From Chroococcidiopsis sp. [FACHB-1243] (lineage in GTDB: Bacteria > Cyanobacteriota > Cyanobacteriia > Cyanobacteriales > Chroococcidiopsidaceae): DNA of 32,000 bases. The position numbers and the translations under genes were made by a program. Shown here piece by piece: positions 1-32,000 of this stretch (the first letter of the stretch is position 1; each line of letters begins with the position of its first letter). The notes beneath the pieces were generated by a model. That model was not told the origin of the DNA and made no database searches. It saw nothing but the letters and a program-made list of their open reading frames with translations. The stretch is taken from positions 31,199-63,198 of the forward strand of contig NZ_JACJQX010000013.1 in NCBI RefSeq assembly GCF_014696895.1, in the 5' to 3' direction.

Positions 1-88
1 TTATTTGACTCGCGATCCCAGAGCTAAAGAACGGAAGAAATACGGCTTACATAAAGCACGGAAAGCTCCTCAATTCTCGAAGCGATAA
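1..88 (+). CDS. rpsI: 30S ribosomal protein S9, C-terminal fragment (gene begins upstream of the window)
   Basis: Codons starting at nt 2 read YLTRDPRAKERKKYGLHKARKAPQFSKR*, with TAA at 86-88. The basic ...KARKAPQFSKR tail is the typical S9 C-terminus. Confidence 0.85.
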   Translation, partial: YLTRDPRAKERKKYGLHKARKAPQFSKR

Positions 89-89
89 A

Positions 90-117
90 TTGGTAATGGG
101 TAATGGGTAATTGGTAG
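90..117. repeat. STRR-type heptamer array (GGTAATG/GGTAATT units)
   Basis: ttggtaatgggtaatgggtaattggtag read directly. The same heptamer family recurs at 28386-28415 and, inverted, at 27145-27170. Confidence 0.8.
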
Positions 118-184
118 TTGCCTATTACTTACTAGCTATTACCAGCCAAAAGCTACAATAAGATTAGAAAATTAGGAAAAAAAG

Positions 185-436
185 ATGGCAAAACCAGATA
201 TTCATCCGCAGTGGTATCCCGAAGCTAAGGTTTACTGCAACGGGGAACTAGTAATGACTGTTGGTTCGACTAAGCCAGAACTCCACGTTGATGTCTGGTC
301 TGGCAATCACCCGTTCTATACTGGAACTCAAAAGATTATCGATACTGAAGGGCGCGTAGAACGCTTCTTGAGAAAATACGGCATGATGGATCCCTCCCAA
401 GCAGGCAATACAGAAGGAAAGCCCAAGAAGAAGTAG
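185..436 (+). CDS. rpmE: 50S ribosomal protein L31
   Basis: 83-aa ORF MAKPDIHPQWYPEAKVYCNGE...HPFYTGTQKIIDTEGRVERFLRKYG is the L31 signature. AGGAAA lies 7-12 nt upstream of the ATG. Confidence 0.95.
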   Translation: MAKPDIHPQWYPEAKVYCNGELVMTVGSTKPELHVDVWSGNHPFYTGTQKIIDTEGRVERFLRKYGMMDPSQAGNTEGKPKKK

Positions 437-545
437 CGCGGTCAGTTCAATTTTGGATTTTAGATTTTGGATTTAAGTTAGAAAAATCTGAAGTCTAAAA
501 TTTTTGTATATGACCCAATCTACTATTTGCTGAGCGATCGCGACT

Positions 546-1646
546 ATGGCGGAACCTTACCTGCTAAATAAGCTCAAATCAGTCGAGCAAACCTACAATG
601 AATTGACTCGTCGCCTTGCCGACCCAGATATCGCTACCGACCCGGTAGAGATGCATCGGGTCGCGAAGGCTCGTTCTTCTTTTGAAGAAGTCGTCAATAC
701 TTATGAAACTTGGAAAACCGCTCAGGAAGAGCTTAAAGGAGCGCGTCAAGTTTTAAAAGAAGCAGCTAGCGATCCAGAGTTGCAAGAAATGGCAGCTTTG
801 GAGGTGCAGGAATTAGAAACTAAATTAGAGCAGCTAGAAGCTCGCTTGAAGGTTTTACTGCTACCCCGCGACCCGAACGATGACAAGAATATTATGTTAG
901 AAATTCGGGCAGGTACTGGTGGCGATGAAGCGAGTATCTGGGCTGGAGATTTAATTAGAATGTATTCCCGCTATGCCGAAACTCAAAACTGGCGCGTCAA
1001 GCTAGTGAGCGAATCTCTGGCAGAAATGGGCGGATTTAAAGAAGCAGTGCTAGAAATTCAGGGCGATTCTGTCTACAGCAAACTCAAGTTTGAAGCAGGG
1101 GTTCACCGCGTTCAGCGCGTACCAGTCACGGAAGCAGGGGGACGAGTTCACACATCTACTGCTACTGTCGCGGTGATGCCAGAAGTGGATGACGTAGAAA
1201 TTCACATCGATCCGACTGAGATTGAAATGAAAACAGCTCGCTCTGGCGGTGCTGGCGGTCAAAATGTTAACAAGGTGGAGACAGCGGTAGACTTATTCCA
1301 CAAACCAACGGGAATTCGGATTTTCTGTACGGAAGAACGCAGCCAGTTACAAAACAAAGAACGGGCAATGCAAATCTTGCGAGCTAAATTGTACGAAATG
1401 AAGCTGCGGGAACAACAAGAAGCTGTTACTTCCATGCGGCGATCGCAAGTTGGAACGGGTTCGCGATCGGAGAAGATTCGCACCTACAACTACAAAGATA
1501 ATCGGGTCACAGACCATCGTTTGGGACAGAATTATTCTCTGAACCCAGTCCTAGAAGGCGATATAGAAATAATTATTCAAGATTGCATCGCTCAAGATCA
1601 GCAGGAACAGTTAGCAGAGTTAGCTGCATCGAGTGCGGGTGCGTAG
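546..1646 (+). CDS. prfA: peptide chain release factor 1
   Basis: 366 aa with the GGQ motif ([16 protein letters not shown]) and an RF1-type PxT tripeptide (RVPVTE). It is one continuous frame with no RF2-type frameshift site. Confidence 0.95.
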
Positions 1647-1844
1647 AGAGCGATCGCGCTTGGATTGATACGGTAAAATATGATGGCATAATCCTTCCTA
1701 AGTTTAGGGAGGGTTAATTTTTTGGTATGTGAGACTAGGCAGGGAAGCTCCCCGTGATGGGAAAATGCGATCGCGCTTTGGAATTTGTGGAGGGAGGAAG
1801 TGCGATTGCAATCTATATCAATTTTCTTTTGATTACCATATATT

Positions 1845-1874
1845 TGTAGGGACGCACATCTGTGCGCCCCCACA
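1845..1874. repeat. REP palindrome, imperfect copy (tgtagggacgcacatctgtgcgcccccaca)
   Basis: Same family as the perfect copies at 2495 and 4271. It carries the GTAG/CTAC-type termini typical of RAYT-recognised REPs. Confidence 0.85.
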
Positions 1875-1908
1875 GATTTGGTATCCTATCCAATCGACAA
1901 CGGCTATA

Positions 1909-2460
1909 TTACTTTAAAGCAGAATTAGTTGGATTGTCTAAATCGTGAAGCCAATTAAAAGGATTATTTATGATGTACTGCTGAATTTTATTTAAAGAAG
2001 CTTCATTGCGAATAACTCGTTCATAATAATTTCGTTGCCAAACTGATATTTTAGGAGTCTGGCGTATTTCGTTAATTTGCTTTGTAGTGGTAGATTTAAA
2101 TCCAGCAATCAATGACGACAGAGAACGCGGTTTTCGACGTAGGGGCGCACAGTTGTTGTGCGCCCCTGAATCTAGTATTCTTACAGAAGATGTGAATATA
2201 ACAATTGCATGTATGTGATTAGGCATGATAACCCATTCATCTAATTCAATTCCTGGTCGAATTGTGGGCGATCGCAAACATTCTTCAGCTACTATACATC
2301 CAACTTTATTCAAGCGCATTTGACAATCCATAACTTCGCCAAATATACATTCTTTTTGGTAGGTACAAATGGTAATAAAGTAAGCACCTGCTTGAGAATA
2401 ATCATAACCACGTAAACGAATAGACTGACGGCGATGAATTTTGGAATTATACGAGGTCAT
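1909..2460 (-). CDS. REP-associated tyrosine transposase (RAYT, Y1/HUH transposase IS200-like)
   Basis: 183 aa. HUH motif in VIMPNHIHAIV, catalytic Tyr region WQRNYYERVIRNE, N-terminal RLRGYDYSQAGAYFITICT typical of cyanobacterial RAYTs, and cognate REPs on both sides. Confidence 0.88.
   Translation of the reverse strand: MTSYNSKIHRRQSIRLRGYDYSQAGAYFITICTYQKECIFGEVMDCQMRLNKVGCIVAEECLRSPTIRPGIELDEWVIMPNHIHAIVIFTSSVRILDSGAHNNCAPLRRKPRSLSSLIAGFKSTTTKQINEIRQTPKISVWQRNYYERVIRNEASLNKIQQYIINNPFNWLHDLDNPTNSALK
2139..2167. repeat. REP-like palindrome embedded in-frame in the RAYT coding sequence
   Basis: gtaggggcgcacagttgttgtgcgcccct. On the minus strand it is translated as ...SGAHNNCAPLRR..., between the HUH and Tyr motifs. 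Confidence 0.8.
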
Positions 2461-2494
2461 TATTAGCTTTTTTCATTGGATGTAATACATGGCT

Positions 2495-2524
2495 TGTAGG
2501 GGCGCACAGCTGTGCGCCCCTACA
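2495..2524. repeat. REP palindrome, perfect 30-nt copy (tgtaggggcgcacagctgtgcgcccctaca)
   Basis: Perfect self-complementarity checked base by base. Identical to 4271-4300. Confidence 0.9.
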
Positions 2525-2675
2525 ATATGCCCGCAGTAATTTATTAAACATAATCTCGATCGCTCGACTTTATATAAGCTTTTAGTTACCTTCATTCAAA
2601 GCTCAAATTCTCTAAGTTTATAGCGTGTAAATTAAGAAAATATTTAGTGATTCTTGGCAGTACGCAAAACATATT

Positions 2676-2700
2676 TGTAGGGGCGCACAGTTGTGCGCCT
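2676..2700. repeat. REP palindrome, slightly truncated copy (tgtaggggcgcacagttgtgcgcct)
   Basis: Same family and the same left-hand extension (aaCATATtTGTAGGGG) as the 4257-4300 copy. It lies 31 nt upstream of the cassette start codon. Confidence 0.85.
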
Positions 2701-2731
2701 GGTTGTATATGAATAAAAATAGGAGTATTTT

Positions 2732-3706
2732 GTGATTCCAATTATTCTTGGTGCTATTGCTTTAGGTACTACAGCTTTTGGTGGGCTTGCGTGTGTCGCA
2801 GGTATGGCTGATATGGATCTAGCAAAAAAAATTGGTGAACGCGCTCAAAAACGCTACAAAAGTAAAGTTAGTCAATTGCAAGCAGACTGGGAAACTGCTA
2901 ACCAGATAGCAGAGGAGTACAGTCAACTTCAGATTGATATCAAAATGTGCACAGTTGGACGTTTTGTTGATTTTATCGAGCGGCGAATTGGTCAGCAAGC
3001 TTCGCAAAGCGATCGGCAGATTTTAGAAGGACTAGAAATTTCAATTCAGCAGCTCAAACAGTATCAAGTTATGGCTATAGAGGCTGAAGAGTGGGTTAAA
3101 GGCGGTTTATCAGCAGCAGTTACAGGTGCAGCAGTAAGTTCTGGGACAATTACACTTGCAAAGTCTGTAGGAACAGCTACAGTAACAAGATTCTTTGGTT
3201 TGTGGACTACTGAAGTAGGTATCTCATCGCTTGGTGGAGCTGCTGCTAGAAATGCAACAATAGCATGGTTAGGTGGTAGTAGTATGGCTGTTGGAGGTTT
3301 TGTTTTGGGAGGTCTGACACTGGGTCCTGCCTTAATGATCGGTGGTTTTCAATTAGCGGGTAAAGCAGAGGAAGCTTTAACCAAAGCACGGAAGTATGAA
3401 GCTGAAGTAAACACGGCAATAGCTCAATTTGACGCAGCAAGAGACTTTCTTCAACAAGCAAGGCGGCAAATTTTTGAGTTAGAGGATTTGGTTAAATTGC
3501 TTAACGATCGAGCTGTTCTAGGTCTTAATGAACTTGAATCATTGCCATCATTTAACAAAGATAGGGATGCTTGTAAATTTCAGCAGCTAGGGCTTTTAAT
3601 AAAAGCACTTACAGAAATTATAAAAACACCTGTTTTAGACAAAAAAGGACTATTGAATCAGGATGCCGTGACTGTCCACGCTAAGTACCGTTATCTAGGA
3701 GTTTAG
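2732..3706 (+). CDS. hypothetical membrane/coiled-coil protein with a central glycine-zipper hydrophobic block (cassette gene A)
   Basis: 324-aa ORF with a GTG start preceded by AGGAG (2721-2725) at 6-nt spacing. Hydrophobic N-terminus MIPIILGAIALGTTAFGGLACVAGMA. Long charged helical segments flank an 85-aa Gly/Ala/Ser-rich hydrophobic region (aa 124-209, including IAWLGGSSMAVGGFVLGGLTLGPALMIGGF). No catalytic motif recognised. Confidence 0.75.
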   Translation: MIPIILGAIALGTTAFGGLACVAGMADMDLAKKIGERAQKRYKSKVSQLQADWETANQIAEEYSQLQIDIKMCTVGRFVDFIERRIGQQASQSDRQILEGLEISIQQLKQYQVMAIEAEEWVKGGLSAAVTGAAVSSGTITLAKSVGTATVTRFFGLWTTEVGISSLGGAAARNATIAWLGGSSMAVGGFVLGGLTLGPALMIGGFQLAGKAEEALTKARKYEAEVNTAIAQFDAARDFLQQARRQIFELEDLVKLLNDRAVLGLNELESLPSFNKDRDACKFQQLGLLIKALTEIIKTPVLDKKGLLNQDAVTVHAKYRYLGV

Positions 3707-3711
3707 TAAAA

Positions 3712-4203
3712 ATGCCTTTGCAATATATTGGCGCAGTATTAACTGCGCTTGAAGCAGCACAATGTTTATCTGGCATTGTTTCAGATTATCAGCAAGTTAC
3801 AGAACAACAAGAAATTAGGCGGCGTGAAATTACAGCTTGGGAGAGAACGACGTTTATAGGGACAGCGGTTTCAGCGTATATAAACTACAAAGAAATTACC
3901 GAACAAGAGCAGACAAAGCGGCGTGAAATTGAAGCGTGGGAAAAAACTACTATCGCGAAAATTAACGCTCAGCGAGCAATATTGATAGGATATCTCGATC
4001 GCTCGTTTGATGAACGAGCAGAAAATTTTCGGGCTTTGTTCAATGTAGTCGATCGCGCAATTACAACAGGCAATAACGAGCAACTAGAAGTAGCCTTACG
4101 TTCAATTACAGAAATAGCGAAATCAAGCCCATTCAAAGAATTTACTAATTTAGCTTCAGTAAAAGCGGCGCTAGACGATCCAAATCACGAATGGGCATTT
4201 TGA
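3712..4203 (+). CDS. hypothetical helical protein with internal tandem repeat (cassette gene B)
   Basis: 163-aa ORF. Its ATG is 5 nt after the stop of gene A, and AGGAG (3697-3701) sits inside the end of gene A. Hydrophobic N-terminus. A 20-aa motif is repeated 33 aa apart (VTEQQEIRRREITAWERTTF and ITEQEQTKRREIEAWEKTTI, 13/20 identical). The C-terminal half looks helical. Confidence 0.7.
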   Translation: MPLQYIGAVLTALEAAQCLSGIVSDYQQVTEQQEIRRREITAWERTTFIGTAVSAYINYKEITEQEQTKRREIEAWEKTTIAKINAQRAILIGYLDRSFDERAENFRALFNVVDRAITTGNNEQLEVALRSITEIAKSSPFKEFTNLASVKAALDDPNHEWAF

Positions 4204-4229
4204 TAAACGTATTGAAATAATACAGATTT

Positions 4230-4330
4230 TGTATGGACGCACGATGGATATTTTGAAATAATACATATCTTGTAGGGGCGCACAGCTGTGCGCCCCTACA
4301 TCATTTATGCGCCCGTACATCTATGCGCCC
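4230..4330. repeat. REP cluster downstream of the cassette
   Basis: Degenerate copy tgtatggacgcac (4230-4243), perfect 30-nt copy (4271-4300), then two half-sites atgcgccc (4307-4330). The units at 4211-4243 and 4253-4283 are direct repeats (ttgaaataatacaNaTNttgtaNgg). Confidence 0.85.
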
Positions 4331-4438
4331 TAACTGATTTATTACCAATACGAATAAATTTGACGTTGGAAATTCCGATCGCTGTTTTCAATACCACAGT
4401 TAAAGCGATCGCCTCCTTCCCATCCAACTAACCTAAAA

Positions 4439-4669
4439 CTACTGCTGAATCTCTCCCCGTGCTAGACGTGTTTCGTACTCTTCTGGATTCCTTGAATAAT
4501 CTGATAAATCTGAAGTGCTAATTTTCAATGCTTCCGTAGATTGCATCCATAGAGCCGAGCGAGTGTTATCTTTGTCTAGTCGCAAAGAGTCTACAAAATG
4601 ACTTACTTCCTTAACAAGCGGTTCTGGCAGTTGGAGAATTTTGGAAATTGTCTCATCATACAAGCTCAT
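4439..4669 (-). CDS. DUF2281-like small protein (putative orphan type II antitoxin)
   Basis: From the ATG at 4669: MSLYDETISKILQLPEPLVKEVSHFVDSL..., with the tail ...EEYETRLARGEIQQ. This N-terminal helix pattern is typical of DUF2281-type antitoxins. AAGGA lies 9-13 nt upstream of the ATG. The TTG start at 4717 in the ORF track was not preferred. Confidence 0.55.
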   Translation of the reverse strand: MSLYDETISKILQLPEPLVKEVSHFVDSLRLDKDNTRSALWMQSTEALKISTSDLSDYSRNPEEYETRLARGEIQQ

Positions 4670-4906
4670 TTGTTTTTCCTTGTTTGAATCAATTGATGCA
4701 CCGAATTTGCGTACCAACAGCCTAATGAAGATAATTCAATATAGAGGTGTGAGGGCTGCGCGTCAATCATGTTAGTCATCTTAGGTGACTTCAACCCAGA
4801 AATTAAGATTCTCAAAATCTTTCCTCTGTCTTGAAGAACGCACCCTACATTTCGCCATTAAATTTTGTTACGATGTCGATGAAGCGATCGCCCTTGGAGA
4901 TACTGA

Positions 4907-6610
4907 ATGCTGCGACTGGAACACATTAGTAAAATTTATCCTACTGGTGAAGTCCTGAAAGATGTGAATTGGGAAGTCAAAGCAGGCGATCGCATCGGTT
5001 TAGTAGGTGTCAACGGAGCAGGCAAGTCTACCCAACTGAAAATAATTGCTGGAGAGATTGAGCCAACCACTGGAGAGGTGATTCGTCCTGCTAGTTTACA
5101 CATAGCATACTTAACCCAAGAATTTGAAGTAGATCCAACTCGTACTGTAAAGGAAGAATTCTGGCGCGCCTTTGTTGCGGCAAACGAAGTTCATGAAAGT
5201 TTGACAAAAGTACAACATCAGTTAGAAACCGCAACACCCGAAGAATTAGATAAACTTCTGCGACAAATGGATCGCTTCCAGCGCCAGTTTGAAGCTTTGG
5301 ATGGTTACAGCTTGGAGGCGCAAATCGATAAAATCTTGCCAGAGCTGGGATTTGAACCAGGAGATGGCGATCGCCTTGTCAGCGCTTTTAGTGGCGGTTG
5401 GCAGATGCGAATGAGTTTGGGAAAGATTTTACTACAAAAACCCGATTTGTTACTTCTAGATGAACCAACTAACCATTTAGATTTAGAAACTATTGAGTGG
5501 TTGGAAAATTACCTGAAAGGGTTAATTACACCGATGGTAATTGTCTCGCACGATCGCGAATTTCTCGATCGCCTTTGCACTCAAATTGTCGAAACTGAAA
5601 GGGGAGTTTCTACAACATATTTAGGCAACTATTCAATTTATTTGCAACAAAAGTTTGAAGCGAAGGAAGCACAACAAAGTGCCTACGAACGGCAACAGAA
5701 AGAACTTGATAAACAGCAAGCTTTTGTCGATAAATTTAGAGCTAGTGCTACTCGCAGTACGCAAGCAAAAAGCCGCGAAAAACAATTAGATAAAATCGAG
5801 CGTGTCGAAGCACCGATATCTGACTTAAAAACCCTGCATTTTCGCTTTCCACCCGCACCCCGTAGCGGACGAGAAGTGGTGAAAATTCAAGATTTAACCC
5901 ATATATATGACGACAAAATCTTATTTTTAGGTGGAAACCTCTTAATAGAAAGAGGCGATCGCATTGCTTTTCTCGGTCCCAATGGTGCGGGTAAATCTAC
6001 ATTACTGCGTCTGATTACGGGAATGGAGGAGCCGACAGAAGGAGCTGTCGAACTGGGTGCTCATAACGTGATTCCTAGCTATTTTGAGCAGAATCAAGCA
6101 GAAGCCTTAGATTTAAACAAAACCGTCATGGAAACGATCCATGATGAAGTTCCCGACTGGACGAATGAAGAAGTTCGCACGTTGTTAGGAAGATTTTTAT
6201 TTAGCGGCGACACGGTATTTAAAAAAGTTGCAGCCTTAAGTGGAGGCGAAAAAGCCCGTCTTGCCTTAGCAAAAATGCTGCTACGTCCGGCAAATTTATT
6301 AATTTTAGATGAGCCGACAAATCATTTAGATATTCCAGCGAAAGAAATGCTGGAAGAAGCAATTCAAAACTACGATGGTACGGTACTGATCGTTTCTCAC
6401 GATCGCTACTTCATCTCTCAAGTTGCCAACAAAATTATTGAAATTCGCGATGGAGAATTTCGAGTTTATTTGGGAGATTACCATTACTACCAAAACAAAT
6501 TAGCAGAAGAACGAGAACAGGAAAGACAAGCTGCGATTGCTACCGAGCAAGCTGCTAAAAAAGCCGTCAAAGCCGCTAAAGCTGCCGCTAAGAAAGGGAG
6601 TAGGGGTTAG
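4907..6610 (+). CDS. ABC-F family ATPase (two ABC domains, no TM domain; translation-factor type)
   Basis: 567 aa. Two Walker A motifs (GVNGAGKST, GPNGAGKST), two signature motifs (FSGGWQMR, LSGGEKAR), two Walker B motifs (LLLLDEPTNHLD, LLILDEPTNHLD), an inter-domain linker and a Lys/Ala-rich tail. Confidence 0.93.
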   Translation: MLRLEHISKIYPTGEVLKDVNWEVKAGDRIGLVGVNGAGKSTQLKIIAGEIEPTTGEVIRPASLHIAYLTQEFEVDPTRTVKEEFWRAFVAANEVHESLTKVQHQLETATPEELDKLLRQMDRFQRQFEALDGYSLEAQIDKILPELGFEPGDGDRLVSAFSGGWQMRMSLGKILLQKPDLLLLDEPTNHLDLETIEWLENYLKGLITPMVIVSHDREFLDRLCTQIVETERGVSTTYLGNYSIYLQQKFEAKEAQQSAYERQQKELDKQQAFVDKFRASATRSTQAKSREKQLDKIERVEAPISDLKTLHFRFPPAPRSGREVVKIQDLTHIYDDKILFLGGNLLIERGDRIAFLGPNGAGKSTLLRLITGMEEPTEGAVELGAHNVIPSYFEQNQAEALDLNKTVMETIHDEVPDWTNEEVRTLLGRFLFSGDTVFKKVAALSGGEKARLALAKMLLRPANLLILDEPTNHLDIPAKEMLEEAIQNYDGTVLIVSHDRYFISQVANKIIEIRDGEFRVYLGDYHYYQNKLAEEREQERQAAIATEQAAKKAVKAAKAAAKKGSRG

Positions 6611-6617
6611 AAAAAAA

Positions 6618-6698
6618 GACAAGGGAGACAAGGGAGCATTCGGAATTACAATCCAAAATCCAAAATTCCCTCACTCCTCACTCCTCACTCCTCACCCC
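6618..6698. repeat. STRR-type repeat arrays (GACAAGGGA x2, AATCCAAA x2, CTCACTC heptamers)
   Basis: gacaagggagacaagggag, aatccaaaatccaaaatt and ctcactcctcactcctcactcctcacccc read directly in the spacer between the ABC-F gene and gpmI. Confidence 0.8.
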
Positions 6699-6771
6699 TT
6701 CCAGAAGGCGATCCCCATTAGAAAAGCTGAAAGATATAGTAGAGAAAATGACAAAATCAGCAAAAAAACCC

Positions 6772-6799
6772 TTGCAGAGACGATCGGTAGTGGTATCAT
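6772..6799 (+). promoter_or_regulatory. putative sigma70-type promoter for gpmI (TTGCAG-N16-TATCAT)
   Basis: Hexamers at 6772-6777 and 6794-6799, 37 nt upstream of the gpmI ATG. This is a pattern match only. Confidence 0.3.
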
Positions 6800-6835
6800 G
6801 ACGGGTGAGTTAACAAAAGTAAAGGGTAACATCGT

Positions 6836-8434
6836 ATGACCCAAGCACCTGTTGCTCCCGTGGTGCTAGTGATATTAGACGGATGGGGTTATCGCGAGGC
6901 AGCAGACGGTAACGCGATTTCATCTGCAAAAACTCCTGTAATGGATAGCCTCTGGGCAGTTTATCCCAGAACTCTAATTCGCACTTCAGGCAAAGCAGTA
7001 GGGTTGCCAGAGGGTCAAATGGGCAACTCGGAAGTCGGACACCTGAATATTGGTGCAGGGCGAGTTGTACCGCAAGAATTAGTCAGAATTACAGACGCGG
7101 TCGAAGATGGTTCAATTGGGCAGAACGCAGCGATCGCCCGGTTGTGCCGAGAAGTCAAAGACAGAGGCGGTAAATTGCACCTAATCGGCTTATGCTCGGA
7201 AGGTGGGGTACACTCCCACTTAAGCCACTTGTTAGGATTGCTAGACTTAGCGAAGGCGCAAAAGCTCGCTCAAGTATGCATCCATGCAATTACAGATGGA
7301 CGCGATACAGCACCTACAGAAGGCTTGGAAGCTCTCGAACAGATTCAAGAACACGCAGATTCAATTGGTGTTGGTCAGATCGTCACTCTAAGCGGTCGTT
7401 ACTACGCAATGGATCGCGATCGCCGTTGGGATCGCGTTAAACGTGCTTACGATGTGATGACTCAAGACGGTGTAGGCGACGGGCGATCGGCAGTTGAGGT
7501 CTTACAAGCTTCCTACGATGAGGGAGTCACTGATGAATTTGTCATCCCTATACGGATCGCTCCAGGAGCAGTAGAACCAGGTGATGGCGTACTCTTTTAC
7601 AATTTTCGCCCCGATCGCGCCAGACAGCTCACTTATGCTTTTGTCAAGCCAGACTTTGACGGCTTTGAACGGCAGCAGATCGAGCCTTTATCATTTGTCA
7701 CGTTTACGCAATACGACTCTGAATTGTCGATCCCTATAGCTTTTGAGCCACAAAATCTGAACAATATTTTAGGCGAAGTCATCGCTCACCACGGACTGAA
7801 ACAATTTCGTACCGCAGAAACAGAAAAATACGCCCACGTTACCTACTTTTTTAATGGCGGCTTAGAAGACCCATTTGCAGGTGAAGATCGGGAAATGGTA
7901 ATGAGTCCGATGGTGGCGACCTACGACAAAGCGCCAGCCATGTCAGCTGAAGCGGTGACTGATGTAGCGATCGCCGCGATCGAGCAACAAGTTTACTCCC
8001 TGGTAGTCATTAACTATGCAAACCCTGATATGGTAGGTCATACAGGTGATATAGGTGCGACTGTAGAAGCAGTTGAAACTGTCGATCGCTGTTTGGGACA
8101 TTTATTGGAAAGTATCGGTCAAGTAGGAGGCACGGCATTAGTCACAGCCGATCACGGTAACGCTGAATCCCTCCGCGACGAACAGGGAAATCCTTGGACG
8201 GCACACACGACTAATCCAGTCCCCTTCATTTTAATTGAAGGTGAAAAAGCGAAGATCCCGGGTTACGGTACAGAGGTAGCGCTTAGGAGTGACGGCAAGC
8301 TTGCCGATCTCGCGCCGACGATTCTAGAAATCTTGCAGCTTCCCCAACCAGCCGAGATGACTGGTCAATCTTTAATTGCTCCAGCTAAGTATGAAGTACA
8401 ATCTTCCCGTACTCCTGTCAGAATGGGCTGGTAA
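6836..8434 (+). CDS. gpmI: 2,3-bisphosphoglycerate-independent phosphoglycerate mutase
   Basis: 532 aa. VVLVILDGWG..., NSEVGHLNIGAGR, ADHGNAE and the overall iPGM length and architecture. Confidence 0.95.
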   Translation: MTQAPVAPVVLVILDGWGYREAADGNAISSAKTPVMDSLWAVYPRTLIRTSGKAVGLPEGQMGNSEVGHLNIGAGRVVPQELVRITDAVEDGSIGQNAAIARLCREVKDRGGKLHLIGLCSEGGVHSHLSHLLGLLDLAKAQKLAQVCIHAITDGRDTAPTEGLEALEQIQEHADSIGVGQIVTLSGRYYAMDRDRRWDRVKRAYDVMTQDGVGDGRSAVEVLQASYDEGVTDEFVIPIRIAPGAVEPGDGVLFYNFRPDRARQLTYAFVKPDFDGFERQQIEPLSFVTFTQYDSELSIPIAFEPQNLNNILGEVIAHHGLKQFRTAETEKYAHVTYFFNGGLEDPFAGEDREMVMSPMVATYDKAPAMSAEAVTDVAIAAIEQQVYSLVVINYANPDMVGHTGDIGATVEAVETVDRCLGHLLESIGQVGGTALVTADHGNAESLRDEQGNPWTAHTTNPVPFILIEGEKAKIPGYGTEVALRSDGKLADLAPTILEILQLPQPAEMTGQSLIAPAKYEVQSSRTPVRMGW

Positions 8435-8494
8435 AGTTAAATAAGTAAGCAAGTAAGCTATACTTTTTTTGCGCTATCTGAGCTAATTCGCACT

Positions 8495-8728
8495 ATGACA
8501 GTTACTACAGTTCTTGAAGCTATCTGGGCATTTTCTGCCGTGGGTTTGATTGTTTTGGTATTACTGCACAGTCCCAAAGGTGATGGGATCGGTGCGATCG
8601 GCGGTCAGGCACAGTTATTTAGTAGTACCAAAAGTGCCGAAACAACGCTGAACCGCGTTACATGGGCATTGGTAGTAACGTTTTTAGGTTTAACAGTAGT
8701 TTTAAGTGCTGGTTGGTTGAATAGATAA
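8495..8728 (+). CDS. secG: preprotein translocase subunit SecG
   Basis: 77 aa with two hydrophobic helices around the motif LLHSPKGDGIGAIGG. The position after gpmI is common in cyanobacteria. Confidence 0.88.
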   Translation: MTVTTVLEAIWAFSAVGLIVLVLLHSPKGDGIGAIGGQAQLFSSTKSAETTLNRVTWALVVTFLGLTVVLSAGWLNR

Positions 8729-8767
8729 GTTGTAGAGGCGTTCCCGGGAACGCCTCTACAACTTATC
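8724..8767. terminator. perfect 44-nt palindrome acting as a probable bidirectional terminator between convergent secG and GT4
   Basis: gataagttgtagaggcgttcccgggaacgcctctacaacttatc is exactly self-complementary. It overlaps the last CDS bases of both convergent genes and fills the entire gap between them. Confidence 0.65.
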
Positions 8768-9939
8768 TATAGTCGAGCGCGAAACTTAGAACTGAAAATT
8801 TTTGAACTTTGCCGTTGTGACAATACGCTGTCATAAAGCTGCTCTAGCCGATCGATATTCTGACTCAGGGTATAGCGCTCTAATACTCGCTGTCGCGCTT
8901 TTTGCCCTAGTAAGATGGTAAGTTCTGGATGATCTTGAAACAAAGGTAGCAGAGTTGATAATTGTGACGTGACGCGCCTGGGAGTGAGAACTACACCAGC
9001 GCCATTCTCTAACACTTCCCCATCTGCACCTACATTTGTAGCTAAACATGCCAGACCACAAGCCATTGCCTCTAACAAAGAAATTGACAATCCTTCTACC
9101 AAAGACGGCAAAACAAACACATCGCTACCACGCAAAATCTCCAACCGTCGATTTTCATCGGCAATATATCCCAGCCAGTAAATGCCAAATTCTGCGCTGT
9201 AGAAAGGTCGTAAAGAAGCAGTAAGGGAACCATCACCTACCATGAGCAATTTACTACTAGGTTTCATATCCGCTTGCTTCCAGGCGCGAAGCATTGCTTC
9301 GATATTTTTTTCCGCAGCAATTCGACCTTGATAGACGAATAGTCGTTCGGCGTGGAATTCTTGCTTGATACGTGAAGTCCCAGGACTATATTTCTCTACG
9401 TCTACGCCGTTGGGGATCACTGCTACTTTGTCAGCAGTCAAACCCATTTTGGCAAACAACTCTCGCTGGACTTCCGAAAAGACAATAACGCGATCGTAGT
9501 TGATCAAAAATGGGGCATACAGTTGATATGCCAGCAATTGAGTTCCCGATACGAGTTTTGCTCCTTTACCAGCATAGGGAGTATGGAAAGTTGCCACAAG
9601 GGGCAAATTCAGCTCCTCGCAAATCTCTGGCAGGATGAAATCTAGGGGAGATAGCGTTAAAGATGCATGAACTAAATCAGGTTTTAACTCCCGTAGCGAC
9701 TGAGTTAAAACCTTTGTTGCCCCTAAAGTCGGGATTGTATAGACTTGAGACTTATAGAAGAAGGGTAGAGGGACTTCTGGGCAGTCGGGCCAATTATCCC
9801 GCTTAGCTTCTTCTTCTTCTTGAGCGAAGTGAAGAAAACTAACCTGATTTCCTCGGTCTAGCAAGGCATTAGTAACTTCTCGACTGTAAGTAACATTGCC
9901 ACAAAAGGGTGATTTTTTTCCAATCCAGGCAATATGCAT
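8767..9939 (-). CDS. glycosyltransferase family 4 (GT-B fold, GT1 superfamily)
   Basis: 390 aa. N-terminal MHIAWIGKKSPFCGNVTY..., and a C-terminal EGLSISLLEAMACGLACLATNVGADGEV donor-binding motif (E-x7-E type). Confidence 0.85.
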   Translation of the reverse strand: MHIAWIGKKSPFCGNVTYSREVTNALLDRGNQVSFLHFAQEEEEAKRDNWPDCPEVPLPFFYKSQVYTIPTLGATKVLTQSLRELKPDLVHASLTLSPLDFILPEICEELNLPLVATFHTPYAGKGAKLVSGTQLLAYQLYAPFLINYDRVIVFSEVQRELFAKMGLTADKVAVIPNGVDVEKYSPGTSRIKQEFHAERLFVYQGRIAAEKNIEAMLRAWKQADMKPSSKLLMVGDGSLTASLRPFYSAEFGIYWLGYIADENRRLEILRGSDVFVLPSLVEGLSISLLEAMACGLACLATNVGADGEVLENGAGVVLTPRRVTSQLSTLLPLFQDHPELTILLGQKARQRVLERYTLSQNIDRLEQLYDSVLSQRQSSKIFSSKFRARL

Positions 9940-9990
9940 TCGGTTGCGGCTCGATTTTCCGATCTAGTGAGAGACTTAGGGAGTCGGGAG

Positions 9991-10183
9991 TAGGGTGTGG
10001 GGTGTGGGGTGTGGGGTATAGGGTGTGGGGGAGCCAGTGCGGTGCGGGGGTTTCCCCCGTTGTAGCAACTGGCATTGTGGGGTGTGGGGTGTGGTGAGTC
10101 AATTCTCTCCCTCAGCTCCCTCAGCTCCCGATCGCTCCCTCAGCTCTCTTTCCCCTGCTCCCTGCTCCCTGCTCCCTGCTCCC
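9991..10183. repeat. STRR-type arrays: G-rich GGGGTGT heptamers (9991-10031, 10076-10096) and CTCAGCTCC / CTGCTCC units (10107-10183)
   Basis: Read directly. Six G-runs of at least 3 nt are separated by 3-4 nt loops between 9993 and 10031. GC hairpin cggggg-ttt-cccccg at 10045-10059. Confidence 0.85.
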
Positions 10184-10213
10184 TTAATTCCCCACAAAGC
10201 CTCTCGTTGATAA

Positions 10214-11890
10214 CTAACTAACAATCTGGGTCTCTGTACGGCAAATATACCAGGTTAAGAGACCTCCTGCGATCGCGATTACAGCTAAACTTAGAAAAAC
10301 TGCCTGTAAACCAATTAATGTCTCTGCTAAGCCAGCCAGTGCTAGCGGTAGAGATAAAGCAATATTAATGGCGTTATTTTGGAGACCAAAGACTTTACCA
10401 TGCATGTCAGGCGGAGTCTCTTTTTGAATTGTGGTCTGCATGGGGATCGCTACTAAGGCAGCACAAGCCCCTAGCAGCGCAATCAATGCTAAAGCAAACC
10501 ACAGTTGTTGGGAGAACATCGATAGCCCGACTAAGGAGGCTGCTACGCCCGCAGAACCCCACAAACTTAACTGAGCGTGGGCAAAGCGTTGACCGAATTG
10601 ACCGAGGAGAGTCGCACCAGAGGCAATTCCAACTCCGCCAGCCGCTAACAAAAAGCCAAATTGAGAAGACTTTAACCCTGGAATGACTTCTGCTAGCCGC
10701 ACGGCAAGCACGGTTAGAGCGGCAAAGATGGAAAATAGAATGATTAGCTGGAGGAGGGCATTGCGAACGCGACGATTGTGTTTGAGATAGCTGAGTCCAT
10801 CACGTAGATCTTGCAAAACGTGGGGCGGTTCTCGATCGCTGTCGGGTAGGCTCTCGCCAGTTTTGAGCAGAAATAAAATCAGTCCGGCGATCGCGTAACT
10901 CCCGCCAACAACGATCTCCTTACCCATACCCGTACCGATCCCAATGCGATCGGTAATTGTATCGGCGATCGCCAGTAATGGTTCTCCTACCGCAAATCCC
11001 ACAACCACCAAAGCCATCATTGTCGTGGTGTAAAGCGAGTTAGCTGATAGTAAGTGTCTTCGCTCCACGACTAAAGGAATTGCTGCTTGTTCAGCTGGAG
11101 CAAAGAACTGTGTCAGTGTCGAGATCGCAAACGATAATCCTAAAAGAATCGCAAAGCCTACGGGCAAATTAAAAATTGAATGCCAGTCTTGCGTGAACCA
11201 TAACAAAAATGGGACTGACAACACAAAAATGCCCCGTAGCAAGTTTGTCACTACAAGTACAATCTTTTTCGACCATCGATCGACAAATACCCCTGCAACT
11301 GAGCCAAATAAGACTGCGGGGATGGTAAAAGCCATCATAATCGCCGAAACCCACCCGCTGATACTTTGATCGCTGGCTTGAAAGCGACTAGAAATGATAG
11401 CGATCGTCATCACTAAATAAACTTTATCGGCAAGTTGAGAAAAGACTTGACCGCTCCATAAAGAGAGAAAATTGCGGTTGCGCAAAACGGGCAAAAATCC
11501 TTGTGGCTCTTCAGATGGTGGCTCATCTCCACGCACTTGAAAATTGCCGTTTGAGCCACCCGACTCCGTGGCGATCGCGCTATCTTGACTTGCTGGCGTT
11601 TTTGTCATTACGCCATTTCTGACAGTTTCATTTAACTGCTCTATTTTTGGCAGCTTGTCATCTGCCTCTCCCATAGAAAATTCGCTTTTTTCTTGAGTGT
11701 ATGTTTTTTCTGGAATATTTGTGCTTTCAGCTACAGAATTATGAGATATTTGCTTTTTACTAGATAGATATTTGGGCGTAGATGGCGTAGACCGCGAATT
11801 AGCAGCGTGACCTCCAACTTGACTTCTGAGGGAATTAGCCTGAGAAGAGGATGGCTTGGTATTTCTTGTATCTAAATCAAACGGTTGCAT
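10214..11890 (-). CDS. MFS transporter (MFS_3/EntS-like) with a low-complexity N-terminal extension of about 145 aa
   Basis: 558 aa. The transporter core starts at [21 protein letters not shown] (compare LRSRNYRLFFFGQGVS in the second MFS at 23594) and has about 12 hydrophobic segments. The ATG overlaps the recO stop by 14 nt. An internal start cannot be excluded. Confidence 0.8.
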
Positions 11891-12833
11891 GATCTTCTGT
11901 TAAAGGACTCGGCAGGGAAGCGAAATAACTATCGATCAGGGCAGCTGACCGAATGGGGCGACCGAAGTGATACTGTACGTACTGACGCAAAATGCGTTCG
12001 ATTGATAGCCAGTTATGGCGATCCAGAACGGCGATCGCAGGTAGATTAGCCTGAGACAGCTGTTGTAATAGAGTTAGTTCTGCGGCATTTATCCGCCGAT
12101 CGAGTACGAGTTTCTCTTGCTTGTGGGCGATCGCCCGATAAGCCGTACCCATCGCCTCTGCCACTCTGCCCGTGGGTGGCAAAATATTAGTATTAGTAAC
12201 ATCAGGTTTTATGGATTTGTTGCGATCGCTGTTTTTCCCTGTAGCTGTTGCATTTTCCCAAGCAGACAAATTTACCGTTCCCCCTGCTGAGGTACTAAAT
12301 CCTACTTGCCAGTCGGGAGTAGAAAAATCTGGAATCAGGGAATTTGCCGTTAAAGAACAAGCTTGAACTTGGGGCGCAACTCCTGCCAAAGCCAACAGGT
12401 GAAACGCTGCATGGCATAAGTGAGCTAAAGTCGAAGATCCCGCAGATTTAGGCAATTGCTCCAGGCGTTTGAGATGCTCGTTGAGCAAGAAAAATAATTC
12501 AGTTTGGGGTTGTTCGCTCAAAGCTTGACACATCGCCATTTCTGCCAAATACTGGCTAGCTGCGAGCTTACCTAAGTCTTGACTCAGAGCAGGGTATGAC
12601 TCTATGGTCTCAGCTTGAGTAATCTTATCGAGCGATCGCCCCTGAGCAATCAATAATTCGTTGACGACAAACAACCCACTTCTACCACCAATCTTTGAAT
12701 TTTGCTTTCTCACCCCAGGCGCAACAGCTCGGATCAAACCAAACTCCTGAGTCAAAATCGTCAGCAACCGATCTGCCTCACCCAAAGGCATACTCTTTAA
12801 ATTAATTCCAGTGGCTTTGTAGGTACGACTCAT
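11877..12833 (-). CDS. recO: DNA repair protein RecO
   Basis: 318 aa. The N-terminal OB-fold region [39 protein letters not shown] is the RecO signature, and the gene has a cyanobacterial-type long insert. Confidence 0.88.
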
Positions 12834-12862
12834 AACTAGGGGCTAGGGGCTGGGGAAGAAGA

Positions 12863-12952
12863 GAGCTGAGGGAGCGATCGGGAGCGATCGGGAGCTGAGG
12901 AAGAAAAACTATTTCTAACTCCTGACTCCTGACTTCTGACTCCTGGCTCCTG
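12863..12952. repeat. STRR-type arrays (GAGCTGAGG / GGAGCGATCG units; CTCCTGA heptamers)
   Basis: gagctgagggagcgatcgggagcgatcgggagctgagg is the reverse complement of the family at 10107-10140. It is followed by aactcctgactcctgacttctgactcctggctcctg. Confidence 0.8.
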
Positions 12953-12953
12953 T

Positions 12954-13649
12954 TCACTGATAACTGCCTTTTTCCAGGTTATCGCGCTGGCGGAGTAGAT
13001 CGACGCTGCGAGATGTACCCAATCGCGTCGCCCCTGCCAATATTAGCTCTATTGCCTGGTCTATAGTGCGAATTCCTCCCGATGCTTTAATACCGACTCG
13101 TTCCTTAGCAACTTCTTTAAGTAAACGCACGTCTGCCACTGTTGCACCCCCATTCCATCCCGTACTTGTTTTGAGAAACGCTGCCCCCGCATCCATACAT
13201 ATATCTGCGGCAAGTCGTTTTTCTGCCTCTGTCAGAAGGGTGGTTTCTAAAATAACTTTGACTGTTTGCCCCGTTTCTTCGCAAATTTCGGCTATTTCTC
13301 GGTGCAGTGCTTCTGTTTTCTCAGCTTTAAGCCAGCCCAAATTGATGACGACATCTAATTCAGTCGCCCCGCTATCGGCTGCTTCTTGCGCTTCGTATAA
13401 CTTCACGGCTGATGTCGTGGCTCCGGTAGGAAAGCCAATCACCGTGCAAACTTTTGGTTTTTTGCCGTAGAGCAATTCTGCTGCTTGCCGCACGTAGACG
13501 GGGTTGATACAAACTGCGGCAAATCCAAATCTGTCTGCTTCCATACACCACTGTTCCACTTGGGCGGGCGTTGCCGTCGGGATCAGCAAGGTATGGTCGA
13601 TTAATGGGGCAATGTCAATCTCGCGGTAGTCTGCTGCTGCCACCATCAC
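12954..13649 (-). CDS. deoC: deoxyribose-phosphate aldolase
   Basis: 231 aa. [24 protein letters not shown] (Schiff-base Lys) and IKASGGIRT are class I DERA motifs. Confidence 0.93.
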
Positions 13650-13810
13650 GTATGCTCTCAGTCACCTCTGTTTTAAGTTTTATCAGAATTCCGAGACATT
13701 ATTTAAAGTTTTTTTAATTTAAAGTTTTTGACTGGCACGATCGCCCATACTCTCGGCTAGCGCGAAACAAATAGCCTACCAATTCTAGTCAACAATACCG
13801 ACAACGACAC

Positions 13811-15115
13811 TCATTCTCTTCGCTTCTGTCTTAACCTTGGCGCGATCGCATTTGCCGCTACGCCATAAATTCGCGCTGCTTGAGTCATATTGAGTTGAAG
13901 TAGGCGATCGCTCCCCAGTTGTTGTGTTTCTTTTGGTTTAACTGGAACTACTCCTAAAACGCGGAGAATTTCTCTAGCAATTGCCTGCGCTAAAAGCGGT
14001 GGTACAGAATTTCCTACCTGGCGAAAACCGTGCCATTTCGTCTGATGAAATCGAAACCAGTCGGGATAGGAATGCAATCGGGCAGCTTCTCTAACGGTAA
14101 TACATCTAGGCTTATAAGGATGAATCGGACGGGGTGACGTAAAAGCACCTAAATTACTCGCCGTTCCAGCTCGCAAAGTATTGCAAATACCTTCAGGAGC
14201 AAGTTTATAAAAGTGGCTGATTGGCTCTACTTCCCCCCAATTGGTAGTAGCAAATCTAGCAATAGAATTATCACCGTGGCGAGTTCTCAAACTAGAAGTT
14301 AATAAGCGCGTCTCGAAGTAGCGATCGCCAGCGTAGTTATCATTGTTAGCAAAAATACCGCGCATTTTACTACTATAATGACTGGGTTTGCTGTATTCAA
14401 CAATTGCCCAATCTTGCTGAAGTAATTCTGGATACAATTCTACGACTGGAAGGTCGCACAGTGCATCCCAAATTGTAGGAGTTGATTTTAAATGAGGTAA
14501 ATTTAAAATATATTTTGATTTACGAGAGAGTGAGGGTTTCGTTATCGGTTGAGGATAGTCAGGTAAAGGTAAACCGTAACGACAGCCAAGCAGAAATAAC
14601 CTAGCTCGATCTTGAGGTACACCATAGTTTGCCGCGTTTAAAACTCGATAATCTGTTTTAACTTCGTATCCACCAGCGCCAAAAGCTGCAATTAATTCTG
14701 AGAGAAATTGCCGATGATTGCCAATAGTTAATCCTGGCACGTTTTCAAATACAAAATATTTTGGTTTTAGCTCTAGTACCAATCGCAAAAAGTGATGTAC
14801 CAACGCATTGCGCGGATCGTCCAAAGCGCGTTTGCCAATTAACGAAAATCCCTGACAGGGAGAACCGCCAAAGACGACATCAATATCGCGATCGCCTATT
14901 GCCGAACAACTTCTAACTTCCGTACTTGTAGTCTCGGTGACACTCTGACATAAAACCGAGCAAAGCGGAAAATTAAACTGATGGGTTGCACAATGGATCG
15001 GATCGATTTCCACAGCTGCCAGGATATCAAAACCTGCTTGTTCAAAACCAAGCGTCATCCCACCAACACCTGCAAATAAATCTACACCGATAGGTCGCCC
15101 GCTATCCATTTCCAT
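13811..15115 (-). CDS. DNA (cytosine-5)-methyltransferase, apparently orphan
   Basis: 434 aa. Motif I DLFAGVGGMTLGF, motif IV GGSPCQGFS, motif VI FENVPGL, motif VIII QDRARLF, motif X GNSVPPLL, with a variable (target recognition) region between VIII and IX. No endonuclease-like ORF is adjacent. Confidence 0.92.
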   Translation of the reverse strand: MEMDSGRPIGVDLFAGVGGMTLGFEQAGFDILAAVEIDPIHCATHQFNFPLCSVLCQSVTETTSTEVRSCSAIGDRDIDVVFGGSPCQGFSLIGKRALDDPRNALVHHFLRLVLELKPKYFVFENVPGLTIGNHRQFLSELIAAFGAGGYEVKTDYRVLNAANYGVPQDRARLFLLGCRYGLPLPDYPQPITKPSLSRKSKYILNLPHLKSTPTIWDALCDLPVVELYPELLQQDWAIVEYSKPSHYSSKMRGIFANNDNYAGDRYFETRLLTSSLRTRHGDNSIARFATTNWGEVEPISHFYKLAPEGICNTLRAGTASNLGAFTSPRPIHPYKPRCITVREAARLHSYPDWFRFHQTKWHGFRQVGNSVPPLLAQAIAREILRVLGVVPVKPKETQQLGSDRLLQLNMTQAARIYGVAANAIAPRLRQKRRE

Positions 15116-15116
15116 T

Positions 15117-15154
15117 GTTCAAACACACCACGTTCAAACACACCACAGTTTGAA
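15117..15154 (-). promoter_or_regulatory. tandem 15-nt direct repeat plus complementary heptamer in the methyltransferase leader
   Basis: gttcaaacacaccac occurs twice back to back (15117-15131, 15132-15146), starting 1 nt from the start codon. It is followed by gtttgaa (15148-15154), which can pair with ttcaaac of either copy. Confidence 0.4.
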
Positions 15155-15217
15155 GTCAATTATCGCCCGTGGCTTGTCTTTTTTTCCTATTCATCTTTAC
15201 CAATAATTGTTAACTGT

Positions 15218-16396
15218 TCAGCGATCGCCGATCGCTGATAACTGCTTTTGTCGCCGCAGGCTAGAGATTGTTGCCACAACATGTTCTGCTACGAGATCGA
15301 TCTCCTCTATCGTATTAAACCGCCCAATCCCGAAGCGAATTGAGGCATAAGCTAGCTGTTCCGAACGCCCCAAGGCGAGTAAAACGTGAGAGGGGGCTGT
15401 TTTGACAGAAGAACAAGCCGCGCCGGAAGACACCGCTACAACAGGCTGTAACCCCAAGTGTAGGGCAGTGCCGTCAACTTCTTCGACGCTAACATTCAAA
15501 TTACCAGGCAATCGCAGGCTGGGATGTCCGTTTAAATATATTCCGTCTAATTGGCTCAACTTTTGCCACAGCCGATCGCGTAGTTGCATTTGGCGCTTTG
15601 CCTCTGTCTCTCGTTCTGCCAAAGCGATCGCGACTGCTTGACCAAAACCAACAATCTGCGGCGTATACAAAGTCCCAGAACGCATTCCCCGTTCTTGTCC
15701 GCCGCCGTGTAGCTGTGGTGCTAGTTGGACTCTAGGATTGCGCCGTCGCACGTACAAAGCACCAATCCCTTTTGGTCCATGCACTTTGTGCGCCGTCAGC
15801 GACATTAAATCGATCTGCATCGCCTGCACGTCGAGGGGAATTTTGCCGATCGCCTGTGCAGCATCAGTATGAAATAAAACTTGGCGATCGCGACACATTT
15901 TCCCAATTTCCGCCAAGGGTTGCACAACGCCTATTTCGTTATTTGCTGCCATCACCGAGACTAAAATTGTATCGGGACGGAACGCTTGTTTTAGTTGCTC
16001 CAGATCGACTACCCCATCTGGTTGCACGGGTAAAAACGTCACCTCAAAACCGAGCGATCGCAAATATTCGCTAGGGTCGATAACAGCATTATGCTCTGTT
16101 GCTAGCGTAATAATGTGCCGTCCTTTCTGAAAATAAGCCTCAGCCACCCCTTTGATGGCTAAATTATTTGCTTCCGTCGCTCCACTCGTAAAGACAATTT
16201 CTTCTGGCGTAGCCGCGATCGCCTCTGCCAAGATTTCCCTTGCTTGTCTCACCGCCGCTTCTGCTTCCCAACCGTAAACGTGGCTGTTACTCGACGGATT
16301 ACCAAAATGCTCTCGAAAGTAGGGTAACATCGCCTGCAAAACTCTTTCATCTAGCGGCGTAGTCGAGTGGCAATCTAAGTAAATTGGGTGAGACAT
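15218..16396 (-). CDS. iscS: cysteine desulfurase (IscS/NifS group I)
   Basis: 392 aa. PLP-Lys motif SLTAHKVHGPKGIGALY, active-site loop SSGAACSS, and N-terminal IYLDCHSTTPLD. Confidence 0.9.
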   Translation of the reverse strand: MSHPIYLDCHSTTPLDERVLQAMLPYFREHFGNPSSNSHVYGWEAEAAVRQAREILAEAIAATPEEIVFTSGATEANNLAIKGVAEAYFQKGRHIITLATEHNAVIDPSEYLRSLGFEVTFLPVQPDGVVDLEQLKQAFRPDTILVSVMAANNEIGVVQPLAEIGKMCRDRQVLFHTDAAQAIGKIPLDVQAMQIDLMSLTAHKVHGPKGIGALYVRRRNPRVQLAPQLHGGGQERGMRSGTLYTPQIVGFGQAVAIALAERETEAKRQMQLRDRLWQKLSQLDGIYLNGHPSLRLPGNLNVSVEEVDGTALHLGLQPVVAVSSGAACSSVKTAPSHVLLALGRSEQLAYASIRFGIGRFNTIEEIDLVAEHVVATISSLRRQKQLSAIGDR

Positions 16397-16401
16397 AATA
16401 A

Positions 16402-16503
16402 CAGGGAGCAGGGAGCAGAGGAGGAGGGAGCAGAGGAGCAGTCATCAGTGAAGCGAGAGGCAGAATGTTAATTTCTGACTTCTGACTTCCGACTTCTGAC
16501 TTC
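16402..16503. repeat. STRR-type arrays (GGGAGCA heptamers; TTCTGAC heptamers)
   Basis: cagggagcagggagcagaggaggagggagcagaggagca and ttctgacttctgacttccgacttctgacttc read directly. Confidence 0.8.
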
Positions 16504-17776
16504 AATTATCGCTTTCAGTGACGCGCCAGCTAAGTTTGAGGTTGATCCAGAAGTTCCAGAAGGTGACGATCGCGATCGCGAGAAGATTGGCGATTTGATA
16601 GTGAACGTGCAAAGTGTTGTAGAGGACATTCAATAATAGGATATTCAATACCAAACCCATCAAGCAGACGATATTAAATTTCAATAACCGCTTGATCCGC
16701 TTGCGCCAACCGCGTTGCTGTCGGGACATATCGCTGAACGTCCAAGCATCGTTCCAGAAAAAGTTATTGATAATAGCAGCTTCTGCGGCGATCGCTTTAC
16801 TCCGCGTCAAACCCCATCCCAAGCCACTCGGATCGTGGAGGAGATATAAAACTGCCATATCGACAAATACCCCGCTAAAACCAACCGCACCGAACCGGAT
16901 AAATCTGCCAATCGGGAAATTAATTTTTTGCCGGATTCTGCCGATCCGTCCTCGCGAAACTCGTAGTCCGATCAAGTGCTTGATGTAGTCTACATACTGC
17001 TTCCACGTAACTTTGCTTTCGCCTTCGCGCCGTTCTTGGAAAACGTAACCAACTTCGGCAATTTCTTTAATGTCTCCCCGTCCTAAAACTTCAATCAAAA
17101 TTTTGTAGCCTACAGGACTGAGAGCTGCTCCGGCGATCGCTTGTCGCTGTACCATAAAATAACCGCTCATGGGATCAGACACGCGCCCCACGACTTGCGG
17201 TAAAATTATCAAGCCTAATAGTTGTGCGCCTCTTGACAAAAAGCGACGTACCGCACTCCAGCTACTCACTCCCCCACCTTCAATGTGGCGACTAGCTACA
17301 GCTAAATCTGCACCATCGTTCATTGCAGCTAAGAGTTTCAATAAAACTTGCGGTGGGTGTTGTAGGTCGCCATCAATCACACCTAAAATCTCTCCATTGG
17401 CTGCTTGCCAACCGCGCACCACAGCTGTCGAAAGTCCCTTTTCTGTAGTCCGTCGCATCACCCGCAATTGGGGGTATTCTATCATTAAGCGCTGAGCAAT
17501 TTCCCACGTCCGATCCGGGCTATCATCGTCAACGACGATTAATTCATAATCTTCTGGCAGAATTGGATCGAGCAGATTGCTGAGAATATTGACAATCGCA
17601 CGAATATTTTTTCCTTCGTTATATGTTGGTATTATCAGAGAAAAGCGTACCGAATAGCTTTTTTGTCCTCTATTTGTCTGAAAGTCTCTATCTGAGGTAA
17701 CGGCTGGCGCAGTTTCAGGTATGAGTAGAGAACCTGTAGGAACTGGTAATAGGAAGCTTTGTTGTCCGAGTGCCAT
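16502..17776 (-). CDS. GT2 polyprenyl-phosphate glycosyltransferase (Dpm1-like) fused to a C-terminal GtrA-like membrane domain
   Basis: 424 aa. FSLIIPTYNEGKNI, VVDDDSPDRT and DGDLQHPP (DxD-type GT-A motifs), followed by four hydrophobic segments (FIRFGAVGFSGVFVDMAVLYLL...) typical of GtrA. Confidence 0.85.
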   Translation of the reverse strand: MALGQQSFLLPVPTGSLLIPETAPAVTSDRDFQTNRGQKSYSVRFSLIIPTYNEGKNIRAIVNILSNLLDPILPEDYELIVVDDDSPDRTWEIAQRLMIEYPQLRVMRRTTEKGLSTAVVRGWQAANGEILGVIDGDLQHPPQVLLKLLAAMNDGADLAVASRHIEGGGVSSWSAVRRFLSRGAQLLGLIILPQVVGRVSDPMSGYFMVQRQAIAGAALSPVGYKILIEVLGRGDIKEIAEVGYVFQERREGESKVTWKQYVDYIKHLIGLRVSRGRIGRIRQKINFPIGRFIRFGAVGFSGVFVDMAVLYLLHDPSGLGWGLTRSKAIAAEAAIINNFFWNDAWTFSDMSRQQRGWRKRIKRLLKFNIVCLMGLVLNILLLNVLYNTLHVHYQIANLLAIAIVTFWNFWINLKLSWRVTESDN

Positions 17777-17938
17777 AAATCTTTTTGCGTGTATTTTATT
17801 ACTTTGTTCCGATAAAACCTAGACAATCTTTGTCAGCGCCGCGATGCTATTTCTCTGCTTCTTCCTGGGTGAATTATATCTAATCGCGATTCAGAAGTTT
17901 TTCTCGTTACTCTTGCTGCAAAGCTAAATGTTGTGTCC

Positions 17939-19171
17939 TCAAGCACCTAATAGTTTTTGATAGACATCAACGAGTTGTCCGTTAAGTCGATGGATATTGT
18001 AGTATTGTTCCACACAGGCTCGACCTGCTACGCCCATTTCTTGCCAAACTTCGGGATTTTCTAGCAGATAACTCAATTTTTCAGCTAAAGCATCCGCATC
18101 TCGCTCTGGGACTAAAAATCCCGACCTACCATGTTCGACGAGTTCGGGAATGCCGCTATGCATGGTACTCAAAATTGGCATTCCGCAAGCCATTGCTTCC
18201 ATTAAAGAGACTGGAATACCTTCTCGATCGCCATTTCTACTTGTAACGCTGGGAGCCATATAAATGTGAGCTTGAGCAAGAAGTTCGGTAATTTCTTGCT
18301 GTTGTTTCCAACCTAGTATCTTCACCTTATCGGTTACTTTAAGTTCTTGAATTAGCCTCTGTAACTCGTCTTTTAAACAGCCGTCTCCTACTATTTGATA
18401 TTCTATTTGGGGAAAATCTTTTGCTAGTTTTGCTACAGCACGAATTCCATATTCCACGCCTTTTTTTTCGACCAGACGCGCAATAGTAATTACCCGCACT
18501 GTGCGATCGCTGTATTGACGTACTTTAAAAGTAAATTGATCGCAATCAATTCCCATATGGTGAACGACAATTTTCTTTTCGTCGCCACCTAACTCCATGA
18601 GTTTTTGCTGCCAAAGTTTGCTAATTGGCATTAATAAATCTGCGGTCGATAGCAAGCGATCGTAAACGCGATCGCCGACTTGTTGAAGATAAAAAGTAAT
18701 ATCAAATCCGTGAAATACGGTAATCAATCGCCCTTGAACTGCTCCAATTTCTTTTAATACAGCTGCTTTAACACCATTCATCCCAAAATGACAGTGAATG
18801 ATATCATAAGATCTACTACGTTTTAGCCAAGGAGTTAATTCATAAATTAGCGTAAGTCGGCTAACTTTTCTGACAGATTCAGAATAGAGTAATCGCGCGA
18901 TCGCCTGAGGTGCTTTGTGAAAATTAGTTGCGATTAAACCCAATCCTTTCAGCCATTGTTGCCAGCGATTATTGGGCATTTTAGCAGCATAAAAAGTTCG
19001 CGATCGCAAGCCATACTTTTCGACATCTGGATGCACTTTTGAATCTTGCGATCGCGGTTGAACGGCATAAATATCTACCTCATGTCCTAGATCGATTAAA
19101 CCTGAAATTTGATTCAGGATAAAGGTTTCAGACAAAGCTGGAAATTCCTGCACGACAAAGGCTATTTTCAT
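17939..19171 (-). CDS. glycosyltransferase family 4 (WcaL-like)
   Basis: 410 aa. MKIAFVVQEFPALSETFILNQI..., and C-terminal EGIPVSLMEAMACGMPILSTMHSGIPELVE. Confidence 0.85.
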   Translation of the reverse strand: MKIAFVVQEFPALSETFILNQISGLIDLGHEVDIYAVQPRSQDSKVHPDVEKYGLRSRTFYAAKMPNNRWQQWLKGLGLIATNFHKAPQAIARLLYSESVRKVSRLTLIYELTPWLKRSRSYDIIHCHFGMNGVKAAVLKEIGAVQGRLITVFHGFDITFYLQQVGDRVYDRLLSTADLLMPISKLWQQKLMELGGDEKKIVVHHMGIDCDQFTFKVRQYSDRTVRVITIARLVEKKGVEYGIRAVAKLAKDFPQIEYQIVGDGCLKDELQRLIQELKVTDKVKILGWKQQQEITELLAQAHIYMAPSVTSRNGDREGIPVSLMEAMACGMPILSTMHSGIPELVEHGRSGFLVPERDADALAEKLSYLLENPEVWQEMGVAGRACVEQYYNIHRLNGQLVDVYQKLLGA

Positions 19172-19200
19172 CTAAAACCAAGTAGAAACAACTCTATTAT

Positions 19201-20004
19201 CTAAGAGCGATCGCCCTCAACTAACTTTTGGACTCGTTGGAGCTTCCACCATCTTGTCACCCGAACAATTCCAGGTAGATTTGTTAGAGTAACTAAGCCA
19301 CGATAAGACAAATTTTGGCGCAGAGAACTGAACCCTTTAATTGGTAAATAATCCTGTTGGGCGATCGTGCCAATTTCTACCGCGCCCCGTTCGACAACCG
19401 CGTGGATATAATCGTTTGTATTCCATACAGAAATTGTACTCCAATAGGTCAGCGTTCCTTGAACTGCTTTTCCTACTTCGATCAAATCTTCTAGGGTGAC
19501 AACTTCATCCACGACTTGCAAACCTTCACCCGATGCGTAGAGTGCTGCTTGCTTTCCTGGACTAGGAATCGTAAACAAAATTTTGCCTTGAGGACTCAGT
19601 AAAGCGTTGAATTTACGATGTAAATCTCCCCTTGCTGCTAGAGGAATATGTTCGTAAACATCAGGTAAAACAATCGCATCCCAGTTTCCTTCAATTGCTT
19701 CCGTCACCACGTTAACTTGGCGATATTCAATGCGAGGATGACTAAATAAACTCCGAGCCAAACGGAGATTTTCCGAACTAATATCTACTGCTAAAATCTG
19801 AGCTTTTTTTGCTATCCATTTAGCAATAAAATGAGTCCCTTGTCCCGAACCACAACCAATAACTAATATTCTTGCCGTATCTGGATGAATTGCCTTAGTA
19901 AAAAACTCTAGCTGGCGATCGATCCGTTCGTTACCGTAAACGTAGTCCCGAATAAAAGTTGGAGAAAAGTTGTTGTAGAAAGTTTCAACTGGACTAACCA
20001 CCAT
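19201..20004 (-). CDS. class I SAM-dependent methyltransferase
   Basis: SAM-binding motif ILVIGCGSGQGT. I place the start at ATG 20004 (MVVSPVETFYNN...), which has GGAG 13 nt upstream. The 99 extra N-terminal codons in the ORF track overlap the upstream gene out of frame. Confidence 0.75.
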   Translation of the reverse strand: MVVSPVETFYNNFSPTFIRDYVYGNERIDRQLEFFTKAIHPDTARILVIGCGSGQGTHFIAKWIAKKAQILAVDISSENLRLARSLFSHPRIEYRQVNVVTEAIEGNWDAIVLPDVYEHIPLAARGDLHRKFNALLSPQGKILFTIPSPGKQAALYASGEGLQVVDEVVTLEDLIEVGKAVQGTLTYWSTISVWNTNDYIHAVVERGAVEIGTIAQQDYLPIKGFSSLRQNLSYRGLVTLTNLPGIVRVTRWWKLQRVQKLVEGDRS

Positions 20005-20062
20005 AAAATTAAATTTCTCCTTTTTTGCTGAAATGATACAGTAAAATTCTGCGATGGAAAAG

Positions 20063-20806
20063 CTACAAGTGGGAGAAAACCTTCTCCTCTCCTCTAGATT
20101 TTTTAGCAAGGATAATATACACTGCTGCATCGTTAGATAACTGTTCGGGATGGCGCGATTCCATCCAAGCGATCGCCCGTTGAAGCAACCAGATGTAGAA
20201 TTTGCGCAAACGACCTGGTATTTTCTCTTCCGTAGCATCTTGCCAAAGTTGCAATCCAGCAGATGCCATCCCAAACACACTTTGCACCGATACGATCTCA
20301 AACCCAGCTTGAACGATCTCCCGTTGCAAACCAGCAGCTGTCCAGCGCCAGTAATCGCAAGGATCGGGGTGATATCGCCAAATTCCGTGAGTCGAAAGCA
20401 CCAAAGCGCTACCTGGCTTGAGAACTCGATAAGCTTCCTTCAAATAGACTTGAGGCTGTTCTACATGTTCCAAAACCTGAGAAGAGAGGACGCAATCAAT
20501 ACTTGCATCGGCAATTGGTAGCTGTCCTTGGCAACCAACCGCAATTTCAGCGCGATCGTTACCTGGAAAGTCAGCTCCAATATAGAGGTCGAATTTTTGT
20601 TTAAATAAAGATTCGTAAGGCTTGTTACCACAACCGTAATCGAGTACCTTTTCTCCCGGTACGAGCAACTCAGATTCAACCAAGTGCTGTAACTTTTCTA
20701 GCAGCAATTTGAGAATTGCATAGCGGGAGTGAAAGCGGTTGGGACGCACGCGATCGCCCCGTTCTTGAACTTGGTAAGTATACCGAGAAGGTGTCGCTAC
20801 TTTCAT
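20063..20806 (-). CDS. class I SAM-dependent methyltransferase (Methyltransf_11/23-like)
   Basis: 247 aa with motif VLDYGCGNKPY. The ATG overlaps the flippase stop in an ATGA arrangement. Confidence 0.8.
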   Translation of the reverse strand: MKVATPSRYTYQVQERGDRVRPNRFHSRYAILKLLLEKLQHLVESELLVPGEKVLDYGCGNKPYESLFKQKFDLYIGADFPGNDRAEIAVGCQGQLPIADASIDCVLSSQVLEHVEQPQVYLKEAYRVLKPGSALVLSTHGIWRYHPDPCDYWRWTAAGLQREIVQAGFEIVSVQSVFGMASAGLQLWQDATEEKIPGRLRKFYIWLLQRAIAWMESRHPEQLSNDAAVYIILAKKSRGEEKVFSHL

Positions 20807-22332
20807 CGTCGTTGTTTAAATTCTCGCAGGAAGGACAGATAAAAAGATTTCTTGCCAAACACATAAAACACGATCGCCACGTACAATACTGCCATCACTA
20901 ACGTGCAAGCGATCGCGATGCCCCACACTGGTAAAATCGGATCGAGTGCAAATTTAACTCCTATTGTGGCAATCCCCGCGATCAGAGCAGCAACAAGCGA
21001 TTGGGCGATCGCCGAGAACAAATCGCTCGTCGTAATTGCTAGACCGCGAGTTGCATAATACATGCAAGGATAGACTTGTAAAAGCATGGCTACGGCATAG
21101 CATAAAGCAACTCCCCGCGCTCCATAAGGCAGACCGATAAAGAACGATACCACTGTCAAACTAGAAGCAAACACACCCCATTTCAACATGCGGTCTGTTT
21201 TGCCTGTGGCAATGTACAACCATCCAGCCGTATTGCAAAGCGGTTGAAATATGGCGGCGACACCGAGAAACCGAAACAGAAAACTAGCTTCTCGCCATTG
21301 AGAACCGAGGATCAGCGTCACGACTTCTTCAGAGATCGCGATCGACAAAATAACTAAAGGTAACGTGAGAAACGTAACCAGCGAGACTGCTTTAAGGTAG
21401 TAGTTGCGAAATTGCTGCGGGTCTGCCTGTAATCGACTCAAGCTAGGAATCGCGACCGCAGTAATCGGCGCGTTAATTTGTTGCAATGGTAAGAGCAACA
21501 AGCCATAAGCTTTGGCGTACAGCCCTAATTGTCCTGCACCCCAATACCGACCGATTAAGATGTTATCTAGGTTGCGGGCGAAGTAATTAATTACGTTGAA
21601 GCCCGTGAGATGGCTGCCAAAACTCAATAATTCGCGAATATTAGCGTGTCGTTGTGGCAAACTAGGTCGCCAGCTACACAGCAACCACGCACCTCCCATT
21701 TGACCGATCGCGATCGCAATTTGCATCACTACCAATGCCCAATATCCAGCTCCATACCAGGCTAAAACTAAAGCGCTGACGACTCCAAAACCCATAGCAA
21801 CAATATCAATTGCTGCCAAAGCCGTAAACCGCATCTGGCGGTTGAGCAAAGCTTGATGCTGGACTGTTAAGCCTCCGAACAAAAAACCAATTGCCGAAAC
21901 GACGGTAATTAAGGTTAAACGGGGTTCGTTGTAAAATACGGCGACCACGGGAGCGATCGCGCAAGTTACGAGAGTGAGTAACAGGCTAACGACAATATTT
22001 ACCCAAAACAGGTTGCTAATCTGGCGGTGGTTAATTTCTGCCTTTTGGATGGTTGCCATCGACAACCCCATATCTTTAAATAAGGCGACAAAACCCGTTA
22101 CGGCAGTCACCATTCCGACTAAACCGTAATCCTGCGGCGCTAGCAGGCGGGCTAAAATGACTGTGGAACCCATTTGCAAGGTAAACTTGCAAGCTTGTGC
22201 TACCAGCGTCACTGCTCCGCCGCGTATAGAACGCTTTTTGAGATCGGCATTGAGATGATCGGTACGAAAGTGTCTGTCGCGATCGCTCTGTTCGGAGCTG
22301 GTTTTTAAAGACTCTGGCAAAGGCTCTGGCAA
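20803..22332 (-). CDS. polysaccharide flippase (Wzx / MOP-superfamily PST family)
   Basis: 509 aa with about 12-14 hydrophobic segments and N-terminal LKKRSIRGGAVTLVAQACKF typical of Wzx-type exporters. The start is non-ATG (TTG at 22332) and uncertain by a few codons. Confidence 0.82.
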   Translation of the reverse strand: MPEPLPESLKTSSEQSDRDRHFRTDHLNADLKKRSIRGGAVTLVAQACKFTLQMGSTVILARLLAPQDYGLVGMVTAVTGFVALFKDMGLSMATIQKAEINHRQISNLFWVNIVVSLLLTLVTCAIAPVVAVFYNEPRLTLITVVSAIGFLFGGLTVQHQALLNRQMRFTALAAIDIVAMGFGVVSALVLAWYGAGYWALVVMQIAIAIGQMGGAWLLCSWRPSLPQRHANIRELLSFGSHLTGFNVINYFARNLDNILIGRYWGAGQLGLYAKAYGLLLLPLQQINAPITAVAIPSLSRLQADPQQFRNYYLKAVSLVTFLTLPLVILSIAISEEVVTLILGSQWREASFLFRFLGVAAIFQPLCNTAGWLYIATGKTDRMLKWGVFASSLTVVSFFIGLPYGARGVALCYAVAMLLQVYPCMYYATRGLAITTSDLFSAIAQSLVAALIAGIATIGVKFALDPILPVWGIAIACTLVMAVLYVAIVFYVFGKKSFYLSFLREFKQRR

Positions 22333-22407
22333 GGCTGCACCTGGATAAATTAACGGGATCGATCTGGCGATCGTGGCATTAGTGACTCTGACTTCTGAGC
22401 ATCATAA

Positions 22408-22617
22408 TCAAAAGTTTGAATTCGGGCAATTATATCCTAGAGTTGTCTTTTCAGCAATAATTCCCTGACGAATAACTGCGATCGCGCTATTTTGATTTTT
22501 TCCATCTCGCACGATAACGTGTTTTTTTGCACCAGGTAAACTTACGCCGAACTCTGTACTTACTCTAAATCTTCCGTAGGTTTGGAATCGTTTTCTGTCA
22601 CACCAGCAGCAATACAT
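22408..22617 (-). CDS. hypothetical small protein (69 aa, Cys-rich N-terminus MYCCWCDRK)
   Basis: ATG-initiated ORF with an in-frame HIP1 (SAIAV), abutting a repeat element. No family recognised, and it may be spurious. Confidence 0.25.
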   Translation of the reverse strand: MYCCWCDRKRFQTYGRFRVSTEFGVSLPGAKKHVIVRDGKNQNSAIAVIRQGIIAEKTTLGYNCPNSNF

Positions 22618-22643
22618 TTTAGTTCAAAGCATCGAGCCTCGGA

Positions 22644-22712
22644 GATCCCCCCAACCCGCCTTAACAAAGGGGGCTATGATTCCCCCCTTAAAAAGGGGGG
22701 CTAGGGGGGATC
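22644..22712. repeat. G5/C5 hairpin-module doublet (REPIN/MITE-like) with 9-bp terminal inverted repeats GATCCCCCC...GGGGGGATC
   Basis: gatccccccaacccgccttaacaaagggggctatgattccccccttaaaaaggggggctaggggggatc. The two halves are inverted copies, each with a CCCCC-TTAAAAA-GGGGG hairpin. Confidence 0.75.
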
Positions 22713-22788
22713 GTCTTATCTAAACTGTATTGACACCAGCACGACTAGCGAATTAAGCCTAGTCACAAAACTACTCCGAAAGTTATAT

Positions 22789-22809
22789 TTGTGCGAGCAA
22801 GACGCACAA
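22789..22809. promoter_or_regulatory. inverted repeat TTGTGCG-N7-CGCACAA upstream of the MarR gene (candidate operator)
   Basis: Perfect 7-bp arms, overlapping a -10-like TATATT (22784-22789). MarR proteins typically bind palindromes in their own promoters. Confidence 0.35.
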
Positions 22810-22890
22810 TCTACAAAATAAATGCAACAATCCATACTCTGCTATACGAAATTACCCGCTTGCTTTGTGGTTACATTTTTAGAGACAGTT

Positions 22891-23424
22891 ATGACAGATT
22901 GTCAAACTCAAAAGAATTTAGCTAAAATAATATTACGTATGCGAAATATGCCCGAAATGCCTCCTACTTCTACCGAACGAAAAATTGCCGAGCCATTGCG
23001 AGAAATTTTAGCGCCGTATAGCGTTGGCTACCGGATTAAGCTGTTAGGTCAGTTGGGGAGCCGCAGATTTCAAGAACGCCTCGAACCCTTCGGTCTGACA
23101 CCCTTTCACTGGGTCGTGTTGTGCTGTTTGTGGGAGGAAGATGGCTTAGCCACTTGTAGCATTGGGGAAAAATTGCAGCAGGTAGGAGGGACTTTAACGG
23201 GAGTCCTCGATCGCATGGAAGAACGAGGACTGATCCGCAGAGAACGCGACCCCCGCGATCGCCGCATTTGGCGGATCTGGCTGACGGGTGCTGGTCGAGA
23301 ACTAGAAAATATACTACCTCCAATCGCTTTAGATCTGAGGGAGCAAGCCATGCAAGGCTTTTCTCTGGAAGAACGCCAACTATTTTCCAGGTTAATTGAC
23401 CAAGCGATCGCCAATCTTTCCTAA
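22891..23424 (+). CDS. MarR family transcriptional regulator
   Basis: Winged-HTH region LTPFHWVVLCCLWEEDGLATCSIGEKLQQVGGTLTGVLDRMEERGLIRRERDPRDRRIWRIWLTGAG. The start is ambiguous, with in-frame ATGs at 22822, 22891, 22939, 22948 and 22957. Confidence 0.8.
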   Translation: MTDCQTQKNLAKIILRMRNMPEMPPTSTERKIAEPLREILAPYSVGYRIKLLGQLGSRRFQERLEPFGLTPFHWVVLCCLWEEDGLATCSIGEKLQQVGGTLTGVLDRMEERGLIRRERDPRDRRIWRIWLTGAGRELENILPPIALDLREQAMQGFSLEERQLFSRLIDQAIANLS

Positions 23425-23477
23425 AAACTCACAACTCCACTGTTACTCGTACACAGCGATCGCCGGAAGCAGAGAAA

Positions 23478-23506
23478 TTGTTAGTAGCAATATACTCTCA
23501 TAATAT
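23478..23506 (+). promoter_or_regulatory. putative sigma70-type promoter for the MFS gene (TTGTTA-N17-TAATAT)
   Basis: Hexamers at 23478-23483 and 23501-23506 in the spacer between the MarR and MFS genes. This is a pattern match only. Confidence 0.3.
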
Positions 23507-23593
23507 GTTTCAACAATGGTTCTCTGGATGGTGTTCCGAAGCAACAAAGTATTTATTTAATAAAGTAAGTGCTTTCCTGAATCTAGATGAAAA

Positions 23594-24865
23594 ATGAATA
23601 GACCTGCAAATATTGCGATCGTACCTGCTTTGAGATCGAGAAACTACCGTTTGTTTTTCTTTGGACAAGGGGTTTCATTAATTGGGACGTGGATGACGCA
23701 AACGGCAACAATTTGGCTTGTGTACAAACTCACAAATTCAGCGCTGATGTTAGGCATTGTGGGATTTTCAAGTCAAATTCCCAGCTTCTTTTTAGCCGTT
23801 TGGGGTGGAGTTTTAGTAGACCGATTCAATACACATAAAATTTTAGTTATTGCTCAAATATTAGCCATGATCCAGTCTCTAGCGCTAGCAGTATTAGCGC
23901 TATCAGGCACGATCCATATTTGGCATTTTATTATTTTGAGTTTATTTCAAGGCGTAATTAATGCTGTAGATGCTCCGGCTAGACAAGCATTTGTGCCAGA
24001 AATGATTGAGAAAAGAAACGATTTAGCTAGTGCGATCGCGTTGAATTCTTCTCTAGTTAATGGCGGACGGTTAGTTGGACCTGCGATCGCAGGAATTTTG
24101 ATTGCGAGAATTGGCGCTGCTTACTGTTTTTTAATTGATGGTGTAAGCTATATTGCTGTCATTGCGGCTTTAATGGCAATGCGCTTAAAACCAAAGAAAA
24201 TAGTTGTTACAACCGCCAACCCATTGCAAAGATTGAAAGAAGGATTTGTTTACGCCTACAACTTTTCTCCGATCCGCTCGACCTTGCTATTACTGGCTTT
24301 ATTTAGTTTAATGGCAATGCCTTATATTACCTTAGTTCCCATATTTGCTACCAAAATTCTAGCTGGAGACGCACGCACTTTAGGCTTATTAATGGCAGCA
24401 TCGGGAGTGGGAGCAATTGGCGGAGGAATTTATTTAAGCACGCGCAAAACAGTTGTCGGTTTGGGCAAAATCATTGCTTTAGCTCCGGCACTTTGCGGCA
24501 CGGGAATTATCTTTTTTTCCCTATCAAGAATGCTATGGTTATCCACCCTTATGTCAGCCTTAATCGGACTAGGTTCTATTCTGACTATTTCCTCCAGCAA
24601 CACTGTCATTCAAACTATTGTTGAAGACGATAAACGCGGACGAGTCATGAGTTTATTCACTATGTCCTTTTTAGGAATGGTTCCATTTGGTAACTTATTT
24701 GCCGGATTTTCAGCCGATCGCATTGGTGCTACCAATACTTTAATTATTGGTGGAAGTTTTTGTATTATCGGCTCGCTATTATTTGCCAAACAGTTACCTA
24801 AACTCAGACAAGCAGCCCGTCCAGTTTTGCAACAAAGAGGTATATTATCCCAGACAAACACGTAG
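23594..24865 (+). CDS. MFS transporter (MFS_3/EntS-like), probable MarR-controlled efflux pump
   Basis: 423 aa with about 12 TM segments. N-terminal LRSRNYRLFFFGQGVSLIGTWM, and it is adjacent to the MarR gene. Confidence 0.88.
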   Translation: MNRPANIAIVPALRSRNYRLFFFGQGVSLIGTWMTQTATIWLVYKLTNSALMLGIVGFSSQIPSFFLAVWGGVLVDRFNTHKILVIAQILAMIQSLALAVLALSGTIHIWHFIILSLFQGVINAVDAPARQAFVPEMIEKRNDLASAIALNSSLVNGGRLVGPAIAGILIARIGAAYCFLIDGVSYIAVIAALMAMRLKPKKIVVTTANPLQRLKEGFVYAYNFSPIRSTLLLLALFSLMAMPYITLVPIFATKILAGDARTLGLLMAASGVGAIGGGIYLSTRKTVVGLGKIIALAPALCGTGIIFFSLSRMLWLSTLMSALIGLGSILTISSSNTVIQTIVEDDKRGRVMSLFTMSFLGMVPFGNLFAGFSADRIGATNTLIIGGSFCIIGSLLFAKQLPKLRQAARPVLQQRGILSQTNT

Positions 24866-24888
24866 AGACGCTCGCAGGAACGTCTCTA
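24863..24888. terminator. hairpin tagagacg-N10-cgtctcta between convergent genes
   Basis: 8-bp perfect stem that starts at the MFS stop codon. It is a degenerate member of the GTAGAG(G/A)CG...CG(C/T)CTCTAC palindrome family also seen at 8731-8760. Confidence 0.5.
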
Positions 24889-24908
24889 TTTCACCTCTCT
24901 ATTTCAAC

Positions 24909-25289
24909 CTACGAATTCACATCCTTTGCCATATCCATGTAGTCAGATGGATTTCCGGTTGACTTCGATTCCTGGTTGATTTCCTTTGAAGGAGAATTTA
25001 CATCCTTTGCCATATCCATGTAGTCAGATGGATCTCCTGTTGACTTGGCTACTGTTTGCTGTTCGTCTGACTCGGAAACTTGAAATTCAGGTTGAGTCAC
25101 CTTTTCAGCTGCCATCGCACCTTCACCCTTACGGTCAATTTCGCTGACGCTGTATTGCTGGGCAGCGGCATAATCTGCCTCAACATCCACCGTCGGCGCT
25201 TTTTCTGCACCAGTGGCTATATTCTCAGCTGCTAGCTGAGCATCTTGTGTAGGAGTTTCATTCGGATTAGATTTAATTTCTTCTGGCAT
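24909..25289 (-). CDS. acidic low-complexity protein with duplicated C-terminal motif
   Basis: 126 aa, rich in E/D/Q/A. C-terminal STGDPSDYMDMAKDVNS and STGNPSDYMDMAKDVNS are encoded by 51-nt direct repeats at 24915-24965 and 24996-25046 (period 81 nt). Confidence 0.6.
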   Translation of the reverse strand: MPEEIKSNPNETPTQDAQLAAENIATGAEKAPTVDVEADYAAAQQYSVSEIDRKGEGAMAAEKVTQPEFQVSESDEQQTVAKSTGDPSDYMDMAKDVNSPSKEINQESKSTGNPSDYMDMAKDVNS

Positions 25290-25530
25290 GGGACACTCCT
25301 ATTAAAATTATTTAAGTCTTGAGGCAATCCTATCAATGCGATCGCCTACTCTCATAACCCCACTAAGATAGATTTTTCTCTTGTCTCTTCTCTTTCTACC
25401 GTCGCTTCTGTCTCTGCTACTAAAGATATAAATTCCCGCTAATTAAAACTATCTCTCTCGGAGGGCGAATTGCGTCCCCCAACTTTGATAACCCTAAGCT
25501 TGAGAGTTTAAATTAACTAGGATATCCGCA

Positions 25531-26061
25531 ATGACATCAAGCTTCAATCCAGATCGGTCTCAAGCACTTTCTGCCGAGACTCAAAAAACCATAAAAGCTT
25601 TTGATGCCTTAGACACTGACGCTAAGTTGGCTTGGTTTTATTTGGTTTACAAAAAGATGGGAGATTCAATCACTCCAGCTGCACCAACTGCTGCCGAACC
25701 TGAACTAGCACCAAGATTGTTAGGAGACTTTTACCAATTGTCAAACGAAGAGCAGCTTGCAATTATGCGGCAAATTGTCAACAAAGAAAATACAGACTAT
25801 TCTCACGCCTACGGTGCGTTGAAAGAAAATAATCAACTGATGGTTTGGTATGCCTGGGCGCAAGCTATGGGTGATACTGTTGTTGGAATGCCTTCAAATT
25901 ATCAAGCGTCTGAAGCAATTAACGATCTGCTCTCCCAAACTGAAGGACTCCATTTTGAAGATCAGATTTCGATCTTCCGCACAATTTCAAGTAATATGGG
26001 TTACACCGATATTAAGCCTATAGAAACACAAGCTCAAACAGGCAAAACTTCTAGTCTTTAA
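25531..26061 (+). CDS. helical carotenoid protein (homolog of the orange carotenoid protein N-terminal domain)
   Basis: 176 aa. FDALDTDAKLAWFYLVYKKMGDSITPAAP... and NNQLMVWYAWAQAMGDTVVGMPSNYQ match the OCP-NTD/HCP family. No C-terminal NTF2-like domain. Confidence 0.88.
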   Translation: MTSSFNPDRSQALSAETQKTIKAFDALDTDAKLAWFYLVYKKMGDSITPAAPTAAEPELAPRLLGDFYQLSNEEQLAIMRQIVNKENTDYSHAYGALKENNQLMVWYAWAQAMGDTVVGMPSNYQASEAINDLLSQTEGLHFEDQISIFRTISSNMGYTDIKPIETQAQTGKTSSL

Positions 26062-26062
26062 G

Positions 26063-26098
26063 TTGTCATTTGTCATTTGTCATTCGTCATTTGTTGTC
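26063..26098. repeat. STRR-type heptamer array (TTGTCAT units)
   Basis: ttgtcatttgtcatttgtcattcgtcatttgttgtc lies directly after the HCP stop codon. Confidence 0.8.
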
Positions 26099-26127
26099 GG
26101 TAAGACGTTTCTTATTTACAACTATTC

Positions 26128-26210
26128 CTCCCTTTTTTAAGGGGGGCCAGGGGGATCTTTTGATGAGTGGCACAGTTTTTCGATCCCCCAACCCCCTTAA
26201 AAAGGGGGCT
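26128..26210. repeat. two G5/C5 hairpin modules in outward-facing arrangement (same family as 22644-22712)
   Basis: 26128-26157 cctcccttttttaaggggggccagggggatc matches the right half of the 22644 element. 26182-26210 gatcccccaacccccttaaaaagggggct matches the left half. A 24-nt spacer separates them. Confidence 0.7.
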
Positions 26211-26294
26211 TAAAAAAAGCGCACATGGGGCTATTAACAAATTTGACGTAGCAAAAACAATTGGGGATTTGCATTTTTGTGCAATTGCGATCGC

Positions 26295-26316
26295 AACCCG
26301 CAGTAGCGGGTTTTTT
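26295..26316 (+). terminator. rho-independent terminator (aacccgc-agta-gcgggtt + T-run)
   Basis: Perfect 7-bp GC-rich stem, 4-nt loop and TTTT tail on the + strand, downstream of the HCP gene. The same hairpin lies 31 nt beyond the stop of the convergent ABC ATPase gene. Confidence 0.55.
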
Positions 26317-26346
26317 CATGCCACAGAGTTCGAGAATTTCCGATCG

Positions 26347-27084
26347 CTAAGAAGCCGCAACTTGACCGATATCATCGGGAGTCAGGTGCGAGTGGATGAC
26401 TTGACCGTCGCGAAACCAAACGATTCGGTGAGTTTGCTTTGCTACCTCTGGTTCGTGCGTCACCATAATAATTGTGATCCCACTAGCATTGAGTTCGCCA
26501 AATATCTGCAAGACTTCTTGAGTCGTGCGCGAGTCGAGAGCGCCGGTTGGTTCGTCTGCTAGGAGCAAAACTGGTTGATTTACGATCGCCCTAGCAATTG
26601 CTACCCTTTGTTGTTGTCCGCCAGAAAGTTGATTGGGCTTATTGTGCAGGCGATTTTCTAAACCAACGCGCTTGAGTGCTGCTGTAGCGCGATCGCGACG
26701 TTCGGCTGGTTTGATCCCAGCGTAAACCATCGGTAGCATCACATTTTCTAAAGCGCTAAGTTGGGGCAAAAGGTGAAACTGTTGGAAGACAAAGCCAATT
26801 TTGAGATTGCGAATATGTGCTAAGTCAGCATCATCTAACTGAGCAACATCTAAATTATCTAAATAGTAGTGTCCGCTGGTCGGGCGATCGAGACAGCCAA
26901 TCATATTCATAGCTGTAGACTTACCAGAACCAGACGCGCCCATAATCGAACAATATTCGCCTTGTTCCACAATTAAATTGACATCTACTAGCGCCCGCAC
27001 CTCTGTTTCTCCAAAACCATAAATCTTAGAGATATTTTCCAAGCGGACGATAACTGGTTTAGTAATAGTTTTTAGATTAGTCAT
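26347..27084 (-). CDS. ABC transporter ATP-binding protein (MacB/LolD family)
   Basis: 245 aa. Walker A GASGSGKST, signature LSGGQQQRVAIARA, Walker B LLLADEPTGALD and H-loop MVTHE. Confidence 0.93.
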   Translation of the reverse strand: MTNLKTITKPVIVRLENISKIYGFGETEVRALVDVNLIVEQGEYCSIMGASGSGKSTAMNMIGCLDRPTSGHYYLDNLDVAQLDDADLAHIRNLKIGFVFQQFHLLPQLSALENVMLPMVYAGIKPAERRDRATAALKRVGLENRLHNKPNQLSGGQQQRVAIARAIVNQPVLLLADEPTGALDSRTTQEVLQIFGELNASGITIIMVTHEPEVAKQTHRIVWFRDGQVIHSHLTPDDIGQVAAS

Positions 27085-27087
27085 GTG

Positions 27088-27170
27088 TCAGTTATCAGTT
27101 ATCAGTTATCAGTGACATCTTTTCACGCACCACGCACCACTTTCTTACCAATTACCATACCAATTACCAC
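27088..27170. repeat. intercistronic STRR block (CAGTTAT x3, CACGCAC-CACGCAC, AATTACC units)
   Basis: Fills nearly the whole spacer between the permease and ATPase genes. Contains a 27-nt block (27120-27146) identical to 31917-31943. Confidence 0.85.
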
Positions 27171-27175
27171 TCATA

Positions 27176-28381
27176 CTAACTATTTTTCAGGGCGATAATT
27201 GGGTCGAGTTGAGCGGCGCGACGGGCGGGAACTACGCCAAAGATTAATCCGACACCACCAGAAATTCCTACAGCTAGTGCGATCGCGACGATGGGAACGC
27301 TGGGTTGGAGTGGGGTTAATACACCAACGATCGCCACACCACCGATCCCAATCGCCGTACCAATTAAACCACCCGATACTGAAAGAATAATTGATTCGAC
27401 TAAAAATTGTGCCAAAATTGCTTGGGGAGTTGCTCCAATTGCTTTGCGCAAGCCAATTTCTGGTGTGCGTTCGGTAACTGACACCAGCATAATATTCATG
27501 ATGCCTACGCCGCCAACAAACAGCGATACACCTGCGATCGCTCCCAGCATCAGCGATAGCACTCCTGTCACCTGCGAGACTAATTCTTGAAAAGATTTGT
27601 TGGCGACGACCACAAAGTCTTTTCTACCATGCAATCGCGTTAGCAAATTAGTAATTTGAAAAGCTGCTACTCGCACGTTGTGTTTATCTTTTGCCGCAAC
27701 TTGAATGTGGCTAATTGGTGTTCCAAACGCCGATCTTCTGCCATCAATTTGAGTTGCCATTGTCGTGATGGGAATGTAGGCAACATTATCTTCATTTTCT
27801 CCGGCAAAAGAACCCTTAGCTGTCATGACTGCAATCACCTGAAAGCTAGTACTCTTAATCTGGATATCTTTACCAATTGGGTTTTCGCGATCGAATAGTT
27901 TTTCTGCTAATTCTGCACCTAGAACGACCACGGGAGAACTTTGACGCATTAAAGAAGCATCAAAGAACCGACCGCGATCGACCATGAGATTTCTAATCTC
28001 CCGCAGTGCTGGTGTTGTTCCTTTGACTTGGGTATAAGTTTGATTGTTACGGTAAGAAATTAATAAGTTATTTTCAATGACTGGAGCAGCTGACTTAACC
28101 GCTGATGCTTGGTTTTTCACTGCTTCTGCATCCGATAGCACTAGCCCTCGTTGTTCGGAAATAAATCCTTCTGAATCGTCACGACTAGAAAACACCAACA
28201 ATCGATTTGGTCCAAAAGAATCGAGTTTGTTAAGGGTGTAGTTCTGCGCTCCCTGCCCTATACCTACCATTGCAATCACAGAAGCATTACCGATGACAAT
28301 TCCTAACATAGTTAAGCTACTCCGCAGCTTATCAGCCGTCAGAGTAGCAACTGCCATTTTGATACATTCAATGGGATTCAT
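27176..28381 (-). CDS. ABC transporter permease (MacB/FtsX family with periplasmic MacB_PCD domain)
   Basis: 401 aa. N-terminal TM LRSSLTMLGIVIGNASVIAMVGIG, a large periplasmic domain and a C-terminal FtsX-type 3-TM bundle (ERTPEIGLRKAIGAT...). Confidence 0.9.
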   Translation of the reverse strand: MNPIECIKMAVATLTADKLRSSLTMLGIVIGNASVIAMVGIGQGAQNYTLNKLDSFGPNRLLVFSSRDDSEGFISEQRGLVLSDAEAVKNQASAVKSAAPVIENNLLISYRNNQTYTQVKGTTPALREIRNLMVDRGRFFDASLMRQSSPVVVLGAELAEKLFDRENPIGKDIQIKSTSFQVIAVMTAKGSFAGENEDNVAYIPITTMATQIDGRRSAFGTPISHIQVAAKDKHNVRVAAFQITNLLTRLHGRKDFVVVANKSFQELVSQVTGVLSLMLGAIAGVSLFVGGVGIMNIMLVSVTERTPEIGLRKAIGATPQAILAQFLVESIILSVSGGLIGTAIGIGGVAIVGVLTPLQPSVPIVAIALAVGISGGVGLIFGVVPARRAAQLDPIIALKNS

Positions 28382-28385
28382 GAAG

Positions 28386-28415
28386 AATTGGTAATTGGTA
28401 ATTGGTAATTGGTAG
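28386..28415. repeat. intercistronic STRR array (AATTGGT x4)
   Basis: aattggtaattggtaattggtaattggtag lies between the adaptor and permease genes. Confidence 0.85.
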
Positions 28416-28446
28416 TAGGGTGGACAACGCCTACCACAGCTTACTC

Positions 28447-29817
28447 CTAGCTCCTAGACTCTTCATCTACGCCAGGAATGGCTTGACCGGGGGGAGGGGT
28501 AATCAGGACGCGATCGCCTCGATTCACGCCTTCAAGCACTTGAGCGTGAGTGCTGCTACTCGCGCCTAGAGCAACTTCGCGAAATTCGATCTGTCCTTCT
28601 CGATCTGGCATAAATACCCCTGTTTGACCGTTTTTCTTGGTGACAACTGCTGTCAGGGGTACGACAACTGCATCTTTAATTTTGTCGCTAAGGAAGGTGA
28701 GTTTGATATTCATGCCTGATTTGAGCTGGTTTTGCCCTGTTTGCAGGCTCACTTTGACGCGAAAGGAGGTGACGTTATCTTCCCTAATTGCTCTGGGTGC
28801 GATCGTGCGGACGCGACCTTTAAAGGTTTTATTGTAGGCATCGGAACGGATTTCTACTGGCTGATTGGGGGTAATCCGCGCAATGCTGGATTCTGGGATT
28901 TTAGCTTCTACTTCTAAACCGCTAGAGAGTTCGGCGATCGATGCGGAAGTAGCGCCATCCGAGGAAGAAGCAGATGTTGTGGGAGTTACGAAGTCGCCTT
29001 GTTGAGCGTAGCGGCGCGTGATCGTGCCTGCAAAAGGAGCGCGGACTAAAGTGTTTGATAGTTGAGTTTGGTAGTACTTCAGTTGGGCTTCGGCTTGAGC
29101 GACTTCGGCTTCAGCTTGGGTAATTTCTTCGCTACGATACCCCTTCTTTCGCAGTGTCAACTCGTGTTTGGCGACTGCTAAACTCGCGATCGCCCGGTCG
29201 AGGTTTTCCCTAGCTGTACGTTCTTCTGTCAAAGCTTGGTCTAAGTCGTCGCGAGAAATTGCCCCTTCTTTCGCTGGTTTGAGTTTGCGCTGCACGCTTT
29301 CCCGATGCAGCGTTAACTGCGATTTCGCTTCTCGGACTTGGGCTTCATTTTCTGCTAATTCAGCTCTAGCCTGGTCGATTTCTTCGGGACGATTGCCAGT
29401 CTGCTTTTTCGCTAGTTCTGCCTTAGCTTTTGCCAAGCCTGCTTGATATTGTTTAACTTGTGCCTGAAATTCTTCGTTGTCCATCCGGGCGATGAGCGTA
29501 CCCTTTTTCACCTGAGAGCCTTCATCGACGTACAATTCCTCAATTCGCCCTGCATCTTTAGGACTGAGATTAATTTTTCTGACTGCCTGAACTAGACCAT
29601 TGGCTTTTATTTGAACTTTTAAGTCTTGAGATTCGACCATTACTGTTTGGAGACTGGCAAGGTCGATTTCAGGGGTTTGGGTACGGGCGATCGCAAAAGT
29701 AACAGCAGCACTGCCCAGCAATCCCAATGTCATGAATCCTGCCAACCACGACTTACGGCGCTTAGCTTTTCCGAATGGCAAGGATACGGCTTTATTTGGC
29801 GCTTCAGGGTTAATCAT
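28447..29817 (-). CDS. HlyD/MacA-family periplasmic adaptor (membrane fusion protein)
   Basis: 456 aa. N-terminal TM anchor, a long coiled-coil hairpin (QAQVKQYQAGLAKAKAELAK...AEAEVAQAEAQLKYYQTQL), and barrel-sandwich and beta-barrel segments. Confidence 0.9.
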   Translation of the reverse strand: MINPEAPNKAVSLPFGKAKRRKSWLAGFMTLGLLGSAAVTFAIARTQTPEIDLASLQTVMVESQDLKVQIKANGLVQAVRKINLSPKDAGRIEELYVDEGSQVKKGTLIARMDNEEFQAQVKQYQAGLAKAKAELAKKQTGNRPEEIDQARAELAENEAQVREAKSQLTLHRESVQRKLKPAKEGAISRDDLDQALTEERTARENLDRAIASLAVAKHELTLRKKGYRSEEITQAEAEVAQAEAQLKYYQTQLSNTLVRAPFAGTITRRYAQQGDFVTPTTSASSSDGATSASIAELSSGLEVEAKIPESSIARITPNQPVEIRSDAYNKTFKGRVRTIAPRAIREDNVTSFRVKVSLQTGQNQLKSGMNIKLTFLSDKIKDAVVVPLTAVVTKKNGQTGVFMPDREGQIEFREVALGASSSTHAQVLEGVNRGDRVLITPPPGQAIPGVDEESRS

Positions 29818-30387
29818 AGATAAATAGTTTATGGTTTATGGTCTATAGAATTTAGTTTTTATATTCAGTAAATATTCAGTTTTCTAGTGTCCGCTTGCAG
29901 CACGTAACAGCATGACAAAGTAAAAGGCTACTGGCGAGCATGTCAGATTTGCGGAATTGGCACGACAACTTTTGCCAAGGGCAGGTACTTACTCCCAAAC
30001 TTTAGCAGTTGGGCGATCGCAGCCATCAGTGATAGACACGCCTCTACCTTACCTCAAGGTTCTGGTTCGATCCAGGTTGAGTGTGCCGAATAATTCACTA
30101 AATTTTGCTAGAGTTTGAGTCGCGATCGCCTATTTGAAGATATTTTGACCTGAAGTTATTTGCTGTTGACAGCCACTCCCACCTCGCTATAGTCATCTCT
30201 ACTATTGACTACAGCCATAATTCCAGGGATTTGTCACGGTCAGCATGATGCTGTCGTTTATTTTAGAAAATTTTAATTAACGCTCAAATTTTTTATTATC
30301 TTTTGCGATCGAGTATCAACAAAACTATAGCCAATCTCACAATTATTAACATGTCAACCCAATTTGAGTCGGAAAATCTCGTTGGGG

Positions 30388-30426
30388 TTGTCATTGGTCA
30401 TTGGTCATTAATCATTTGTTATTGGT
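30388..30426. repeat. STRR-type heptamer array (TTGGTCA/TTGTCAT-like)
   Basis: ttgtcattggtcattggtcattaatcatttgttattggt read directly. Confidence 0.8.
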
Positions 30427-30540
30427 ATGTACACTAACAACCGCTCGAGCGAGTTGCTGCGTCTTGGCTAATCTAGATCGCTAACCTATTAGACACAAAC
30501 GACGGATCGAGCAGAAAAAGTGTTCCCATCGAAAACTACT

Positions 30541-30620
30541 CCCTTGTTCCCCCTTGTCCCCCTTGTCCCAATTTTGAATGCGTGAATTTTGAATTTTGTC
30601 CCCCTTGTTCTCTCCTCCCC
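30541..30620. repeat. STRR-type arrays (CCCTTGT units, AATTTTG units)
   Basis: cccttgttcccccttgtcccccttgtccc, then aattttgaatgcgtgaattttgaattttg. The first is the reverse complement of the GACAAGGG family at 6618-6636. Confidence 0.8.
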
Positions 30621-30622
30621 AA

Positions 30623-31840
30623 TCAAGCGCTTCTCAAAGCAACTATCGGATCGAGTTGGGCAGCACGACGGGCAGGAACGACACCAAAGACAACGCCAAT
30701 CCCTCCAGAGATGCTGACAGCCAAAGCAATTGCTACAGGTGAAATTCCTGCTTGAAAGGGAGTAAACGCACCAATTAGTAGGATACCACCTGCACCCAAG
30801 GCAGTTCCCACGATGCCACCAGCTGCCGACAATATGACAGCTTCAATCAGAAATTGAATCAAAACGTCGTGCTGGGTAGCGCCCAAAGCTTTACGCAAGC
30901 CAATTTCTTGCGTGCGTTCGGTAACGGAAACGAGCATGATATTCATGACCCCGATGCCACCCACGAATAAAGAAATTCCGGCGATCGCTGCTAGCATGAC
31001 CGTTAAAGCACTCGTTACAGTCCCCGCAATTTCTAGTACATCCTTTTGACTTTGGACGCTAAAATCGTCTTCTCTAGTCACTTTGTGTCGCAACCGTAGT
31101 AAGTTTTGAATTTGAAATTGAGCCGCCTCTACACTGGCATCGCTTTTTGCTGAAATTGAAATAAAAGTGAGACTCACTCCATAAGGAGAATTTTCACCGA
31201 CGATGCGGCTTGCCATAGTTGTAATTGGTAGCAACGCGCTATCGTCATAGTTGGTTCCCAAGACAGATCCCTTTGATTCCATCACGCCAATCACTAAAAA
31301 GCGCACGTCTTTAATGCGGACGTATTTACCAATTGGATCTTGGTTGATAAATAACCGTTTTGCTAAATCCGAACCCAAAGCAACAACTTGATTATTTCGC
31401 TTCACATCAAGCTGAGTAAAAAATCGTCCTTTTTCTGGATTGAAGTTACGAACAGCAGTATATTCTGGAGTCGTACCGACAACTGAACTATAAGTATTTT
31501 TGTTGCGATACGTGACTAATTCTCTTGACTGAAGCTGAGGCGCGACTTTAGCCACTGTCGGTACTTGGGCAGCGATCGCTTTTGCATCTTCTAAAACTAA
31601 AGTTTTTGGCAAATCCACCGTCGTTCTTTGAGCATCCCGATTACCTGGAATGACAAATAAAACATTAGTTCCTAAAGATTCAAATTGTTCGGCAACAAAT
31701 CTTTGCGCCCCTTGTCCAATTCCCACCATTGCAATTACCGAAGCATTGCCGATGACGATTCCTAACATAGTTAAGGCACTACGCAACTTATTAGATAGCA
31801 GCGTTTTCGTTGCCATCTTGCCACTTTCTAAAACATCCAT
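30623..31840 (-). CDS. ABC transporter permease (MacB/FtsX family), paralog of 27176-28381
   Basis: 405 aa with the same architecture and near-identical blocks (LRSALTMLGIVIGNASVIAMVGIGQGAQ; VSVTERTQEIGLRKALGAT; GVVPARRAAQLDPI). Confidence 0.9.
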   Translation of the reverse strand: MDVLESGKMATKTLLSNKLRSALTMLGIVIGNASVIAMVGIGQGAQRFVAEQFESLGTNVLFVIPGNRDAQRTTVDLPKTLVLEDAKAIAAQVPTVAKVAPQLQSRELVTYRNKNTYSSVVGTTPEYTAVRNFNPEKGRFFTQLDVKRNNQVVALGSDLAKRLFINQDPIGKYVRIKDVRFLVIGVMESKGSVLGTNYDDSALLPITTMASRIVGENSPYGVSLTFISISAKSDASVEAAQFQIQNLLRLRHKVTREDDFSVQSQKDVLEIAGTVTSALTVMLAAIAGISLFVGGIGVMNIMLVSVTERTQEIGLRKALGATQHDVLIQFLIEAVILSAAGGIVGTALGAGGILLIGAFTPFQAGISPVAIALAVSISGGIGVVFGVVPARRAAQLDPIVALRSA

Positions 31841-31843
31841 TTT

Positions 31844-31943
31844 CAGTTATTAGTTAACAGGGAGCAGGGAACGCACGAGCAGGGAGTAGGGAGCGCACGA
31901 GCAGGGAAGATAACTTTTTTCACGCACCACGCACCACTTTCTT
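31844..31943. repeat. intercistronic STRR block (CAGTTAT, GGGAGCA-type units, CACGCAC-CACGCAC)
   Basis: Same layout as 27088-27146, including the identical 27-nt tttt-cacgcaccacgcaccac-tttctt block (31917-31943). Confidence 0.85.
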
Positions 31944-31945
31944 TA

Positions 31946-32000
31946 CTACTCAGTTTCTTGTTCTGGTTGTTGGTTTTTTGGTAGGTCGAGGAAAACGCGA
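31946..32000 (-). CDS. 3' end of a probable second HlyD/MacA-family adaptor gene (continues beyond the window)
   Basis: The minus-strand frame reads RVFLDLPKNQQPEQETE* with stop TAG at 31946-31948. This resembles the tail RVLITPPPGQ... of the adaptor at 28447, and the position upstream of a MacB-type permease fits. Confidence 0.45.
   Translation of the reverse strand, partial: RVFLDLPKNQQPEQETE

Follow-up and report, generated by a model that had tools for sequence, protein, structure and literature searches.

Among the housekeeping genes rpmE, prfA, ABC-F and gpmI of Chroococcidiopsis sp. FACHB-1243 lie two short adjacent genes, here termed A and B, and the question that they raise is what such a pair does and why its sequence varies as it does. 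We analyzed the whole surrounding stretch of 32,000 nt (contig NZ_JACJQX010000013.1), termed the window, together with homologous loci in other genomes. A first-pass annotation made from the DNA alone had proposed a two-gene module with a membrane-type component, and this module proves to be genuine and tightly coupled: A-B is a real pair, widespread in cyanobacteria and uncharacterized. The genes and their translation signals are as follows.

2732-3706, forward strand: gene A, GTG start, 324 aa
3712-4203, forward strand: gene B, ATG start, 163 aa, an all-helical partner in its long form
2721-2725, forward strand: Shine-Dalgarno (SD) sequence of A, AGGAG, 6 nt before the GTG start
3697-3701, forward strand: SD sequence of B, AGGAG, within the final codons of A
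3794-3851 and 3893-3950, forward strand: tandem-like internal duplication of B, units 99 nt apart with 74% nucleotide identity

The two reading frames are separated by 5 nt, and both AGGAG sites stand at the coordinates first reported for them. The GTG start is supported because homologs of A keep the N-terminus MIPxILGA. Among the 23 longest non-overlapping open reading frames of the window, only A and B carry a five-nucleotide SD core within 20 nt upstream of the start, which bears out the early impression that such strong sites are unusual here, and the position of the B site inside the last codons of A suggests translational coupling.

Protein A is built from a hydrophobic anchor (aa 4-22, Kyte-Doolittle (KD) 2.03), a first helical arm (aa ~27-122), a Gly/Ala-rich block (aa 124-209) and a second helical arm (aa 205-322), so that the hydrophobic N-terminus and the Gly/Ala-rich hydrophobic block originally described are both present. 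The block of 86 aa (G18 A14 L10 T10 S8 V7) has just four charged residues, and the strongest part of this glycine zipper is a second peak of transmembrane (TM) grade at aa 185-203 (KD 1.79). AF2 places long helices at residues 14-88, 105-122, 205-270, 276-298 and 310-322, with low confidence for residues 1-21 and 125-209, the membrane region. In hydropathy and charge profiles, positive charges come after both hydrophobic segments, and this distribution, together with the conserved N-terminal TM-like anchor, suggests a resident membrane protein.

The AF2 model of B is dominated by a helix spanning residues 3-119, and conservation is very high over its C-terminal ~110 aa (YLDRSFDERAENFR...SPFK...HEW.F). 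The duplicated motif noted at the outset, TEQQEIRRREITAWERTT at aa 30-47 and TEQEQTKRREIEAWEKTT at aa 63-80, is indeed present with its 33-aa spacing and is visible at the DNA level as well; this internal 33-aa duplication is the difference between the long form of B and a commoner short form. The N-terminus of B, first described as hydrophobic, is only moderately so (KD 1.49) and is missing from the short form, and so is not a conserved membrane segment. Relatedness of B to the C-terminal arm of A is unconfirmed: hhalign gave a probability of 44% (E 2.3e-4) with cyanobacterial alignments and 0.9% with broader ones, and a paralogy of the two is not reproducible. Many B homologs bear the JGI label "ribonucleotide reductase alpha subunit", a name that none of the searches run supports.

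Single-sequence and profile searches of A and B against Pfam, NCBIfam, PHROGs and PDB sequences returned coiled-coil noise only; the absence of a catalytic motif was confirmed in Pfam, NCBIfam and PDB-sequence searches, which also gave no family for either protein and no housekeeping family for the two together. The PADLOC profiles tell more of A, which matches the PDC-M09A models PDLC04407 (E 3.8e-16, 57.5 bits, aa 32-271) and PDLC04406 (E 4.5e-12). PDC-M09A is also matched by 141 of 150 representatives of the A superfamily (best E 7.6e-37), which comprises ~3,100 clusters at 50% identity and has members in cyanobacteria, Firmicute prophages and high-GC bacteria. A is, on profile evidence, a distant member of the PDC-M09A superfamily. 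The initial statement that neither protein belongs to a recognizable family consequently falls for A and stands for B, for which PADLOC yielded no match. Identity of B with PDC-M09B was ruled out, as neither the B of the window nor six other B-type partners matched PDC-M09B at E <= 1, versus 553 bits for a true PDC-M09B.

Coupling of the two genes is strict and extends across phyla. B lies immediately downstream of A in all 86 loci found via A, and A lies upstream of B in all 76 testable loci found via B, with a spacing of 2-5 nt or, in distant relatives, a 4-nt overlap; the coupling holds also in bacteria of 53-71% GC, which like the cyanobacteria have a B-type partner of 130-165 aa. Across the superfamily the partners of A are nonetheless varied, being of B type, of PDC-M09B type, absent, or B followed by TerB. 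At one non-cyanobacterial locus, A-B is preceded by two DUF1232/YkvA membrane proteins and followed by TerB and, two genes downstream, by an 835-aa dynamin-family GTPase, a neighbor seen at this locus only. In L088/L089 and L179, too, the gene right after B is TerB-like, and one member of the A family is fused to YkvA/DUF1232. An IMG/VR contig (L099) carries a true PDC-M09 pair (A 304 bits, B 553 bits), a solo A-like gene (L095/L096) comes right after a prophage integrase, with a PDC-S02 nuclease and toxin-antitoxin (TA)-like genes next to it, one A-B copy resides on a Leptolyngbya plasmid, and there is one viral structural match; A0A5C2IFQ2 is a viral homolog. TA-like genes (DUF433/DUF5615, ParE, BrnT/BrnA, PemK) occur within three genes of A-B in 34 of 83 loci. 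A phage origin of A-B was considered and rejected: tblastn against 50,697 phage genomes gave no match, IMG/VR holds just 5 distant relatives, and phage and plasmid collections contain hardly any copy of the pair.

The position of A-B is fixed when the pair is present; it is the allele that varies. The slot between prfA and ABC-F holds A-B in 4/4 Chroococcidiopsis-clade genomes, and in most Nostocales the pair occupies a slot between ndhD and PGM; of 83 loci, drawn mostly from other cyanobacterial genomes, 57 show this arrangement on one flank or both, and 26 of them on both. The idea of a REP-bracketed mobile cassette in a variable island is too simple in view of these slots, while the REP/RAYT setting on which it drew is real (see below). 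A fixed syntenic position, which the first-pass annotation had named as evidence against its own reading, is partly what we find, yet the alleles vary. In four strains that share 96-99% identity in the flanking proteins, A-B exists as four distinct haplotypes, and the exchanged tracts, two of which are visible in the window, have sharp borders.

3101-3500, forward strand: recombination tract 1, the Gly-rich hairpin and the start of arm 2 (aa ~126-262)
3501-3900, forward strand: recombination tract 2, the C-terminal ~68 aa of A and the N-terminal ~60 aa of B

Tract 1 is 74-89% identical to its counterpart in strain CCNUC1, versus 97-100% for the rest of A, and has a dS of 0.675 and a dN of 0.147 where A aa 1-125 have a dS of 0. 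Tract 2 is 2-86% identical to strain CCALA 051, versus 96-100% on both flanks, and whether B is long or short follows the tail of A. Compared with Nostoc "sub2" alleles, the S. millei allele shows 72-77% identity, as against only 57% with the window allele, whose A is of the "sub1" subtype (FFGLW insert); in S. millei (two assemblies) the invariant Trp179 codon of A is a stop, with B intact. Across orders A-B sequences are 51-66% identical, and a dN/dS of ~0.2 even within the exchanged tract indicates purifying selection. The saturated synonymous divergence of the variable tracts is typical of imported alleles. Judged from these alignments, recombination between near-clonal strains reshuffles the locus, a pattern suggestive of a role in conflict, whether defensive or toxin-like. 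Hypermutation of the DGR type, with the variable tract as target, was ruled out on two grounds: dS is at saturation, and a second, template copy of the tract is missing from the window.

Composition and repeats also set the cassette apart, to differing degrees. GC content is 0.416 in A and 0.409 in B, versus 0.449 in the window and 0.495 in gpmI, so the lower GC initially estimated is there but the difference is modest; GC3 differs more (0.26 and 0.30 in A/B, 0.35-0.44 in the flanking genes, 0.27 in the RAYT gene). The count of no HIP1 octamer in A or B against three in ABC-F was correct, and the absence is marginal because, at the density of the whole window (64 octamers, 2.0 per kb), a 1472-nt segment would lack any with a Poisson probability of 0.05. 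REP copies bracket A-B and a RAYT gene adjoins it, as had been seen from the letters.

1909-2460, reverse strand: RAYT (REP-associated Y1 transposase), Y1_Tnp E 1.1e-7
2476-2525, no strand assigned: upstream REP, a 32-nt perfect palindrome (2494-2525) and its 5' extension
2676-2699, no strand assigned: partial REP, 33 nt upstream of the A start, also scoring as a terminator-like hairpin
4252-4329, no strand assigned: downstream REP, the perfect palindrome (4271-4300) and then a degenerate copy (4301-4329)

The 32-nt palindrome, TTGTAGGGGCGCACAGCTGTGCGCCCCTACAA, stands at 2494-2525 and 4271-4300; partial copies occupy 2676-2699, 1844-1873, 2139-2172 and 4301-4329, and the 32 kb contain no others. 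The best direct repeat around the cassette pairs 2476-2524 with 4252-4300 (49 nt, 90%), and the downstream REP is terminator-like, with a 13-bp stem and a T-rich tail. The REPs at 1844-1873 and 2494-2525 flank RAYT, and it is RAYT, not A-B, that shows the REP/RAYT arrangement. For A-B, RAYT is neighboring context, and any action of it on the pair would be hypothetical; the REPs here may serve simply as a terminator, or as a recombination substrate.

What, then, might the pair do? The reading that we favor, while placing it a little short of an even chance, is that A and B form a two-component conflict module acting at the membrane, of the phage-defense/abortive-infection or addiction type, for which we infer a topology, A-B binding, membrane damage, a trigger and an anti-phage effect. 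A would be an inner-membrane protein whose chain starts with a short external N-terminus and runs through TM1 (aa 4-24), cytoplasmic helical arm 1, a glycine-zipper TM hairpin (aa ~125-205) and cytoplasmic helical arm 2. It would be the effector, its glycine-zipper helices packing as homo-oligomers, and upon opening or rearrangement of the arms the hairpin could become a leak, a pore or a membrane lesion. B would be an elongated cytoplasmic helical protein, made in step with A via translational coupling, that binds the cytoplasmic arms of A, most plausibly the C-terminal arm, which recombines with the B N-terminus, and would act as latch, sensor or antidote. The initial guess of a defense-like, membrane-disrupting pair thereby gains indirect support from the PDC-M09A homology, the prophage and TA contexts and the allele reshuffling, and loses its ClyA-type likeness (see below). 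In favor of a conflict module we also count the plasmid copy, the viral structural match and the true PDC-M09 pair elsewhere, the obligate A-B linkage, partners as interchangeable as in effector/sensor systems, diversification at a fixed site, the S. millei stop codon as a sign of dispensability or counter-selection, and the low GC3, missing HIP1 and TA-like neighbors. Since PDC-M09 is itself a candidate, however, the one "defense" label is guilt by association. Other observations run against the favored reading: the window proteins score far below true PDC-M09 members (57 versus 304 bits) and B has no PADLOC match; their neighbors are housekeeping genes instead of a defense island; the pair keeps its position in whole clades, under purifying selection, and is scarce in phage and plasmid collections; strong SD sites are not expected a priori on a self-toxic effector; no significant structural match links A to a known pore former; and the membrane region was modeled with low confidence. 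A bolder proposal, which we regard as possible and not probable, and only as a joint whole, is that A-B is an ancient two-gene membrane module for immunity or self-protection, not described before, in which balancing or frequency-dependent selection maintains allelic diversity, with at least two allele classes (sub1/long B, sub2/short B) common to Chroococcidiopsidales and Nostocales at fixed slots, reassorting in three blocks (arm 1/hairpin boundary, hairpin, and A tail plus B head). If it were true, the blocks would map specificity, with the hairpin as trigger or target and the A tail plus B head as latch, and A would be the first characterized member of a ~3,100-cluster class of glycine-zipper effectors with interchangeable partners (B-type, PDC-M09B, TerB, dynamin-like).

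The fixed slots, strong conservation and purifying selection that sit uneasily with a conflict module are what would be expected of the main rival, a membrane-stress or membrane-remodeling pair without immune function, which we consider rather doubtful. A would then be a resident membrane protein that uses its helical arms and hydrophobic hairpin to shape or mend the membrane, cytoplasmic or thylakoid, with B as a soluble cofactor, and the nearest parallel would be the stalk-plus-paddle design of bacterial dynamin-like proteins or the mitofusin HR-TM-TM-HR layout. The strong SD sites suggest steady expression, and the TerB, DUF1232/YkvA and dynamin-family associations fit, as do weak but recurrent matches of LeoBC and LeoA stalk-region profiles to 14 and 2 of the 150 representatives (best E 7.7e-7). 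These matches may nevertheless be coiled-coil composition only, the dynamin neighbor was seen once, a PDB sequence search with A matched neither BDLP nor LeoA (Foldseek BDLP E 0.41), and allele replacement with mosaic tracts between strains so alike in their flanking proteins (96-99%) would be unusual in a housekeeping gene. A nonsense allele in one strain and the atypical GC3 and HIP1 content also speak against this rival. The two readings overlap because LeoA/LeoBC and TerB are linked to defense/stress-conflict systems. The nonsense allele, in which the putative toxin carries a stop and B is intact, would also suit a chromosomal TA or addiction pair without anti-phage role, selfish and swapped by recombination, with A as membrane toxin and B as protein antidote, and so would the two small co-translated and obligately linked genes, the TA-rich neighborhoods and the plasmid copy. 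We judge it improbable: no type II TA family in Pfam, NCBIfam or PADLOC matches A or B, the order is toxin first and B has no DNA-binding domain, A, with 324 aa and long helical arms, greatly exceeds known membrane TA toxins in size, and the conservation of the B C-terminus across phyla suggests more than simple neutralization. Least credible by far is the idea that A-B encodes an alpha-helical pore-forming toxin pair of the ClyA/XaxAB/YaxAB type, secreted or released to act on other cells. A hydrophobic segment does sit between long helices, and the Foldseek PDB search ranks pore-state chains of SmhB, AhlB and ClyA near the top; none of these reaches significance (E 0.16-0.8, TM 0.22-0.35, rmsd above 16 A), A has no sequence-profile relation to any solved structure, its conserved anchor and charge pattern suit a protein resident in the membrane, paralogy of B with A is not reproducible, and no secretion genes were found nearby.

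Whichever role applies, the A superfamily is large and has neither a Pfam family nor a solved structure, and cyanobacterial A-B is a clean, compact and easily cloned representative of it, for which the natural chimeras among near-clonal Chroococcidiopsis strains indicate which segments act as units. Knowing its role would give function to a PADLOC candidate class, extend a very short list of cyanobacterial membrane-acting defense/stress modules, and explain a polymorphism kept at a fixed chromosomal locus.

Of the known systems, REPtrons share with this locus a RAYT flanked by REP palindromes, with more REPs on both sides of A-B, and differ in that A-B homologs of most genomes have no RAYT neighbor; REPtrons are not known to bring cargo genes with them. 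The ClyA-family alpha-pore-forming toxins (ClyA, AhlB, SmhB, XaxAB/YaxAB), a type to which the pair was first likened, share a long helical bundle with a hydrophobic hairpin and more than one component, but this likeness was not upheld: the best Foldseek PDB match of the A model has an E of 0.1, A bears no significant fold or sequence likeness to ClyA, Hbl/Nhe, AhlB, SmhB or YaxAB, it appears anchored at its N-terminus as a resident membrane protein outside any secretion context, and B is not reproducibly its paralog. With dynamin-like proteins, Eleos (LeoA/LeoBC) and the mitofusin HR-TM-TM-HR, A shares helical stalk arms around a membrane-inserting hydrophobic tip; unlike dynamin-like proteins, it has no Dynamin_N or GTPase match, and the weak LeoA/LeoBC likeness is seen in relatives, not in A of the window itself.

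Among the closest known systems is also PDC-M09, a two-gene cassette (FAM_02775>>FAM_02807) with 380 RefSeq instances, which is one of 145 PADLOC candidate systems and was nominated by guilt-by-embedding (Payne et al., bioRxiv 10.1101/2024.01.29.577857), the surrounding loci being BREX, DISARM or type I RM. Our literature searches found no mention of PDC-M09 by name in running text and nothing relevant on glycine zippers in phage defense. A-B is not a PDC-M09 system because B, at 130-165 aa and helical, is unrelated to the ~480-aa PDC-M09B and no PDC-M09B match adjoins A, whose own match is distant; moreover, A of the window has an extra conserved N-terminal hydrophobic anchor outside the PDC-M09A profile, and A-B here lies outside any RM, BREX or DISARM locus. 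What the two have in common is a two-gene operon with the A-type gene first and, by profile homology over aa 32-271 of A, a core motif set between helical arms, ...ASTGTAIS.LSGAAA.NATLAWLGGG...GG..VLGG...P.L..GG..LA..GE.ALT.A..Y.

A and its partner B lie 5 nt apart, between a gene for a REP-associated Y1 transposase (RAYT) and a small ORF:

1909-2460, minus strand: RAYT gene with REP palindromes on both flanks (whole unit 1844-2525)
2732-3706, plus strand: A, GTG start, 324 aa (H6G17_11695 at 100% identity)
3712-4203, plus strand: B, 163 aa
4439-4717, minus strand: 92-aa ORF with a weak match to DUF2281 (antitoxin-like; E 0.0085)

Several signals that the first-pass annotation listed for its candidate membrane-active toxin or defence-like module hold on closer analysis. 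Both genes carry a strong Shine-Dalgarno sequence (AGGAG, 6-10 nt 5' of each start), and of the window's 23 longest ORFs no others have a 5-mer SD core. REP copies, derived from a perfectly palindromic 32-nt element, flank the cassette on both sides and the RAYT gene adjoins it; every copy in the 32 kb falls within 1.8-4.3 kb. The absence of HIP1 from the cassette is real but marginal (P ~0.05), and the lower GC is modest (0.41 vs 0.45 for the window), with GC3 clearly reduced (0.26 in A and 0.30 in B vs 0.35-0.44 in flanking genes). A REP-like copy also lies inside the RAYT's own ORF (2139-2172). The 92-aa ORF is kept at 89-99% identity in three other Chroococcidiopsis-clade genomes, and no toxin partner was seen beside it.

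The coupling of A and B is strict. In all 86 loci found via A, B follows directly 3' on the same strand, and among 80 metagenome loci found via B motifs, A lies upstream in 76, the other four ending without enough upstream DNA to tell. The same pair occurs on contigs of 53-71% GC that are clearly not cyanobacterial, where the two reading frames share 4 nt and the partner can be aligned to B.

Neither protein matched anything in Pfam, NCBIfam, PHROGs or PDB-sequence searches. The N-terminus of A is hydrophobic and conserved (aa 4-22, KD 2.03), with I2, P3, I5, L6, G7 and A8 invariant in an alignment of 30 sequences. The charged helical arm that follows is long and leads into an 86-aa block, which is rich in Gly, Ala, Thr and Ser and has just four charges; a second helical arm lies beyond it. 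The block closes with a glycine-zipper segment of transmembrane grade (aa 185-203, KD 1.79). The AF2 model (mean pLDDT 61, pTM 0.59) is confident for the arms (helices 14-88, 105-122, 205-270, 276-298 and 310-322) and leaves residues 1-21 and 125-209 undefined. Because positive charges follow both hydrophobic segments, we infer that the anchor is oriented N-out, that both arms are cytoplasmic and that a hairpin enters and leaves the membrane. B is predicted to form a single very long helix (aa 3-119) and a small helical C-terminal part, and its last ~110 residues are almost invariant between genera. Short forms of B (~130-135 aa) carry one E..TKRREI.AWEK unit and long forms (163-166 aa), including that of the window, carry two. 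The label 'ribonucleotide reductase alpha subunit', which many JGI records give to B homologues of ~134 aa, gained no support from any search and looks like an annotation artefact.

The genomic position of the pair is stable. In all four Chroococcidiopsis-clade genomes seen (window, CCNUC1, 'Scytonema millei' VB511283 and CCALA 051), it fills the slot prfA-RAYT-A-B-small ORF-ABC-F-gpmI. Across 83 loci (80 from a genome scan, two further retrieved loci, L003 and L005, and the window), a common slot runs from NnrU-thioredoxin-ndhF-ndhD through A-B to LapA-like, PGM/PMM, PDDEXK and transglutaminase genes, at least one side being present in 57 and both in 26; these loci were recruited through A or B, so that the counts describe position where the pair is present, not frequency among genomes. 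Small genes within that slot vary (DUF433/DUF5615, ParE, BrnT/BrnA, Uma2, PemK, DUF29). Given these fixed slots and the near-absence of the A family from plasmid and phage collections (one plasmid match), the cassette is not obviously a hopping island, contrary to the variable-island reading proposed earlier.

Within this fixed locus the alleles differ sharply. The prfA, ABC-F and gpmI proteins are 96-99% identical among the four strains, and the corresponding values for window A against its counterparts in the other three are 88.6%, 90.3% and 56.6%. Against CCNUC1, A shows 97-100% nucleotide identity except over 3101-3500 (74-89%), where dS is 0.675 and dN 0.147; dS elsewhere is 0 in A aa 1-125, 0.08 in prfA and 0.116 in ABC-F. 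Against CCALA 051, identity is 98-100% to 3500, 2-86% over 3501-3900 (the A tail and B head) and 96-98% from 3901, and the CCALA 051 B is of the short form. In S. millei the whole of A belongs to the second of two subtypes, being 72-77% identical to Nostoc alleles of that subtype and 57% to the window allele, which is of the first. The S. millei A also carries an in-frame stop at the invariant Trp179 (NATLA*LGGG) in two assemblies (L091 7027-7998, L092 600-1571), whose annotation splits the gene into ORFs of 169 and 141 aa upstream of an intact B. The Nostocales slot accommodates either subtype; long B accompanies first-subtype or unclassified A exclusively, and segment-discordant allele pairs are frequent in Nostocales too. 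Divergent alleles have thus been imported by recombination into a fixed locus, a pattern typical for diversifying or frequency-dependent selection and untypical for housekeeping genes. RAYT identity between strains is just 78-87%, although flanking proteins stand at 96-99%, so the RAYT also belongs to the fast-changing segment.

The reading that we favour, though tentatively, is a conflict module in which A would act as membrane effector and B as latch, sensor or antidote; A, in the topology predicted for it, would bind B and damage the membrane upon a trigger. On two IMG/VR prophage contigs of 27% GC (L095/L096), a solo A-like gene (338 aa) immediately follows a tyrosine integrase and precedes a PDC-S02 PD-(D/E)xK nuclease and genes that appear toxin-antitoxin-like by eye (L095 6604-11509), the kind of site at a prophage end where accessory or defence genes are typically located. 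The main rival, a non-immune membrane-stress or remodelling pair, is somewhat unlikely; it draws on fixed synteny, purifying selection, and TerB, dynamin and YkvA neighbours. A TerB-like gene follows A-B in L088/L089, L100 and L179. In L100 (Ga0116172_10001092, a metagenome contig of 37% GC), one same-strand cluster (298-8272) reads DUF1232 twice, PQ-loop, DUF5658, unknown, A, B, TerB, unknown and an 835-aa dynamin-family GTPase, possibly a larger membrane-stress operon; both DUF1232/YkvA proteins lie upstream of the pair, and the downstream GTPase was seen at this locus only. Weak matches to the stalk region of dynamin-like LeoBC (14 of 150 A-superfamily representatives) and LeoA (2 of 150) are a lead only. 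We consider a plain toxin-antitoxin pair improbable. A secreted ClyA-type toxin, the analogy drawn by the first-pass annotation, is very improbable; the Foldseek matches to pore states of SmhB, AhlB and ClyA all lie at E 0.16-0.8 and TM 0.22-0.35.

An exhaustive profile search places A in a superfamily of 3,105 clusters at 50% identity (E <= 1e-3; 519 at E <= 1e-30), most of ~320-330 aa. The core common to relatives at ~30% identity reads ASTGTAIS.LSGAAA.NATLAWLGGGSLA.GGGG...VLGG...P.L..GG..LA..GEKALT.A. Structural comparison of the A model gave a single significant match, viral BFVD entry A0A5C2IFQ2 (336 aa, E 9e-4, TM 0.53, 18% identity), which is probably a phage-borne family member. A 440-aa protein of an IMG/VR phage contig (L097 7653-8975) shares with A only the Gly-rich core motif GTASTGTAISTLHGIAKTNATMANIGGGALSVGGAGIAGG; since it is built differently, the core may be a transferable module. 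This protein has extra hydrophobic segments at its C-terminus. Variant architectures include P0371 (175 aa), P0384 (432 aa), P0274 (765 aa) and P0242 (545 aa); P0371 apparently joins an A N-terminus to a B-like segment, possibly through deletion, and P0384 bears a YkvA/DUF1232 name. One representative matched BnzA (Bunzi; E 1.3e-16).

The searched literature holds no description of a B-type partner, the N-terminal anchor, cross-phylum A-B coupling or block-wise allele reassortment, and the A superfamily is so far known only as a bioinformatic defence candidate. A PADLOC search matched A to PDC-M09A (E 3.8e-16), as it did 141 of 150 superfamily representatives. PDC-M09, which comprises two genes and has 380 occurrences in RefSeq, is one of 145 bioinformatic 'phage defence candidates' nominated for their location inside BREX, DISARM or type I RM loci (bioRxiv 10.1101/2024.01.29.577857). 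IMG/VR contig L099 carries a genuine PDC-M09 pair, whose 287-aa A and 482-aa B score 304 and 553 bits, respectively. Window A, in contrast, scores 57 bits and is a distant relative only, its N-terminal anchor lies outside the coverage of the PDC-M09A profile, and window B is unrelated to PDC-M09B. We therefore reject a PDC-M09 assignment for the window pair, which represents a sister architecture having another partner.
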